The position numbers were made by a program, and so were the translations under genes. The notes beneath the pieces were generated by a model that was not told the origin of the DNA, ran no database searches, and saw only the letters and a list, made by a program, of their open reading frames with translations. From Candidatus Dojkabacteria bacterium (GTDB taxonomy: Bacteria; Patescibacteriota; Dojkabacteria; JAHIVN01): a DNA stretch of 64,000 nt. The DNA lies in assembly GCA_016932045.1 (NCBI GenBank), contig JAFGDO010000032.1:127612-191611 (forward strand), in the 5' to 3' direction. Position 1 is the first letter of the stretch, and every line of letters starts with the position of its first letter. Positions 1 to 64,000 of the stretch are shown one piece after another.

Positions 1-197
1 TTCTTGCCTACTAAAGGAATTCTTCGAGTAAGAATTGTAAAAATCGACAAGCATTCACCAGCTTCAAATACTCCTAACCTCAAAGGTTCCCATACAGGAC
101 GCTTTAATTCCCCCCAAGAGTAGGACTGGAGCGGATGAACGTTTAACTCCTCTGAGAATTTTAAATATTCGTCTTTTCCTAATTCTTTTATCTGCAT
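1..197 (-). CDS. FemAB-family (peptidoglycan interpeptide-bridge transferase-like) protein, N-terminal fragment; gene continues beyond window start
   Basis: Reverse-strand translation from ATG at 197: MQIKELGKDEYLKFSEELNVHPLQSYSWGELKRPVWEPLRLGVFEAGE..., matching the FemAB N-terminal pattern (LQSxEWGE). Truncated by the window edge and absent from the ORF track. Confidence 0.5.
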   Translation of the reverse strand, partial: MQIKELGKDEYLKFSEELNVHPLQSYSWGELKRPVWEPLRLGVFEAGECLSIFTILTRRIPLVGK

Positions 198-360
198 TTT
201 TATTAATGATTAACCTAATCGAGACGATTAAAACGGTCGTTCAGTCATCTCAACCGATTTGATCATTTCTAATTCTACATTTATTTAACGGAAGAATAAA
301 GGAGAAGTAAACCAAAGTCTGCTGTCTGTCAGCTGTTATCTGTTTGCATACATCTCTTAT

Positions 361-936
361 CTATTTAAAGCTAAGTCCATAAGCACTTATAAGTTCTACT
401 TTATCACCATCTACCTCAAGTCCAAGTATGCAGCAATCTTCCTTCTTATCTAATTCTTTCCCTAAGAATTCCTTTACAATAGCAGCTAGAACCTTGCCGT
501 GGGTCACAGCAAGAATTCTCTCTGCTTTAAAAGCCTGTATCTTTTTCATCATCTCTTTCAATCTTTTAACTAAATCTTCATACCTCTCACTACCAGCTAC
601 CCAACCTCCGTCTTCATAAGCATCATACAACTCTGGGTACTCTTTTTTCATATCTTCCTCTTTCTCCCCGCACATCAAACCATATGTGTTTCTTTCTTTG
701 AGATAAAGCCATCTTTTTGCTTTTAGATTCTTGCCTTTTGCTAATATCTCTGCTGTTTCCATCGCCCGTTTAAGGGGGGAGGAGAGAACCAAATCAATAT
801 CCAATTTCTCAACCTTTTCAACTGAGTCCTTTGCCTGCTTTCTACCTTTTTCTGACAAAGGCAAGTCTCCCCAACCACCATATCTCTTTTCAACATCATC
901 TACTCCCTCGCCATGACGCATAAAAAATACTTTCAT
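361..936 (-). CDS. histidine phosphatase family protein (phosphoglycerate-mutase-like)
   Basis: RHGE motif near N-terminus (FFMRHGEG), LSEKGRKQA and TSPLKRA motifs typical of the histidine phosphatase superfamily. Confidence 0.8.
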   Translation of the reverse strand: MKVFFMRHGEGVDDVEKRYGGWGDLPLSEKGRKQAKDSVEKVEKLDIDLVLSSPLKRAMETAEILAKGKNLKAKRWLYLKERNTYGLMCGEKEEDMKKEYPELYDAYEDGGWVAGSERYEDLVKRLKEMMKKIQAFKAERILAVTHGKVLAAIVKEFLGKELDKKEDCCILGLEVDGDKVELISAYGLSFK

Positions 937-1079
937 AATTTGAGAGTAATAAAGAATTAAATATCAAAAGAATTATATAAAACAACAGTTCCCAAATCAA
1001 TCATAATCGACAGGATATATTACTTGATATACAACACACATCTCGTATATAATGTCATCATCATCAATTATATCTGACA

Positions 1080-1649
1080 GTGTATATATCGGAATTACTA
1101 AGCAAAATTGGTTTTGGAGACAAAGATGCTCAAATTCTTACCTATCTTTATGAGCGCGGGAAAAGTGTTGCCTCAACTATATCAAAAGAATTAAACATCC
1201 CAAAGAGTACTGTTCTCTATATACTTTATGAATTAGAAAGGGAAGGACTCGTAACTAAGAGGAAAGAGCGAAAGACATATGTTTTTGAATCAACTGATCC
1301 AGAAAATATCATAAAAAAAATAGATGAAGATATTGAACTTCAAAAGGAAAGAAGAAAGATCATACTTCCCAATCTTTCAAAGCTCAGAAGGCTGAAAGAC
1401 TTAAAGTCTGATATGCAGATCCACTATTACGATAAGGAAGGCTCCATAAAAGACCTTAAACGATCTATTGATGAACGTCTAGACAACAAGGATATCGAAA
1501 GGATTTACTCTAAAAATTATAAAAGTATATATACTAATGAAGATTTTACCTTTCTTGTAAATGAAGATTTCGCGATAAGGTTTAGGGACAAAGATACATT
1601 GAAAAAGTTTATTTCAGCTTTAAAAGACATCGATGAAACAGAGTTTTAA
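1080..1649 (+). CDS. winged-helix transcriptional regulator, TrmB-like
   Basis: N-terminal wHTH pattern (DAQILTYLYERGKSVASTISKELNIPKSTVLYILYELEREGLV). GTG start. Overlaps the downstream phosphatase gene by 17 nt. Confidence 0.6.
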   Translation: MYISELLSKIGFGDKDAQILTYLYERGKSVASTISKELNIPKSTVLYILYELEREGLVTKRKERKTYVFESTDPENIIKKIDEDIELQKERRKIILPNLSKLRRLKDLKSDMQIHYYDKEGSIKDLKRSIDERLDNKDIERIYSKNYKSIYTNEDFTFLVNEDFAIRFRDKDTLKKFISALKDIDETEF

Positions 1650-2274
1650 AACAATTTACTTTTTCAGACACGGAGAGGGAATGGACGACTTGCGACACGA
1701 ATTTGGTGGCTGGTCGGATCCGGAGTTAGCACCAAAAGGGAAAAAACTTGCCGAAAAAGTCGCTGGAGATTTTAATAAAAAGAAAAAACACTTTGATATT
1801 ATCCTAACATCACCTCTTGAGAGAGCAAAACAGAGCGCAGAACTTATCAGCATGTTTACGCACACTCCAGTAGAAGAATTTGTCTATCTTAAGGAACGCA
1901 ATACCTACGGCTTACTCTGCGGCTTATCAAAAAGAAAAGCCAGAAAGAATTATCCGGAACTAGTTAAGGCCTACAACGCTCAAGAATTTATCCCCGGTGC
2001 AGAAAGGTATGAAGACTTCAAAAATAGGGTAGACACACTTCTCACAAAACTATTACAAATGAAATATAAATCCATTCTCTGCGTGACACACGGTTACCTT
2101 ATAACAACCATCATGGAAGAATTTCTCGGATTAAGTAGAGAAAAAATTAAAGACGGAGCAATATTAGGGCTGAAGGTAGAAGGTAAAAAGTATAAGGTTA
2201 TAGAATATAAAGGATTAACCTTTTCAGAAGGGAAGAGAACTTATGATAGTGAGAGGTATAGGAAGTTTAAGTAG
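1633..2274 (+). CDS. histidine phosphatase family protein (paralog of 361..936)
   Basis: FFRHGEG, LAPKGKKLA, TSPLERA, CVTHG motifs; clearly paralogous to the upstream minus-strand gene. Confidence 0.8.
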   Translation: MKQSFKTIYFFRHGEGMDDLRHEFGGWSDPELAPKGKKLAEKVAGDFNKKKKHFDIILTSPLERAKQSAELISMFTHTPVEEFVYLKERNTYGLLCGLSKRKARKNYPELVKAYNAQEFIPGAERYEDFKNRVDTLLTKLLQMKYKSILCVTHGYLITTIMEEFLGLSREKIKDGAILGLKVEGKKYKVIEYKGLTFSEGKRTYDSERYRKFK

Positions 2275-2288
2275 GAATTCATCCAAAC

Positions 2289-2337
2289 TGGTTCTATGCT
2301 CCCTGGACTGAGCATGCCGAAGTCGAGCTTGGAACCA
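2289..2337 (+). repeat. intergenic hairpin element, family B copy 1 (ACTGAGYNTGYCGAAGTS core)
   Basis: TGGTTC…GCTCCCTGGACTGAGCATGCCGAAGTCGAGC…GAACCA: nested inverted repeats between convergent genes, a likely bidirectional terminator. Confidence 0.5.
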
Positions 2338-2359
2338 CAATAACCTCTTTTAAACTATA

Positions 2360-2821
2360 TCACTCGGCAGTATACATTTCGCATTTCTTTATATTATCTT
2401 TCTTGTATAGAAATAGGATTTTAGTCCATAGATATTGAAATGTGTCTTCTTTTTTGTCAACCGGACATATAATATCAACTTCCTGGCCATTCTCGAAGTC
2501 TAAATTTGTTTCAATGGTTATTGCAAAAAACGGCCAATATTCTCTGATGTTCCAGTCTACAAAACCATCCTCATATTTCCCGTCAAAAATGATACATGCC
2601 TCGTTATCACACAGTTCCTCAGCATTTTCTAGTTCAACACTAACAGTATCATCAAGTCCATTCTTGATAGTTATAGCAATATAAACAAGTAAAATGAACA
2701 ACAATACAGCTATAACGTAGCTTATAATCTTCTTAATCCTCTCTGGTTTCTCTTTTACTTCAACCTGAACCTTTTGAGCTTCGACTTTTTTTGGCTTTTG
2801 GGGCTTTTTCTTTTTAGCCAT
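2360..2821 (-). CDS. hypothetical membrane-anchored protein (Lys-rich N-terminal tail, single TM)
   Basis: ORF with K-rich N-terminus followed by a hydrophobic helix (IISYVIAVLLFILLVYIAITI). No recognisable domain. Confidence 0.5.
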   Translation of the reverse strand: MAKKKKPQKPKKVEAQKVQVEVKEKPERIKKIISYVIAVLLFILLVYIAITIKNGLDDTVSVELENAEELCDNEACIIFDGKYEDGFVDWNIREYWPFFAITIETNLDFENGQEVDIICPVDKKEDTFQYLWTKILFLYKKDNIKKCEMYTAE

Positions 2822-2921
2822 AATTTGTCCATTAAATATTAATTAATGCTTTAAGTCACTATAGCAGAAATTTAGGGAAAACGTAAATTCGAAAGGGAAC
2901 TTCAAAAAGACAGAGGTAATA

Positions 2922-3404
2922 CTATGATTTGTGGAATATTTTTGTTTCGAGAGTAACTAATAATTTCTTTAAACCCATTTCTTCATAGAATTTTATTCCC
3001 TTCTCGTTCTTTGCATATGCTTCCACTCTAATTCTTTCGACATTTCTGTTCCTGCACCATTCTAAAAAGTATTTGCATAAAAGACTACCGATTCCCTTAC
3101 TCCTAAAATCCTTCAAAATAAACATATTTTCTAGTTCAGCGACTTTCACATTCTTCTTAAAAGAACCCATTTCTTTTAGACCTCCGCATAAATATCCTAT
3201 TACCTCATCTCTTTGGACAGCCACCAAAACACAGCCGTTTCTCAGCCTTTTTTTGAAATACTTTTCTCCGTCTTTTTCAAAAGGCCAGTTAATGTTTAAA
3301 GTCCTATCGTACTCCTTAAATTCTTTTCTAAATAGCTTTTGATTTAGGGTCTGAATTCTTTTTAGATCACTAACTTTGGCTTTACTAATCTGCACTCGCA
3401 ACAT
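2922..3404 (-). CDS. GNAT family N-acetyltransferase
   Basis: Acetyl-CoA binding motif region (FRSKGIGSLL) and GNAT-like length. Confidence 0.8.
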   Translation of the reverse strand: MLRVQISKAKVSDLKRIQTLNQKLFRKEFKEYDRTLNINWPFEKDGEKYFKKRLRNGCVLVAVQRDEVIGYLCGGLKEMGSFKKNVKVAELENMFILKDFRSKGIGSLLCKYFLEWCRNRNVERIRVEAYAKNEKGIKFYEEMGLKKLLVTLETKIFHKS

Positions 3405-3410
3405 AGTTTC

Positions 3411-4121
3411 TTAGACACTTTTTAATACACATATAATATGTACTCTGAAGTTTTTTAAAAAAGGCAAACTTAAGATAGCTTCAAGAGCAACTCCAAAAAA
3501 GAAAAAAAGCTTACTTATTGCAATGTACGTTGGATCACCGTTTAGTATAAATTCTTCAATTTGAAAACCATTATCTGAAGCAAGACTTTTAATTCTAGAC
3601 CAAGAATTTGCTTTATAAAAAGCAGGCATGGGGTCAGTTACCAGATCTTTATTCATCCTTTTTGCTATGAGATTTCTCAAACTTGCCGGAATAAGTCTAT
3701 TTAAAATCACAACATAGTTCAGAGCATTAGGAGTCAAGAAAATTACTTTTCCGCCTTCTTTCAAAACCCGAGAGAATTCTTTAAAAATTTCCTTTGGATT
3801 TTTTAAGTGTTCCAAAACCCAGGAAGATATAATTAAATCTATAGATTTATCTTTCACTTGAGGCATGCTTTCGAGATTCGCTACTATTTTTTCCTTAAGA
3901 AGCGGATTAAGTTCTAGAAATTCTTTATTTACATCTACTCCAATAACCTTTTTAGCCCTCTGGTATTCATTCTTAAAAAGATTTGAGAATCCGCAGCCTG
4001 CCTCGAGAACAACTGTATCTTTATTTATATTTTCTGCAACCAAATTCTTGTATATCGAAACGGAATCAGCCCAAGACTTATTTATACTCTTATAAAGTTT
4101 TCTATAATCTTCTTGTTGCAT
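3411..4121 (-). CDS. class I SAM-dependent methyltransferase
   Basis: Motif I VLEAGCGFS, motif GGKVIFLTPN. Start probably at internal ATG (MQQEDYRK...) rather than ORF start 4157. Confidence 0.75.
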   Translation of the reverse strand: MQQEDYRKLYKSINKSWADSVSIYKNLVAENINKDTVVLEAGCGFSNLFKNEYQRAKKVIGVDVNKEFLELNPLLKEKIVANLESMPQVKDKSIDLIISSWVLEHLKNPKEIFKEFSRVLKEGGKVIFLTPNALNYVVILNRLIPASLRNLIAKRMNKDLVTDPMPAFYKANSWSRIKSLASDNGFQIEEFILNGDPTYIAISKLFFFFGVALEAILSLPFLKNFRVHIICVLKSV

Positions 4122-4174
4122 AGTAAAAAATAGGGCAGTACAGAATATATTCCGCACTACCCTTATAAGTCATC

Positions 4175-5305
4175 TTAATCAAGTCTCATAGGCATAATTA
4201 TATGCAGAAAGTCTTTATCTTCGCTATCCTTGAATACTCCAGGTGCTGTAACTCCATTTGTTTCAAATAGAACTTCCTCTCCTTCTATAGCATTTATCAT
4301 TTCACTTAAGAAGCCAACGTTGTAACCTGTCTTTAAACTATCTCCTTCAACGTCGTGGACTTCTACTATGCTTTCATTTTCTCCTACATCTGCAACTTGT
4401 GCTGACAGCTTAAGAGCGTTTTTCTCAGGCATAAATTCGAATATAGCTTTATTCCCAACTGCAGCTCTTGCAAATATGCTTACCACTTTCACTGTTTTTG
4501 CAAGAGATTCCTTATCTGCACTGAACTTATACTTTGCTTCTTTAGGCATTATTTGCTCGTATTCTGGGAATTCTCCCTCGATCAGCCTTGTAGATATCTC
4601 AACATCTTTTACTTTAAATAACATCTGATTCTTATCGCCAAGGATAAAAACCTCAAGGTCATCATCCTCTTCACATGTATCAAGAGCAATTCTAGCAACT
4701 TCATTCAAAGCCCTTGCTGGAACAATATGTTTAAACTCATCTGTCTTTTTTCTCTCTATATCAATCACCTTTTTGGAAAGGCGAAATCCATCCACACCTA
4801 CCATGGAAATACGCTTTTTAGTAGCCTCAAATAGTACTCCTGTTAGCACAGGTCTTGAGTCATCAGATGCTGAAGAGAAAGTTACCTTTTGCAAGGATTT
4901 TGCAAAAGCACAAGCTTTAACTTTGAAATCGGCTTTTCCTGTTGTCTCTGGTAGGGGAGGAAATTCTTCTGCATCCACAACATTAAACTCAGCACTGTTC
5001 ATTTTGTTATGCACAGAAAGAAGTTTTCCCTCAAGTTCGACATTCAATTTCCCGCTAGAAGATAGCGAATTCACAAATTCCGACAAGGTCTTCGCATCAA
5101 CTGTAATTTTACCTGGAGCTTTTGTATCAGCCCCTATCTGAGTAGATATACCTATTTCAAGATCAGTTGTCGAAAGTATAAGTGTATCTTTTGTTATCTC
5201 CATCAATACATTTGACAAGACGGGGATAGAAGGATTTGAACTTATTGCTTTTGAAACATAATTTAAAGCTTTAGCAAAGTTTTCTTGTGTTACAGTTGCT
5301 CTCAT
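4175..5305 (-). CDS. dnaN: DNA polymerase III beta subunit (sliding clamp)
   Basis: Three-domain clamp, N-terminus MRATVTQENFAKALNYVSKAISSNPSIPVLSNVLMEI, immediately downstream of dnaA. Confidence 0.9.
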   Translation of the reverse strand: MRATVTQENFAKALNYVSKAISSNPSIPVLSNVLMEITKDTLILSTTDLEIGISTQIGADTKAPGKITVDAKTLSEFVNSLSSSGKLNVELEGKLLSVHNKMNSAEFNVVDAEEFPPLPETTGKADFKVKACAFAKSLQKVTFSSASDDSRPVLTGVLFEATKKRISMVGVDGFRLSKKVIDIERKKTDEFKHIVPARALNEVARIALDTCEEDDDLEVFILGDKNQMLFKVKDVEISTRLIEGEFPEYEQIMPKEAKYKFSADKESLAKTVKVVSIFARAAVGNKAIFEFMPEKNALKLSAQVADVGENESIVEVHDVEGDSLKTGYNVGFLSEMINAIEGEEVLFETNGVTAPGVFKDSEDKDFLHIIMPMRLD

Positions 5306-5811
5306 GTTTCTATGACTAATATTATTTATTATATATATAAAGTAATAGTAATAACCTTGGTGGATTTGTTTATAATATTGAGAATCTCTTTACCAAGAAA
5401 AGAAACTCCTAGTCTTTCTTTGTGGATTTTAAATTTTGCTTGTATTTAGATATATACAACGAGTATCTTATTTTAAAAAGCTCTTGTCAAGGCATTTGTG
5501 AGAGTGAATAATTAGTAAAGAATTGTGGATAATGTGTGAACCGTTTTTACAAGTTCTATCATTCTCCTTTAAGCTAAAAATTCACATAAAATAAAAAAAT
5601 TAGACAGTCTAAGGAAAAAGCCTTGTCTATCAGTCAATTACTTATTCACAAAGTTTTAAAGATTCATGAGATTTATCCACTTTTGCAGTCAACAGAATTT
5701 TTAAAGAACGATAAGAGTTTCTAAAGAATTATCAACTTATACACAAATAGAACTAAAAGTGAAAAGTGGGAATGCAGATTATCTTTTGTTCTGTTTTTAC
5801 CTTTTAAAAAA
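5306..5811. promoter_or_regulatory. candidate oriC: dnaA-dnaN intergenic region with DnaA-box cluster and AT-rich unwinding stretch
   Basis: Perfect DnaA box TGTGGATAA (5524-5532, reverse complement of TTATCCACA). Near-consensus boxes TTATTCACA (5642-5650), TTATCCACT (5673-5681), TTATACACA (~5716-5726), TGTGGATTT (5421-5429), GGTGGATTT (~5359-5368). Very AT-rich run 5306-5350. Confidence 0.6.
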
Positions 5812-7197
5812 TTATTCTGTGACCGGTTTGTAAATTTCTGCTATAAGATTGTTTATTTGTTCTGAAAAAGTTAGATTGGCCTGCATTTTACTTTCAATTT
5901 TGTCAATAGCATGAATAGCAGTTGTGTGGTCATTTCTTTTTAGAATCTCTGAGACTTCCTTAAATTTATAACCAAGCTCCTTTCTCAGAATGTACATGCA
6001 AACCTGACGTGCAAATGCTATGTCTTTTGTTCTGCGTGGGCCTTTGAGATCTTTTGCATTTACTCCAAATTCTTTTGCAACATTTTTAAATATGGTGGAA
6101 ATTTTTATAGTCTTTCTTTTTGAATTAGGATCTTTTCCAAGAATCTTTGCGATTTCTGCAGGTGTAAGTTCTCCTTCTTTTTTCATTGAATTGTACAAGC
6201 TGATCTTTTGAAGCGAGCCTTCAAGTTCGCGTATGTTGTCAGTTGATATTTCAGCAATGGCTTTAAGAATGCTGTCTGAGAGATCTATCCCGTATTCCTT
6301 TCTTTTTTGTTCGAGAATTGCAACTCGCTCTTCATAATCGGGCCTTGATATGTCTGCGACCATGCCGCCTTGAAATCTGGATATAAGTCTTTTTTCAACA
6401 TTGGGTATTTCCTCAGGTGCTCTGTCTGAAGTTATAATAATTTGCTTAGATTCGTGGAAAAGTGCATTAAATGTATTGAAGAATATACTTTGGGTTTCTC
6501 TGCGATTTGAAAGCAGCTGTATATCATCTATAAGCAATGCATCCAATTTCCTATACTTGTTTCGGAATTTTTCCATAGTGTTAGCTTTAATGTTTTCAAC
6601 CATATCATTTAGAAAGTTTTCTGATGTACAGTAAAGAACTCTTTTTTCAGTGTTGCCATCCATTATAGATCTTCCTATCGCATGAATCAGATGGGTTTTT
6701 CCAACACCCGTAGGACCGTATATAAAGAAGGGATTGTAGCTTTTGCCTGGGTTTTCAGAAACTGAAATAGCAGCAGCATGTGCAAGCCGGTTAGAAGCTC
6801 CAACTACAAAATTGTTAAAAGAGTATCGCTCATTTAGATTTGAGTCTTTTATCCGTTGAAATGAAGCCTCATCTATTCCATTCTTTACTTGAAGAATTGG
6901 TTCCTGAGGGGTGTCCATGCTTTTAGTGACCTGCAAGTTTTCAGCCAGCTCCTTGTCATATACGAATTCTACTGTCAACTCTTTTCCATATACGAACGAG
7001 AGAGTTTTTTCTATAAGAGCTCGATGTTTTTGGGAAAGCCAGTCACCTGCGTAGCTATTTTTGACTCCGATAACTGCGTTTTTGCCGTTTATATCTTTTA
7101 GCCTTGTATCTTTGAACCATGTTTTAAAATGAGCAGGGGAGTCAAGTTTTATCTCTATTTGGGCTAGTGTTTTTTTCCATATTTGGTTGATGTCCAT
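5812..7197 (-). CDS. dnaA: chromosomal replication initiator protein DnaA
   Basis: Walker A GPTGVGKTHL, AAA+ motifs, C-terminal DNA-binding domain (…DIAFARQVCMYILRKEL…). Confidence 0.95.
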   Translation of the reverse strand: MDINQIWKKTLAQIEIKLDSPAHFKTWFKDTRLKDINGKNAVIGVKNSYAGDWLSQKHRALIEKTLSFVYGKELTVEFVYDKELAENLQVTKSMDTPQEPILQVKNGIDEASFQRIKDSNLNERYSFNNFVVGASNRLAHAAAISVSENPGKSYNPFFIYGPTGVGKTHLIHAIGRSIMDGNTEKRVLYCTSENFLNDMVENIKANTMEKFRNKYRKLDALLIDDIQLLSNRRETQSIFFNTFNALFHESKQIIITSDRAPEEIPNVEKRLISRFQGGMVADISRPDYEERVAILEQKRKEYGIDLSDSILKAIAEISTDNIRELEGSLQKISLYNSMKKEGELTPAEIAKILGKDPNSKRKTIKISTIFKNVAKEFGVNAKDLKGPRRTKDIAFARQVCMYILRKELGYKFKEVSEILKRNDHTTAIHAIDKIESKMQANLTFSEQINNLIAEIYKPVTE

Positions 7198-7461
7198 ATT
7201 GTTGTTTTAGTCAAGCAAAAAATTTAGTTTCTATAAACAAGATCAAATTTAACACTAGGCCTAAAAATAGGCTTAAATTTCTGGCAGTGGATAGCAGTTT
7301 TTATGTGTGGATGATGAATATAATTTAGATGATTGTGGATAACTTGTCAAAAAAGTGGATAATTAAGTATTGAGATTAGTAGACTAGAGATTAAAGTATA
7401 TTTGAGGAATAAAGTGGAACGAAAGGGGTAGTTTCTGATAAAATGCAAAATAGAAGACAAA
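7198..7461. promoter_or_regulatory. second DnaA-box cluster upstream of dnaA (dnaA promoter/autoregulation or second half of a bipartite origin)
   Basis: TGTGGATAA (7334-7342), AGTGGATAA (7354-7362), AGTGGATAG (~7286-7294), TGTGGATGA (~7306-7314). Confidence 0.55.
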
Positions 7462-7944
7462 ATGGCAGAAGAAACTATTGATAATACAACTGCAGCAAAA
7501 TTATTTGCAGTAGAAAGCTTAAGCTATGCACCCTTTAGTGATCTAATGGTAGGGCAGGTGTGTTTATTGTTTGTTCCAGATGAATCTGAATTAGTGGGAC
7601 AGGAGGCGAGTTTGGCAGAGGAAGATGACCGGGGAAGAAGATATGCAATATTGGATAGAACAAGTCTAGCGGGTGTTGTGGCTCTAAGGTTTCGTGGCAG
7701 TATTACTCTAAACGAAGTAAGAGGTCCTAATGGGCAGGTATTGAAGTATGGATATCCAACTCAAGGGTACCTTGTTGAGGTTCTAAAGAGTGATGGTGGA
7801 ACAAGTTTCAAGGTTGATAGAGTTGTGTATATACATACAATACTGGATACAAAATCAAGAACTGGTTTTGGGATAGAAACTGTGAAGGACTATTTAAAAA
7901 TTGTGAAGTTTGATTTGAAGCAAGTGGTAGTGAGAAGAGGGTAG
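7462..7944 (+). CDS. hypothetical protein (no recognisable domain; atypical composition)
   Basis: 160-aa ORF with few lysines compared with neighbours; starts immediately after the DnaA-box cluster. Confidence 0.5.
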   Translation: MAEETIDNTTAAKLFAVESLSYAPFSDLMVGQVCLLFVPDESELVGQEASLAEEDDRGRRYAILDRTSLAGVVALRFRGSITLNEVRGPNGQVLKYGYPTQGYLVEVLKSDGGTSFKVDRVVYIHTILDTKSRTGFGIETVKDYLKIVKFDLKQVVVRRG

Positions 7945-7949
7945 GTAGC

Positions 7950-8237
7950 TTAATTAGAAGTGATATCAAGAATTTTTATTTCATAAGGTACTGGGGCTCT
8001 AACTGTGACTGTTGCTCCTTTTTGTTGTCCAATAATGGCTTTTGCTACGGGTGAATCTGGACTGATAGAATCAACTCCTAGAAGAGGGGTTTCGTGTTCG
8101 TGTAATATAGCTACAGTTTCATTGAATGTTCCGTCTTCATCATGTCCTTGAAACGTAACAACATCCCCATGTTGGACAACCAAATGTACTAGGGCTTCGT
8201 TTTGATGAGCTTGTGCTGTATCAGGACCTGCTACCAT
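7950..8237 (-). CDS. GreA/GreB C-terminal (FKBP-like) domain-only protein
   Basis: …DSISPDSPVAKAIIGQQKGATVTVRAPVPYEIKILDI matches the GreA C-terminal domain signature (SPIAxALIGKxxGDxV…xEYEIxxI). No N-terminal coiled-coil and no upstream ORF extension. Confidence 0.55.
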   Translation of the reverse strand: MVAGPDTAQAHQNEALVHLVVQHGDVVTFQGHDEDGTFNETVAILHEHETPLLGVDSISPDSPVAKAIIGQQKGATVTVRAPVPYEIKILDITSN

Positions 8238-8411
8238 GTTTGAAGTGTTAAGCTTATAGGGTAATTATACTAAAGGGGGCAATATTAGGTAAAGCATTAG
8301 GGAAGAATTAACTCTCTGTCATTACACAAGATCTTGCATAATGATGTAAGAGAAAGTTGTAAATTCATATATCTAGTTGATATAATAGCCTATATTTGTT
8401 AGAGAAATTAG

Positions 8412-8834
8412 ATGGAAACAGACCCAAGGGCAAATGGAACGGATATATATAATGAGCCAGATTATGCTCAAGGTGGAATTCTAATAATAGAAAGGGGGCA
8501 ACCTTCTCAAACAGTCTTACGCGTTGAATTAGGACCGGTGCAAGATATGGATGAAGTTAAAATCATCAGATTGGAGGTGGCAGGTTCAGGGTCAACTAAT
8601 CATTTTGTTATGGTTGGAAAGGTAGGAGAGTTAGATTTAACTGCTTGCCTGGTAAAAACTTCAGTAACATTGAATATGACAACAGAACAGACGGATGAAG
8701 GGCCTTTCAGAGTATTCTTTGAACCTTCAGAAAGAAAGTTTTACGCAATGGCTTTACAGGCTGCCAGAGGTATGGAAGTCCAGGCGGCATTAAGGGTATG
8801 TGCCGAGGATCTTTTAGGCGCTACACTTCGCTAG
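8412..8834 (+). CDS. hypothetical protein (atypical composition)
   Basis: 140-aa ORF, no recognisable motifs. Confidence 0.45.
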   Translation: METDPRANGTDIYNEPDYAQGGILIIERGQPSQTVLRVELGPVQDMDEVKIIRLEVAGSGSTNHFVMVGKVGELDLTACLVKTSVTLNMTTEQTDEGPFRVFFEPSERKFYAMALQAARGMEVQAALRVCAEDLLGATLR

Positions 8835-8892
8835 TAAACATTTTATTCCACCTGTTGTGAATAAACTTTCCCGTATGAGATAATATCTACGT

Positions 8893-9675
8893 ATGTATAC
8901 ATCTATTAATGGCTTAAAGCTTAACTTTGAAGTTATTGGGAAGGGGGAGCCTATACTTCTTCTACATGGATGGGGGGGGAGTATAGCTAGCTTATCGCCT
9001 CTCGCTAATCGCCTAGCAAGTTGCCTAAAAGTAATTCTACTTGACCTTCCTGGTTTTGGTAAGTCGGAATCTCCACAGAAAGATTTTTGTCTTGACGATT
9101 ATGCGGAAGTTTTAGAAGAATTCCTGAAGAAGCAGGGGATAAAAGAAGTGTACATCTTTGGTCATTCTTTTGGAGGCGCGGTGGCTATTAAGCTTGCTGT
9201 GAGAAGGAATATTCAACTTAAGAAACTGATTCTTTGCAATGCTTCTGGGATTAGAAAGCCAGCAGCAATCAGCCATCAGCTATCAGCTCTACCTAAGATT
9301 GGCAAAAGGTTATCCAAGATTCCTGTAGTAAAGGGTGTGTATTTCTTTTTTCGAAAATTCTTCTACTACTACATTCTTCATAACCGGGATTATATTGACT
9401 ACCAGGAAATAGCAGGGACATTCAGGAAAGTTATTGCTGAGGATCTAACACCAATATTAAAGGAAGTTAAGGTACCAACGTTGCTTCTTTGGGGAGAAGA
9501 GGATAAAGATACGCCAGTTAGTCACGCTAAGATAATGAAATTAAAAATTGAAGACAGTCCTGAGCTTGTCGAAGGAAAAGTGAGATTGAAGATTTTCAAG
9601 GGTATTGGTCATGGTTTGCCCAAATTTAGATCGGACTTATTAGTCGATGACATTGTTGAATTCTTGAAGAGCTAA
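8893..9675 (+). CDS. alpha/beta hydrolase
   Basis: LLLHGWGGS oxyanion region, nucleophile elbow GHSFGG, C-terminal GIGHGLP. Confidence 0.8.
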   Translation: MYTSINGLKLNFEVIGKGEPILLLHGWGGSIASLSPLANRLASCLKVILLDLPGFGKSESPQKDFCLDDYAEVLEEFLKKQGIKEVYIFGHSFGGAVAIKLAVRRNIQLKKLILCNASGIRKPAAISHQLSALPKIGKRLSKIPVVKGVYFFFRKFFYYYILHNRDYIDYQEIAGTFRKVIAEDLTPILKEVKVPTLLLWGEEDKDTPVSHAKIMKLKIEDSPELVEGKVRLKIFKGIGHGLPKFRSDLLVDDIVEFLKS

Positions 9676-9775
9676 AAGTTTTCCTCAAGTTTTATTCTTT
9701 TTTCAATTAAATCAAAGTGCGAAAAAAATTCTTTTTGTGCTAAGATAGTAGTAATTAGTTATAAACAAAAATTCC

Positions 9776-11500
9776 ATGTTTAGAATTTTATTTTTTCTCC
9801 TCTTTGTCTTTTTCTTCTTCTTTACACACATAATTAAAAGGGCTTTTGAACATACTTATCTTTGGCAGATAAAAGAATATCGTTGGGACAGGTTTAGGGT
9901 TTTTCTAAGGGAGTCAGGTCTATCATTAGGGACCGTTATTCCTTCGGTAATAGCAGCGGTATTATCTTTTTTTGGTATTCTTCTTTGCGAATTTTTGCGT
10001 GTAAAATGGCTGTATCTGGTAATAGTAGTTGGATTTGGTTATTACGTTCATCTGACTTTAGTTACTTTTACAAGTATTTTAGACGGCAAGTTGATTCGTC
10101 CGAAAATAAGCATTCGGAATATGCTGATTGTCGGAACTGTTGCTCTTCTTTCTCTTATACCCATGATTGTTCCTATTAAATATTTTCATCTGCATTTCAA
10201 CTTACCCGAGCGTGAGGGAAAAGAGATAGAATCAGCAGAAGTCATTGAGATATTTCCGAAAGAAACAGAAGAAGGAATTTTTATCATTCCCTTAGAAACA
10301 GCTACTGCTGTTTTATATTTTAAATGTTTATTTATATTTGATCTTGCCCTTCCGGTTTCTATCGGTGCGATGGTGGCATTTACTTCAATTTTTGTTCATT
10401 TTTCAAGAAAAAGGAAAATACGGCTGGCAAAGGAAAAAATTAAGAAAATAGAAAATTTGAAAATCATAGGAATAACTGGTAGTTATGGAAAGACTACAAC
10501 GAAAGAAATTCTGCACATGATCTTGGCTTCAAAATATAAAACCTATGCAACACCTGAAAACGTTAATTCTGATGTCGGAGTTGCAATAACAATACTTGAG
10601 AATGTTGGGGTGCTTGCAGATGTCTTTATCGTTGAGATGGGTGCTTACAAAATAGGTGAGATCAAAGCTATCTGCGACATTGTACAGCCTGACGTTGCTG
10701 TCATTACAGCTATAGCTGAGCAGCACCTAGCTTTGTTTGGAACTATTGAGAATACATTGAAAGCAAAGTATGAGATAGTGGAACACTCTAAACCCGAAGC
10801 AGTTATCGTTCTTAATGGAGACAGTGACTTGGTACTTAGAGTAGCTGGCAAATCAGATAAACGTGAAGTTTTATATTCGACAAGAAAAGAGCTTGATGTT
10901 TGGGCGAGTGATATCAAGTCAAGAAGTGATAGAGTTGAGTTTAATGTTCATTATAAGGGAAAGGTGCAACGTGTAGAGATAAGAATGCTGGGAGAGCATA
11001 ACATCTCAAATGTACTGGCGGCAGTTTCGGTTGCCTTACAGTTGGATATGGAGCTTTCTGAGGTGGCGAAAGCCTTAAAAAAGGGGTCGGAAACTAAACA
11101 AATAGGGCGTTTGTCAGTGAGGAAGAGTAAATACGGTTTTCGAGTAATAGATGATAGTTACAATTCAAATCCAGCCGGATTTGCAGCAAGTCTAGATTTA
11201 TTAGATAAGCAAAAAGCAAATAAGAAGGTTTTAGTAACTATAGGTATACTTGAACTTGGCGGTATAAGGAAAAGCATATACGAGGAATTGTCCAAGAAGA
11301 TCGTAAGTACTTGTGATGCCGTAGTTACAACTGACGAAAAACTGGTCCGAGCTGTAAAGGAGCAGAGAAAAAAGATTCAAATAATATTTGATAAGGGTAT
11401 AGATAAACAGCTAGCTTTTTTGCGAAACGAAGTTGGCAAGAGTGACGTTGTATTATTTGAGGGGCCAAATTTGAGGTTGATTGAGGAGATAGTCAAGTAG
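9776..11500 (+). CDS. Mur ligase family protein (MurF-like central and C-terminal domains) with about 220-aa N-terminal polytopic membrane domain
   Basis: Residues 1 to about 220 contain 4-5 hydrophobic helices. P-loop GITGSYGKTTTKE at about residue 226. C-terminal VIDDSYNSNPAGF motif typical of MurF. Single continuous ORF. Confidence 0.8.
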   Translation: MFRILFFLLFVFFFFFTHIIKRAFEHTYLWQIKEYRWDRFRVFLRESGLSLGTVIPSVIAAVLSFFGILLCEFLRVKWLYLVIVVGFGYYVHLTLVTFTSILDGKLIRPKISIRNMLIVGTVALLSLIPMIVPIKYFHLHFNLPEREGKEIESAEVIEIFPKETEEGIFIIPLETATAVLYFKCLFIFDLALPVSIGAMVAFTSIFVHFSRKRKIRLAKEKIKKIENLKIIGITGSYGKTTTKEILHMILASKYKTYATPENVNSDVGVAITILENVGVLADVFIVEMGAYKIGEIKAICDIVQPDVAVITAIAEQHLALFGTIENTLKAKYEIVEHSKPEAVIVLNGDSDLVLRVAGKSDKREVLYSTRKELDVWASDIKSRSDRVEFNVHYKGKVQRVEIRMLGEHNISNVLAAVSVALQLDMELSEVAKALKKGSETKQIGRLSVRKSKYGFRVIDDSYNSNPAGFAASLDLLDKQKANKKVLVTIGILELGGIRKSIYEELSKKIVSTCDAVVTTDEKLVRAVKEQRKKIQIIFDKGIDKQLAFLRNEVGKSDVVLFEGPNLRLIEEIVK

Positions 11501-11644
11501 CTAAACAGTTAGATAACAAAATGGTTGAATAGCTTTCTTGGTAATCGGATATTGATTATGGAATATCATTGATTGTAGATTGATAATTGTTGGTTGTTTG
11601 GAGTATAGCTCGTTTGTTAAATTAGTTATTATCCATTTGAACCT

Positions 11645-12889
11645 GTGATCTTCACCTCCCTTAGCCCAAATACGCAAAGAGATGATTTTTTATTAGCACT
11701 AAAGACGATTCTAAAGCCGGGTGAATACTTCGAAGGCGAGTATATAGGTAAAGTGAAAAAATGGTTTAAAGACTTTTTCGGGGTCTTTCATGTTTCAGTA
11801 TATGAGAGCGCTCGGAGTGGTCTGTACTTTGTATTGAAGGAGCTTGGGATAAAAGAGGGCGATGAAGTTTTGTTGCAGGCATTTACATGTGTTGCGGCGG
11901 TTAATCCTGTGAAGTGGACCGGTGCAAGGCCGGTGTTCGTTGACATAAATCCAAAAGATTTTAACATGGATATAGATGACTTGGAGAATAAGGTGAATGA
12001 AAAAACAAAAGCCATAATAGTTCAGCACACTTTCGGCTACCCTGCAAAAGTAAATGAAATAAAGGAAATTGTTGGTCGCAAGGGAATCTATATCATCGAG
12101 GATTGTGCTCACACAATCGGAACAGAATACATGGGAAAGAAATTAGGTCTATGGGGCGATGCCGGAGTTTTTAGTCTTGGGAGAGATAAAGCTGTTTCAG
12201 CAAGTTTTGGAGGAGTTGTTATCACAAATAGAAAGTTTGGCAAGAATTTAGAAGAGAAAGAGAAGTTCTTAAGTTTTCCACAAAAAAAGTGGGTAAAAAA
12301 ACAGATTTTGTATACGATAGTAGCATTTTTAACAAGGACTCTCTATGAAGTGTTATTTATCGGGAAGCTTGTACACTATATTGCAACACGGTGGAATTTG
12401 GTTGAAAAGGCAACTACTGAGGAAGAGAAAAAAGAAGGTGAAATGCCGGATAATGCGCGTTCCAAACTCCCAAATGCCTTTGCAAGACTGGCATTTAACC
12501 AGCTTAGAAAAATTGGAATTCTGAATAAGAAGAGAAGAGACCTTTCTCACTTATATGTAAAGAGACTCTCAAAGATAGGTCTTGAAGAAGTGAAACTGCC
12601 TGAGTGGAAAATCGGTGAACATTTCTATCCCTTGCGATTTCCTTTGCTTGTAAAAAGAAGAGATGAGCTGTTAAAATTTGCCCAAGAGAGGGGAATGCTG
12701 CTGGGCGACTGGTATGACGTACCAATTGCTCCAAAACAGGTTGATCAAGTGAAGACAGGATACAAACAAGGGAGTTGTGTTTACGCCGAGAAAGTTTGCG
12801 AAAGTATTTTAAATCTGCCACTTCATTCTGACTTAACAGAAGAGGATGCTCTAAAGGTGATTGCAGTTATAAGGGACTTTTATCTATAA
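11645..12889 (+). CDS. DegT/DnrJ/EryC1/StrS-family PLP-dependent aminotransferase
   Basis: SARSGLYFVLKELG…EVLLQAFTCVAAV…IIVQHTFGYPA…IIEDCAHTIG…GRDKAVSASFGG pattern of sugar aminotransferases. GTG start. Confidence 0.8.
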   Translation: MIFTSLSPNTQRDDFLLALKTILKPGEYFEGEYIGKVKKWFKDFFGVFHVSVYESARSGLYFVLKELGIKEGDEVLLQAFTCVAAVNPVKWTGARPVFVDINPKDFNMDIDDLENKVNEKTKAIIVQHTFGYPAKVNEIKEIVGRKGIYIIEDCAHTIGTEYMGKKLGLWGDAGVFSLGRDKAVSASFGGVVITNRKFGKNLEEKEKFLSFPQKKWVKKQILYTIVAFLTRTLYEVLFIGKLVHYIATRWNLVEKATTEEEKKEGEMPDNARSKLPNAFARLAFNQLRKIGILNKKRRDLSHLYVKRLSKIGLEEVKLPEWKIGEHFYPLRFPLLVKRRDELLKFAQERGMLLGDWYDVPIAPKQVDQVKTGYKQGSCVYAEKVCESILNLPLHSDLTEEDALKVIAVIRDFYL

Positions 12890-12964
12890 GAAGCGGTTCA
12901 TACAGTAGAGCATACAGTTGTGAGTACAACTGTATATACGATATATTTCTAATTAATAGAATTT

Positions 12965-14005
12965 ATGGAAATTAAACAAATAGAAGATAAAAGTTTATGG
13001 GAGAAATTTATCCTGAAGCAGAATTATTCGTCTCCTTTTCTCTCGTGGAACTGGGCGGAGTTTGAGAGGAGCTTAGGCAATAAGTTTGAGAATTACGGTT
13101 TGTTTGAGGGAAAAAATCTAATTGGGCTTATTCCTATAAAGTATGTTGATGCAAAAAGAGGGAAGTACTTACACCTTCGTCATGGGCCAATTTTTAATTT
13201 TAACAAGGAGGAAATTTGGGCAGAATTCTTCAAATTTATAATAAGAAAGGCGAGGGATGAAAAATTCTGGTTTGTTCGGTTAAGTCCTCTTATTCCTCAA
13301 GATCTCGAGCTTAAGTATGGTGAAGTTTTGTCGCGTCTTAAGGAAAGTCCTATGCATGACGTGGATGCTGAAATTACCTGGGTATTAAACCTTTCTCAAA
13401 GTGAAGAAGAAATTATGCAGAACATGAGGAAGAATACAAGGTATTATATCCGAAAAGCTATAAAAGATGGAGTTGAGATTCTGAAAACAAAAAATCCAAA
13501 GTATCTAGAGGAGTTCTGGAATATCTACTCCGACACAGTAAAGAGACAGAAGTGGACTGCTTATTCAAGAGATTACATAGAAAAAGAATTTAATGCATTT
13601 GTTTCAGATGATGAGATAGATCTATATCTTGCCAAATACAAGGGTGAGTTTATTGCAGCTTCATTAATTCTCTATTACCAAAACCAGGCTATTTATCATC
13701 ATAGTGGCACTATAGAGCAATACTTAAAGATCCCCGCAAGTTACCTGATTCAATGGGAGGCCATAAAAGAAGCAAAAAGGCGGAATTTAAGCTGGTACAA
13801 CTTTTGGGGCATCTCTCCTCTTGTTATGGAAGATGGGGAATACAAAGCTCAGGCAGGTCATCCTTGGACAGGACTTACTTTTTTTAAACTTGGTTTTGGA
13901 GGAGAGGTGAGGCAATTTGTTCATGCAAAAGATTTGCCCATAAATAAAAAGTACTTTGTAACAAGGTTCTTTGAGAAAATTGAGAAGTGGAGAAGAGGAT
14001 ATTAA
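12965..14005 (+). CDS. FemAB-family aminoacyl-tRNA-dependent peptidyltransferase-like protein
   Basis: N-terminal LWEKFILKQNYSSPFLSWNWAEF and later YLHLRHGPI and YIRKAIKDGVEI motifs of the FemAB/FemX family. Confidence 0.8.
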   Translation: MEIKQIEDKSLWEKFILKQNYSSPFLSWNWAEFERSLGNKFENYGLFEGKNLIGLIPIKYVDAKRGKYLHLRHGPIFNFNKEEIWAEFFKFIIRKARDEKFWFVRLSPLIPQDLELKYGEVLSRLKESPMHDVDAEITWVLNLSQSEEEIMQNMRKNTRYYIRKAIKDGVEILKTKNPKYLEEFWNIYSDTVKRQKWTAYSRDYIEKEFNAFVSDDEIDLYLAKYKGEFIAASLILYYQNQAIYHHSGTIEQYLKIPASYLIQWEAIKEAKRRNLSWYNFWGISPLVMEDGEYKAQAGHPWTGLTFFKLGFGGEVRQFVHAKDLPINKKYFVTRFFEKIEKWRRGY

Positions 14006-14173
14006 ATAATATCCAATTATCAATAATCAATCTTCAATTAATAAGGAGGAATTATGAATGAAGAATTGAGGAAGGTAGAAGGTAATAAGTAGAAGAAATG
14101 TTGTAGGTGGAAATTTGATTTGTTAAATTCTCACACTTAAAACATTTTCAAATTATTGATTAAATGGAGAAGA

Positions 14174-15559
14174 ATGAATAAATTAAAAGCTTTTGCATCT
14201 AAATTGTTTCTTAAGTATTTGCAAATTCTCACAAGAAGCTATGTAAAGAGGCAGAATATTGATGTGTTCGGATTAACCGGAACAGCAGGCAAGACGACTT
14301 TGACAATTGCATTATATGAAGTGCTTTCAAAGAAGTATAAGTCCGGCATGACATATACTCAAGGCAAAGGTCTGAATAGTGAAACCGGAATTCCTTTTGC
14401 AATGCTTGGAGTAAAAGTTGATGGATACTCTATAGCTGATTGGGTGCGATACTTTTTTGAATTTACCTGGAACTTCTTCTTCAAAAAGTGTCCTTATGAA
14501 AAGTATGTTATTGAGATGGGTGTAGATAAACCGGGTGACATGGACTTCATCCTTTCGATGACGAAGGTAGATCTAGGTATATTCTTAACAATAGGAAAGG
14601 TTCATGCTGCAAATTTTGAGAAGTTGCTGGAATCCAAATTCAAAGATAAAGAGCTGGCTGAACTGAAAGAAAAGGTTGACGACGTTTTGATGGAGTTAAT
14701 ATTTGAAGAAAAAGCGAAGCTTATCAGAAAATTGGATTCTGACGGGTGGGCAGTTTTAAATTATGACGAACCGATTATTCGTAATCTAGAAAAAGTTACA
14801 AAGGCAAAGACTATTACATTCGGGTTATCAAAAGATGCTGACATTTCAGGTGTTATTACAAAGAATACACCAAGTGTTTTCGAGGCAGAAGTTTCATATA
14901 AAGGAAAAAGTGAGAAAATTGAAATTACAAAATATTTTATAAACGAGAATGTACTTAGGACGCTGCTTGCTGCAATTGCAGTTGGTATAACTTATGAAAT
15001 TCCTTTGAAAAAATGTATCAGCGCAATAGAAGGAATGAATTTTCCTCCCGGAAGGATGACAAAGATAGAGGGAATAAAAGACACAGTTATTATTGATAGC
15101 TCATATAATGCATCAACGCAAGCTGTAATAGAAGCTCTGAATAATCTTGCGTTATTTAAAAAACGAGAAAAGATTGCAATACTTGGGGATATGAGAGAGC
15201 TTGGTAGAGCAGAAAAGAGAGAGCATGAGGAGGTAGCAAGACATGCAGCGAATAGAACAGATAAACTGATTGTGATTGGACCTGCAATGAAAAAATATTT
15301 TCTACCGGAAGTGATAAAGCAAGGATTCGATGTAAGCAGTATCTGGCACTTTGATAATACTTGGAAGGCACTGCGGTTTATACAAGAAAAAGTAATAAAA
15401 GGAGGAGAAGCGATCCTTATAAAGGGCTCACAAAATACTTTGTTTCTTGAAATTATTGTTGAGGGGCTGATGAAGGATAAGGCAAAAGTAGAAGATATTT
15501 TGTGTAGGAGAGGGAGTTTTTGGGAGAAGAAGAGGAGACAATTAAAAATTAAAAATTAA
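14174..15559 (+). CDS. Mur ligase family protein lacking the canonical N-terminal substrate domain (MurF/CapB-like)
   Basis: P-loop GLTGTAGKTTLT only about 35 residues from the start. C-terminal IIDSSYNASTQAV…ILGDMRELG typical of the MurF C-domain. ATG at 14174 with GGAGA upstream; the ORF track starts at TTG 14156. Confidence 0.8.
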   Translation: MNKLKAFASKLFLKYLQILTRSYVKRQNIDVFGLTGTAGKTTLTIALYEVLSKKYKSGMTYTQGKGLNSETGIPFAMLGVKVDGYSIADWVRYFFEFTWNFFFKKCPYEKYVIEMGVDKPGDMDFILSMTKVDLGIFLTIGKVHAANFEKLLESKFKDKELAELKEKVDDVLMELIFEEKAKLIRKLDSDGWAVLNYDEPIIRNLEKVTKAKTITFGLSKDADISGVITKNTPSVFEAEVSYKGKSEKIEITKYFINENVLRTLLAAIAVGITYEIPLKKCISAIEGMNFPPGRMTKIEGIKDTVIIDSSYNASTQAVIEALNNLALFKKREKIAILGDMRELGRAEKREHEEVARHAANRTDKLIVIGPAMKKYFLPEVIKQGFDVSSIWHFDNTWKALRFIQEKVIKGGEAILIKGSQNTLFLEIIVEGLMKDKAKVEDILCRRGSFWEKKRRQLKIKN

Positions 15560-15561
15560 TT

Positions 15562-16206
15562 ATGAAACTGTTTTTTTATTCTGGAGGAACAAGAAAGTTA
15601 AATCACAATCTAAACCTTGAACTTATAAAATTACTATCTCTAAGTTCAAGAATAACATACATACCTTCTTCATCGGATATTAAGAGAAAAAATTTCGATA
15701 AATTTAGAGAATGGTTTGGGTTTTATGGTTATAAGAATTTTCTGTATTTTGATCTTGATAAAGAATTTGACAAAAGAATGATTTCGGAAGTTGAAAAATC
15801 CGAGGCAGTCTATCTTTCTGGGGGTAATACATTTCATTTTATTCATTTAATAAGAAAAAGAAAATTTAGCAGGGTTCTTAGAGATTTTGTATCTTGTGGC
15901 AAAGTACTGATAGGCTTAAGTGCTGGAAGTATGATTATGACGCCAACAATTAGAGTTTCAGTTGATTATCATAATCATCTAGGTGATTTCGATGAGCTTA
16001 ATGTTGATGAAATTAAAAGTTATAAGGGGTTGAGTTTAGTAGACTTTGAGTTTTTACCGCATTTCAATCTTAAACCAAAAAGGAACTTTGCTGAAAATTA
16101 TTTAAAGAGAAGAGGACGAGACATATACACTTGTTGTGATGGGAGTGGAATTATCGTTGAAGGTAAGAAACTAAAACTTATTGGAGAGGTAGAAAAGATC
16201 TGTTAA
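15562..16206 (+). CDS. peptidase S51 family (dipeptidase E / cyanophycinase-like)
   Basis: YLSGGNTFHFIHLIRK…GLSAGSMIMTPTI: Ser nucleophile in GxSAG context, characteristic of S51. Confidence 0.75.
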   Translation: MKLFFYSGGTRKLNHNLNLELIKLLSLSSRITYIPSSSDIKRKNFDKFREWFGFYGYKNFLYFDLDKEFDKRMISEVEKSEAVYLSGGNTFHFIHLIRKRKFSRVLRDFVSCGKVLIGLSAGSMIMTPTIRVSVDYHNHLGDFDELNVDEIKSYKGLSLVDFEFLPHFNLKPKRNFAENYLKRRGRDIYTCCDGSGIIVEGKKLKLIGEVEKIC

Positions 16207-16210
16207 TGTT

Positions 16211-16285
16211 TGCACTGAGCGACCCTGAGCACTGAGTCTGTCGAAGTGCGGGAATTATGCGTTTAAAGTGCGGGAAATAATTCAT
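16211..16285 (+). repeat. family B copy 2 plus tandem AGTGCGGGAAWTAT direct repeats
   Basis: CACTGAGCGACCCTGAGCACTGAGTCTGTCGAAGTGCGGGAATTATGCG…AAAGTGCGGGAAATAATTC. Confidence 0.45.
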
Positions 16286-16376
16286 GTACTATTATCCAAC
16301 TATTCAAAGATACAAATATTCAATTAAGAATTAAAAAATTAATAATTAGGAATATAGCTTACAGCCCTAAGTTTAC

Positions 16377-16403
16377 GGCTATTAAACCATTCAGCCATAC
16401 GAC
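16377..16403 (+). repeat. short dispersed intergenic repeat, family A copy 1 (GGCYATNNNACCATYCAGCCRTNCGRC)
   Basis: GGCTATTAAACCATTCAGCCATACGAC. Confidence 0.5.
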
Positions 16404-16506
16404 AATACATTTTAAACCTTTCATCCACTATATGTTAAAATAAGTAAGTCTATTCAATTGTAAGTACTGACCTTTTACCATATACCTTGTACTTTATACC
16501 TTTTTC

Positions 16507-17205
16507 ATGAAAATCGATATCCTTACAATTTTTCCTGAGATGTTTGAGTCGCCATTTGACCAGTCCATTGTTAAACGGGCAAAAGATGCGGGAAAAGCTG
16601 AGATACATATTTATGATCTTCGTAAGTGGACAACCGACAAGCACAAAACTGTTGACGATAAGCCCTTTGGAGGTGGTGCTGGGATGATCATGATGATTGA
16701 GCCAATTTATAAGGCTCTTGAAGAATTGGATCCTAATCATAAAGCCCATAGGATATTATTTACCGCAAAAGGTGCGAGAATTATGCAGGAAAAAGTGCGG
16801 GAATTATATAAAAAGGAGCATTTAGTACTGATTTGCGGCCATTATGAGGGTGTTGATCACCGAGTGCATGAGTACTTAGTTGATGAATGTATTTCTATTG
16901 GAGACTTTGTTTTAACTGGCGGCGAGATACCAGCAATGGCACTAACCGATGCAGTTGTTAGATTATTACCAGGGGTATTGGGGAATGTAGAGTCTTTGTC
17001 TGAGGAGTCTTTTTCAGCTGGAAGCAAGGCTGAAAGCCAGCAGCTGACAGCTGACAGCTATTTAGAATATCCCCAGTACACGCGTCCAGCAGTTTTCAAA
17101 ACAAAAGACGAGAAAGAATTGAAAGTTCCCGAAGTATTGCTTAGCGGTGATCATGAAAAGATTGCCGAGTGGCATGAAGCAAATAAACAACCCGTAGGGG
17201 ACTAA
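16507..17205 (+). CDS. trmD: tRNA (guanine37-N1)-methyltransferase
   Basis: MKIDILTIFPEMF…DDKPFGGGAGM…LVLICGHYEGVDHRV. Carries a low-complexity C-terminal insertion (SAGSKAESQQLTADS). Confidence 0.9.
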   Translation: MKIDILTIFPEMFESPFDQSIVKRAKDAGKAEIHIYDLRKWTTDKHKTVDDKPFGGGAGMIMMIEPIYKALEELDPNHKAHRILFTAKGARIMQEKVRELYKKEHLVLICGHYEGVDHRVHEYLVDECISIGDFVLTGGEIPAMALTDAVVRLLPGVLGNVESLSEESFSAGSKAESQQLTADSYLEYPQYTRPAVFKTKDEKELKVPEVLLSGDHEKIAEWHEANKQPVGD

Positions 17206-17257
17206 TATATTAATCCCCTTATATGGCAGCATCCGTTTAAAATGAATTTATATTAAA

Positions 17258-17854
17258 ATGGCTAAATTTAAATCAAAACTAAACCCTGAAATAGAAGCGA
17301 AATTCTATGATATAGATAAGGATGTTATTCGAGATCATCTAAAAAAGCACAGGTATGAATGTAAATTTCCAGAGCGAAAGATGAGAAGGGTTATATTTGA
17401 TCATCGTGAAAATTCCCAAGTGAAAGCTCATTATATACGGGTAAGAGATGAAGGCGAGGCTGGGATTACGATGAGTGCGAAAATTCATGCAGGAGAAAAT
17501 GGGAGAGTCTTGGACCAAGAGGAGGAAGTTGTGAAAGTTAGTGATTTTGAGAATACCGTAAAAATTCTCAAAGCTTGTGGACTTGAGATTTCGGCTGATC
17601 AAGAAACTTTGAGGGAAACGTGGATTGAAAAAGATGATAGAGGAGAAACAGAAGTTTCAATTGATACATGGCCCATGCTCAAGCCACTTATCGAGATCGA
17701 AACTTATTCAGAAGATAAGCTAAAACAAGTAGCACGGGAGTTAGGGTTTGATTGGAAGGATAGAATCATCACATCGGTTGTCGAGATATATATGAAGGAG
17801 CATGGATGGGATAACAAGGAGGTATTTGAAAATATAAGAAATTTACGATTCTAA
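17258..17854 (+). CDS. CYTH-domain protein (class IV adenylyl cyclase / triphosphate tunnel metalloenzyme family)
   Basis: N-terminal EIEAKF motif (ExExK), later YIRVRDEGE…TMSAKIHAGE…EVSIDTWP…IEIE pattern of CYTH. Confidence 0.7.
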   Translation: MAKFKSKLNPEIEAKFYDIDKDVIRDHLKKHRYECKFPERKMRRVIFDHRENSQVKAHYIRVRDEGEAGITMSAKIHAGENGRVLDQEEEVVKVSDFENTVKILKACGLEISADQETLRETWIEKDDRGETEVSIDTWPMLKPLIEIETYSEDKLKQVARELGFDWKDRIITSVVEIYMKEHGWDNKEVFENIRNLRF

Positions 17855-17921
17855 CAAAATGCATAATGAAAGATGAGATTTAAATAAAAGCATTTATATT
17901 TTTATCATCACGAAGAATATA

Positions 17922-18398
17922 GTGATAGTTAGAGATAGATCAAAATTGAAGACAATTATCGAATCAGCCAAAAGGTCGGGAAAGTCCGTTCTTATCAAAA
18001 AAGGAGTTTTTGATATCATCCATCCTGGACATATTTATGCTATCAATATGTTTAAAGAGGTAGCAAATGTTGTAATAATTTTAACCCAATCTGATGAATT
18101 TACTAGAAAGAAGAAAGGTAATGATCGCCCAATTAATAGCCAGAAACAAAGGGTGGAAGTTGTTGATGGTTTGAAAGGAGTAGATTATACATTTGCAGAT
18201 AAATCGAATTCTAGAGAAGAATATATAAAACTCTTGGAGTATCTAAAACCGACTATAGTTGCGGTTACTTCGGTTAATCCGGAAAAAACACGAGATTATA
18301 CCAGTCCGTTTTGGAAGCTTGTTGAATTTCCAGACAAGAAAAAACCTGGATACTCTTCTACAGAAATTATAGATAAAATAAAGTATTTTAATGGCTGA
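17922..18398 (+). CDS. cytidylyltransferase-fold nucleotidyltransferase resembling HldE/RfaE domain II (sugar-phosphate adenylyltransferase-like)
   Basis: GVFDIIHPGH (HxGH), KKKGNDRPINSQKQRVEVVDGLKGVDYTF aligns with the RfaE-II pattern LKGDSRPVNPLEQR…L..VD.V, C-terminal GYSSTEIIDKI. GTG start. Confidence 0.65.
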   Translation: MIVRDRSKLKTIIESAKRSGKSVLIKKGVFDIIHPGHIYAINMFKEVANVVIILTQSDEFTRKKKGNDRPINSQKQRVEVVDGLKGVDYTFADKSNSREEYIKLLEYLKPTIVAVTSVNPEKTRDYTSPFWKLVEFPDKKKPGYSSTEIIDKIKYFNG

Positions 18399-18918
18399 AT
18401 ACCTAGACATTGTAGATACAAATGGGAATATTGTAGGCAAAGATACAAGGGCAAATTTACACAAAAGCCCTGATAAAATTCATATGACAGTAAATATTTT
18501 GATTGTGAATTCTAAAGGAGAGATTCTTGTTCAACAAAGATCAAAAAATAAGAAATTTGGACCTGGAATCTGGGAAATTTCAGCTGGAGGCCATGTGGAA
18601 AGTGGAAGTACGCCTGATGAGACTGCCAAAAAGGAATTGAAAGAAGAATTGGGAATTGAAGTAGAATTAAAATTTATTGAGAAGAAAGTTTTTAAATTCC
18701 CAGAACAGAGTGAACTTGCTCATCTCTATGTTGGTTATAGCGATGGACCTTTTTGTTTGGAAGAAAATGAAATTGAAAGGGTACACTTTGTTGGCCTTGA
18801 TAAACTAGACGCTTTTCTAATGGCGAGTAATTCTTCTGAAAGTATGCTAGGATATTGGATGGAAGTTATAAAGGCAAAGAAGGATATGATATTTAAAAAC
18901 AAAAATTTAGGAATTTAA
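18391..18918 (+). CDS. Nudix hydrolase
   Basis: Nudix box GGHVESGSTPDETAKKELKEELGIEV. Overlaps the upstream gene by 8 nt. Confidence 0.85.
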   Translation: MAEYLDIVDTNGNIVGKDTRANLHKSPDKIHMTVNILIVNSKGEILVQQRSKNKKFGPGIWEISAGGHVESGSTPDETAKKELKEELGIEVELKFIEKKVFKFPEQSELAHLYVGYSDGPFCLEENEIERVHFVGLDKLDAFLMASNSSESMLGYWMEVIKAKKDMIFKNKNLGI

Positions 18919-18949
18919 GAATCAAGAAATTATATTTTACAATTGTGTT

Positions 18950-21049
18950 GTGCCAAGTTTAGACTCTTTAATAAAACCAAAATCAGTAGCAGTTATAGGA
19001 GCGTCAAGAGATAGAAGCAAACTGGGGAGATTAGTTCTCGATAATATTGTAAATCAAAAATATCGAGGAAAAATTTTCCCTGTGAATCCTAAAGCAAATG
19101 TAGTAGGAAGCTTGAGATGTTATAAGAGTATAAAAGCGATTCCGGGTAAGGTTGATCTTGCTATTATTGCTATCCCAGCTCAGTTTGTTCTTCCGGTAGT
19201 GAGAGAGTGTTGTGAAAAGAAGGTGTGTAGTATCGCCATTATCTCTGCAGGATTTTCTGAAACAGGACATGAGGGGTTGGTGGAAGAGTATAAGATCAAG
19301 GAACTTGTTGAAAAGTATGGAGTGAATCTTCTTGGGCCAAATTGCCTTGGAATAATCTCGTCAGAGGTAAATTTAAACGCTACGTTTGCAAAGAATAAAA
19401 TGAACAAAGGGAGTATTGCTTTTCTATCTCAATCCGGAGCTTTAGGAACAGCAGCTTTGGACTGGGCAGAAGGAACAGGGGTAGGATTCTCTCATTTCGT
19501 TTCTCTTGGCAATAAAGCGAACCTTTCTGAAAATGACTTTTTAGAGTACTTTTCAAGGGATAAAGATGTTAAAGCCCTGGCTTACTATTTAGAAGATTTT
19601 TCTGATGGAAGACGCTTTATGCAGCTTGCAGCAAAAGCCGGTAAACCAATTGTGGTTTTGAAGCCCGGAAAGTCTGAGGCTGCACAAAAAGCTCTCGGCT
19701 CACATACAGGGTCACTTGCTCAGGATGACATGATTGTTTCCTCGGCATTAACTCAAGCTAGGGTACTTAGGGTTAGATCTATTGAAGAGCTATTTAATGT
19801 TATTCGTCTACTTTCAGCTGAGAAGAAGTTGAAAGGCAATAATATTGCCATAGTGACAAATGCCGGCGGACCGGGAGTGTTTACAACTGATGCAATTGAA
19901 GGGGCAGACTTGAACCTTGCCACTCTTTCAAATTCTGTCCAAAAAAGGCTCGCACTTAAACTTCCTGCAGCTGCCAATGTCAAAAATCCTGTTGACGTTT
20001 TGGGCGACGCTCTTGCTGATAGATTCAGAGTTGCGCTTGAACTTGTAGAAAAGGATGAGAGTGTTGATGGTGTAATTGTCATTCTGACTCCCCAGGTTAT
20101 GACCGAAATAGGTAAAACTGCAGAAATTATTACAGCAATAGCAAAAAAAAGCAGAAAGTTTGTGATCCCGGTATTCATGGGGGGAGAGGAGGTAATAGGA
20201 GGCAGGAAGATCTTTGACAAAAATTTAGTTACATATTTCAATTATCCCGAAGATGCAGTAAGGGCTTTAAGTTATCTTTATAAAGCAAGAAGGAAACTCG
20301 TTGGAAAAAGATTTAAGGTCAAAGTAAGTGAGGCAAAGGCGAAAAGACTCATGAAGGGAATTGGCGGGCCAATGGATACACAGTTAGCCGAGAGGATTTT
20401 AAAGCTCTACAAGATACCTTTACTTGAGTCACATTTCCCGCAGGATATAGCTGCGGCCAGAAGATATGCTTCCAAACTTGAATATCCGGTTGTTATGAAA
20501 CTAATTCATCCTGAGCTTTTGCACAAGACAGATGTGAATGCCGTTAGGTTAAATATTGAAGATGACAAGCAGCTTGATGCAGCCTTTAATGAGCTGAAGA
20601 ATCTAGGTATCAAGCTTGAACTTGCTGGTGCCAGAATTCAAATGCAGCATTTCGTAAAGGGCGCTCTTGAACTTATTGTTGGAGTCAGACGCGACAAGGA
20701 TCAGTATGTCGATATAAAGGGGGAGCAACTTATCAGAAAGATGGGTTTTGGACATTGTATAGTTTTTGGAATGGGAGGAATATATACCGAGGTTTATAAA
20801 GACATAGCACTAGGCATTGCGCCGCTTTCAATTTCGCAAATAAATGATTTGATAAGTAAAACTAAGGTGAGCCAGATACTCGAAGGCGCAAGGGGAAAGA
20901 AATACAATAAGGATAAAGTAATTGAAGTTATCGCAAGCTTAAGTCAGCTTGTGACGGATTTCCCGCAGTTTGCCGAAATTGATATAAACCCGCTTTTTGC
21001 TAAAGGCAGGGGAGTGTGGGTAGTTGACGTAAAGATGATTGTTTGGTGA
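18950..21049 (+). CDS. acetate--CoA ligase (ADP-forming), fused alpha/beta
   Basis: N-terminal CoA-binding fold (KSVAVIGASRDRSKLG), succinyl-CoA-synthetase-like middle and C-terminal ATP-grasp, about 700 aa fused type. GTG start. Confidence 0.8.
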   Translation: MPSLDSLIKPKSVAVIGASRDRSKLGRLVLDNIVNQKYRGKIFPVNPKANVVGSLRCYKSIKAIPGKVDLAIIAIPAQFVLPVVRECCEKKVCSIAIISAGFSETGHEGLVEEYKIKELVEKYGVNLLGPNCLGIISSEVNLNATFAKNKMNKGSIAFLSQSGALGTAALDWAEGTGVGFSHFVSLGNKANLSENDFLEYFSRDKDVKALAYYLEDFSDGRRFMQLAAKAGKPIVVLKPGKSEAAQKALGSHTGSLAQDDMIVSSALTQARVLRVRSIEELFNVIRLLSAEKKLKGNNIAIVTNAGGPGVFTTDAIEGADLNLATLSNSVQKRLALKLPAAANVKNPVDVLGDALADRFRVALELVEKDESVDGVIVILTPQVMTEIGKTAEIITAIAKKSRKFVIPVFMGGEEVIGGRKIFDKNLVTYFNYPEDAVRALSYLYKARRKLVGKRFKVKVSEAKAKRLMKGIGGPMDTQLAERILKLYKIPLLESHFPQDIAAARRYASKLEYPVVMKLIHPELLHKTDVNAVRLNIEDDKQLDAAFNELKNLGIKLELAGARIQMQHFVKGALELIVGVRRDKDQYVDIKGEQLIRKMGFGHCIVFGMGGIYTEVYKDIALGIAPLSISQINDLISKTKVSQILEGARGKKYNKDKVIEVIASLSQLVTDFPQFAEIDINPLFAKGRGVWVVDVKMIVW

Positions 21050-21091
21050 ATTCTAATAGCTAAAGATTCTTTCTAATTTGCGATTTTGCAC

Positions 21092-21577
21092 CTATACAGT
21101 TTCAAATACTTTTTTCAGGATGTCGTTCTTTCCGATTTTGACGTAGTTTCCTGCAATAAAAAAGGCAAAACTCTTGCCAATATCGTTTTTTATCAGTTTG
21201 TTTAGGAGAGAGATGTCCTCTTCTGGACACATAATTACAAGTTTGTTTAGAGTGTTATTTTGGAAATTCTCTTCAATTGATTTAAGAGCTTCTTTATAGA
21301 ATCTCTTTTGAAATTCCTTTCTGACATTCTGTTCATCGGATATTCCGCCTCCTGATGAACCTTTGAAATAACCAGCTTGATCTTCATAAATAGGCAGAGT
21401 TGTAACAAGATCTCCTTCATTCACACCGTCATCTTTGATACTCAAGAATTTTGCGTGTTTTTCGTCGAGTATGAGAATACCAAAGCTATCGAGTCGTTTT
21501 CTGGCTTTGGATACATTAAAAGCAAAATTAATTTTTGCCATTAAGAGGAAATAAAAAGTAATATTATATTTGGACAT
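21092..21577 (-). CDS. hypothetical protein
   Basis: 161-aa ORF with no motif recognised by eye (GSSGGGISDEQN glycine-rich loop). Confidence 0.45.
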   Translation of the reverse strand: MSKYNITFYFLLMAKINFAFNVSKARKRLDSFGILILDEKHAKFLSIKDDGVNEGDLVTTLPIYEDQAGYFKGSSGGGISDEQNVRKEFQKRFYKEALKSIEENFQNNTLNKLVIMCPEEDISLLNKLIKNDIGKSFAFFIAGNYVKIGKNDILKKVFETV

Positions 21578-21673
21578 TTTCCCATGGTTGAAGTTCTATT
21601 GCAAATCGCTGATAACCTAAATCCATATTGTCACGGTGGCTCCAACCGGAGATTGGAACCGGCTTCAGGATCT

Positions 21674-21700
21674 GGCCATATGACCATCCAGCCATGCGAC
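21674..21700 (+). repeat. family A copy 2
   Basis: GGCCATATGACCATCCAGCCATGCGAC. Confidence 0.5.
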
Positions 21701-21708
21701 AAAGGTTC

Positions 21709-22911
21709 TTATCTATTATAACGTCTGGGAACAGTCCGAGTTTCACCTCCTGCGATTATCATACTCGCGATAAGTGAGGTTATAGGAACAGCAAGAATAA
21801 GCCCGATACTTCCAACAAGGGTTCGTACAATTTCTTCGGCAACCATTTCTGTATTTATTATCTCTTGTGAACTAGCACCTGATGCCATAAAGAGCATCAC
21901 AAGGGGGAGAGCAGAACCAGTGTAGGCGAGAACAAGGGTATTTACCATAGAGGCGATATGATCTTTTCCAACTTTCATGGATCTTGCAAAAAGTTCTTTC
22001 CAGGAAAAAGAGGGGTTTGCATTAAATAGTTCAACTATTGTTGAGACTTGGCTTACAGTAATGTCATCTAAAATTCCAATTCCTCCAATGATTAAACTTG
22101 CTAGCAGAACTCCCTGCATGTTAATTGGTTTATCAATGAGCTGGATAAGGAAAGTAGCTTCCTCTGTTGAGTATCCAGTTAGGCGTGATGCTTGTGTGTA
22201 TATTCCGGCTAAAATTGCAGTGATGATTAATGAAATTACTGTTCCGATAAGAGCGATAGAAGTTTTTCTATTAAATCCATGTGAAAGATATATTGACACT
22301 GTCATTATGAGAGAACCTCCAAGTACACTAGCCAGAATTGGACTTGTGCCCGAGAGCATGAGAGGAAGGACCAGTAGTAATAGAACTACGAAGCTGATGC
22401 CAAGGCCAGCAAGAGAACTTAAGCCCTGAAGACCACCTACAGCAACAACAAATACAATAAATATAATGACAAGAGTCAAAAGAGAGGTTCCGCGAATAGG
22501 TTCCTTTATATAATATTGCGTTTCACCGCCCACTTTTGTCTCTACAAGGTAGACTTTTTTCCCTACTTTATAGTTCAAACTGGGAAGTTTTGGATCGTCT
22601 GCAATAGAGGCTATGCTTTCGACCTGTTCACCCTTTTTATCGCCGGTTTGAATTTCAAGTTTAAAAAAGTAACAGTCTCCTTCGCCGATATTATCAGGAC
22701 AGCTTTCAATGAGAAGTTCCGTTATCTTGGCTTTATACTTAATTTCCCGATCTTCAGTTCCATTTGATGGTTCTTCTATAGGAGCTTCTGTACTTTCCGT
22801 CTCTTCAGCTTCAGTTTCATTAGAATTTTCTTCTTGGGCTAATATACTGGTAGGAAAGAAAAGTAGGAGAGTGAAGAAAAATATAATTGTGGAAAAAATA
22901 GTTTTTTTCAA
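21709..22911 (-). CDS. polytopic membrane protein with N-terminal signal peptide and acidic secreted segment (possibly YibE/F-like)
   Basis: Signal peptide MKKTIFSTIIFFFTLLLFFPTSILA, acidic low-complexity region, then at least 7 hydrophobic helices. Confidence 0.6.
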   Translation of the reverse strand: MKKTIFSTIIFFFTLLLFFPTSILAQEENSNETEAEETESTEAPIEEPSNGTEDREIKYKAKITELLIESCPDNIGEGDCYFFKLEIQTGDKKGEQVESIASIADDPKLPSLNYKVGKKVYLVETKVGGETQYYIKEPIRGTSLLTLVIIFIVFVVAVGGLQGLSSLAGLGISFVVLLLLVLPLMLSGTSPILASVLGGSLIMTVSIYLSHGFNRKTSIALIGTVISLIITAILAGIYTQASRLTGYSTEEATFLIQLIDKPINMQGVLLASLIIGGIGILDDITVSQVSTIVELFNANPSFSWKELFARSMKVGKDHIASMVNTLVLAYTGSALPLVMLFMASGASSQEIINTEMVAEEIVRTLVGSIGLILAVPITSLIASMIIAGGETRTVPRRYNR

Positions 22912-23165
22912 GGTGGCTGTATTTTCTCAAATTTTTGAAGTGGGTTCAAATGTTAGTGATCTGGGAAAGGTTATCTTCCAGGAGATAGGTCTCTGTAGGA
23001 GCAAGTAAGTTTTGCACAGTTGGACGGTATTTGTCATGTAAAACGTGGCCTGCGGCTTCCTGTCTACCTGTTCAGACAGGCGTAGCCAGGCAAACAGGGA
23101 AGATTGAACAGGCGGGGAAAAAATGCTAGTATTTATATAATATATTTTTTAAAGATTTTTATCTG

Positions 23166-23786
23166 ATGACTGACACTGAAAGAGAGGGGAAGGAGAAAGG
23201 TTACACTGAGAGGTGTGAACAGTGCTTGGCAGCAATAAAACCAGTGGTTGAGCTCTGCGGTCAAGGTAGGTACCAAGCAGCGTACTGGCAAATCTCCGGA
23301 GCAATAGAAAAACTGGAAGCTATTGAGGGACTGCATGTGCCTGAAGGTACAACTCACTTTGTTTATGAAGAGTTGACCGATGAACAGGTTATTGAACGTT
23401 GGAAATATATTGTTACTGAAGATGTTGCAACGAAGCTATATACAAGGGCTGGTTACTGGGAAGGTCGGTTGATGTTTCCATTGGTTTTAGATTGGAGAAT
23501 TCTTCGCCTTTTAAGAGACAATGACGTCGACTTTATATCTAGAGCCGAAGCAGGAGATGAAGAAGTATATAAACTTGTTAAGCAGAATCCTCTTTTATAT
23601 AGGCTTTTTGTTGAACTTTTCATTGAAGAAAGCTTACACGCTGCTCAAGGTATGAATGGAGGTCCTCTAATGGGAGATAAGGATCCAGAACGAGATGTGA
23701 CGAGATATATGATTGATAAAGGGATAGAACTTACAGATGAATTTCTAGGTGCTTATGGAGGAAGAAGAAGATCCTTAGTGGAATGA
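23166..23786 (+). CDS. hypothetical protein (atypical composition)
   Basis: 206-aa ORF, Lys-poor, preceded by a GC-rich structured leader. Confidence 0.5.
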   Translation: MTDTEREGKEKGYTERCEQCLAAIKPVVELCGQGRYQAAYWQISGAIEKLEAIEGLHVPEGTTHFVYEELTDEQVIERWKYIVTEDVATKLYTRAGYWEGRLMFPLVLDWRILRLLRDNDVDFISRAEAGDEEVYKLVKQNPLLYRLFVELFIEESLHAAQGMNGGPLMGDKDPERDVTRYMIDKGIELTDEFLGAYGGRRRSLVE

Positions 23787-23814
23787 GGCTTTGCATAGTC
23801 AGAAAGGTTTATTC

Positions 23815-24681
23815 TTACTCAAATTCCTCGATAAATCCCTTTATAGAATATTGTTTAACTTCCTGGATTGGAGTAGTTTTTCTATTTTTTCTGTATGTCA
23901 ATTTTTCAGAGTAGGGTACACTTTTTTTGTCTTGATATAGAATTCCTGTAGCAATTCTTTCCTCCACATCCTTTGCTATATCGAAAGCCTTATCCCAATC
24001 CGAAGGATTATAATTCTTTTTATCCTCGAGTTTATATACTCTCTCTTGGAACCACTGGAATGTATTTACCTTATTAAAAGTAACACAAGGCTGAAGAATT
24101 TCAAGGAATGAGAAACCCTTGTGTTTCACAGCTGCTTTCATGAGCTTAACTAGTTGAACCGGATCTCCAGCAAAACCACGTGCTACAAATGTAGCTTTTG
24201 ATATAAGCGCTACGTGAGCAGGAGTGATTGACTCTTCAACTATTCCTCCTGGAGCAGTTTTACCTGGTTCACCCTTCTTTGTAGTTACAGTTTGTTGCCC
24301 TGTGGTCAGCCCGAACCTTTGGTTATTATGCATGATCACCGTAATGTTATAATTGCTTCTTGCGGCCCACATCAGGTGGGTTACTCCTTCTTCCATGATT
24401 CCTCCGTCGCCTCCTGTAGAAATCACTGTAAGATCTGGATTTGCTATTTTTATGGCAGTTGCAACCGGAACAGTCCTGCCGTGCAGAGATTTGAATCCGT
24501 AAGAATTCAACTTATCTGCCATATTGCCTGCGCAGCCAATGTCATAGGTTATGACGACTTCATTTGGTTCTTTACCCATCTCAGCAAGGGCTTGTTTCAG
24601 GCTGTTCCACAGTGCAAAGTTGCCGCATCCCGGGCACCAGTTAGGTTCAATGGTTGTATTGTAATCTGATACTTGAGCCAT
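23815..24681 (-). CDS. korB: 2-oxoacid:ferredoxin oxidoreductase beta subunit (TPP-binding)
   Basis: NWCPGCGNFA near N-terminus, TPP-binding GGDGG…N region. Confidence 0.85.
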   Translation of the reverse strand: MAQVSDYNTTIEPNWCPGCGNFALWNSLKQALAEMGKEPNEVVITYDIGCAGNMADKLNSYGFKSLHGRTVPVATAIKIANPDLTVISTGGDGGIMEEGVTHLMWAARSNYNITVIMHNNQRFGLTTGQQTVTTKKGEPGKTAPGGIVEESITPAHVALISKATFVARGFAGDPVQLVKLMKAAVKHKGFSFLEILQPCVTFNKVNTFQWFQERVYKLEDKKNYNPSDWDKAFDIAKDVEERIATGILYQDKKSVPYSEKLTYRKNRKTTPIQEVKQYSIKGFIEEFE

Positions 24682-24749
24682 AGTATAAAACTCTAAATTC
24701 TAATATTTAAGTTCCCAAATAACTATGCAACTATTTAACTATGTATTTC

Positions 24750-26492
24750 TTACACCTTATGCTTCAAGGCTTCCACAAGTTCATCTCTAAAGAATGGTGT
24801 TCCTACGTATTTTGTCATCTTTGATTTTATCTCAATTCCGGTCTCGGCCCTTATAAGCTGTGCTAGTTGAGCAGAATAATTATTTTCAACTGCAATCAAT
24901 TTATTCTTACCAGCAAGCCTTTTTATAGTTTCATGCTTTACAGGATATACATATGTGTAGTGAAGCATATTTACCTTTGATTTCCCGGCATTTATGTCTT
25001 TAAGAGCGTCAAGAATCGGGCCCTTCTGAGAGCCCCAGCATACAATTGTTGTCCTTGCATTTTTAGGTCCAAGAAGCTTTGGTTCAGGAAGTTCAGACAT
25101 GATGCCCTGAACCTTTCTCATTCTTTTTTCCATCATTTGTTTTCTTGTGAGAAGATCTTCGGTAGAGTATCCCTTTTCATCGTGTTCATCACTATTTGCA
25201 AGGAAAACTCCCCTTTTTGATCCTGGTAGTGATCGCGGAGATATTCCCGAAACTGTAAATTTGTACCGCTTGAAATCTATTTGGCTTGCAAGTTCCTGCC
25301 TGCTTAATATCTGTCCTCTTTGAACTTTTATCTTTGTATCTTTAAACTTCTTCGTTTGATACCAGCTTTCAGATAGGTACTTGTCAAGCAAAATTATTAC
25401 TAAAGTTTGGTATTTTTCAGCTAAGTTAAAGGCTTCGGGTACAAGCGAGAATACCTCATCAATATCTCCTGGTGCTAGTATGATCCTCGGAAATTCTCCA
25501 TGCCCGATTCTTGAGACAAAGGATAGATCTCCCTGTTCAGTCCAAGTAGGAACGCCTGTTGCAGGACCCGGCCGTTGAGAATTAAAAACAACTAATGGCG
25601 TTTCAGTGATCCCTGCAAGTGCTAAACTTTCAGTCATAAGTGCAAGTCCGCCTCCGCTTGTTCCGCATGCTGATCTTGTTCCGGCAAAACTTGCGCCAAT
25701 TGTCATTTGTATGGCAGTTATTTCGTCCTCGGCCTGTTTCACAATTATCCCTGTCTTATCCGTTCTTTGAGCAAGATACTGAAGAATTCCTGTTGAAGGG
25801 GTCATTGGGTAGGCACAATATACTCTACATCCCGAAGCATATACGGAAAGACCGGCAACCTCATTACCAGTACCTATTATTCGATCCTCACTTTCTTTAT
25901 GATCAAGATCAAAAGAAGATATCTCGTGTATCTTTACAGCTGCTCTAACATGATCAAAACCCCCTTTTGTACAAGCAAGATTTGTTTCTATGTTCTTCGC
26001 TTTTTTACCGAATATACTTTTCACCTGGTTTTCTAGGAATTTATATTCAGAGGTAAGTATAGCCCACATTCCACCTATCATAACGGAATTTTCCATTACC
26101 GGAAGACCTTTATTCTTTTTTACAATTTCTTCAAGTGGGAGTTGCACAAGCTGGATTTTCCTATCTTCAAGTGCTTTTTGAACTCTTGGTCTTATTTCAA
26201 ATGTTTTTCCGTATAACAATAGCCCTTTTACGGCAATTTCTTCGTAATGAAGATTTATTGTTTCCTCGTTTAGTGCAACAAGTATATCAACGATTTGATT
26301 TGAAGAATGGATCTTTTCATCTGAAATATCAATCTGGAATGTAGAATGTCCCCCTCGGATTAGTGAAGGGTATTCGCTATAGGAGAACGTCCACCAGCCA
26401 AGGCTCTTTAGAGCTTTTGTAAGTATGTAGCCTGCGGTTTTTACTCCCTGTCCAGCAGCACCACCGATTTTTAATGCAATTGATTGTTTCAT
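24750..26492 (-). CDS. korA: 2-oxoacid:ferredoxin oxidoreductase alpha subunit with N-terminal gamma-type domain
   Basis: IGGAAGQGVKTAG (gamma-domain motif) followed by alpha-subunit core. Start likely ATG at 26492 (MKQSIALK) rather than the ORF-track start 26564. Confidence 0.8.
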   Translation of the reverse strand: MKQSIALKIGGAAGQGVKTAGYILTKALKSLGWWTFSYSEYPSLIRGGHSTFQIDISDEKIHSSNQIVDILVALNEETINLHYEEIAVKGLLLYGKTFEIRPRVQKALEDRKIQLVQLPLEEIVKKNKGLPVMENSVMIGGMWAILTSEYKFLENQVKSIFGKKAKNIETNLACTKGGFDHVRAAVKIHEISSFDLDHKESEDRIIGTGNEVAGLSVYASGCRVYCAYPMTPSTGILQYLAQRTDKTGIIVKQAEDEITAIQMTIGASFAGTRSACGTSGGGLALMTESLALAGITETPLVVFNSQRPGPATGVPTWTEQGDLSFVSRIGHGEFPRIILAPGDIDEVFSLVPEAFNLAEKYQTLVIILLDKYLSESWYQTKKFKDTKIKVQRGQILSRQELASQIDFKRYKFTVSGISPRSLPGSKRGVFLANSDEHDEKGYSTEDLLTRKQMMEKRMRKVQGIMSELPEPKLLGPKNARTTIVCWGSQKGPILDALKDINAGKSKVNMLHYTYVYPVKHETIKRLAGKNKLIAVENNYSAQLAQLIRAETGIEIKSKMTKYVGTPFFRDELVEALKHKV

Positions 26493-26778
26493 GGCAGTTT
26501 TTAAAATGCTTCCTATAGAATAGAGGAAAAGGGGGGAGAGGTCAAGTGGGGAAGCTAGTAGCAAATTGCGAGCAGGATACGGCTGACATATATAAGATAT
26601 TGGATTGAAGATTGATAATTGTAGGTTGGTATATTGTCAGATCGTCGGATGACCTGATATTTGTATTGTTAATTGCTAATTTTAAATTCTTAATTGAATA
26701 ATCGTATCTTAAGATAGTTGCATATATAACTGTGGGTATAGTTTTTTGTTGCTATTTGCTGTAGAATCACTCCTAGTG

Positions 26779-27696
26779 ATGACAATCTCTCAACTACTAC
26801 AAAGAGGTAGTAAAATTTTGAGTAAAAAGTCCCATACCCCTGAGCTTGACTCTGAAGTATTATTAGCTTTTGCCCTTGCTAAGAGCAAATCTTACTTACT
26901 TTCCCACGGAGAACAATCCGTTTCTCCGGCCAAAACCAAAAAGTTTCTCAAACTTATTTCTAAAAGATTAAAGCGTGAACCTATCGCTTATCTTGCGAAT
27001 AAAAAGGAATTCTACGGTTTAGATTTTTATGTGGATCGCGATGTTTTGATTCCAAGGCCCGAGACAGAACAGCTTGTTGATATGGCCTACGATGTTATTG
27101 TTTCTCTATTTAAAAAAGGACAAAAAGAGATCAGAATAATTGATGTCGGGACAGGGTGTGGCAACATTGCAATAGCGTTAATCCACAAGATCATTGAACA
27201 ACGATTGAATAAAAAGGTCGTATTTACAATTTACCTGTCAGATATCTCAGGTAAAGCGCTGGAAATTGCTCGAAAGAATTATAAAAAAATAATAAAGGAT
27301 AAAGATAGCTTTAAGGTGAATTTTGTTAAGAGCGATCTTCTTTCTGGTATGGGATGCTGCTTTGACATTATAGTTTCCAATCCCCCTTATATCCCCAAAA
27401 GGCAGATAGAATATCTTGAACCAAATGTCAGAGATTTTGAACCAAAGGTAGCGCTTGATGGGGGAGTGGGAGGAATAGAAATTATAAAAAAGTTAATATT
27501 CCAGTCGATTGATAGGCTAAAAGAAGGCAGCGTGCTTATATTTGAAATGCATGAAAAGCATCCGAATGAGATAAAGTATTATCTTGAGGAGAATTTTCCT
27601 GAATGGAAAGCTGATTTTCACAAAGATTGCTTTGGCATGTGGAGGTTTGCGAAGGTTAGTAAGCAAAAAATAGCTAACAGTCAAACAGTCGGATAG
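26779..27696 (+). CDS. prmC: release factor glutamine N5-methyltransferase
   Basis: IIDVGTGCGNIAIAL (motif I) and NPPY catalytic motif (VSNPPYI). Start probably ATG 26779; the ORF-track start is TTG 26746. Confidence 0.85.
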   Translation: MTISQLLQRGSKILSKKSHTPELDSEVLLAFALAKSKSYLLSHGEQSVSPAKTKKFLKLISKRLKREPIAYLANKKEFYGLDFYVDRDVLIPRPETEQLVDMAYDVIVSLFKKGQKEIRIIDVGTGCGNIAIALIHKIIEQRLNKKVVFTIYLSDISGKALEIARKNYKKIIKDKDSFKVNFVKSDLLSGMGCCFDIIVSNPPYIPKRQIEYLEPNVRDFEPKVALDGGVGGIEIIKKLIFQSIDRLKEGSVLIFEMHEKHPNEIKYYLEENFPEWKADFHKDCFGMWRFAKVSKQKIANSQTVG

Positions 27697-27782
27697 TTAG
27701 ATAGTCAGATAGCTGGTAACTGTAAGCTGATAGCTAGATGGCTGGATAGCTATCTTAGGTGATAAAAAAGGCATAGCGCTTT

Positions 27783-27986
27783 TTATTTATCCCGCTGTGC
27801 TCTTATAAATGTTTCTACTGATCTATCGCACGTTTTTTCAGCTTCTTTCGGGAAAAGACAGCCGGGGATTTCGCCCCTCTGTCTATGGTATTTGATGCAC
27901 TCACAGCATAAGCCTTTTCTTGAGCAGGAGGGATATGTGCAGGTACAGTTTTTCAGGTTTTCTTCTTGAGTACACTGTTCGGCCAT
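27783..27986 (-). CDS. small cysteine-rich protein (9 Cys in 67 aa; probable metal-binding)
   Basis: CTQEENLKNCTCTYPSCSRKGLCCECIKYH…PGC…C. Confidence 0.5.
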   Translation of the reverse strand: MAEQCTQEENLKNCTCTYPSCSRKGLCCECIKYHRQRGEIPGCLFPKEAEKTCDRSVETFIRAQRDK

Positions 27987-28011
27987 GAGTCATTACCTGT
28001 CCGGCTTTTAT

Positions 28012-28073
28012 GGTCAAAGGTTAAACCTTTGACCAGTGCGGGACTATACTAGTCAAAAGTTCAACTTTCGACT
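28012..28073. promoter_or_regulatory. tandem near-identical palindromes (candidate operator pair)
   Basis: GGTCAAAGG-TTAAA-CCTTTGACC (28012-28034, perfect 9-bp arms) and AGTCAAAAGTT-C-AACTTTCGACT (28051-28073, one mismatch). Located between the AMMECR1 stop and the Cys-rich gene start, with no U-tract after either hairpin. Confidence 0.35.
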
Positions 28074-28091
28074 ATAACTAAAATAAATTTA

Positions 28092-28655
28092 CTACTCACT
28101 GAATTTTAGAACATTATAAGTTTCAATTTCTAGATTTCCCTTTTGCCAATCATTTATTCCCAGACCTGCCTTTAAACATAGATGAGACAGGAATTCTTGA
28201 GGTGTCTTAAGCTCATCCCATACTTGTGGCAGGAAAGTTGCAGAATATAGATTCTGTCGTAGAATGACTCCTGGTTTTTCTTTTCTGAGTTTTGTTATCA
28301 GGTTATCTGGATTTTTGTATTTAAGCAACTTAGGTTTATCCAGAATTGAAATTTCAATTTTTACCTTTTTGAACTCTTCCTTTGTGAGCTGGGCGAAGCG
28401 AGGGTCATCAAACGCAGCGGAGTAAGTGTTTTCAACTACATCCTTGTAAATTTCTTGAACAGGATATATTTTACCTATACAACCCCGGAGTTTTCCGTTT
28501 ATTGTAAGAGTTACAAATGTTGCTCTGTTTTGCCTTAAGTTTTCAGGGATGTCCGAATCTTTTACAACCAATCCCTTACCAGTTTCAAAAATTTTCTCTA
28601 GGGCCTTTCTTGAAAGGTTAAGAAGGTATTCTTGTTCCTTTTTTGGTAGATCCAT
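28092..28655 (-). CDS. AMMECR1-domain protein (AmmeMemoRadiSam system protein A)
   Basis: ATFVTLTINGKLRGCIGKI conserved Cys motif of AMMECR1. Confidence 0.85.
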   Translation of the reverse strand: MDLPKKEQEYLLNLSRKALEKIFETGKGLVVKDSDIPENLRQNRATFVTLTINGKLRGCIGKIYPVQEIYKDVVENTYSAAFDDPRFAQLTKEEFKKVKIEISILDKPKLLKYKNPDNLITKLRKEKPGVILRQNLYSATFLPQVWDELKTPQEFLSHLCLKAGLGINDWQKGNLEIETYNVLKFSE

Positions 28656-28677
28656 AATAGGAGTGTTATTTAAAGCT

Positions 28678-29466
28678 TTACTTGTGAAATATTATTGATG
28701 CATAGCCAACTACCTTGGTTTTCTCCCCCGAAGTATCCCCAGACGTCCTATAATCAAGAAGTTTGGGTTTCCAGTGGTTTAATTTTGCAAGTTCTATAAG
28801 TATCATTATCCCAGCGGCTCCACATGCCTCCTCCTGATTAATTGTTGATTCAAGGGCTAATATCTTTTTAATTGTTTTTTCATCACACTTCTTTGCCTCC
28901 TTGTAAGATAGGTAATGAGAAAAATCCGAGCTGACTACAAGCAAAGTGTCTTCTTTTATATAGTTGTTAAGAGCCAAAGCTATTTCTTTGTGGCTCGTGA
29001 TCCTTCCTGTATTTAAAGGAGTAATCTCGAAGTCGCAAAGAATCGTTTGTAAAAAAGGTAATTGTACCTCTATACTGTGTTCAAAAGCATGGGCTTCATT
29101 CAATAATTTAAATGTGCTCCCGTCGTTCAGTTCTTTGTATAGAGTAGAGGAGGGAATACTGCCCAGAGGAGTTTGCCAGAGGTCAAAATTTGATAAGGCT
29201 ACGCCTTGAAACATCATTCTATGAGAGGTGCCTATAATAATTATATTTTTAGCTTTTTGTCCCCTAGCTTGAATTATCTTGTATCCATAAGCTGCAATTG
29301 GTCCAGAGTAAGCATACCCGGCATGAGGGGAAATTACTGCTTTGATTTCTTTTACTGGGTCAGAAGGTTTGGCATCTAGTAAGTATTTATTTACCGAGTT
29401 TTTTAGTCCCTGTTCATCCTCGGGATAAAAACTACCGGAAAAAGCAGGAGGGCGGATAGTAGTCAT
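28678..29466 (-). CDS. MEMO1-family protein (AmmeMemoRadiSam system protein B)
   Basis: PAFSGSFYPED…ISPHAGYAYSGP…IIIIGTSH motifs of Memo-like / extradiol-dioxygenase-B-like proteins. Confidence 0.8.
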   Translation of the reverse strand: MTTIRPPAFSGSFYPEDEQGLKNSVNKYLLDAKPSDPVKEIKAVISPHAGYAYSGPIAAYGYKIIQARGQKAKNIIIIGTSHRMMFQGVALSNFDLWQTPLGSIPSSTLYKELNDGSTFKLLNEAHAFEHSIEVQLPFLQTILCDFEITPLNTGRITSHKEIALALNNYIKEDTLLVVSSDFSHYLSYKEAKKCDEKTIKKILALESTINQEEACGAAGIMILIELAKLNHWKPKLLDYRTSGDTSGEKTKVVGYASIIFHK

Positions 29467-29505
29467 TGGTGTTTGCCTTAGATGTTAGTTACAAAGGATG
29501 AATTA

Positions 29506-29994
29506 TTATAACTGTTTTGAGAAGATAAAACTAGGTAGAAGCTTACCTTTTTCGATTTCCCAGTTAGTTTCACCACTGATTTTAAAACCATTCTTTTCCC
29601 AGAAGTGTAGCACTCCCTTTTTAAGGTAGGGGTGTTTTTTATTTACCGGGCAGTATAGATTTTTACAGCTGTACCTTTTTGAGACTGCTATAAGTATATT
29701 TAATAACTTACTTCCGAGTCCTTTGTTTCTATATTCTTTTCTGACTGTAATTATTGAGATATAGCCGAGGTTTCCAGATTCATCATGCGTCTTTGAGATG
29801 TCATGATTATAGGGAGGGAAAGTTTGCTTTTTATGTATCTCCCACCCGAGATAGGCGAGTACGTCTTTCTGCTCTTTTATAATGATCAGCCCATCTTTAA
29901 ATGTATTCTCTAAAGACCTGAGTGTATTGAGATTTACCCCTCCATTCCTAAATGTTTCTTTTTCGATTGTTTCAATCTGCTGAAGGTCATCCAT
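29506..29994 (-). CDS. GNAT family N-acetyltransferase
   Basis: RNKGLGSKLLNILI acetyl-CoA binding segment. Confidence 0.8.
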   Translation of the reverse strand: MDDLQQIETIEKETFRNGGVNLNTLRSLENTFKDGLIIIKEQKDVLAYLGWEIHKKQTFPPYNHDISKTHDESGNLGYISIITVRKEYRNKGLGSKLLNILIAVSKRYSCKNLYCPVNKKHPYLKKGVLHFWEKNGFKISGETNWEIEKGKLLPSFIFSKQL

Positions 29995-30107
29995 TAATAT
30001 ATTTTATAATATTTCTTTGGCATTTTGAAGGCGAATTTATGTTTCGATGTTACTTATTATTATGAAAGCCGTTAAAGAGTTTAATTAAATTATTAGTAAA
30101 TGACATC

Positions 30108-30959
30108 ATGAATAGTGAAAACAAAATCTGTAACCAAGAAGCGGCAGATAAATCTAACCAAGGAGGAGATTCTGATAGCTTTTTCTGCCTTGTTAAACAA
30201 TCTGGTAAAAGACAAGTGGCTTTCTTAGTAGCATTTCTGATAATTTCAGTAGTGTTAGGCGGAGCTGTCTTTGCTTATGGTTATATAAATACTTCGAATA
30301 GTAAGGAGAAGGATAGTGTTGGAAAGAATAATATCACAGAAGACAAAAAGAACTCGGAAAGGAATGGAGATCATAAAGAGGAGGTTAATGAGGATACTAT
30401 CGTAGGACAGGGAGATGTACAGAAATCAAAGACATTTTCAATTACTAAAGAGGAAGCAACTTTTGAATTTGAATATTTCGACTATTATTATGCTTCTGAG
30501 TTTCCATTCGAGGGATCTGAATACTTTCCAGTAGAGATAAATGTAAGGACAACGGAAGAAACGCCTTCGTATGAATCCTCAGATACTGAAACAGTTGCAA
30601 ATGTTTTGATAGTAAAAAAGAGTGAGGCAAGAGAAAATGTGAGTGGGTTTCCGGGAGAATTGACGGAAGAAGAAGGTTTTCTGATGACATATACTGCAAA
30701 TCAGTGTTTTATAGCAAACGGCCCATACGAACACATAATCTTAGATGGAAATGAAGTTGTGAGGATAGAAGAAACGGAAGAGTGTTTTCTGCCATCAGAG
30801 GGGGATGATCCTATATCGCCTCTTAAAACGAACGTCATCGCCTATGGTGTAAGTCTCGATGATGAGTATTTTGGGATAGTCTATAATATTAGCTATGGTA
30901 ACGATATCCTTCGAGATGATATATTGCGGCAAATAGCAGGAAGTATAAGAGTAGTGTGA
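30108..30959 (+). CDS. hypothetical membrane-anchored acidic protein
   Basis: Single TM (VAFLVAFLIISVVLGGAVFAYGY) followed by an acidic extracytoplasmic domain. Confidence 0.55.
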   Translation: MNSENKICNQEAADKSNQGGDSDSFFCLVKQSGKRQVAFLVAFLIISVVLGGAVFAYGYINTSNSKEKDSVGKNNITEDKKNSERNGDHKEEVNEDTIVGQGDVQKSKTFSITKEEATFEFEYFDYYYASEFPFEGSEYFPVEINVRTTEETPSYESSDTETVANVLIVKKSEARENVSGFPGELTEEEGFLMTYTANQCFIANGPYEHIILDGNEVVRIEETEECFLPSEGDDPISPLKTNVIAYGVSLDDEYFGIVYNISYGNDILRDDILRQIAGSIRVV

Positions 30960-31022
30960 TTCAGAGAAGTTTTATAAAAAGGCTACATGGATGTATAATT
31001 CTATGTAGCCTTTTCTATTTCT

Positions 31023-31904
31023 ATGAACAAACACATTATAGATTTCTTCTGGCACAAAGGAAAACCGTATTTGGTGACGAAAGAATTAAATTCTTCTCAC
31101 TATCAGAAAGAACCTCTTGTGGGGTTTAAATTCAATATCAAATTAAAGAAAAAAAGGTTATGCCCAGGGACCTACTCTTTACTTAAATGGCGGTATCAAG
31201 AATGTTCAGAAGGTAAAGATCTTACTGGAACTGGCTATCGCAGATGTAAGGTATGTGAGGATAAAATTGGTTTTAAGAATGCATTTCTATTTAACGGGAA
31301 TATTACGAATAAAGATCTAAGGGAATATCTTGGGCAGGAGCATTTAGTATATCTTGCGCAATTCCCTCCTGACATAATTAAGGTAGGAACTACATCTGTT
31401 CTAAGAAAGTACGATCGCTTATATGAGCAAGATGCTAGAATTTTTGCTTTTATAGCAAGAGCAACTGGGTTTGATATCCAATCGATCGAACGATTTATTT
31501 CCAGGGAACTAAACCTTCGAGAGAGTGTGTCACTCAGGCATAAATTAAAATACTTGGGTTTGGAAACGATGAAAGATAAAGCTTTCAATAACATTAAAGT
31601 GGTTTCTGAACTGGTGAAGAAAAAGCTTAAAGGAACCGAATTTGAAGCGTGGCTTTTAGATGAGGTTGAGCTGGGAGAGCTTGATGCTATTGGAACAGGA
31701 GTAGACCTCTCAAATGTTGAGTTATTAAAAAAATACACGGAAGTAGGGGGAAGAGTTAAAACCGTAAGAGGCAGAGTAGTAATTTTCGAAAATAATTCAG
31801 AGCTTTTTGCAATAGATGGGAAGAAATTGATAGGGGAGGTTATTGAGGAGCCTCAGCAAGATATAGTTTTAAAGGGGAAAAACGAACAAATGGGACTAAT
31901 CTAA
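31023..31904 (+). CDS. hypothetical protein with N-terminal Cys4 zinc-ribbon-like motif
   Basis: CPGT…C…CKVC cluster near the N-terminus; otherwise unrecognised. Confidence 0.5.
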   Translation: MNKHIIDFFWHKGKPYLVTKELNSSHYQKEPLVGFKFNIKLKKKRLCPGTYSLLKWRYQECSEGKDLTGTGYRRCKVCEDKIGFKNAFLFNGNITNKDLREYLGQEHLVYLAQFPPDIIKVGTTSVLRKYDRLYEQDARIFAFIARATGFDIQSIERFISRELNLRESVSLRHKLKYLGLETMKDKAFNNIKVVSELVKKKLKGTEFEAWLLDEVELGELDAIGTGVDLSNVELLKKYTEVGGRVKTVRGRVVIFENNSELFAIDGKKLIGEVIEEPQQDIVLKGKNEQMGLI

Positions 31905-31932
31905 TAAAAAAGAATAGTGGGAGATTAGAAGC

Positions 31933-32991
31933 TTATGCCCATACACCATCTATTCTTCCGGCACACCTGTCACATACACCTCTTTTTAAGGTTTGAAGCT
32001 TGGAAAATCCCCAGTCCCGTTTGATTAAAGTATTATTGCATGCTGGACAGTAGGTGCTCTGAAGATCCTCTCCCCAAATATTCCCGCCATAAACATATTT
32101 CAGACCCACCTCTTTACCGATTTTATAGGCCTCTCTAATCTTCTTTTCAGATGTAGTCATCTTATCCTTCATTTTATAAGCTGGAGAAAAACTTGAAACA
32201 TGCCAGGGTATTGAGGGAGAAACTGATAAAATAAATTCAGCGATTTGTGTAAGTTCTTTCTTCGAGTCGTTTTCACCCGGTATCACAAGGGTTGTGACCT
32301 CTACCCATACACCTTTTTTGTGATAGTATTTTATATTATCCAAAACAGGTTGGAGTCGGGCTTTACATGTTTTTTTATAAAAGTCATCAGAAAAGGATTT
32401 AAGATCAATATTAATGGCATCGAGGTAGGGGGTAATTTTGTCAATTGCATCGTGCGATGCATATCCATTTGATACATAGACATTTCTGATCCCGGCTTTA
32501 CTTGCAAGTATTGCAGTATCGTAGGTATATTCGAAAAATATTGCAGGCTCATTGTATGTATAGGCTATTGAAGGAATCTTTTTTTCTTCGCAAAAGCTTA
32601 CAATTGCTTCAGGGGGTAGATCGTATCCGTACCTAGTAACCTCAAGTTTCAGGTCTTTTAGCCTTTTTTCTTTGGATAGTTTCTTCTTAAATTCTTTTGC
32701 TGCTTGAGATATATCCCAATTCTGACAAAAGCTGCACCCAAAATTGCATCCGATTGTACCTATAGAAAAGACCTTGGTACCGGGAAGAAAGTGGAATAAT
32801 GGTTTTTTTTCTATTGGATCAATATTTGCAGCAACTGCTTTACCATAGACCAAAAGGTAGAGATCTCCGCTTATATTCTGTCGTACTCCGCATATGCCGG
32901 TGTTTCCGTCGCCAATTAAACAAAATTGCTTACAGGCTGTGCATTTAACGAATTTATTTTTCACCTTTTGATATAAAAGTGCTTTTTTCAT
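31933..32991 (-). CDS. AmmeMemoRadiSam system radical SAM enzyme (PFL-activase-like)
   Basis: N-terminal CTACKQFC…GICGV Cys cluster, radical SAM CNFGCSFCQNW (CxxxCxxC). Confidence 0.85.
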   Translation of the reverse strand: MKKALLYQKVKNKFVKCTACKQFCLIGDGNTGICGVRQNISGDLYLLVYGKAVAANIDPIEKKPLFHFLPGTKVFSIGTIGCNFGCSFCQNWDISQAAKEFKKKLSKEKRLKDLKLEVTRYGYDLPPEAIVSFCEEKKIPSIAYTYNEPAIFFEYTYDTAILASKAGIRNVYVSNGYASHDAIDKITPYLDAINIDLKSFSDDFYKKTCKARLQPVLDNIKYYHKKGVWVEVTTLVIPGENDSKKELTQIAEFILSVSPSIPWHVSSFSPAYKMKDKMTTSEKKIREAYKIGKEVGLKYVYGGNIWGEDLQSTYCPACNNTLIKRDWGFSKLQTLKRGVCDRCAGRIDGVWA

Positions 32992-33323
32992 GGACAGAGA
33001 TGTAAAGAACTAGACTTTGGTTTCCAATTATACCTTTTTAAGTCTACCATGTATTTATCTGAAACAGCAATGCCTTCTTTTTCTAGGAGTTCTTTTTGAA
33101 GCTGTTTAGGAGCGTTTGGATTTTTGATACTAATGAAACCTTTTGAGTTTATTACGCGCCACCAGGGAATATCGAGTCCCTCAGGCATGTTGAAAAGTGC
33201 CCATCCGACCTGCCTTGCAGCCCGTGGTTTACCGAGTAAAATGGCGATAAAACCATAGGAGGTTACCTTTCCTTTAGGGATTTTTGAAACTAGATCATAA
33301 ACTTTTAGGTGAAAAGGGGACAC
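32988..33323 (-). CDS. alkyltransferase-like protein (MGMT-family DNA-binding domain lacking the active-site Cys)
   Basis: MGMT fold motifs (VTSYGFIAILLG…ARQVGWAL) but PWWRV in place of the PCHRV active site. GTG start. 4-nt overlap with the radical SAM gene. Confidence 0.7.
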   Translation of the reverse strand: MSPFHLKVYDLVSKIPKGKVTSYGFIAILLGKPRAARQVGWALFNMPEGLDIPWWRVINSKGFISIKNPNAPKQLQKELLEKEGIAVSDKYMVDLKRYNWKPKSSSLHLCP

Positions 33324-33451
33324 TTGTGAGAAATTAAGAATTAAAAATGAGCAATTACAGGAGTCTTCCTGCCGGCAATCTTCAATTATTCGATGATACA
33401 GATATTCAATTAATAATTTGAAATCAAACGATAAAACTATGCGTCTATTAA

Positions 33452-34087
33452 CTATTTATCTACTTGACCTTCTATGTCATCTTGTACCTTCTCAATGGAT
33501 TGTTCTCCATTTATTTTGATAAGGATTCCCTTGTCTTTGTAATATTTAGTTAAAGGCTCTGTTTCTTTATGATACGTTGCAATTCTCTTTTTTACAGCTT
33601 CTTCTGTCTCGTCTTCTCGCTGTTCTAGCTTTGAGCCGCACTTGTCACAGATGTTGTCGACTTTTGGTTTTGGAGCTGTGTATATGTTGTATATTGTCTG
33701 ACAGGTTTTGTTCGAGCACGTTCTTCTTCCTGTAAGGCGGTTTATCGCTTCTTTGTCGGATATTTCTAATAGCACCACTTTATCTAACTTAAGAAATTCA
33801 TCTAATAATCTAGCTTGGTTTAGGTTTCTGGGGAATCCATCTAAAATTACGCCCTTTTTAGTATCATCTTTTTTTAATCTTTTGCTTACGAGCTTGACGG
33901 TCAGATCATCTGGGACAAAGATACCTTTGTCAATTAAATCCTTTATTTTGCTTCCAACTTCTGTCGTTGGATCGAGACTTCTAAATATATCGCCGCTTGA
34001 CACATGCGGTATCTTAAGTTTTTTAGATAGCAATTTGGCCTGTGTCCCTTTACCGGAACCCTGTACACCAATCATTAGGATGTTCAT
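33452..34087 (-). CDS. adk: adenylate kinase
   Basis: P-loop GVQGSGKGTQA, zinc-lid Cys4 (C…C…CDKC). Confidence 0.9.
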   Translation of the reverse strand: MNILMIGVQGSGKGTQAKLLSKKLKIPHVSSGDIFRSLDPTTEVGSKIKDLIDKGIFVPDDLTVKLVSKRLKKDDTKKGVILDGFPRNLNQARLLDEFLKLDKVVLLEISDKEAINRLTGRRTCSNKTCQTIYNIYTAPKPKVDNICDKCGSKLEQREDETEEAVKKRIATYHKETEPLTKYYKDKGILIKINGEQSIEKVQDDIEGQVDK

Positions 34088-34128
34088 TGAGTAATTAATA
34101 ATTAATAATTAATAATAAGGAGGAAGTT

Positions 34129-34155
34129 CGGCCATCTAACCATCCAGCCGTCCGG
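34129..34155 (+). repeat. family A copy 3
   Basis: GGCCATCTAACCATCCAGCCGTCCGGC. A partial inverted copy (GCTATCCAGCCATCTAGC) lies at about 27737-27754. Confidence 0.5.
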
Positions 34156-34213
34156 CTATTTACTTCGTATTATTCTCCGCCTAACAATCTCTACATCTGT
34201 AACGTCAATATTT

Positions 34214-34921
34214 TTACAGTGCCGGGTTCATTCCCCATACGGATAATAACCAAAATACGGATGAGACGACAAGAATAATTATTGACAATACAGCAAGAAT
34301 TCTCGAAACGGTTCTTTTAAGTCTGGAAGGATCAAAGGAAATTGCAGGATCAAATATAAAACCGAGCACAATTCCTCCAAGGAGGCCTCCTATGTGTGCC
34401 CAATTGTTGATAGCTGGGTTGATCATCCCGTATATCAAGTTATAAGCTATAAAGGGAACTAATTGCCTTTCATCTATTGGTAAGTCAAAAACATAAGTCT
34501 TTTTTGCCCATCCGTTTCCAAGTAGAAGTCCTGCAAGGCCAAATAGGGCTCCCGACGCCCCGGCTGATATCCCGTTTGTAAATATTAAACTAAGAATACT
34601 TGATGTTATGGCGGTTATAACATACGTTGAAAGCAACTTTTTCTGTCCGAAAAATTTTTCAATAAATGTACCGAGCTGATACAGGGTATAGGAATTCACA
34701 AGAAGATGTATAGGACCAATGTGCAAAAAGGCACAGCTTATAAGTCGCCAAATTTCACCTTCTAAAACAAGCTCTTTGAAAAGTGCCCCAAATCTTAGTA
34801 ATACAAGACTATTCGTTGACCCTCCAGCAATTTCTGTTGCCAACCAAATTATGATATTAGTGATGATCAATGCATAGGTGAGTTTTGCGTTTACTTTTAA
34901 TCTGAAGAAAAGATTATTCAT
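34214..34921 (-). CDS. rhomboid family intramembrane serine protease
   Basis: GASGALFGLAG (Ser) and AHIGGLLGG (His) in TM helices. Confidence 0.85.
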   Translation of the reverse strand: MNNLFFRLKVNAKLTYALIITNIIIWLATEIAGGSTNSLVLLRFGALFKELVLEGEIWRLISCAFLHIGPIHLLVNSYTLYQLGTFIEKFFGQKKLLSTYVITAITSSILSLIFTNGISAGASGALFGLAGLLLGNGWAKKTYVFDLPIDERQLVPFIAYNLIYGMINPAINNWAHIGGLLGGIVLGFIFDPAISFDPSRLKRTVSRILAVLSIIILVVSSVFWLLSVWGMNPAL

Positions 34922-35017
34922 ATGAAATTACGATACTGTCTCCAAATGGATCAGCTTTATCATATAAAATTTAAGGGTTATCGGAAACCAAGCGCAAAGA
35001 TATAAAATATTCTTTGC

Positions 35018-35557
35018 CTATTGAATATCTATCGTTACAGATGCAGACTTGGTTCTTGTTCCATCTGTATTTACAACCTCAGCCCAAACAGAATATCGTC
35101 CTTGCGGTACTTTCGCCCAGGAAGTTTTGTATTCACCTTTTTCAAGTCCTCTGTAGCCCTCTCCGATTTCTAGGATCTCTCCGCCACTTTTTTGTGCAAG
35201 AAATACCACTATCTCGCCATTTGTGTAAAAGCCTTTCGTTGACAGTCCTATGATTTCATCGGGAAGTGCAATGGAAGAATAATTCTCAGGATAAATCATA
35301 AAAAATTCATTCGTAATCGTGATATCTTCTCCGGTTTGGGGAAGAGAAAAGTCAACTGTAGGCCAGGTTGCAACTGAGGAAATGTAAATAAGTGAGCCAA
35401 CAAGTGCGCAAACACTTATAATTACTACCGGCATTGTTCTGCCGAGTACGTTTAAAAGGTCGAGTTTTTTCTCGATCTTTTCAATTTTGGCGAGAAGTCC
35501 TTCTATAGACTTTTTTTTAGTTTGGGGCATTTTATCTTTTTTCTTTTGAGGTTTCAT
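35018..35557 (-). CDS. hypothetical membrane-anchored protein
   Basis: K-rich cytoplasmic tail, one TM, extracytoplasmic domain. Confidence 0.5.
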   Translation of the reverse strand: MKPQKKKDKMPQTKKKSIEGLLAKIEKIEKKLDLLNVLGRTMPVVIISVCALVGSLIYISSVATWPTVDFSLPQTGEDITITNEFFMIYPENYSSIALPDEIIGLSTKGFYTNGEIVVFLAQKSGGEILEIGEGYRGLEKGEYKTSWAKVPQGRYSVWAEVVNTDGTRTKSASVTIDIQ

Positions 35558-35710
35558 AGGTGGAAATTTATAATTGATTACTTATAAGATACTAGATAAA
35601 AGGGACTATGTAAAGGGGAGTAAACGAAACCAGAATTCATTAGTCCGTATTTTGGATCATCCAGTTTATACCCTAGACTTGAATGAGGAATAGAAAAAAC
35701 GAAGTAAGAA

Positions 35711-38700
35711 TCACGAAACACCTCTTGTTGGTATGCCATCAGGCCAGCAGTGATTCCTAAAATCACAATTCTGGCAATGACGGTATTCTTTTGTTCTCTC
35801 AAATTCTAGGTTCCTGATTTTTTCCATATTACTTCGTACGATATCCTTTAAATCCTCAATTTCATCGATGGAATAATTATAAGTCTCCTTCTTTGCTTTT
35901 CTACCGCCCTTTGATTCAACAAAGTCAAATTCTCCTGTAACAACTTCATAGTTGAAATTCCTGTCCAGACTAGAGAGAAGCTTGTAAAAAAGTATCTGTC
36001 TGAAAAGATCACCATCCGATGTTTTTGTCTTCCCTTCGATTTCTCCTTTGGATTTCGGTGATCCTGTTTTATAATCAATGACTTTTACATGCTTTCTGTC
36101 TTTATCCACCCACTCTATCTTATCTACTTTACCCGAAAGAGGTATATTATTTAAGTAAACCTTTCTAAACCCAAATGAGTACTCATTGTAAAGAGGCTCC
36201 TTAAAACTATTCATATTATTCTTATAATACTCATCTAATACCTTTTGTCCGCGAGTAAGGAGAGTAGAGTAGTCTTCCTTTGTAAGAAGTTCTTTTTTGA
36301 GTGCCTTTGCATATTCTTGAATAAGCAGTGTTTTCTGAGGCGCTTTTTTCTGTTTCTTGAATTCTTTGAAATAATTCTCGAGTGCCTTATGAATTGCGGT
36401 TCCAAATGAGAGATAGACTGGCTTTGCCCGCGGGGTTCGGAGTATATTATTCAGCTTGAATTTATAGGGACATTTCAGATAGTTATTTAAAGCAGTAACA
36501 CTAAGTTTCATATTTGCGATTATCGATTGCAGAAAATCTTCCTCTTTTAGAACAGATTTATTCGAGCTTGGAAGCTTGAGTTGTTCTCCGATTTTGTCCT
36601 TAAGAGCTTTTTCAAATTCCGTTGTTGCAATTTGTTTCACGAATTGTCTATCAATTTCAGTTATAAACATTGAGGGAACAGCTTCGCGGGAAAAGCCTCC
36701 ACTTTGATACTTTTCACTATAGGTGATGTATACTTGTTTTTTTGCCCTTGTAAGTGCAACGTAAAAGAGCCGTCTTTCATCTTCGTTTTTTTCCTTTTGC
36801 CTATCCTCGCTTTCTAAAATTTCTTTTGGAAGCTTTATATGTTCCCTAGTGACATTATTGCCCCATTTTTTATCGATACACTTGGTGATGAAAACATGAT
36901 TAAACTCTAGTCCCTTGGCCTTGTGTGCTGTTAGAAGTTTAACAGCATCACTATCGTTTTCAAAAGTTTGCTCTTCAATTTTTATATTGTTCTCTTTCAT
37001 TAACTCTAAATTCTCAAGAAAGCTAGCGAGGTCAAGCGTATGATCCATATAATTAAGTTCTTTGATTTTACTAAAGAATGTATTGATCGTATTTATCCTT
37101 GAGATGTTGTACTTATCTCTAAGAACCCAGTTTAAAAAACCGCTTTCATGAAGAAGAATTTCGAAAAATTCTACAAAAATTTTATTTGTAGAGAGGCCTT
37201 GCCATTTGTTAAGGTCTTCTCCTAGTTGGATAAGTTTTCCTGGATTTTCTAAGTTAATTTCGTTAAAAATATCATGATCTATGATGGCATCTAGGAGATT
37301 AACTCTTTTCTCTGATGCAAAACGAGCTAGTTTAAGGACGTCGAGTTTATTTAAATTCAGGAAGTCGAAATTCAGCAGAGTGAATAAGTCAATGTCTTCT
37401 CCTGGTTTCTCTTTTAAATCTCTTAGAACTTTTAAAAGGAGAATGAGTCTCAATATGTCTCCATCTTCTAGGATGTCTCTGCCTCCTGTTATCTCATAAC
37501 GGATACTTGAGCGGGCGAGAGCATCTTGTATATCTTCAAAGTCCTTATTTTGCCTTACAAGAATTGCTATTTGGTCAGGATCAGAGCCATTATTCAAAAG
37601 CTCTTTTATTTCCATTGCTATAAACTGATTCTCGCTTTCTGCAGTTGAAAATCTTGCAATCTTTATCGGAGAGTTAAATTGTTTTGCTCTGCTTTTTAGT
37701 TTCTTTTCTATTCCTTCAAGTTTCAGCAAGTTCTTATCAATGAGGGTTCTTGAAGCGTCAAGTATGCATTGGCTGCTTCTGTAGCTACTTGTGAGAGTTA
37801 TGACTTTTGCATTCTTGAATAAATTCTTGAAATATAAAACATTCTCAAGAGAAGCTCCCTGAAAGCGATAAATTGACTGTTCATCATCCCCCACAGCGAA
37901 AATATTTGGATTTTCCCAATGATCGGTTAGCAGTCTGATTATGTTGTTCTGACTGGAGTTTGTATCCTGATACTCGTCGACAAGAATGTAGAGGAATCGC
38001 TCTTGAAGAGTTAACTTCAAATTCTCATCATTTTTTAGTTTATCTACGACTAAATTAATCATATCTTCAAAATCAAACCGTTTTATCTTGCTCATTTGAT
38101 CCTGATATATTCTGTAGATCTTTAATAACTCCTCTTGCTTTTGTACGTTTTTTAACTCTTGGATGTATTTCACGCAGGGTTTGCCGGTTCTCGGATTGAT
38201 CTTCTTTTCTGACTTATCAACACGCATTCTTTCATCATCTATAAGATTTTCGAGTTCAACCGGACTTATTCCTTCACGTTTTAGATCTTGAATCGCTTTG
38301 ATAAGACTGTTTATGTAAAAATACGGAACATTCAGGGGTTTTAGAATATCTAATTCGGTTGTGTCAATTATTTGCTTGAACAGCTGAATTCTTTCAAGTT
38401 CGGATAGGGGAGTAGTATCTTCGGTTATTAGAAATTCTTCGGAGAATTCCTTTATGATATCGGTACAAAAGGAATGAAATGTGTTTATATTTACGTAGTA
38501 AGAACTAGGACCTATGATTTCGCCTAGTCTTTCTCTCATGGCTTTTACGCCACTTTCTGTAAAGGTGAGTGCGAGTATCGACTGGGGATCTGTATCCGTT
38601 TTCTTTAGGATATTTGCTATGCGCATTGTAAGGGTTAGTGTCTTACCTGTTCCGGGTCCGGCGATTATCATGACGGGTCCTTCGATTGTGCTGACAGCAT

Positions 38701-38746
38701 CCTTTTGTTCTTTATTGAGCTTTTTATAGAGCGATTGAAATCTCAT
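35711..38746 (-). CDS. UvrD/PcrA-family SF1 helicase fused to C-terminal Cas4/AddB-type PD-(D/E)xK nuclease domain with Fe-S cysteines
   Basis: Walker A AGPGTGKT, helicase motifs (LVDEYQDTN, VGDDEQSIYRFQGA). C-terminal LKCPYKF…VIDYKTG…CQNCDFRNHC. Confidence 0.85.
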   Translation of the reverse strand: MRFQSLYKKLNKEQKDAVSTIEGPVMIIAGPGTGKTLTLTMRIANILKKTDTDPQSILALTFTESGVKAMRERLGEIIGPSSYYVNINTFHSFCTDIIKEFSEEFLITEDTTPLSELERIQLFKQIIDTTELDILKPLNVPYFYINSLIKAIQDLKREGISPVELENLIDDERMRVDKSEKKINPRTGKPCVKYIQELKNVQKQEELLKIYRIYQDQMSKIKRFDFEDMINLVVDKLKNDENLKLTLQERFLYILVDEYQDTNSSQNNIIRLLTDHWENPNIFAVGDDEQSIYRFQGASLENVLYFKNLFKNAKVITLTSSYRSSQCILDASRTLIDKNLLKLEGIEKKLKSRAKQFNSPIKIARFSTAESENQFIAMEIKELLNNGSDPDQIAILVRQNKDFEDIQDALARSSIRYEITGGRDILEDGDILRLILLLKVLRDLKEKPGEDIDLFTLLNFDFLNLNKLDVLKLARFASEKRVNLLDAIIDHDIFNEINLENPGKLIQLGEDLNKWQGLSTNKIFVEFFEILLHESGFLNWVLRDKYNISRINTINTFFSKIKELNYMDHTLDLASFLENLELMKENNIKIEEQTFENDSDAVKLLTAHKAKGLEFNHVFITKCIDKKWGNNVTREHIKLPKEILESEDRQKEKNEDERRLFYVALTRAKKQVYITYSEKYQSGGFSREAVPSMFITEIDRQFVKQIATTEFEKALKDKIGEQLKLPSSNKSVLKEEDFLQSIIANMKLSVTALNNYLKCPYKFKLNNILRTPRAKPVYLSFGTAIHKALENYFKEFKKQKKAPQKTLLIQEYAKALKKELLTKEDYSTLLTRGQKVLDEYYKNNMNSFKEPLYNEYSFGFRKVYLNNIPLSGKVDKIEWVDKDRKHVKVIDYKTGSPKSKGEIEGKTKTSDGDLFRQILFYKLLSSLDRNFNYEVVTGEFDFVESKGGRKAKKETYNYSIDEIEDLKDIVRSNMEKIRNLEFERTKEYRHCQNCDFRNHCWPDGIPTRGVS

Positions 38747-38782
38747 AAGTAATCAAGAATTATGACGGCTATCTTTCTTTAT

Positions 38783-39724
38783 CTATTCCAAATAGACCTG
38801 TGTGCCTATCCACTTCTGGTATTCAGAAAAACCAGGGGTTTGGCCCTCTCCGAGTTTTATTGCCTTGTGAAACAAGCGTACCTGACTAGATGCTCGGTCA
38901 ACGTAGTGGACTATAGCGGCTTCGATTGTTGATGGAAGAATAGGTGATCCAAGTGCAAGTTCGCCTTGATGGGATATAATGATGTGTTCAAGCTTCGTCC
39001 ACAGTTCTTCTGGGAAGTCTTTTGGAAGTCTCGACTTAACGAATTCAGCACCTTGCACGACATGTCCGATTAATTTACCGCGTTTTGTCCTAATTAAAGC
39101 TGTTTTTTTTACTTCAAGTTCATATACTTTTCCAATATCATGGAGAATTACTCCGGAAGCAACTAGATCCTTGTTCGCATCTTGATAATATTTAAGTAGT
39201 GCTTTTGATATGTCATTCATTTCAAGCGTATGTTCCATAAGTCCCCCAATGAAATCATGATGTACCTTTTCAGCAGCAGGAGAACGTTTATATCTTTTGA
39301 CAAAAGAGTCGTCCTCAAAGATTCCCTTAAGTAGTTTTTTTAGATGTTTGTTTTGTACATTGTTTATGATTTCTTGGATTTCGGTGAACATCTTACCTAA
39401 ATCTCTGTCGCTTGATTGTAGAAGATCTGTAATATCGTAATCATCTGTCTTTTTGAGATTTTTTATAGTTATCTGGAGTTGTCCCTTGTAAGTACTGACG
39501 TCGGCGCTTATTTCCACTACTTCACCTGCCTCTATATTCCTAAGTTGGCAATTAGCAAAGTCATCCTGCCAGATTTTCGCTGCAATTTCACCAGTTTTGT
39601 CTTGAAGGACCAATCTATAATACGGTGCTTGAGTTCGTGTTTTATGCTGCTGGATTTCTTCGATCGAAAAAACCTGCTCTGTGATAAAATCTCCATCCTT
39701 AAGATCACTTACAAATATTTTCAT
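38783..39724 (-). CDS. YhaM-like 3'-5' exonuclease (OB-fold + HD domain)
   Basis: N-terminal OB-like segment, HD motif region (VILHDIGKVYE, HH…). Confidence 0.7.
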   Translation of the reverse strand: MKIFVSDLKDGDFITEQVFSIEEIQQHKTRTQAPYYRLVLQDKTGEIAAKIWQDDFANCQLRNIEAGEVVEISADVSTYKGQLQITIKNLKKTDDYDITDLLQSSDRDLGKMFTEIQEIINNVQNKHLKKLLKGIFEDDSFVKRYKRSPAAEKVHHDFIGGLMEHTLEMNDISKALLKYYQDANKDLVASGVILHDIGKVYELEVKKTALIRTKRGKLIGHVVQGAEFVKSRLPKDFPEELWTKLEHIIISHQGELALGSPILPSTIEAAIVHYVDRASSQVRLFHKAIKLGEGQTPGFSEYQKWIGTQVYLE

Positions 39725-39953
39725 TCAAGGCATTCTAATATATAAAATTCCAGTTAATTCCTATATCCCTTAGCGTTCTTAATGGGGGTTTTGATTATCC
39801 AACCATCTATCCATCTACATGACTACTTTCATTTTCTCAAAAATTTGTGCTAATTAAAAGTACAGGCTATGATAATTCTTTTCATTAAATTCTTTTCTTA
39901 CTTCATGTATAATAATTGTGTAGATTGTACCTTATTTCTTAATAATTTACGAA

Positions 39954-40259
39954 ATGGCTGATGCAAAAAAACTGAAGATTAATGTTTCTCCGGATAAAAT
40001 TGAAGCAAAATATAGTGATTTTGCTATTATTGCCAAAAGCGCGCTTGGTTTTAATTTCGACTTTGCCCAAAGAATTCCCGGAGGAAATCAAGTAAATATT
40101 GTTTCGAGAATCGGGATGAGTCCTCAGCATGCAAAACTTTTTTTTAAAGTACTTGAAAGAAATTTAGAGCAGTACGAAAAACAGTATGGTGAGATAAAAG
40201 TGCCCGAAGGAGTGAAAAGATCAAAAGAAGATAACAGTATTATTCATTTTGTGAAGTGA
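39954..40259 (+). CDS. small conserved hypothetical protein (DUF3467-like)
   Basis: SDFAII…FDFAQRIPGG pattern. Confidence 0.45.
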   Translation: MADAKKLKINVSPDKIEAKYSDFAIIAKSALGFNFDFAQRIPGGNQVNIVSRIGMSPQHAKLFFKVLERNLEQYEKQYGEIKVPEGVKRSKEDNSIIHFVK

Positions 40260-40377
40260 CACTTTAGGGAGAAATTTTAAGGTGGGGAAGATCTGATTTC
40301 TAATGGTAGCCAGTTGATTTATAACTTTAAGTGTGGGATACTAAATATAATAATAATTAGTTAATAGCATAAAAAAT

Positions 40378-40725
40378 ATGGAATTTGGAGATTTACCAAA
40401 ATTGATTCTTGCAGTAGCTGTCTCTCTAAGCTGTGTTGGTATAAGCTACCAAATTATGCGCCTTTTAGGTGCCATAACAGAGAACATGCAAGACCTTAGG
40501 AAAACGATTAAAAATCTAGGTATACTTGTTGAGGGTTTGGTCGAGGACCAGAAATTACTAAGTGAAGGTCTTAGGGGAGTGCTTGAAATTATTGAAAAGG
40601 TAAGAGCTATGTCAAATATGGTTTATGAGAAGGTCATGAAACCAATTACTGTAATTTTCGGATTTCTCACAACTGTAGGTAACTTTGTAGAGGGGGTGAA
40701 GGGGAAGTATTTTAAAAATAGATAG
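40378..40725 (+). CDS. hypothetical membrane protein
   Basis: N-terminal TM (LILAVAVSLSCVGISY). Confidence 0.45.
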   Translation: MEFGDLPKLILAVAVSLSCVGISYQIMRLLGAITENMQDLRKTIKNLGILVEGLVEDQKLLSEGLRGVLEIIEKVRAMSNMVYEKVMKPITVIFGFLTTVGNFVEGVKGKYFKNR

Positions 40726-40795
40726 TAGGTTGTGGGGAATTAAAATCGAGATACATTCGTTAATTTTACCTAATTTAAATTTTAGTGTTTCAAAA

Positions 40796-41077
40796 ATGAG
40801 AAGAGATAATAATTCATTACTTTTTATTTCAGGTGTAATACTTGGAGCAGTTGTAGGCGGTGCTATGGGGGTTCTTTTTGCTCCGGCATCGGGTGAGGAA
40901 ACAAGAGACAAAATTGCCAAGAAAAGTAAGAAAGTGATGAAGGAGGTAAAAAAAGGCGCACAAGAGTTGGGTGAAAAAATTGAGCCGGCTCTGGAAAACG
41001 TCAAAAAGGAATTTGCAGAAAGAGTAGAGGAGATGAAAGCTGGATTTGAAAAAGGAGCGAAGGCAGTAAAAAAGTAA
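40796..41077 (+). CDS. YtxH-domain protein
   Basis: GVILGAVVGGAMGVLFAPASGEETR followed by coiled-coil. Start at ATG 40796 rather than ORF-track 40730. Confidence 0.65.
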   Translation: MRRDNNSLLFISGVILGAVVGGAMGVLFAPASGEETRDKIAKKSKKVMKEVKKGAQELGEKIEPALENVKKEFAERVEEMKAGFEKGAKAVKK

Positions 41078-41123
41078 TTAAAAAGATTCGGATTTTTCGA
41101 GTTTATCTTTGATTAGATTTAGA

Positions 41124-41453
41124 ATGGCTATAGAGTTAACAAGTCAAAATTTTAAGGAAGAGGTTCTCGATTTTGATGGTGTAGTTGTTATTGATTTCTG
41201 GGCTGACTGGTGTGGCCCGTGCAAGATGTTATCTCCGGTGATTGAAGAAGTTTCTAGTGAATTTGCTGATAATGAAAAAGTTAAAGTGTGTAAGGTAAAT
41301 GTTGATGAGAATAGTGACCTTGCTCAGGAATACGGCATCATGAGTATACCGGCACTAAAGTTTTTCAGGGGAGGAGAGATTGTTCACGAACTTGTCGGCC
41401 TTCAACCTCGAGATGCTATTATCGAAAGTTTGAATAAACTTATAGCAAATTGA
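41124..41453 (+). CDS. trxA: thioredoxin
   Basis: WCGPCK active site. ATG at 41124; the ORF-track start 41109 is TTG. Confidence 0.9.
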   Translation: MAIELTSQNFKEEVLDFDGVVVIDFWADWCGPCKMLSPVIEEVSSEFADNEKVKVCKVNVDENSDLAQEYGIMSIPALKFFRGGEIVHELVGLQPRDAIIESLNKLIAN

Positions 41454-41506
41454 CATTTAGTACTATAATTTAGTATCATTTCAGCCACGTTTTTAAGTTA
41501 TATAAA

Positions 41507-41773
41507 ATGGCATTAACAACAGACGAAAAAAAGAAGATATTGGGGAAGTATCAATTGCACAAAAAAGATACCGGTTCTCCGCAAGTACAGATAGCTCTAC
41601 TTTCTACAAGGATAGAGGAATTGCGGGAGCACCTTAAGATTCATAAAAAAGACTTTCATTCAAGAAGAGGGCTTTTGAATCTTGTTGGCCAGAGAAGACG
41701 GCTTATGAAATACCTAGAAAAAACAGATCCCAAATCGCTAGCCGAATTAAAGAAAGATCTTAAGCTAGATTAG
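41507..41773 (+). CDS. rpsO: 30S ribosomal protein S15
   Basis: [35 protein letters not shown]. Confidence 0.95.
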
Positions 41774-41807
41774 AGATCTGTGCATAGATACTATAACTAA
41801 TCGAAAC

Positions 41808-41836
41808 AAAGGGGCGCGCAGGCCCTTTTTTTATGG
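41808..41836 (+). terminator. intrinsic terminator after rpsO
   Basis: AAAGGGGC-GCGCAG-GCCCTTTTTTT: GC stem followed by T7 run. Confidence 0.6.
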
Positions 41837-41926
41837 CATTGGATACTTGTAAGTGAAAGCATAAGACTTTATTTGGCTGATATAAGGTATAATGATCCAA
41901 TGATTTCAGATTAACATTGAAATAGG

Positions 41927-43039
41927 GTGGCTAATAGATTTAAAATTTTCAGAAGAAAATTAAAGTCAACGGGAAGTAGGGTGGCATTATCATTTAAAAG
42001 GGATGGGACGAACAAGAAGCTTAGGCGTAGAAAATTCAGGGTTGTTTTGAAAGTACTAAGCGGCGAGCTTTTTAAAAATAAATTTTTTAGAGTTTCTATA
42101 ATTGTCGTAATAAGCTGCCTTTTGATCATACTAGGTAGATTTTTCCTCTTCGGTCCAGAGTTTGAAATAAACGAAATCCAAATTCATGGATGCAACTCTC
42201 TTGATGCATATTCTATCGAAGAGAAACTTTCATACTTGAAGGGTAAAAATATCTTTTTTGTGAGGGCCTCAAGAGTCGGTGATGAAGTTTTAAATATCTC
42301 ACCATATATTATGACAGCAAAGGCTGAGAAACATTTACCTGGAACTATAATTGTTAACATCGAGGAGCGTCGTCCGAGTTTCCTTTGGATAAATTTAAAT
42401 GGGGCGTATTTAGTTGATAATGAGGGTTTTATTCTTGAAGTTATAGTAAACTATAACAACTTTGAAATCTCTGAGGAAGATCTGGATCTTCTTCGAGGAT
42501 ATGGTAATTTAAAGGAGATTGAGGAAAGTAGAGTAAAGGAGGAAAACAGTGCGGTTGAGGATACTGACGCACAAGTTGAAGAATCAGCAGACGAAATTGC
42601 GGAAGAGCTGACTTTGGAGGAAAAATATGTAATCATAGAGGGGAACCGGCAGGAAGTAATCTCTAGGGTCGATAGTTTCTGGGAAGAAAAAATTGTTGGC
42701 ATTCCAGAAGTATATATGAAGTATCCGTTTGTCTTTAGCTACGAACAACGTGAGATAAGTATCCGGGAAGAGATAAGCGAAGAGATAGTTTCTTCTACAA
42801 AGGTTGGAATAGGTATAGATTCTTTAGGCGAAGATGTAGTAAGATATATTTGGGAAAGCAATTATCGTTTCGTAATTTACCTTGCTAGGAGAAGAAAGAT
42901 AGTTTTTACAACGAGAAGGAATTTTGATGAACAGGTGAATGATCTGGATGTATTGCTCGATAAATTTAAGAAGGAGAATTTAGAATTCGTGTATATAGAC
43001 TTAAGTGGTGATATAATTGTTTATGAACTTGAGGAATAA
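41927..43039 (+). CDS. ftsQ: cell division protein FtsQ-like (POTRA domain) with acidic insertion
   Basis: Basic N-tail, TM (VSIIVVISCLLIILG), POTRA-like region. Positioned immediately upstream of ftsA-ftsZ. GTG start. Confidence 0.65.
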   Translation: MANRFKIFRRKLKSTGSRVALSFKRDGTNKKLRRRKFRVVLKVLSGELFKNKFFRVSIIVVISCLLIILGRFFLFGPEFEINEIQIHGCNSLDAYSIEEKLSYLKGKNIFFVRASRVGDEVLNISPYIMTAKAEKHLPGTIIVNIEERRPSFLWINLNGAYLVDNEGFILEVIVNYNNFEISEEDLDLLRGYGNLKEIEESRVKEENSAVEDTDAQVEESADEIAEELTLEEKYVIIEGNRQEVISRVDSFWEEKIVGIPEVYMKYPFVFSYEQREISIREEISEEIVSSTKVGIGIDSLGEDVVRYIWESNYRFVIYLARRRKIVFTTRRNFDEQVNDLDVLLDKFKKENLEFVYIDLSGDIIVYELEE

Positions 43040-43373
43040 TTTTGAAAGGTGATTTTTTAAATGTTAAAAAAGTTTACACAATTTTGAGTGTTAGTACTTG
43101 ACAAAAAGCTCTAAGTGAGAAAAAATATATCAATGGTTCGGGAATTTCAATAATAGGATTAGTTGACAAGAGGGAGATGTAAATTGGAATTCTTCGATTT
43201 GACTGAGTCTGTCAAAGTCACCATACAATTAAGCTAACTTCCGTAAGTAATCGCAAGATATGTTAGCTAGATTTTATCCCATAGAAATAGTTCTATGGGC
43301 GATGTCAAATAAACACAATGTTCTTAGTTATTGATTTATAAGTGTGAAGTTATAATTTACTAAGAGGAACGTC

Positions 43374-44663
43374 ATGGCAAAGAGAATAATTAGTGCTTTA
43401 GATGTAGGATCTGCAAAGGTGTGTGCAGTGATAGCTTCTGTTGAGGAAGACGGTGTGCCGCAAGTGATAGGAGTTGCAAGTCAACCCAGTGCTGGAATTA
43501 AAAAGGGAGTTGTTGTAAATATTGATGATTCAATAAATACAATTGCCTCTACTCTCGAGGCTGCAGAAAGGATGGCGGGCATTACTGTTCCATCTGTATA
43601 TCTTTCTGTATCAGGAAAGCATATTACAAGTACAAATAATAAGGGTGTGGTAGCAGTTTCGACCGAAGAGATTATTCCCGATGATGTGTTCAGAGCTATT
43701 GAAAGTGCTAGGACTGTGTCAATTCCAGCCGGAAGGGAGATACTTCATGTTATACCAAGGGAATTTATTGTTGATTCTCAGGGGTGCGTTAAGGATCCAA
43801 TAGGCATGACGGGTACAAGGCTTGAAGTGGATGCGCATATTGTATCAGCTACATCTACGGTGTTGCATAATCTGTTAAAATGTGTTCAGCAGTTGGGATT
43901 AAAGGTTGACGATGTTGTTTTCAGTGGATGGTCGTCTTCTACAGCGGTCTTGACTGATACAGAGAAAGAACTTGGTGTTATGTTACTCGATATTGGTGGG
44001 GGAGTCACTTCTATTTCGACTTTTGTTGAGGATGCTATTACATATAGCGGATGTGTCCCATTTGGAGGACTGAATGTTACAAGTGATCTTGCTATCGGAC
44101 TTAGGGTTAGTTTAGACGATGCCGAAAGGATAAAAACAAATATTGCGGATATTATAAGGAGCCAAGGTGGTAAAAGGCAGGTTGACATAGGAGGCAAAAA
44201 GAAGGGAGAGAAAGGAAAGAAAAGAGCTAAGGTTGTTGATGTCTCATCTCTTGGCATAGAAGGGACCGATGAGGTTGATAAAGAACTATTTGATGAAATT
44301 ATTGAAGCAAGATTGAGTGAGATTTTCGACCTAGTCACAGCACAAATTGCACAGTCCGGCACAGATACAACGATGCCAGCTGGTGTAGTTGTAACTGGAG
44401 GGAGTGCTTTACTGCCGAATGTTACAAAGATTGCGAAAAAAATATTTAAAGTTCCTGCTCGAGTGGGATATCCAAAAGGCTTGGAGGGACTCGTAGATGA
44501 GATATCAAGTCCTGCATTCTCGACTATACAAGGTTTAATTTTGTATGGATCGAAAAGCAATGGGGAAGGTAGGATGAATGAGGGGGTGACTATGACGGGT
44601 GGAGGAGGTGTTGGGAACATTTTATCAAAAGTTGGGGGATGGTTTAAGAATTTGATACCTTAG
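43374..44663 (+). CDS. ftsA: cell division protein FtsA
   Basis: Actin-fold motifs ALDVGSAKVCAV, DIGGGVT, VVTGGSALL. Confidence 0.9.
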   Translation: MAKRIISALDVGSAKVCAVIASVEEDGVPQVIGVASQPSAGIKKGVVVNIDDSINTIASTLEAAERMAGITVPSVYLSVSGKHITSTNNKGVVAVSTEEIIPDDVFRAIESARTVSIPAGREILHVIPREFIVDSQGCVKDPIGMTGTRLEVDAHIVSATSTVLHNLLKCVQQLGLKVDDVVFSGWSSSTAVLTDTEKELGVMLLDIGGGVTSISTFVEDAITYSGCVPFGGLNVTSDLAIGLRVSLDDAERIKTNIADIIRSQGGKRQVDIGGKKKGEKGKKRAKVVDVSSLGIEGTDEVDKELFDEIIEARLSEIFDLVTAQIAQSGTDTTMPAGVVVTGGSALLPNVTKIAKKIFKVPARVGYPKGLEGLVDEISSPAFSTIQGLILYGSKSNGEGRMNEGVTMTGGGGVGNILSKVGGWFKNLIP

Positions 44664-44754
44664 AGCTCTTTTATTGCACTATATTAAGAAAAACTTAAAT
44701 TTTTTGTACTGTCCTGCTGTAAAGGCGTATAAGCTTACTTAAGAGATTATACTT

Positions 44755-45894
44755 ATGTTAATAAAACCACAATCATCATCACTGGCAAGAATAAAAGTAA
44801 TAGGTATTGGAGGAGGAGGGTGCAATGCTCTGAACAATATGATCAATAATTATAATATTGATGGTGTTGAGTTTGTAGCAGTAAACACCGATGCTGCAGC
44901 TTTGGCTGCGAATCAAGCAGAACTAAAGCTTAGAATAGGGGAGGATCTTACACGTGGATTAGGAAGTGGTGGGGATCCTGTTATTGGAAGAAAGGCAGCA
45001 GAAGAAAGTATTGATTTGATTCACGAGAATTTAGCGGGAGCTGATATGGTATTTTTAACAGCAGGTATGGGCGGGGGAACAGGAACTGGGGCATCGCCCG
45101 TTATTGCTGGCATTGCAAGGAATCTCGGTGCTTTGACAATAGCTATAGTCACAAAGCCGTTTTTGTTTGAAGGGACTAGGAGGACGAAAACTGCTGTTCA
45201 GGGTGTAGATGATCTAAAGGATAAGGTCGACACTTTAATAGTAATTCCAAATCAAAGAATTCTTGAGATAATTGACAAAAACGTTTCATTTCTTGAAGCT
45301 ATGAAGAAGGTTGACGATGTGCTCGGAAATGCAGTTAGGAGTATATCGAATCTTATAACTCAGACAGGGCTTATAAATGTTGACTTTGCTGATGTAAAGT
45401 CGGTGATGGCAGGAGCTGGTACATCACTTATGGGTATTGGAAGTGCTACTGGAGAAGATAGAGCACAAGAGGCAGCAAGACAAGCTATTGCTAGCCCTCT
45501 TCTTGAACTCAATATAGATGGAGCGACTGGAGTACTGTTTAATGTGATCGGAGGAAAGAGTTTGTCCATGTATGAGGTTGACGAGGCAGCTCAGGTTATC
45601 TCCAATGCTGCCGAGGCTGATGCAAATATTATTTTTGGTGCGACGATTGATCCCGATTTAGATGAGGAAATACAGATAACTGTTTTGGCAACAGGTTTCG
45701 ATCATGGCGTAACTGGTGTAAGTAGACCGATGAGTGGAGTTGTTACAGACCAGCAGACTCCTACACAAGCGACTTCAAGGCCGTCTTCAACATCTACTTC
45801 TAAAACAGATGATAAGAAGAAAAGCAAAGGTGGGGACGAAGGTGAGGAAGGTTGGCTCGAGACACCTGCTTTTCTGAGACGAAAACAGGAGTAA
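44755..45894 (+). CDS. ftsZ: cell division protein FtsZ
   Basis: GIGGGGCNA, tubulin signature GGGTGTG. Confidence 0.95.
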
Positions 45895-45933
45895 TTTCAA
45901 AAAACGCATAGGTGTTTGGATTATTTAGATACT

Positions 45934-46764
45934 TTACTGCTGAACAGCAGTTACTACAAGCCTTTTACTACTCAAGCCTGGGGGCGAACAGGTCATAAGC
46001 GTAAGTGTTTTTGTGCCATTAGAGCTTAATATATCAACATCCTCAGGATTTACTTCCTTTATTTTCTTAACAGTATAAGTATATTCCTGTTCCTGGAACT
46101 TAATTGTGATTTCGTCTCCGATATTCAGCTTAAAAAGCCTCGTAAAAGCGGTTACAACATCTTGAGGGTTTTTCTCAGCATAATCTCCTGCAGCACTATG
46201 TCCATAAATTAAAACATTGCAGTCCTGGCCGGGTAAGCATGTGCCTTTAAAATGAGCTAGTCCCTTGCCCAAGGCATCTTTGTAAGTTTCTTCGTTTGAG
46301 CTATCGACGTTTGAAGTAACAGGAGCATCATAGATTTTTATCTTTTTTATGGTAAGATAGAAAGTTCCTTTATAATCAATAGTTTGAGGACTTGGTTTCT
46401 TTTCTGTTATAAGCTTAGAAAAGTATTCGGAACCAGGATCCGAGATGTACTGTGCCCTCATTTTCTCATAGCTTTCCGGTACAAGGGGTATAACTTCTTG
46501 GTTTAGATTATCGGTGAGTTTGGTCTGTATGAGATGCACTGCAAATGGTTTTGCCTGACCATAAAGAATACTCAAGCCGCTGAATATAAATAAAAATGGT
46601 AGGATTAAAGCTACGGGCTTTATAGAAGAAATCTTTTGTGAAACCCGATAGGATACCTTGTCCAATACTGAAGCTATTGTTATACCTTTGATTGGCTTTT
46701 TCTTGACCTTTTTTTCAACCAGTTTGTTTTTAGGAGGTGCCTTTTTATAATAATAGAGTGTCAT
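45934..46764 (-). CDS. sortase family transpeptidase
   Basis: N-terminal TM, catalytic His (LIYGHS), TLMTC active-site Cys motif. Confidence 0.8.
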   Translation of the reverse strand: MTLYYYKKAPPKNKLVEKKVKKKPIKGITIASVLDKVSYRVSQKISSIKPVALILPFLFIFSGLSILYGQAKPFAVHLIQTKLTDNLNQEVIPLVPESYEKMRAQYISDPGSEYFSKLITEKKPSPQTIDYKGTFYLTIKKIKIYDAPVTSNVDSSNEETYKDALGKGLAHFKGTCLPGQDCNVLIYGHSAAGDYAEKNPQDVVTAFTRLFKLNIGDEITIKFQEQEYTYTVKKIKEVNPEDVDILSSNGTKTLTLMTCSPPGLSSKRLVVTAVQQ

Positions 46765-47004
46765 ATTGTGCTCATTTTAAAATATTGGCGTTTAATATGA
46801 TAGCATATTAAATTAGTATTGTTTAGTTTAAGCTACATTTGAAGCAAAAAATCCTGAGGGCTACTCATATTAAGTTTAGCGGTTTACATGTATTTCAAAA
46901 TGAAAACAGAATGACGTCAAAAAGCGCCAGTCATGGATATCGTTTTAAATAGCTATAGTTGTGGATTTTCTCCTGTGGTGCTAAAATGTGGAACAATTTC
47001 AGAC

Positions 47005-48096
47005 ATGAAGATAGGAAAAAAAGATAAACAAAAATTGAAAGAACTAGTTAAAAGGGGGCATATTCAGGGATATCTCACACAGGATGAGGTCCTCGAAATA
47101 TTCCCTGAAATTGAGGAGGATTTGTCCCTACTTGAATACCTAATCATAAAACTTCAAGATGAAGAAATAGAAATTATTGAGCCACTTGACGAAGCTGTGG
47201 AGCCTGTAGAAGCTGAGCGTATGGATTTTGAAAGGAAGATTCAGGTTCTTAAGAAAATTCGTTCTCACATCTCTACCGATCCCATAAGGGCATACCTGCA
47301 TGAGATCGGAAAGATACCCCTTCTGACAGCCGAAGAAGAGGTTATACTTGCCAAAAGGATAGAAAAAGGTGATAAAGAAGCGAAGGACCTACTTACAACG
47401 GCGAATCTCCGATTAGTTGTAAGTATAGCAAAAAAGTATTCGAAGAGGGGGCTGGATCTTTTGGATTTGATACAGGAAGGGAATATCGGTCTAATGCGTG
47501 CCGTAGAAAAGTTTGAATATAAGAAAGGGTTTAAATTTTCCACCTATGCTACTTGGTGGATTCGTCAGGCTATAACTAGAGCCATTGCTGATCAGGCTAG
47601 AACTATAAGAATTCCTGTTCATATGATCGAAACCATAAACAAGTTGAGCAAAGTGATAAATAAACTTTCTGCAAAGCTTGGTAGAAGTCCAGAACCTGAA
47701 GAGATAGCAGAGGAAATGGACATGGAGGTTGACAAGATTCATGAGATTATCAAGATTGCTCAACGTCCATCATCTCTTGATGCTCCAATAGGAGAAGAGC
47801 AGGATAGTAAACTTGGAGATATTATTCCGGACGAGTATGGTGTTGCTCCGGCGGATATTGCTAGCTGGGCATTTCTCAAAAAACAGGTTAATAAGATGCT
47901 TGCCAAACTAACCGACAGGGAGAAGAAGGTGCTAGAGTTGAGATTTGGACTGAAGGACGGAGTCTCGCGTACTTTAGAGGAAGTGGGGCATGAATTCCGG
48001 GTTACAAGAGAAAGGATAAGGCAAATCGAAGCAAAAGCGCTAAAGGCTCTGAAATCTCCTGAGATCAAACAAGCTTTTAAAGATTACCTGAAGTAA
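47005..48096 (+). CDS. rpoD: RNA polymerase sigma-70 factor
   Basis: Region 2 ([28 protein letters not shown]) and region 4 ([23 protein letters not shown]). Start likely ATG 47005. Confidence 0.9.
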
Positions 48097-48146
48097 GATT
48101 CCCCTGGGTATATAATTTGATCAAGTTGAGCAAATCTCTTCACTGT

Positions 48147-48175
48147 TTGACAAAGCCGAGAAATTGCTGTATTGT
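48147..48175 (+). promoter_or_regulatory. sigma-70-like promoter for the riboswitch-controlled operon
   Basis: TTGACA (48147-48152), 17-nt spacer, TATTGT (48170-48175). Confidence 0.4.
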
Positions 48176-48189
48176 CAAGCTACAATTTT

Positions 48190-48345
48190 TTATTTGGGGC
48201 AAGAAGCGATGAACTTGATTGGTTTATCGTGTAGGGTGAGATTCCCTCGCTGTGCCGCAACTGTCCATGAAGTAGAGAAATTTACTTCATGGGAAAGTCA
48301 GAAAACCCAAGTGAAAATTTTAAACTCTCGAGCAAGGGGTTTTGA
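48190..48345 (+). promoter_or_regulatory. cobalamin (B12) riboswitch
   Basis: Conserved elements in order: GGGTGAGATTCC, CTGTGCCGCAACTGTCC, GGGAAAG, and B12-box-like AGTCAGAAAACC. Followed by a terminator. Confidence 0.65.
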
Positions 48346-48395
48346 TTCAATTTAAGTGATCAAAATCAATTAGGAGAATTAAGTTCAGAATTAAC

Positions 48396-48429
48396 GATCC
48401 TCTCGAGAGAGAGGATTTTTGTTTTTTTT
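48396..48429 (+). terminator. intrinsic terminator (riboswitch expression platform)
   Basis: ATCCTCTC-GAGA-GAGAGGAT perfect 8-bp stem then TTTTTGTTTTTTTT. Confidence 0.6.
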
Positions 48430-48583
48430 AATGACTGAGAAGGTCAGAGTTTTTTGCTTACTAGTTAGGAACTATGGACAGGTTCTATGGATTTTTAATA
48501 TTGTAATGTGCTGTTTTGATCTTGGTTGAATAAATTCCGGCTTTAGTCTGCCCATTTTTATTTTATTTTTTTTATTATTTTAA

Positions 48584-49075
48584 ATGGGTAAGTTAGATAA
48601 AAAGCAGCTTCTATGGGGTGCAGTAGCAGGAGCGATAACTGTCCTTCTTATGTTGGTAACTTATGTGGTCGGTATTGAAAAAGGGAAAGAAACCTCGGTT
48701 TTAAGCGAATCTCAGAATCAAGGGAATTACATAGATGACAAGGAAGTGTATATTGCAGTGAGATCAGACTGTACTGATTATGACCTAAGAACAGAGGAAG
48801 ATCATATGAGAAAATACTGTTTAAACTATATCGATGGTGAGACAGCTTTTAGTACTTTGGCAAGGCTTGATCAAGATTCAGAGGAATTCTCCTTTGATTA
48901 TGATGAAAGTGATTTCGGGGTTTTTATAACATCTATAAATAATTACCATCCTGATGTGAAAAGTAAGTTCTGGGCCTTTTTGGTTAACGGAGAAATGAGT
49001 ATGGTGGGTGTTAGTGATCATCTTGTTCAAGATGGTGACGAACTGGGGTTTAGAGTTGAGGAAGTGGTGTTTTAA
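48584..49075 (+). CDS. DUF4430-like secreted/membrane-anchored protein
   Basis: N-terminal TM, then the beta-grasp-like pattern W.F.VNGE…G…L.DGDEL.F seen in DUF4430. Confidence 0.6.
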   Translation: MGKLDKKQLLWGAVAGAITVLLMLVTYVVGIEKGKETSVLSESQNQGNYIDDKEVYIAVRSDCTDYDLRTEEDHMRKYCLNYIDGETAFSTLARLDQDSEEFSFDYDESDFGVFITSINNYHPDVKSKFWAFLVNGEMSMVGVSDHLVQDGDELGFRVEEVVF

Positions 49076-49135
49076 AAAGTAATATGAAGTTAATGATCTT
49101 ACATTCTTAATAATTAAAATTATAAACTGTCAATC

Positions 49136-49702
49136 ATGAAGGTCAAAGATGTTTTGCTTATCTTTATATACGTCCTACTTGGAGTCTTAACCAGAACTAT
49201 TTGGCACATTGCCCCTAATGTCGAGTTTGTAACTGCATTGTCTATAGCCAGCGCATTTTTCTTGAGGAAAAAGTACTCGTTCTTTGTACCAATTATAATT
49301 ATGGTTGTTAGTGATTTGATTATTGGCAATACTCCGATATTTCTTTTTACATGGTCAGCTTTTGCATTAGCCCATATATTGGGGAAGTCTCTGCATTTGA
49401 ATGTTGCAGATAGGCTGCTTGGAAAGATTGCTAGAGAAGTGAAGATATTGGTTGTGTCCGAATGCGGAGGAATAATTTTTTCACTATTTTTCTACCTCTG
49501 GACAAATTTTGGTGTAGTTGTTGTTTCAAATATGTATCCTAAAAATATAGAGGGTTTGTTTCTGAGCTACAAGATGGGCCTTCCCTTTTTATGGCCCCAG
49601 CTTATTGGCAATATGATCATTGTACCAGCAGTTTTTTTACTTACCGACATCGCATACAAGAGGAAGTTCAATATATTAAAAGGTGTAAGGGAGAAGGTGT
49701 GA
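49136..49702 (+). CDS. small polytopic membrane protein, putative ECF-type transporter substrate-specific (S) component
   Basis: 188 aa with about 6 hydrophobic helices. Co-transcribed candidate downstream of the B12 riboswitch and the DUF4430 gene. Confidence 0.45.
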   Translation: MKVKDVLLIFIYVLLGVLTRTIWHIAPNVEFVTALSIASAFFLRKKYSFFVPIIIMVVSDLIIGNTPIFLFTWSAFALAHILGKSLHLNVADRLLGKIAREVKILVVSECGGIIFSLFFYLWTNFGVVVVSNMYPKNIEGLFLSYKMGLPFLWPQLIGNMIIVPAVFLLTDIAYKRKFNILKGVREKV

Positions 49703-49781
49703 GGTAAAGAGTTCAGTGGTTGTTTATCTTTGCTTCGGTTGTTGTTATAATATATTTTGAATAAGTTTTTTTGAAATTTTT

Positions 49782-51125
49782 GTGAAGAGGACTATTACAT
49801 TCCTACTGATCTATCTTTTTACTCTCTCTTTCTTTCCCATCAGTGTTTTTGCACAGGAAACTCAGACAACTACACTTTTTCCTTCCCAAGATGCCACTAT
49901 TGTCCAGGGAAACTCAAGTAACTATGGAAGTCTATCCACATTGACTTGTGCAAATGATGGGGTAGAATTCAAGTCTTTTTCGGTTAAGTTTGACTTAGGA
50001 GTATTGCCTTCAAATGCACAAATTGAAAATGTTACTTTGAATTTAGTGCAGAATAATTCGGGAGGCGATACGGTTGTTGTTAATGTGTATAGAATTACAT
50101 CAAGCTGGGGTGAGACATCTGTGACTGGAACAAATAAGCCTACCATCGATACCGGAGTAAGCTATGGTGCATTATCTGTTGATACAAATAATGGGCAAAA
50201 AACATTTCCTCAGGATTTTTCAGGACTTATTAAGTCTTGGCTGGCAAATCCAAGTACGAATTTTGGGCTACATTTCGAAGCTACGACTTCAGCAAACTAC
50301 AGTCACGAATTCGGGAGTAGAGAAAGTGGAAGTAAGCCTTCGCTAGTTATTACTTATAGTATTCCTGATGAAGATTCTCCTGTCATATCTGATATTCAAG
50401 TGACAGAAATTTCCTCTGACGAAGTAACGATCAAATGGGTTACCAGCGAAGAGTCAACAAGTTATGTTGAATACGGGGAAGGTACAGATTATGGGAAGTT
50501 ATCAGGAAGTGATGACTTTGTTTCAAGTCATATAGTAAAGATCGGATTGCTTAAATCAGATGCTACATACCATTTTAAGGTTATCAGCGAAGATGCTGTC
50601 GGGAACAGGATTGAGTCTGAGGATCGGACATTTAAAACCTCTAAAGATGGGGAGGAGGAAGGGCCAGAAAAAAGCGATGAGCATGTTTCTTCTGATATCG
50701 CTCCGCCTCAACACCTTAAGTTAGCTATAGTCACTGAAGATGGCAAGTATTCTGTAGAATTAAAATGGGATCATACTATTACAGAAGACTTTGATGGATA
50801 TAGAATTTACAGAAGTGGAGAAGATGCTATCTCATACGTGTTATTGACAGAAGTAGGGCCTGATAAAACATATTACAAGGATCAGGAGGTTGAGAAGGGA
50901 AAAACTTATTTTTATATACTGAGGACTGTGAGGGGAGAAGAGGAATCGGCGGACTCAAATGAAGAAGTTGTTACTATTTACTCAAGTATACTTGGAGAAA
51001 GTTTGAACGGCCTAAGCTTTTGGAAAGGCTTTATCATTTGCAATATCTTTATTTTGCCTCTATTTGGCCTTGGATATTATTATTACAAGAAGAAAGGGAA
51101 GAGGCTAGGCAAGAAGAAAAAATGA
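49782..51125 (+). CDS. cell-surface protein: signal peptide, DNRLRE-like domain, two fibronectin type III domains, C-terminal TM anchor with polybasic tail
   Basis: Signal peptide (LIYLFTLSFFPISVFA). DNRLRE-like region (ATIVQGNSSNYGS…VNVYRITSSWGE). FN3 (EISSDEVTIKWVTSEESTSYVEYG…TYHFKV). C-terminal hydrophobic helix plus KKKGKRLGKKKK. Confidence 0.7.
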   Translation: MKRTITFLLIYLFTLSFFPISVFAQETQTTTLFPSQDATIVQGNSSNYGSLSTLTCANDGVEFKSFSVKFDLGVLPSNAQIENVTLNLVQNNSGGDTVVVNVYRITSSWGETSVTGTNKPTIDTGVSYGALSVDTNNGQKTFPQDFSGLIKSWLANPSTNFGLHFEATTSANYSHEFGSRESGSKPSLVITYSIPDEDSPVISDIQVTEISSDEVTIKWVTSEESTSYVEYGEGTDYGKLSGSDDFVSSHIVKIGLLKSDATYHFKVISEDAVGNRIESEDRTFKTSKDGEEEGPEKSDEHVSSDIAPPQHLKLAIVTEDGKYSVELKWDHTITEDFDGYRIYRSGEDAISYVLLTEVGPDKTYYKDQEVEKGKTYFYILRTVRGEEESADSNEEVVTIYSSILGESLNGLSFWKGFIICNIFILPLFGLGYYYYKKKGKRLGKKKK

Positions 51126-51222
51126 GCAGTTTTATACTATAGTACAAACAGCAGGTAGCTTATAGATAATTTCTCGATATTACCAATTATTTCCTACTTT
51201 TTCCCTTTAATCCTATATTTTT

Positions 51223-52038
51223 TTAGCTACTTGCAGAAGAGTAATGTTTAATCATTTTGTTCCAAAAGGTTATTGCGGCAAAAAGGAATACTATTGCTAA
51301 TATACCCCCTATTAGTATTGGCCCGCCCGAGGGCCCGTGCATCATAGTATAAGCAGGAATACTTGAAACAAAAACAACAGGAAAGATGTAGAAAAAGATA
51401 ACTTTTAGGGCACCTTCATAAACATGATGCGGATTTGATTTATAGAAGAATATATGTTCGCCGATACTTGGTATTGAAGGTGTATTTATAAAGAGAAAAG
51501 AGAATGAGGCCGATATTACAAGTATTGAGAAACCTATGATGAATCCGCAGGCTAGAAGAAAAATCCCCGCAAAGACACCGGAAGTATTTAAAGAGAGGTC
51601 CGAATGTGAAATTGCATAGAACATAAGGAAGAATCCAGAAATTGTTGATATAAAGCTCATGATATATGGGTGTCCTAGGCTTGCTTGGAATAGGCTATTA
51701 AGTGGCCTAAGAATGATAGCATCAAGAGCTCCGGTGCGGATTTTTTCGGGAAGTCTACGAAGGTTGAATATACTCAAAGCTCCAAGAAGAACTTCACTTG
51801 TTATCACGTTAATTCCGGCTAAGAATAGCATTTCATGATAACTCCATCCTGCAAGTTCCTTTATGTTGCTGAATATCACGTTAAAGAAGAGTATATGTGC
51901 CCCCTGATATCCAAACTCGACAGCTAGTTCCACAAAGAAGCTAATTCTGTAGCTTACAATTTCCATAAAGCTGTATTTGACCAGCAGAAGGTATATCCGC
52001 AAATATTTTTTAATTGCTTTAATTCCCGAAAGCTTCAT
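51223..52038 (-). CDS. ABC-2-type transporter permease
   Basis: 6-TM permease-like topology. Pairs with the upstream gene, which it overlaps by 20 nt. Confidence 0.55.
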   Translation of the reverse strand: MKLSGIKAIKKYLRIYLLLVKYSFMEIVSYRISFFVELAVEFGYQGAHILFFNVIFSNIKELAGWSYHEMLFLAGINVITSEVLLGALSIFNLRRLPEKIRTGALDAIILRPLNSLFQASLGHPYIMSFISTISGFFLMFYAISHSDLSLNTSGVFAGIFLLACGFIIGFSILVISASFSFLFINTPSIPSIGEHIFFYKSNPHHVYEGALKVIFFYIFPVVFVSSIPAYTMMHGPSGGPILIGGILAIVFLFAAITFWNKMIKHYSSASS

Positions 52039-52822
52039 ATTTTTTAATTCCTTTTTTCCACAGAATTAAACCTGAAATAAAAAAAATCAGTAACCACAAA
52101 AGAATTCCTGCTAAATCAGAGAGAATATTCTCCTGTATATTTCTGCTCCCAGAAAAATAACTTATAGGGACATAGTAGAAGTATTTAAAAGGGAGGTTTT
52201 CAAAAATTGTCCGAATATTTGCAGGTAGTAAGTCAAAAGGAAAGCTCAGGCCCCCAAAAACTGAAAATAGGATGTATTTAAAATGCCTGAAAGACCATAC
52301 ATCTGTTACCCAAAATGCTAGCCAGGAAATAAAAAGATCCATGATGAAGTGTAGAAGGAATCCTCCGGAAGCAAAAGCTAAGGCTAGAAGAATATTGTAG
52401 AACTTAAACTCGGAAGAAGGGAGGAGTTTCGAGTAAGTCACGATGATAATTAAATAGATCGGCAGGATAAGTACAAGGGTATGAATTTTTCTTGCTATCA
52501 TTTCTGCAAGACTATCCAGCCATAGGTTGTAAGGTTTCAAGAGATATTTTGATAATTCACCCGATCTTATCTCTTGAGATCTTTTACTTGAAATATCTAC
52601 CTGAGTTATAAATCCTATGAGAGGAACAATTAGATAATAGAGCAGAGTAGCTCCAAAGGTAAATCCTCTTATCTCATTTTCTGAGCGGAATATTGCAATC
52701 CAAAGTATGAGAACTTCTCCAATTGAAATAAGCTCGAGAATAATTATACCAACTAGATTTGCTCTATACTCGAGCATTGTACCAAGATAGTTTTTGAAAA
52801 GCTGAAGGTACTTTTTCATCAC
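52019..52822 (-). CDS. ABC-2-type transporter permease
   Basis: 6-TM permease-like topology. No ATPase gene adjacent. Confidence 0.55.
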   Translation of the reverse strand: MMKKYLQLFKNYLGTMLEYRANLVGIIILELISIGEVLILWIAIFRSENEIRGFTFGATLLYYLIVPLIGFITQVDISSKRSQEIRSGELSKYLLKPYNLWLDSLAEMIARKIHTLVLILPIYLIIIVTYSKLLPSSEFKFYNILLALAFASGGFLLHFIMDLFISWLAFWVTDVWSFRHFKYILFSVFGGLSFPFDLLPANIRTIFENLPFKYFYYVPISYFSGSRNIQENILSDLAGILLWLLIFFISGLILWKKGIKKYEAFGN

Positions 52823-52884
52823 AGAACAATTATATAGGAATTCAGCACTTTTTATAACAGAATGTAATAGTGCAAAAGGAGTTA

Positions 52885-53301
52885 TTATTTCGCGGACTGA
52901 AGTGCGGTATCGGCAGTTATTGCGAGTGACAATTTTGCACCCGGAGGTTGCGAAACTGATGCTACAAGTTCATCACCGGGTTGACCATCGACATTCCAAC
53001 ATTTTTGAGACCCACAGTCACCACTTGAAAACTCTTGTCCACTTGTCTGATCTCTTAATGTGTCCTCATTAACCACCTTAAATTCTCTCCACCCCGAAGC
53101 AGGATCCCACCAAAAGAAGCTATCTCCCGGATATGCTCTGAGATAGGATGGCTTGCCAGGTTCAATAGTTGGAGGCAAAGGGGTTTCCCTTGCAAAAACA
53201 CCTGGACTACAACCTGTGGCTATCATAGCTAATGCCAAAAGAAATGCATATTTCATTCTTTGAGCTCTTGTTGAAGTTGTTCTGGGCTCTCTATTTTCCA
53301 T
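52885..53301 (-). CDS. putative lipoprotein (atypical composition)
   Basis: Signal peptide with lipobox LALAMIATGCS. The start may be the internal ATG at 53256. Confidence 0.55.
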   Translation of the reverse strand: MENREPRTTSTRAQRMKYAFLLALAMIATGCSPGVFARETPLPPTIEPGKPSYLRAYPGDSFFWWDPASGWREFKVVNEDTLRDQTSGQEFSSGDCGSQKCWNVDGQPGDELVASVSQPPGAKLSLAITADTALQSAK

Positions 53302-53415
53302 TGAGTTGTAATTATTGTTTATAACCTATGTGATTATACCATAACCCATAGTCACTTTTCCAAAAGCCTAAACACCTGACAGGTATTGCCAGGAATGTAG
53401 CCAAGCAGAATAGGT

Positions 53416-55029
53416 GTGGCTTATAGTATTATTTGGCCTTGGTATATAACTATCATGTTAAAAAAGATGGAAGGTATATCTGAAACCTGTCAAAGACAAA
53501 CATATGATAGAAGAACTATGGTTCAAATGGTTTTTCTATTAGCTACTAGTGCAGTTATTTCTAGCTGTATTCCTGACGGATTATTACCGTCTGAAACACC
53601 TTCGGAAACTCAAGAACCCTTAGTGCCGCCGGAAAGCAAGAAAATTATTAGAGACGTATTTACAGACCTTACAGCTGTAGGAGATCATTGGTATGATACC
53701 ATTATTCCAATTGTTTCTGATAGTCAAAGACAAGGAAGTTTTCAATCAAGAAATGGAGTTGAGATAAGTTATGAAGTTCAGGATATTGAAGTAGAGGATG
53801 TCGGTGGTGAGATCCAAGAGATGAAGGTTTCATTCGATGGTAGTAAGTTCTGTGTCTCGGTTAAGGCAGATTTTGATCCACCGGAAGGTACGGACGTAAG
53901 CAGAGAAGATAGTTTCGAGAAGAGGATTATAACCGAGAGTTTTGCTATACACGAGTCTATACATCTCCTTACTATACTTGAATCCGTGTCTAGGATTGCT
54001 GCAACGATTGATGCTCAAAGAGAAGGCTTGGATTTTGGCGAGGTATGTACTCAGATTGGTCAGATGATACAAGAGGCCGGCGATGTGTATCGTGTTGAAA
54101 GGGAATTTTTGCCAACATTATTTATGTCGCTGTTCACAAAATACGCTCTCGAACAAAAAGGCATGCATGTTGAGTTACTGAAAGTCGGACTGAAAAGTAC
54201 CGAAGACGGAAAAAGTTTAGAAGGTACTTTTGCTGTTCCTGTTTATATTGCAGAAGATCAGGAGCTCACATGGGGATTAGCCGGTACTGCAGAAACTGTT
54301 TCAATATTTTCCTGGTATCCGGGCACGAGTGATGGATTAGACCTAACAGGTCAAACCTGGGAAGAGATTTTAAATGCTTTAGCAGCTAGAGTAGATGCAA
54401 AAGAAGGAGTACCAGTCTTATTCGGGAGCTTTCAATCAATGTTGCCTGTTTATAGCAGAGCAAACTTTCCTAAAGCTAGCCTCTATCCCGAGCTGGAAAG
54501 TCTGTGGGAGTTTCAAAAAAGAATTGGCGAGGCAAAAATTCTCAGGATGATCGAAGAAGATTGTCGTAATTTGGGACAAATTATTTTTGCAGAAGGGAAT
54601 ATTTTTAATGTTACAGATGGGGTATCAAAGGTTGATGAAGACGGGCAAGTAAGGCCCGATGACGATCAGAGAACCTTTACTTTATATACTCGAGGTGGAA
54701 GCATTTATTTTATTGCTCACGATTATAGAGAGGCTGGACAGTTTATTAAAAAGCTTACTGAGGGAAATACATTTGCCTGGGCTCTTCGGGGGCAAACCTA
54801 TTCGTACGTTGTATGTGGAGATAGGGATCTTGAGGTTGGTGAGGATATGCATACTTTTGATCAGCTTGCCGAACAAGTAAAGATTAATTTTGGAGAAGAC
54901 TGCTTAAAAGTTATCTTTATAACATGTAACGGCCTGCCTTATCGCCAGAGGTTTACTGATGGCAAAGAGGGAGATTTGCCTGAAAGTTATCATGTAGTAA
55001 CTGCAAAGTTTGACCTTAAAGTAACCTAG
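53416..55029 (+). CDS. putative lipoprotein / secreted hypothetical protein (atypical composition)
   Basis: Internal signal-like segment MVQMVFLLATSAVISSC with a lipobox; the true start is probably downstream of 53416. No recognised domain. Confidence 0.55.
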   Translation: MAYSIIWPWYITIMLKKMEGISETCQRQTYDRRTMVQMVFLLATSAVISSCIPDGLLPSETPSETQEPLVPPESKKIIRDVFTDLTAVGDHWYDTIIPIVSDSQRQGSFQSRNGVEISYEVQDIEVEDVGGEIQEMKVSFDGSKFCVSVKADFDPPEGTDVSREDSFEKRIITESFAIHESIHLLTILESVSRIAATIDAQREGLDFGEVCTQIGQMIQEAGDVYRVEREFLPTLFMSLFTKYALEQKGMHVELLKVGLKSTEDGKSLEGTFAVPVYIAEDQELTWGLAGTAETVSIFSWYPGTSDGLDLTGQTWEEILNALAARVDAKEGVPVLFGSFQSMLPVYSRANFPKASLYPELESLWEFQKRIGEAKILRMIEEDCRNLGQIIFAEGNIFNVTDGVSKVDEDGQVRPDDDQRTFTLYTRGGSIYFIAHDYREAGQFIKKLTEGNTFAWALRGQTYSYVVCGDRDLEVGEDMHTFDQLAEQVKINFGEDCLKVIFITCNGLPYRQRFTDGKEGDLPESYHVVTAKFDLKVT

Positions 55030-55051
55030 GCGGAGGAGTTCGCGAGAAGGT

Positions 55052-56302
55052 CTAAAGTTTAAGTATCAAAAAGAAATTAATACAAATCTGTACTATCAGA
55101 GATATAGCAATAATCCCACTTATCACATATCTTAATACCTTATTCTTGATACCAAAAAATTCCTCAAAGGATTTCCCGATTAATAAAAACATAAATGGAT
55201 AGGCAGGGAAGACGTACCAGCTAATTTTGGTTTGAATAATAGTTATTAAGATTAAGGTAATGAACGGAGCAATTAGGCAGGAGAATAAAGAGTAGTTGAT
55301 AGTTACTAGTGAAGCAGAGTACTTTTTTACTAAATATGCAAGCGAAACAAGTAATAATTCTCCTGAAAAAAAGAAATCCTTTCTGAATAAAAGAGTTATA
55401 TAGAAGTACCAAGGCTCAGTATGTCCCTCAAGTGAGGATATTCCTCTTTTGATAACATGATATCCTATATAGCTGTTCCAGAATTCCTCTCCAAATCGTA
55501 TATGCATATAGATGTGCCATGGCAGTGTGATAATTAACAGTGTAAAAATAATAATTAAAAATGAAATCAGTAGCTGTTTTATTTTTGCCCTTTTGTAATT
55601 CAACAATTGGTAAAGGGAAAAAGTAATTAATGGAATGAGTGCAAATGGGCCTTTTGTTAAAAGCCCAAGGCCTGTTAGAATTCCTGCTAAAGCTAGCAAA
55701 GAGTATTTTTTCTCCCTTGTGAAACGCATTGATTGCCAAAAAGACCAAAAGCTGAGCATGATCAAAAGTAATTGCAGGGCATCCATGTCTGCTGTTCTGA
55801 AAGAATGTGTCGAAAAGATTTTGCTGCTTTCAAGAAATAGGTGCCTTGTGGCTAGGGTAGAGAAAGCTGCAACTAGACCAGCTTTATATGAAAACATCTT
55901 CCATCCAAGATAAAAAACAAGTGCAACGATTCCTAATCCAGACAAGGCACTAATTATTCTTACAGAAAAATTATTTATCCCGAATACCTTGGTGGAAATT
56001 AGTGCTAGATAGAACCAGAGGAGCGGCTTTTCAAAGAATTTATCAGAAGTCTGTTTAGTATAAGTACAGGTCGGGCTTGATGCTTGGTCTTCCGATAGAT
56101 CGGGACATTCTTTTCTGAATGTATACCAGTTATTCTTCTTTAATATTAAATGATCTCTCGACTCGACAGTGTCATAAATTACTCCGAAGTAGATATATTC
56201 ATCCCACGTCTCGAGTTCCGGCTTGGAGAGTTTATAAAAGCAGAAAAAGATTGCAAGAGCGAGAAGTATTGTTGTGAGAACTACTTTTGCTGTCTTCTTC
56301 AA
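55052..56302 (-). CDS. GT-C glycosyltransferase, family 39 / ArnT-PMT-like
   Basis: Polytopic, WDEYIY acidic motif in the first extracytoplasmic loop, typical length. Confidence 0.65.
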   Translation of the reverse strand: MKKTAKVVLTTILLALAIFFCFYKLSKPELETWDEYIYFGVIYDTVESRDHLILKKNNWYTFRKECPDLSEDQASSPTCTYTKQTSDKFFEKPLLWFYLALISTKVFGINNFSVRIISALSGLGIVALVFYLGWKMFSYKAGLVAAFSTLATRHLFLESSKIFSTHSFRTADMDALQLLLIMLSFWSFWQSMRFTREKKYSLLALAGILTGLGLLTKGPFALIPLITFSLYQLLNYKRAKIKQLLISFLIIIFTLLIITLPWHIYMHIRFGEEFWNSYIGYHVIKRGISSLEGHTEPWYFYITLLFRKDFFFSGELLLVSLAYLVKKYSASLVTINYSLFSCLIAPFITLILITIIQTKISWYVFPAYPFMFLLIGKSFEEFFGIKNKVLRYVISGIIAISLIVQICINFFLILKL

Positions 56303-56403
56303 GGTTGGTGATTATTTAGATTTAGGTAGTCTCTTTGATTCTAATGGCAAAATGAAAAGATGTCATCTTAGGACAATTAAACTTGAGTATCCGGATTTGA
56401 GTC

Positions 56404-58764
56404 TTAATAGACTACTACTGCGTTTCTTACAGATCCGCCTCCTAATGCGTACCGTCCCCAGAGACTATTAAAGGTCCCTACAGTATGGGTTCGTCGTCCT
56501 CTCCATGGATCATTAGTAATGATGTGTGTGGGGCTGCTTGAGGGACCAATAAAACCTACTGCTACTTCTGAATGCATTCCATTTACGCCCCTTACGTATC
56601 CTGATGGAGAATTCCAGTTTTTAGGAGGCCAGCTGGGGTTTGCCCATCCATTCTGCCACCAGATTATCACGGGATTACCTTGTTCTATTTCTTGAGCAAG
56701 TGCAACAACATTCCAGTTGTTTCTTATTCCAGCGCTTCTTCCTCGGCCGTTTATATAACCTGCAATTGGACTCCAGTATACCCCATAACCTCCGCACTCA
56801 CCTCCGCCATTTATATCTCCGACAAAACCTGAATTTGGATTTCCCCAGTAGGTAATGGTGTCTCCATCTTTCTGACATGGAGTATTATCTTTTGCTATCC
56901 CATTGTAAACACCCATTTCACTGCTTGCTGCTCCCTTGTAAGACAGAGCCATAGCTGCTGCAGTAACATTGCAGGTAAAGGCATGTGTTTGTCTATATTG
57001 CGGGACATCGAGGATAAAAACATTGTGTTCGGTAGTGAAAGATGAGGAAAAGTTCTGATTTGAATCAAGTCCGTAAACTGTTTTTACTCCTGCGGCAACT
57101 GTGACTGTATACTTTGTACTATAAGCAAGACTAGATGAAGGCTTAAAAATCATAGTATAACCACTCCAAGAAAAGCTTCCGGCAACAGAGGGAGAGATTG
57201 AGAATTTGCCTTGAGCTGAGGAATGGTCTACCTCTTGGTCAAAAACGACGTTTATTGAAGTACCTACTCTTATATTGCCTGCTCCATATCCGGGATTCCA
57301 GCCCACAACTCTCACTTTTCCGATTGTATCAAAAGAAAAGGTAATATCTTGTTCGGATATTCCTCCTGCTTGACTCTTTATCCCTTGGGTAAAGATGACT
57401 TCAAAGTGAGTTTCTTTGGGTAGAGGTTGTTTGGGTGTGAATATAAATGTTCTATCATCTTCCCATGTTTTGTCGCCTTCTGTTTCCGGAGTAATGAAAA
57501 AGGCGCTTTCTACAGTATCCTTTTGCATAGGATTGTCGAATACAACCTTTATTGCAACATTTGGCATCACATTGCCATCAGTCGGCTCCATGGACTCAAT
57601 GAGAGGAGCGCTGACAGTTGTGAATGCCAAGGTTTTTACGAGTACTTTGTCGCCACGTTTTGAAACTTCTCCGGTTTCAATATTTGATGAAAGAGGAATC
57701 TGGGATATTTCAAGGGTATAGGCCTCTCCTTGTCTTAAGGTGTTCAGATAAGAAAGTTTCACGATTTCGCTTCCGTCCCTGACTACTTCATAATTGACCT
57801 CTTTGTCGAATTTGAATTCCCAGTCTACATAGGCACCGTCTTTTTGATTTAGGTTTATAAGGAGGTCTTGGTCTATAGGCACATCGACAGAATTTTCTCC
57901 CGGAGTAATTGCCTGAATCTGGGGGAGAGAAATTGATTTAAATTGGATAAGGTGTTCACCTCCCTTCATTGTGTGATAATGATTAGTAAGGTCGGTAAGA
58001 TATATCATAATTGTTTGATCCGGGAAGATTGTTTCTTTTGGATAGAATTTTATTCTCCTGGTATAGGGCAGGAAGGAGAAATTCTTTTCAAATACCCAAC
58101 TGCCTTCTGTCTCTGGCGCCATGTTAATTATCAAGCTTTTTTCGTCTATCGGTACATCGAACTCTATTTCAATCGGGCGTGAATAATCGTTCCAAATCTC
58201 TTCCTCGCGAGGAAATACAGCATAATATTGAGGGTATGAAGTAAATTGCTTTTTTAGGTGAATAAAGAGGAAGGATAGAATGCAGAGGTTTAAAAAAATA
58301 ATTTTAGCTATCCACAATGCAAAAAACGGGATTTTTATCTCAAACTTTACTAATTTCAGCCTTATTTTTGTCCTCCTTTTTCTATCAAAGTTTCCTAGAC
58401 TAAACGGAATGATTGCAAATTTGACTATTCTAGCTAATATATCTTTCAGCTTTGAAAGTAGATTCTTTATTTTTGTCAATTTTTTGATATCGGGGCTTAT
58501 TTCCTTTGCCTTTTTTTCAACGCTTTCGTCTAGGGAAGAAACTCCTAAATCTTTACCATGTCCTTTTTTCTTTGATTTTAGAATGAACGAGTATACTATT
58601 TTTGAAACAGCTGAGACGTCGATCAGGAGCAAAAAGGGCAAAAGAATAAGAGCAGCAATTATTACATGTTCAAACTCCGGCGATTTTATATAGCCCCAAA
58701 GAGCACTTGCGGCTGCAGTTAATGTTACAACGGCATATTTTAAGTACTTTACTATCTGTTCCAT
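56404..58764 (-). CDS. large surface protein with Ig-like repeats and C-terminal peptidase C39-like domain
   Basis: N-terminal TMs, repeated beta-rich segments, C-terminal ILDVPQYRQTHAFTCNVTAAAMAL (C39-like Cys) with downstream His region. Confidence 0.65.
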   Translation of the reverse strand: MEQIVKYLKYAVVTLTAAASALWGYIKSPEFEHVIIAALILLPFLLLIDVSAVSKIVYSFILKSKKKGHGKDLGVSSLDESVEKKAKEISPDIKKLTKIKNLLSKLKDILARIVKFAIIPFSLGNFDRKRRTKIRLKLVKFEIKIPFFALWIAKIIFLNLCILSFLFIHLKKQFTSYPQYYAVFPREEEIWNDYSRPIEIEFDVPIDEKSLIINMAPETEGSWVFEKNFSFLPYTRRIKFYPKETIFPDQTIMIYLTDLTNHYHTMKGGEHLIQFKSISLPQIQAITPGENSVDVPIDQDLLINLNQKDGAYVDWEFKFDKEVNYEVVRDGSEIVKLSYLNTLRQGEAYTLEISQIPLSSNIETGEVSKRGDKVLVKTLAFTTVSAPLIESMEPTDGNVMPNVAIKVVFDNPMQKDTVESAFFITPETEGDKTWEDDRTFIFTPKQPLPKETHFEVIFTQGIKSQAGGISEQDITFSFDTIGKVRVVGWNPGYGAGNIRVGTSINVVFDQEVDHSSAQGKFSISPSVAGSFSWSGYTMIFKPSSSLAYSTKYTVTVAAGVKTVYGLDSNQNFSSSFTTEHNVFILDVPQYRQTHAFTCNVTAAAMALSYKGAASSEMGVYNGIAKDNTPCQKDGDTITYWGNPNSGFVGDINGGGECGGYGVYWSPIAGYINGRGRSAGIRNNWNVVALAQEIEQGNPVIIWWQNGWANPSWPPKNWNSPSGYVRGVNGMHSEVAVGFIGPSSSPTHIITNDPWRGRRTHTVGTFNSLWGRYALGGGSVRNAVVVY

Positions 58765-58871
58765 GACTTATAAACATAATACAAATCAACTTGGTTTGTC
58801 AATTTTATATAAAACGTATAGTTTGTGTAAATACTTACACCCCTAGGAGAAGTGCAAATATACTTACAATT

Positions 58872-61379
58872 CTATTTAGTTATGTCATTATATGCCTCGG
58901 CAAGAGTGGTGTAGATGACCGGACCCGAGTCGGATTTTACATTGTACAGGTCAATGTATTCGTAAGCCGGTTCAAGAATTTTCCGATCTTCACTAAATGC
59001 ATGGGCATGTGAAAGGTATGTAACAACTTTAAATTCTTTCTGAATTCCTTCTGTAAAGTTATCTTGAAATCTTTTTATAAGATCCTCAGTTCGATACAGA
59101 TAAGTGTCAGCTCCATTATTGGGGAACTCCCAGAGATTAAGAGTTGGAGGAGTAGGGGAGTTTTGGTTATTTACTGAGGGTTTAAATGGCTGAGTTGTCG
59201 ATTTTAGATTCCAAGGGGATTGTAGTTTAGTTGATTTAGATCCCCAGATGATAAAGTCTCTTCCGGAAGTGTCAATTAAAAAACCACTGTCCTGAAGAGC
59301 TTTCAGAGTATTTTCGTCTGCACTCCACCCGCCTGCCCTAAATGATGTAGGTGTTCCGAGTCCTTTTTCAGAGAATTTTTTCTTTGACCAAGCAAGGATT
59401 TTCATAAATTCTGGATATGTATAAGCATAGCAAGGTACATCATGGCCATCGTTTATGTAATCTGTCCATTTCGGCTGTGTTCTGAAAGTTACCTGGGACG
59501 CTTCAATAATTTCTCTGTGCATGTGAAGGTGAAGAGCAATTTCATCACCTGCGTATTTTCTCTTTATGATCCAAGAAGTTAGCTGTTCAGCTCTTTCGCT
59601 GCTTATTTTGTCAGAAACATAGATTCTTGGATTGAACATGTGACTTATGGGTAGATTATTGTGCTTTTGAGTAAAATCAACAATTTCTGCAAGTTCTTCA
59701 TCTTTTGTATCTGATCCCTCCCAATCGATTGTCCAAATTACATAAACAGGATATGAAAGGTTAAAGCTTATTTTTTCTGTTTCATAATTTTTTCCGTTAA
59801 CTAGAACGCTAGTTTTCATCTCATACGTCCCTACTTCTAGTGAAGCCAGGTCAATTTCCTGAGTAAATAGTCCGGACTCATTTTTTTGGAGTTCGCCCGT
59901 TACGGTGGTACCTTGTATTTCAAACTTAGGTGGTAGGTCCAGATTATCTACGTTTTTTACTTCAAGTGTATAATTAAGCTTTGAGTACTTTTCGTTGTTT
60001 CCTGTTGTGCCTTTGAGAATCCATTTCCGCTCTATACTAGCGATTAATTCTGGCTCACCAATATTTGTAGTAGCTACGCCCTTTATCTCAGGAGAAAATA
60101 AATTTTGAATATCCGGTGGATCATCTGTATTTACCAGTTGTCTAATGCCAATATATGCGGTAAGGATTGAAGTAATGATAATTGGGAACAGCAATAGAAA
60201 ATACTTTTCTTTTAGTAAATCAGGCTTTTTACGGTGACTTTTCATTCTTAACTTAGGTAATTTAGCTACTTTTTCTATACTTTTAAACTTTTCGAGACCT
60301 ATTTTAGCCTTTTCTGAATAAATTACAAAGTAAGCACTTGCGGTAATTAACACAACGAAAGAGGCAAGTACCTCTGAAACTTGAGGGAAGCGAATACCAA
60401 GCGCAAATTCTGTTATTTGTAATATTAATATATGATAAATGAACAGCGAAAACGCATTGCTTCCAAGGAATATAATGGCCTCCTTTAAGGGTTCAAGTGT
60501 GAAGTTTTTTATTTTGATTTGAATTAAGAAGATTATTGTAATGGCAAAGGAAAGGCCGATAAGTATGAATCCGACTGATGGCGGCCATCTTTGGAATTTC
60601 TCGTCTAAGGGGAATCGGCTAAGAGGTTCAATTAAAGTGAAAAGTGAGAGGAAGATTATAGAGATGAGTGTTATAATAGATAAATTTTGAACCCTTGTTT
60701 TGAGAGTTTTCGTTTTTTTTAGGAGTTGTCCAAGAAGAATGCCAATTAGAAAAATTCCAAGGTATTGTAAGATTGGAAAGCGATACCAGTTTGACTCGCC
60801 GGCAACGAGAGCTTTGTAATATGTCAAAGGTGATGGGAGTGAGATGTGGTAAAGTATATGTCCCAAAAGGTAGGAAATAATTCCAACAGAAAGTGCAAGA
60901 TATTTACTCCTTATTAAAGCACCGATTTTTTTGCGAAAAACGATAACAAGTAGACTGTAGAAGATAAATGGAAGTAAAAATTCTGTATATCCCGGAACCT
61001 TTACAAAAAATATTATTTCAAAGATATTTTTAAGCCATTCGGTTGTTATTGGAAGAGGGAAATCTTTGAGAGAAGAGATAATAGCTGCAAAGTAATACCC
61101 CAAAAGTAATTTGATAATTCTGTTGAAAAATTTTCTCTTTTTCTTTTTCCAGTCTTTTTCAGTAACACTTAGTGCAGAGTAATAGACAGCAGATCCGGAA
61201 ACAAGCAGGAAAGTCGTAAAACATACAGTATCGCCAAGCTTTTGGAGGAAGTTAAGTAAAGAGCTGTTGCTCTCATCAAAAAAAGCAATTGTGTGAGCTA
61301 AAATCATAAGAAAGACGGCTATTCCCCGTAGTATATCAAATGATAATTCACGTTTTTGAGGAGAAGTCCTTTTTCGCAT
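58872..61379 (-). CDS. acyltransferase-3 family membrane domain fused to C-terminal deacetylase-like (CE4-like) extracytoplasmic domain
   Basis: N-terminal FDILRGIAVFLMILAH (acyltransferase_3 signature) and about 10 TMs. C-terminal IDWEG…HLHMH…FRAGGW…IDTSGRD…LSHAH motifs, ordered like the NodB/CE4 metal-binding motifs. Confidence 0.65.
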   Translation of the reverse strand: MRKRTSPQKRELSFDILRGIAVFLMILAHTIAFFDESNSSLLNFLQKLGDTVCFTTFLLVSGSAVYYSALSVTEKDWKKKKRKFFNRIIKLLLGYYFAAIISSLKDFPLPITTEWLKNIFEIIFFVKVPGYTEFLLPFIFYSLLVIVFRKKIGALIRSKYLALSVGIISYLLGHILYHISLPSPLTYYKALVAGESNWYRFPILQYLGIFLIGILLGQLLKKTKTLKTRVQNLSIITLISIIFLSLFTLIEPLSRFPLDEKFQRWPPSVGFILIGLSFAITIIFLIQIKIKNFTLEPLKEAIIFLGSNAFSLFIYHILILQITEFALGIRFPQVSEVLASFVVLITASAYFVIYSEKAKIGLEKFKSIEKVAKLPKLRMKSHRKKPDLLKEKYFLLLFPIIITSILTAYIGIRQLVNTDDPPDIQNLFSPEIKGVATTNIGEPELIASIERKWILKGTTGNNEKYSKLNYTLEVKNVDNLDLPPKFEIQGTTVTGELQKNESGLFTQEIDLASLEVGTYEMKTSVLVNGKNYETEKISFNLSYPVYVIWTIDWEGSDTKDEELAEIVDFTQKHNNLPISHMFNPRIYVSDKISSERAEQLTSWIIKRKYAGDEIALHLHMHREIIEASQVTFRTQPKWTDYINDGHDVPCYAYTYPEFMKILAWSKKKFSEKGLGTPTSFRAGGWSADENTLKALQDSGFLIDTSGRDFIIWGSKSTKLQSPWNLKSTTQPFKPSVNNQNSPTPPTLNLWEFPNNGADTYLYRTEDLIKRFQDNFTEGIQKEFKVVTYLSHAHAFSEDRKILEPAYEYIDLYNVKSDSGPVIYTTLAEAYNDITK

Positions 61380-61573
61380 TATTCTGATTTAAGACTGAAG
61401 AACTAAAGCCAGAAACTCTCGTCCCTACAAAGTTTTGTGGCTTTTAAATTATATCACAAGAAGAATTGCAAAAATAGGAATTTGTTGGTTATCTATGTCG
61501 CACGGTCATGGACTTTGCATTTAGGAGTTGATCTAAATCATCAACTCGACTAGCTAAGTCATCTAGATCATTC

Positions 61574-63343
61574 TTATTTCAGGTCTTTATATGCTTCCTG
61601 GAGTGTGACGTATAAAACCGGACCTTGATCCAGAGTTACGAGGTGCTGATCTATATAGTTGAAGGTTGGCGTCAGCACTTCAAGATCAGTGTGAATTTGG
61701 TGCGGATGGGAAAGGTAAGTAACTACTTGTGGTTGATTAAGTGGTGCATTGGCATAATTTGCATTAAACCTGTTTGTTAAATCTTCGGATTTAAAAAACC
61801 AGCTGTCGGCTCCATTATTTGTGAGTTCCATAATATTGAAATTCGGTGGAGGAGAGGAGGAGTTTTGGTTTGATTTCGAGGGGTAGTATGGGTGTGTTGT
61901 GGCAGAAAGATTCCAGTAGCCCTTTAATCTATTTGCCCCCCAAACATAACTATCTCTTCCAGATGTATCAATTAAAAAACCATTATTTTCGAGTGCTTGG
62001 AGAACCTTAAGGTCAGCAAACCACCCTCCAGCTCTGAATGAAACTGGACTCGGAAGTCCTTGATTTAAGAATTCATCTTTCGACCAGGAGATGATTTGAG
62101 TGAGTTCCTCAACCGTATAGGCAGTCATGGGAACATCATGTCCATTATTTAAGTAGTTTGTCCATTTGGGCGTTTGTCTTGGAGTTATCCCTGCAGATTG
62201 TACTAGGTCATAATGCATATGCAAATGCATGCCGATTTCATCTCCGCTCATCTGTCTTTGCGTGACCCATTTTGTCAGATCCCGCGTACGTTCTTCCGAT
62301 ACTTCTGATGTAACGTAAATTCTCGGATTAAACATATGGGTTATTGGGACGTTATGTTGAATTGAAAATTCTTCTAGCCTTGCTAGCTCATCGTCTGGAA
62401 CATCTGTTCCTTCCCAGTCCATTGTCCAGGTTATGTATAATGGTTCGGAGATAAAAACATGCGTTTTAGGGCTTTTGTATTCTTCACCTGAAGAGATTAC
62501 AGTAGCCTGAATCTGATAAGAGCCAATGGGTAAGTCACTTACAGCGATTTCTTTCGAGTACCACCCCTTGCCCATAAATTCTAACTCTCCTGTGATACCA
62601 CTTCCTAAAAGTTCATATGTAGGGTATGAGTCGGGAGCTATAGACTCGTCAATTTTTAAGGTATACGTGAGTTGAGAGAATTCAGGGAATTCTTTGGTAT
62701 CTTTCAAGATCCAGTGTCTGCTGACTTCTCCAGCTATCTGCGGGTACACAATTCTGTTTATATAAGCCTTTATATTTTGAGCATAAAGTTTTCCATCAAG
62801 ATCTAGAGGATTTACCTGTGCTGCAGAAGCATTCCCATAATAGAGAAAATAGTTGTCGTCTTTGCTTTTAGATTCAATGTCGGTTTGTGGCAAAAAAAGT
62901 ACTTTTGTTTTGGATGTATTGGGTTCAAGAATACGTATCTGTACTTCTGTGTAAGCGTCATTCTCAAAATATAGAAGCCGCAAATCTCCTCCATCAGCGC
63001 GCGATCGTTTATCATCGACAAACAGTGAGTGGTTAAATTCCAGGGTTATAAGACATTCCTTCGAGAGGGATATAGATTTATTTAGATTCTCAATGGAGAT
63101 TTGCTTAAAGTATGAATACTCATCGCTCCACCAGGGATGGTCGTCTGAGTAATCGTTTAAAATTACAGTTTCAATACTTTCTGGTAAATCTGGAGAACAC
63201 TGTTTGTCGGGTTGTCCAGTTCCACCGCCGTCCTGTCCGAAGAATAGTAGTTTTATAGAGACGACTAGACCGGTTATTGATATTGCAAGTATTATTACTA
63301 CTGTGCAGAAATATTTGTTTTTTAGTAATGGCTTTTTTTCCAT
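61574..63343 (-). CDS. paralog of the C-terminal deacetylase-like domain, with single N-terminal TM
   Basis: MDWEG…HLHMH…FRAGGW…IDTSGRD…LSHPH, highly similar to the C-terminal half of 58872..61379. Start probably ATG 63343. Confidence 0.65.
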   Translation of the reverse strand: MEKKPLLKNKYFCTVVIILAISITGLVVSIKLLFFGQDGGGTGQPDKQCSPDLPESIETVILNDYSDDHPWWSDEYSYFKQISIENLNKSISLSKECLITLEFNHSLFVDDKRSRADGGDLRLLYFENDAYTEVQIRILEPNTSKTKVLFLPQTDIESKSKDDNYFLYYGNASAAQVNPLDLDGKLYAQNIKAYINRIVYPQIAGEVSRHWILKDTKEFPEFSQLTYTLKIDESIAPDSYPTYELLGSGITGELEFMGKGWYSKEIAVSDLPIGSYQIQATVISSGEEYKSPKTHVFISEPLYITWTMDWEGTDVPDDELARLEEFSIQHNVPITHMFNPRIYVTSEVSEERTRDLTKWVTQRQMSGDEIGMHLHMHYDLVQSAGITPRQTPKWTNYLNNGHDVPMTAYTVEELTQIISWSKDEFLNQGLPSPVSFRAGGWFADLKVLQALENNGFLIDTSGRDSYVWGANRLKGYWNLSATTHPYYPSKSNQNSSSPPPNFNIMELTNNGADSWFFKSEDLTNRFNANYANAPLNQPQVVTYLSHPHQIHTDLEVLTPTFNYIDQHLVTLDQGPVLYVTLQEAYKDLK

Positions 63344-63391
63344 AATTAGCGATTTCTTTTTTATTATAACGCAGTAGGAAGGAAAGGGGAA

Positions 63392-63460
63392 CACTTCGGC
63401 AGGCTCAGTGTAGACACTTCGGCAAGATTCGACTAACTCATCTCAAGGGCTCAGTGCAGA
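63392..63460 (-). repeat. family B copies (inverted orientation) between the last CDS and tRNA-Ser
   Basis: ACACTTCGGCAGGCTCAGTG, whose reverse complement is CACTGAGCCTGCCGAAGTGT. Additional partial copies ACACTTCGGCAAG and GGGCTCAGTGCAG. Confidence 0.45.
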
Positions 63461-63576
63461 TTCTTACTGGTGGATATACGGCAGCACAGATTGCTATAAC
63501 TGGCTGGTAATTGTTTAAAATGTGTTGATTTGTTATACTCAAAAGACATAATATTAAGACAGAAATTGGTTCTAGT

Positions 63577-63667
63577 GGAGAGGTGCCTGAGTGGTTAAAA
63601 GGAACGGTTTGCTAAACCGTCGTACGGCAAACAAGCTGTACCGAGGGTTCGAATCCCTCCCTCTCCG
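63577..63667 (+). tRNA. tRNA-Ser (anticodon GCU), class II with long variable arm
   Basis: Acceptor GGAGAGG/CCTCTCC, D-arm TGCCTGAGTGGTTAAAAGGAA, anticodon loop TTGCTAA (U33, GCU, A37), long variable arm, T-arm GAGGGTTCGAATCCCTC, discriminator G. No encoded CCA. Confidence 0.85.
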
Positions 63668-63689
63668 TTCGATTCGTCACGCAAGGCAT

Positions 63690-64000
63690 GATTCACTCAC
63701 GGCAGGCCGTTCTTTGAGTCTTTGGCTTAGCCGAGCTGAAGTCCAGGCTCACCACAAGGTGAGATTGTTAAACTATTGAAAAAGTAATGGATGAAGAACT
63801 CTGAAGGATGGTTCGCCTGCCTTGTGAAGCTGAACAGAGTGGAGTGCAGTGCAGAAGGGAATCCCTGTCTGCCGACAGGCAGGCCTCCCTCTCAGTTTGT
63901 TGAAATAATGTGTATCTTTTATTTATAATTTAATAATTGTCACTTAAAATGGTCCAAAATCAAGAAGAAACAAAAGTCCCAGTAGGGGAGCTCCCCCGAA
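63690..64000 (+). ncRNA. rnpB: probable RNase P RNA, 5' portion (continues past window end)
   Basis: GC-rich structured stretch in an AT-rich genome. GCTGAAGTCCAGGCTCACCACAAGGTGAGATTG resembles the conserved P4/P5 region (GGAAAGUCCGGGCUCC, and the Bacillus-type AAGUCCAUGCUCGCACGGUGCUGAGAUG). Downstream GGUUCGCCUGCC and GUGCAGUGCAGAAGGGAAUCCC resemble the GUAACGCCUGGG and CAGUGCAACAGAGAGCAAACC regions. Confidence 0.45.

Follow-up and report, generated by a model that had tools for sequence, protein, structure and literature searches.

A cobalamin-clan riboswitch ahead of a DUF4430-DUF6580 gene pair suggests a B12-repressed corrinoid-uptake operon in Candidatus Dojkabacteria

Introduction

Organisms of the CPR/Patescibacteria and DPANN groups carry tiny genomes, are unable to make cofactors, and in many cases depend on a B12-dependent ribonucleotide reductase for their DNA precursors. 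How does the vitamin reach them? We found no paper in the literature on how CPR or DPANN organisms import B12. A 64,000-nucleotide stretch of a Candidatus Dojkabacteria (CPR) genome, called the window below, gives the question a concrete form: a first-pass annotation, made from the letters alone, had read a cobalamin riboswitch there, upstream of two small genes thought to encode the binding and transport components of a corrinoid-scavenging system. We consider it probable, and with good confidence, that this locus is a B12-repressed corrinoid-uptake operon. The basis for this reading is the identity and structure of the RNA, the folds of the two proteins, and the statistics of their gene neighbourhood, from which we infer ligand binding, the switching mechanism, the hand-over from protein to protein, and the substrate. 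The design is familiar, yet it suggests the B12 import route of Dojkabacteria, and the window together with ~50 riboswitch-linked homologous loci provides a testable function for DUF6580.

A cobalamin-clan riboswitch below the Rfam thresholds

The elements of the aptamer, all on the plus strand, are as follows.

48191..48313, +: cobalamin riboswitch aptamer (R1 covariance-model match, sub-threshold AdoCbl alignment, covariation)
48191-48198 with 48306-48313, +: closing helix P3
48206..48230, +: lineage-specific 10-bp hairpin between J3/4 (CAAG) and P4 (MFE fold)
48233-48236 with 48244-48247, +: P4, loop UGAGAUU
48251-48253 with 48257-48259, +: P5, with L5 GCC at 48254-48256
48261-48263 with 48299-48301, +: P6
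48265..48293, +: P6 extension hairpin, ~13 bp (MFE fold, clade alignment)
48294-48307, +: B12-box-like AAAGUCAGAAAACC
48325..48338, +: P13 hairpin, 48325-48328 with 48335-48338 (within the R1 match)
48329-48334, +: loop L13, CGAGCA
48332-48334 with 48253-48255, +: proposed kissing loop, GCA of L13 with UGC of P5/L5 (covariation)

The first-pass annotation had named the Rfam cobalamin model RF00174 as the check on its riboswitch and a sub-threshold score as grounds for rejecting it, and a sub-threshold score is what the window returned. At gathering thresholds Rfam detects only a tRNA in the window and no cobalamin riboswitch, with RF00174, RF01482, and RF01689 all falling below their cut-offs; the best cobalamin score, that of the AdoCbl model RF01482 in a 511-nt search, is 26.9 bits against a gathering score of 50 (E=0.0068). 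Nor does any Rfam cobalamin model reach its gathering score in the seven closest relatives.

A covariance model of our own, R1, was seeded with 29 riboswitches from outside the window's clade, 19 of which score above Rfam thresholds. The closing helices P2 and P3 were omitted because no single register fits across subtypes, P3 being examined separately within the clade, and two pairs, (22,39) and (150,164), were removed from the model because the seed alignment does not support them. Scanned against both strands of the 64 kb, R1 yields a single match, at 48210-48338(+), with 55.9 bits and E=3.5e-10. Combined with an MFE z-score of -5.6 for the leader relative to 200 shuffles, this match places the leader far beyond chance. 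The sub-threshold Rfam AdoCbl alignment spans the same core, in which the elements follow in the expected order: P4 with its GGUGA..UCC loop, P5/L5 CUGUGCCGCAAC, P6, and the B12-box-like AGUCNG. The four core elements listed by the first-pass annotation are present, namely GGGTGAGATTCC (48234-48245), CTGTGCCGCAACTGTCC (48250-48266), GGGAAAG (48291-48297), and AGTCAGAAAACC (48297-48308).

The related loci explain the Rfam result. There, Rfam thresholds confirm 20 of the 39 R1 matches tested, every Rfam cobalamin match falls inside an R1 match, and R1 matches lie on the coding strand in 65 of 66 cases; an R1 match precedes the DUF4430-DUF6580 pair in at least 47 of 80 genome loci. The window core is nearly identical to that of a relative, L033, recognized by RF01689 at 53.8 bits, and Rfam-verified riboswitches with a near-identical core precede homologous DUF4430-DUF6580 pairs. 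The Rfam miss in the window is a false negative, since the low score reflects a sensitivity gap for this lineage rather than the absence of the element. About half of the riboswitches in this CPR subclass escape Rfam 15, so CPR B12 regulons are probably under-annotated.

Homology to Rfam-verified riboswitches, the same position in homologous operons, and the covariation described next identify the leader as a riboswitch of the cobalamin clan (CL00101) with a terminator platform, as the first-pass annotation had proposed; it is predicted to bind a corrinoid.

The four-way junction and its lineage-specific hairpins

Three lines of evidence support the architecture of the aptamer. First, across 66 sequences 97.6% of cells pair, compared with 77.7% in shuffles, and 11 of the 15 pairs, including pairs in P4, P5, and P6, change on both sides; slid controls reach only 29-47% pairing. 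Second, the L5-L13 pairs (columns 88-283 and 89-282), which are not part of the model, pair in 95% of cells with varied pair types (GC 53, CG 4, AU 2, GU 2), and P13 covaries too. Third, all eight clade members form 7-8 of the 8 pairs of P3, and nearly every one does so with its own sequence. Covariation thus backs both the junction helices P3-P6 and the L5-L13 kissing loop. The P4 pairing of the MFE fold disagrees with this covariation-supported structure and was set aside.

The leader is a class-II-like four-way junction (P3-P6) with two lineage-specific hairpins. The insert between J3/4 and P4 occurs in the window and in L001, L002, and L081, and is missing from the aligned L082, L086, and L087; the extra sequence of L089 appears to sit in the P4 loop instead. 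The P6 extension, a 28-nt insertion in the R1 alignment, differs in sequence in each relative yet stays self-complementary, and minimal AdoCbl-II-type relatives lack it. The window RNA shares with the CL00101 riboswitches the junction core, the B12-box-like AGUCNG, and the L5-L13 kissing loop. Its core resembles the short AdoCbl-II type, from which it differs by the P6-extension hairpin, the additional J3/4-P4 hairpin, and a conserved CGAGCA loop as L13; AdoCbl-II-like by core, the sequence does not tell a preference for AdoCbl from one for MeCbl or HyCbl.

A proposed transcriptional OFF-switch

Around and downstream of the aptamer lie the elements that would control read-through.

48147..48175, +: predicted sigma-70-type promoter, -35 TTGACA (48147-48152), 17-nt spacer, -10 TATTGT (48170-48175)
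48340..48365, +: extra expression-platform hairpin (UUUUGAU...AUCAAAA), window-specific (MFE fold, alignment)
48396..48429, +: intrinsic terminator, stem 48396-48404 with 48409-48417, U-tract to 48429 (terminator scan)
48548..48553, +: conserved CUGCCC motif ~30 nt upstream of the start codon

The promoter scan recovers TTGACA/TATTGT with 10 of 12 consensus matches at the place where the first-pass annotation had seen a promoter with a 17-nt spacer, and a TTGACA-like hexamer precedes the riboswitch in many related loci too. The terminator hairpin, previously described as a perfect 8-bp stem with a U-tract, contains eight Watson-Crick pairs plus one G-U, nine in all (48396-48417), followed by TTTTTGTTTTTTTT; hairpin and U-tract are kept in all eight clade members. 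Within this stem, CUCGAGAG (48402-48409) is perfectly complementary to CUCUCGAG (48325-48332), which suggests an antiterminator. The computed energies are -28.8 kcal/mol for the antiterminator and -27.6 and -25.0 for the terminator states, and the antiterminator becomes the MFE structure as soon as 48409 is transcribed. The extra hairpin at 48340..48365, which has no counterpart in L081, L082, or L086, joins an extended antiterminator helix in the window.

Promoter, antiterminator, and terminator would complete a transcriptional OFF-switch, which would follow the same OFF-switch logic ahead of uptake genes as in CL00101 riboswitches. Transcription would begin at the TTGACA/TATTGT promoter. With no ligand, CUCUCGAG would pair with CUCGAGAG, and the resulting antiterminator would block the terminator and permit read-through into the genes. 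With a corrinoid bound, L5 would kiss L13 and lock P13, sequestering CUCUCGAG; the terminator at 48396-48417 could then form and transcription would end.

The same region can be read differently, as the relic of a decayed riboswitch, with the 48396-48417 hairpin serving only to terminate rpoD and with constitutive expression of both genes from a promoter in the spacer. The sub-threshold Rfam scores would fit such decay, and from the end of rpoD at 48096 the next terminator downstream is indeed this hairpin. The spacer between terminator and start codon is also long, 154 nt, and holds a promoter-like TGGACA/TATTGT match at 48475-48504 (9 of 12 positions). However, sites of this quality are within chance expectation in number (9 found versus 5.8 +/- 2.8 expected), and the spacer is only 23-64 nt long in L001, L002, L081, and L089. 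Against decay stand, above all, the retention of aptamer, P13, and terminator in eight relatives whose proteins are only ~45-62% identical, and the compensatory changes in P3, P6, the P6 extension, and L5-L13, which together indicate purifying selection on the RNA structure. We regard a relic as very improbable and retain a working OFF-switch, although the long spacer with its promoter-like match may allow some riboswitch-independent transcription in the window.

The CUGCCC motif upstream of the start codon is shared by the window with L001, L002, L081 (as CTGTCC), L082, L086, L087, and L089.

A receptor-like and a transporter-like protein

The operon encodes two proteins.

48584..49075, +: DUF4430 protein, 163 aa (Pfam PF14478, 49.7 bits against a cut-off of 23.8)
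49136..49702, +: DUF6580 protein, 188 aa, ~6 TM helices (Pfam PF20221, 94 bits against a cut-off of 27)

DUF4430 protein: The single-TM, DUF4430-like protein of the first-pass annotation is assigned to this family by Pfam and has an N-terminal anchor. Its membrane-anchor helix (residues 6-34) is followed by a disordered linker (33-50) and a globular domain (AF2 pLDDT 83.6). The top 19 PDB fold matches of the model are all transcobalamin, haptocorrin, intrinsic factor, or the DUF4430 structure 3U7Z, and against the isolated beta-domain it aligns with TM-scores of 0.71-0.73 at a probability of 1.00; the DUF4430 profile also finds the transcobalamin-group proteins by sequence, weakly. In transcobalamin, the beta-domain contacts the nucleotide-loop side of complete cobalamin. 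The globular domain shares the fold of the beta-domains of transcobalamin, intrinsic factor, and haptocorrin (PDB 5NP4, 2BB5, 4KKI, 2PMV), but unlike the proteins of that group the window protein lacks the alpha-domain, is anchored in the membrane, and is prokaryotic. On the strength of the model, it is a CbrS-like candidate corrinoid binder, and the evidence suggests a function for bacterial DUF4430 (CbrS) likewise. In the literature we found no demonstration that any bacterial DUF4430 protein binds B12; Bacteroides BtuH was ruled out as a carrier of the domain, its B12-binding domain being DUF4465. In L028, a prenyltransferase-like alpha/alpha-toroid protein is encoded beside DUF4430.

DUF6580 protein: The second product, described earlier as a 188-aa protein with about six TM helices, proves to be a DUF6580 member, a family of which we found no mention in the searchable literature. 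Its AF2 model (pLDDT 90.3) is predicted to have the six-helix fold of ECF S-components, in the ~20 kDa class. Seven of its top eight fold matches are RibU, 5EDL, PanT, CbiM, FolT, BioY, and BtuM, with TM-scores of 0.46-0.57, and the best TM-score (0.57/0.60) is to BtuM bound to CNCbl; the Foldseek E-values for S-components are weak, 0.15 or higher. A direct PDB search with the sequence gives no match, and the only PDB sequence match of the family is CbrT (6FNP_A), at a marginal E=0.19; hhalign against the CbrT family is likewise marginal (E=6.7e-4, probability 27%, 66 columns). The window protein belongs to no recognized S-component family, matching DUF6580 in Pfam and not PF12822 (ECF_trnsprt), although one homolog, P0109, carries a precomputed PF12822 match. 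His24 is kept in 31 of 35 sequences, and R20, T21, N28, E30, T33, and D60 are conserved residues as well. No DUF4430-DUF6580 fusion turned up when the longer proteins of the top 150 family representatives were examined.

We take DUF6580 to be an S-component-like candidate corrinoid transporter, as its model suggests. The DUF4430 protein, held in the membrane by its one N-terminal helix with the beta-like domain outside the cell, would capture a corrinoid and hand it to DUF6580, which would move it across the membrane, probably by S-component toppling.

Comparison with CbrS-CbrT: The ECF-CbrT B12 transporter was reportedly predicted by Rodionov et al. in 2009. Its S-component CbrT (Lactobacillus delbrueckii, PDB 6FNP) is encoded in an nrdJ-cbrS-cbrT-pduO cluster (Santos et al. 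2018, PMC5997447). By our analysis CbrS is a DUF4430 protein, and around a CbrT homolog the genes run RNR-II, DUF4430, DUF4430, S-component, PduO. Both systems place a DUF4430 protein before a small six-helix protein of S-component type, and both have a class II RNR and a cobalamin adenosyltransferase nearby, for the CPR pairs in the relatives rather than in the window. CbrT and DUF6580 also share motifs in helices 1-3, R-x(4-5)-PNV-x-x-VT and M-x-x-S-[DN]-x-x-x-G. They differ in that CbrT belongs to Pfam ECF_trnsprt (PF12822) and the window protein to DUF6580 (PF20221); a membrane-anchor helix is present in the CPR DUF4430 protein; and the CPR operons usually have a riboswitch, whereas no Rfam riboswitch was found at the Lactobacillus cluster. 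This parallel, with the beta-domain and S-component folds, backs the binder and transporter roles first suggested from the sequence.

Could DUF6580 instead be a non-transporter that, for instance, anchors the DUF4430 protein or serves as its receptor, with corrinoids entering by another way? NCBIfam has no model for either protein of the pair, and the weak Foldseek E-values would be compatible with such a role. The fold matches, seven of the top eight being S-components of a confidently predicted model, point the other way, as does the fact that CbrT is the sole PDB sequence match; DUF6580 holds exactly the place of CbrT in the conserved cluster, and no other transporter recurs near it. A non-transporting DUF6580 is highly unlikely on this evidence, and transport by DUF6580 is the reading carried forward.

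Gene neighbourhood and the substrate

Of 80 related genomic loci, 73 have DUF4430 as the gene immediately before DUF6580. The recurrent neighbours of the pair are an AdoCbl-dependent class II RNR (29 loci; NrdJ_Z 640-755 bits against a cut-off of 400), a PduO-type adenosyltransferase (19 loci), and a CobA/BtuR-type adenosyltransferase (14 loci); NrdR and thioredoxin recur as well. In the window itself, the ten largest ORFs (Pfam) and all ORFs of at least 100 aa (BLAST against the neighbour families) yielded neither a B12-dependent enzyme nor an adenosyltransferase, and the genes called in the ~10 kb to the left of it yielded none either. The ten largest unannotated ORFs, considered as B12 users or ECF parts, proved unrelated by Pfam, among them a CoA ligase, a UvrD/PD-(D/E)XK helicase, POR subunits, and a Mur ligase. 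For this reason B12 use by the window genome is inferred from its relatives: once inside the cell, the corrinoid would receive its adenosyl group from an adenosyltransferase and then serve a class II ribonucleotide reductase.

Alternatively, the substrate of the pair might fall short of a complete corrinoid: a precursor or fragment of B12 (cobinamide, alpha-ribazole, DMB), or cobalt. Riboswitch control by itself leaves the substrate unfixed: CblT and CbiM are B12-riboswitch-controlled S-components for precursors, fragments, or cobalt, and CbiM is among the fold matches of DUF6580. ECF-CbrT, moreover, carries cobinamide too (PMC5997447). The partner protein, however, has the beta-domain fold of transcobalamin, the recurrent neighbours NrdJ, PduO, and CobA/BtuR act on complete corrinoids as users or adenosyltransferases, and genes for remodelling or biosynthesis do not recur near the pair in the related loci. 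We therefore judge precursor or cobalt import unlikely and favour a complete corrinoid as the substrate.

Energy coupling

Energy coupling is the least certain step of the proposed mechanism. The first-pass annotation had stated that the ECF A/T module is missing from this operon, and this part stands: no ORF of at least 60 aa in the window has an ABC ATPase motif, the sole Walker-A ORF being DnaA, and no ABC ATPase occurs among the genes called in ~10 kb beyond the left end. A partner module may not exist at all, so the transporter may work alone. Near the pair, an ECF module is not systematically encoded in 123 loci; the only two ABC ATPases seen there are SufC, beside SufB, and another on the opposite strand.

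By analogy with CbrT, a shared ECF module encoded elsewhere in the genome has roughly an even chance. The AxxxA of helix 1 is the EcfT docking motif of group II S-components. The CbrT family conserves it (A12, A15, A19) and DUF6580 does not: across 35 sequences helix 1 has no conserved small-residue pattern, bulky hydrophobic residues occupy the AxxxA positions, and in the window protein this helix lacks Ala altogether. Operation without a module, by analogy with BtuM, is a serious possibility that we would put short of even, and coupling by something else seems improbable.

BtuM (Thiobacillus denitrificans, PDB 6FFV/8C7P) functions without an ECF module and occurs in Gram-negative proteobacteria, alongside BtuB and without accessory components (Rempel et al. 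2018, PMC6072759); in BtuM a cysteine ligates the cobalt. BtuM and DUF6580 are both small membrane proteins of S-component fold implicated in B12 uptake, and the ECF-independence of BtuM is a possible model for DUF6580. Sequence similarity between the two is not detectable, and the invariant and nearly invariant columns of the DUF6580 alignment include no Cys.

We put forward tentatively, as a proposal we would not bet on, that DUF6580 and the anchored DUF4430 protein together suffice as a B12 importer, with no ECF module, and that this two-protein system is the standard B12 route of CPR bacteria and some DPANN archaea. The solitary S-component would receive its corrinoid from a transcobalamin-beta-like receptor, and uptake would be driven by intracellular trapping through adenosylation and NrdJ binding. 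If transport is ECF-independent, DUF6580 would join BtuM as a second family of S-components that import B12 on their own. The family comprises ~4,300 clusters at 50% identity.

Leader and gene pair

The first-pass annotation had described a promoter, four cobalamin-riboswitch motifs, a hairpin with U-tract and two genes, and all are present: TTGACA, a 17-nt spacer and TATTGT at 48147-48175; the four RNA motifs within 48234-48308; nine base pairs at 48396-48417 followed by TTTTTGTTTTTTTT; a DUF4430 gene at 48584-49075 (49.7 bits against a cut-off of 23.8); and a DUF6580 gene at 49136-49702 (94 bits against a cut-off of 27). The contig is from Candidatus Dojkabacteria (CPR/Patescibacteria), and both proteins match NCBI entries of that organism at 100% identity. 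The 261-nt leader folds far more strongly than its shuffles do (z = -5.6). As an overall design, a B12 riboswitch ahead of B12 uptake genes is textbook knowledge. Among the papers searchable here, we found none on DUF6580 or PF20221, none treating Patescibacteria and cobalamin riboswitches together, and no experiment in which a bacterial DUF4430 protein was reported to bind B12.

Riboswitch identification

A cobalamin score below threshold had been proposed as evidence against the riboswitch. At gathering thresholds, Rfam reports only a tRNA in the window and nothing of the cobalamin clan; a permissive search of 48090-48600 ranks AdoCbl RF01482 highest within that clan, and it scores 26.9 bits where 50 are required (E=0.0068). 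Judged by comparative sequence evidence, which contradicts a refutation on these grounds, the Rfam miss is a false negative. First, in eight close relatives nhmmer recovered the leader 5' of the corresponding gene pair, and its core gave weak matches ~500-700 nt 5' of many distant DUF6580 genes, on the coding strand every time. Second, those distant loci carry above-threshold cobalamin-clan riboswitches (RF01689, RF01482, RF00174) at exactly the same position, with a core (GGGUGAAAUUCCCUCACUGUGCCGCAACNGU...AAAGUCNGA) nearly identical to that of the window. Third, we built a covariance model, R1, from 29 sequences (19 passing Rfam thresholds) with the window and its clade of closest relatives left out; its sole match on both strands of the 64-kb window is full length, at 48210-48338(+), with 55.9 bits and E=3.5e-10, R1 E-values being rough owing to a shortened calibration. 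R1 finds 66 elements in related loci, with 65 in coding-strand orientation, and all 20 Rfam cobalamin matches coincide with R1 matches. Of the 39 R1 matches tested, 20 pass Rfam thresholds; Rfam 15 therefore misses roughly one in two members of this CPR subclass, and all of the window's clade. The likely cause is a P6 extension grafted on a short core; the window has an additional hairpin as well.

Structural features of the leader in the window
48206-48230: additional hairpin between J3/4 and P4
48265-48293: P6-extension hairpin on a short AdoCbl-II-like core
48325-48338: P13 with loop CGAGCA, upstream of a window-specific hairpin and then the terminator

In a 66-sequence alignment, which was fitted to the R1 helices and is thus biased in their favour, standard pairs occupy 97.6% of cells versus 77.7% in shuffles, both sides change in 11 of 15 pairs, and pairing falls to 29-47% when the partners are shifted by 1-3 columns. 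Covariation is seen in P4, P5 (UA/AU/GC), P6 (GC/UA/CG/AU) and P13; P6 is CUG/CAG in the window, whereas all relatives have CAG/CUG. Outside the model, the two L5-L13 kissing-loop pairs are paired in 95% of cells (GC 53, CG 4, AU 2, GU 2), and the closing helix P3 retains 7-8 of 8 possible pairs throughout the eight-member clade, although its sequence differs in nearly every member.

Expression platform and spacer

CUCUCGAG (48325-48332) can pair at every position with CUCGAGAG (48402-48409), a segment that covers the terminator loop and part of the terminator 3' arm. The antiterminator is the minimum-energy fold of the isolated platform (-28.8 kcal/mol, with terminator states at -27.6 and -25.0 kcal/mol) and the best fold once position 48409 is transcribed. 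These computed energetics fit an OFF-switch: docking of L5 with L13 upon ligand binding would lock P13 and withhold CUCUCGAG, letting the terminator form. In other lineages, P13 overlaps the ribosome-binding site and start codon (gaps of 1-7 nt), and one aptamer therefore serves both transcriptional and translational control.

The window has a 154-nt spacer ahead of the DUF4430 start codon, with a conserved motif, (A)CUGCC(C/U), at 48548-48553, ~25-35 nt 5' of that codon and before an AT-rich stretch. Seven related loci (L001, L002, L081, L082, L086, L087 and L089) share it within that range, in L081 as CTGTCC; loci with the riboswitch right at the start codon lack it. Its UGCC could pair with GGCA in J3/4 (48197-48201), and L086 has UGCCU along with AGGCA. 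Small repeated hairpins of the type ATCCCGTAGAACGGGAT, resembling REP elements, occur in the long spacers from riboswitch terminator to start codon (L082:811-1217, L087:1621-1982, L086:3815-4000).

The two proteins

The DUF4430 model (pLDDT 83.6) shows a helix at the N-terminus (6-34) and a globular domain, with a disordered linker between them. The 19 PDB folds that match it best belong to transcobalamin, haptocorrin and intrinsic factor or are 3U7Z, itself a DUF4430 structure, with TM-scores of 0.71-0.73 against the isolated transcobalamin beta-domain, cyanocobalamin complex included; profile searches agree. The second protein has about six transmembrane helices in its predicted model (pLDDT 90.3), as first proposed. 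Its best fold matches are the ECF S-components RibU, PanT, CbiM, FolT, BioY and CNCbl-bound BtuM (TM-scores 0.46-0.57). The sole sequence match of the DUF6580 profile in the PDB is a weak one to CbrT, a B12-specific S-component (6FNP_A, E=0.19); comparison with an alignment of the CbrT family by hhalign yields E=6.7e-4 across helices 1-3, with motifs in common. The family counts 4,349 representatives at 50% identity (E<=1e-3), nearly all single-domain, and no fusions occur among the longer members of the best 150.

Genomic context and energy coupling

DUF4430 lies directly 5' of DUF6580 on the same strand in 73 of 80 loci encoding DUF6580 (mostly CPR, one DPANN archaeon), and a riboswitch precedes the pair in at least 47. 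Recurrent neighbours are ribonucleotide reductase (29 loci), PduO-type (19) and CobA/BtuR-type (14) adenosyltransferases, NrdR and thioredoxin; of five reductases tested, three score above the equivalog cut-off of NrdJ_Z, and the two others, which are RTPR-like, fall just short of the RTPR cut-off. This neighbourhood mirrors the nrdJ-cbrS-cbrT-pduO cluster, from which ECF-CbrT was first predicted and later proven (PMC5997447). The genes surrounding a CbrT homolog run RNR-II, DUF4430, DUF4430, S-component, PduO, and CbrS is therefore a DUF4430 protein.

CbrT matches Pfam ECF_trnsprt, whereas the window protein matches DUF6580 only. In CbrT-family members, helix 1 carries conserved small residues spaced as AxxxA. 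The corresponding positions of DUF6580 hold V/I/L, and alanine is missing from this stretch of the window protein. An ECF module, already reported absent from the operon, is found neither anywhere in the window nor among called genes in ~10 kb beyond its left end, and none lies systematically near the pair across 123 loci. This absence is not decisive, since group II S-components are usually encoded away from their module. The DUF6580 family lacks the conserved cysteine of BtuM, a solitary S-component able to import B12 (PMC6072759). On these points, energy coupling through a shared ECF module has about an even chance, and solitary operation is somewhat less likely.

In metagenomic loci L112-L114 (~3014-3807), DUF4430 is immediately preceded by the gene for a canonical ECF_trnsprt S-component, and it therefore partners more than one S-component family. 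Locus L028 (1989-3904) encodes a 444-aa prenyltransferase-like alpha/alpha-toroid protein between DUF4430 and DUF6580; with DUF4430, it might resemble a split two-domain transcobalamin. In the window, DUF6580 is followed by a CBM96/DNRLRE and FN3 surface protein (49782-51125, +), an arrangement kept in the close relatives L001, L002, L082 and L083, and by two adjoining ABC-2 family permease genes (ABC2_membrane_6; 51223-52822, -), with no ABC ATPase gene beside them and no ABC ATPase motifs in window ORFs of at least 60 aa.

Other genes behind CPR riboswitches

Large ORFs without a Pfam match directly follow cobalamin riboswitches in three CPR loci (437-659 aa; L029:4612-6441, L034:4684-6663, L063:4862-6175) or lie just past a riboswitch-controlled pair (757 aa; L050:4563-6836). 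Gottesmanbacteria loci, including L044:1170-3593, L014:1038-3443 and L068:832-3465, have a longer riboswitch-headed operon: a ~800-aa protein without Pfam, NCBIfam or PDB match, DUF4430, DUF6580, a 152-aa unknown and a ~781-aa HerA/TraG-like ATPase. A second cobalamin riboswitch lies directly 3' of DUF6580 in four loci. The ORFs under its predicted control (L066:4489-5430, L069:3164-4066, L056:4732-5754 and L065:4735-5721) form one family (~300-340 aa; BLAST E down to 2e-33 between members) without Pfam or NCBIfam match, and one member weakly matches archaeal Replication factor A in the PDB (E=2.5e-4). Just 3' of such an ORF lies a group I intron (L069:4142-4328; Rfam, 67.8 bits), and in a Saccharibacteria locus a T-box leader (L003:4549-4738; 95.8 bits) immediately follows DUF6580.
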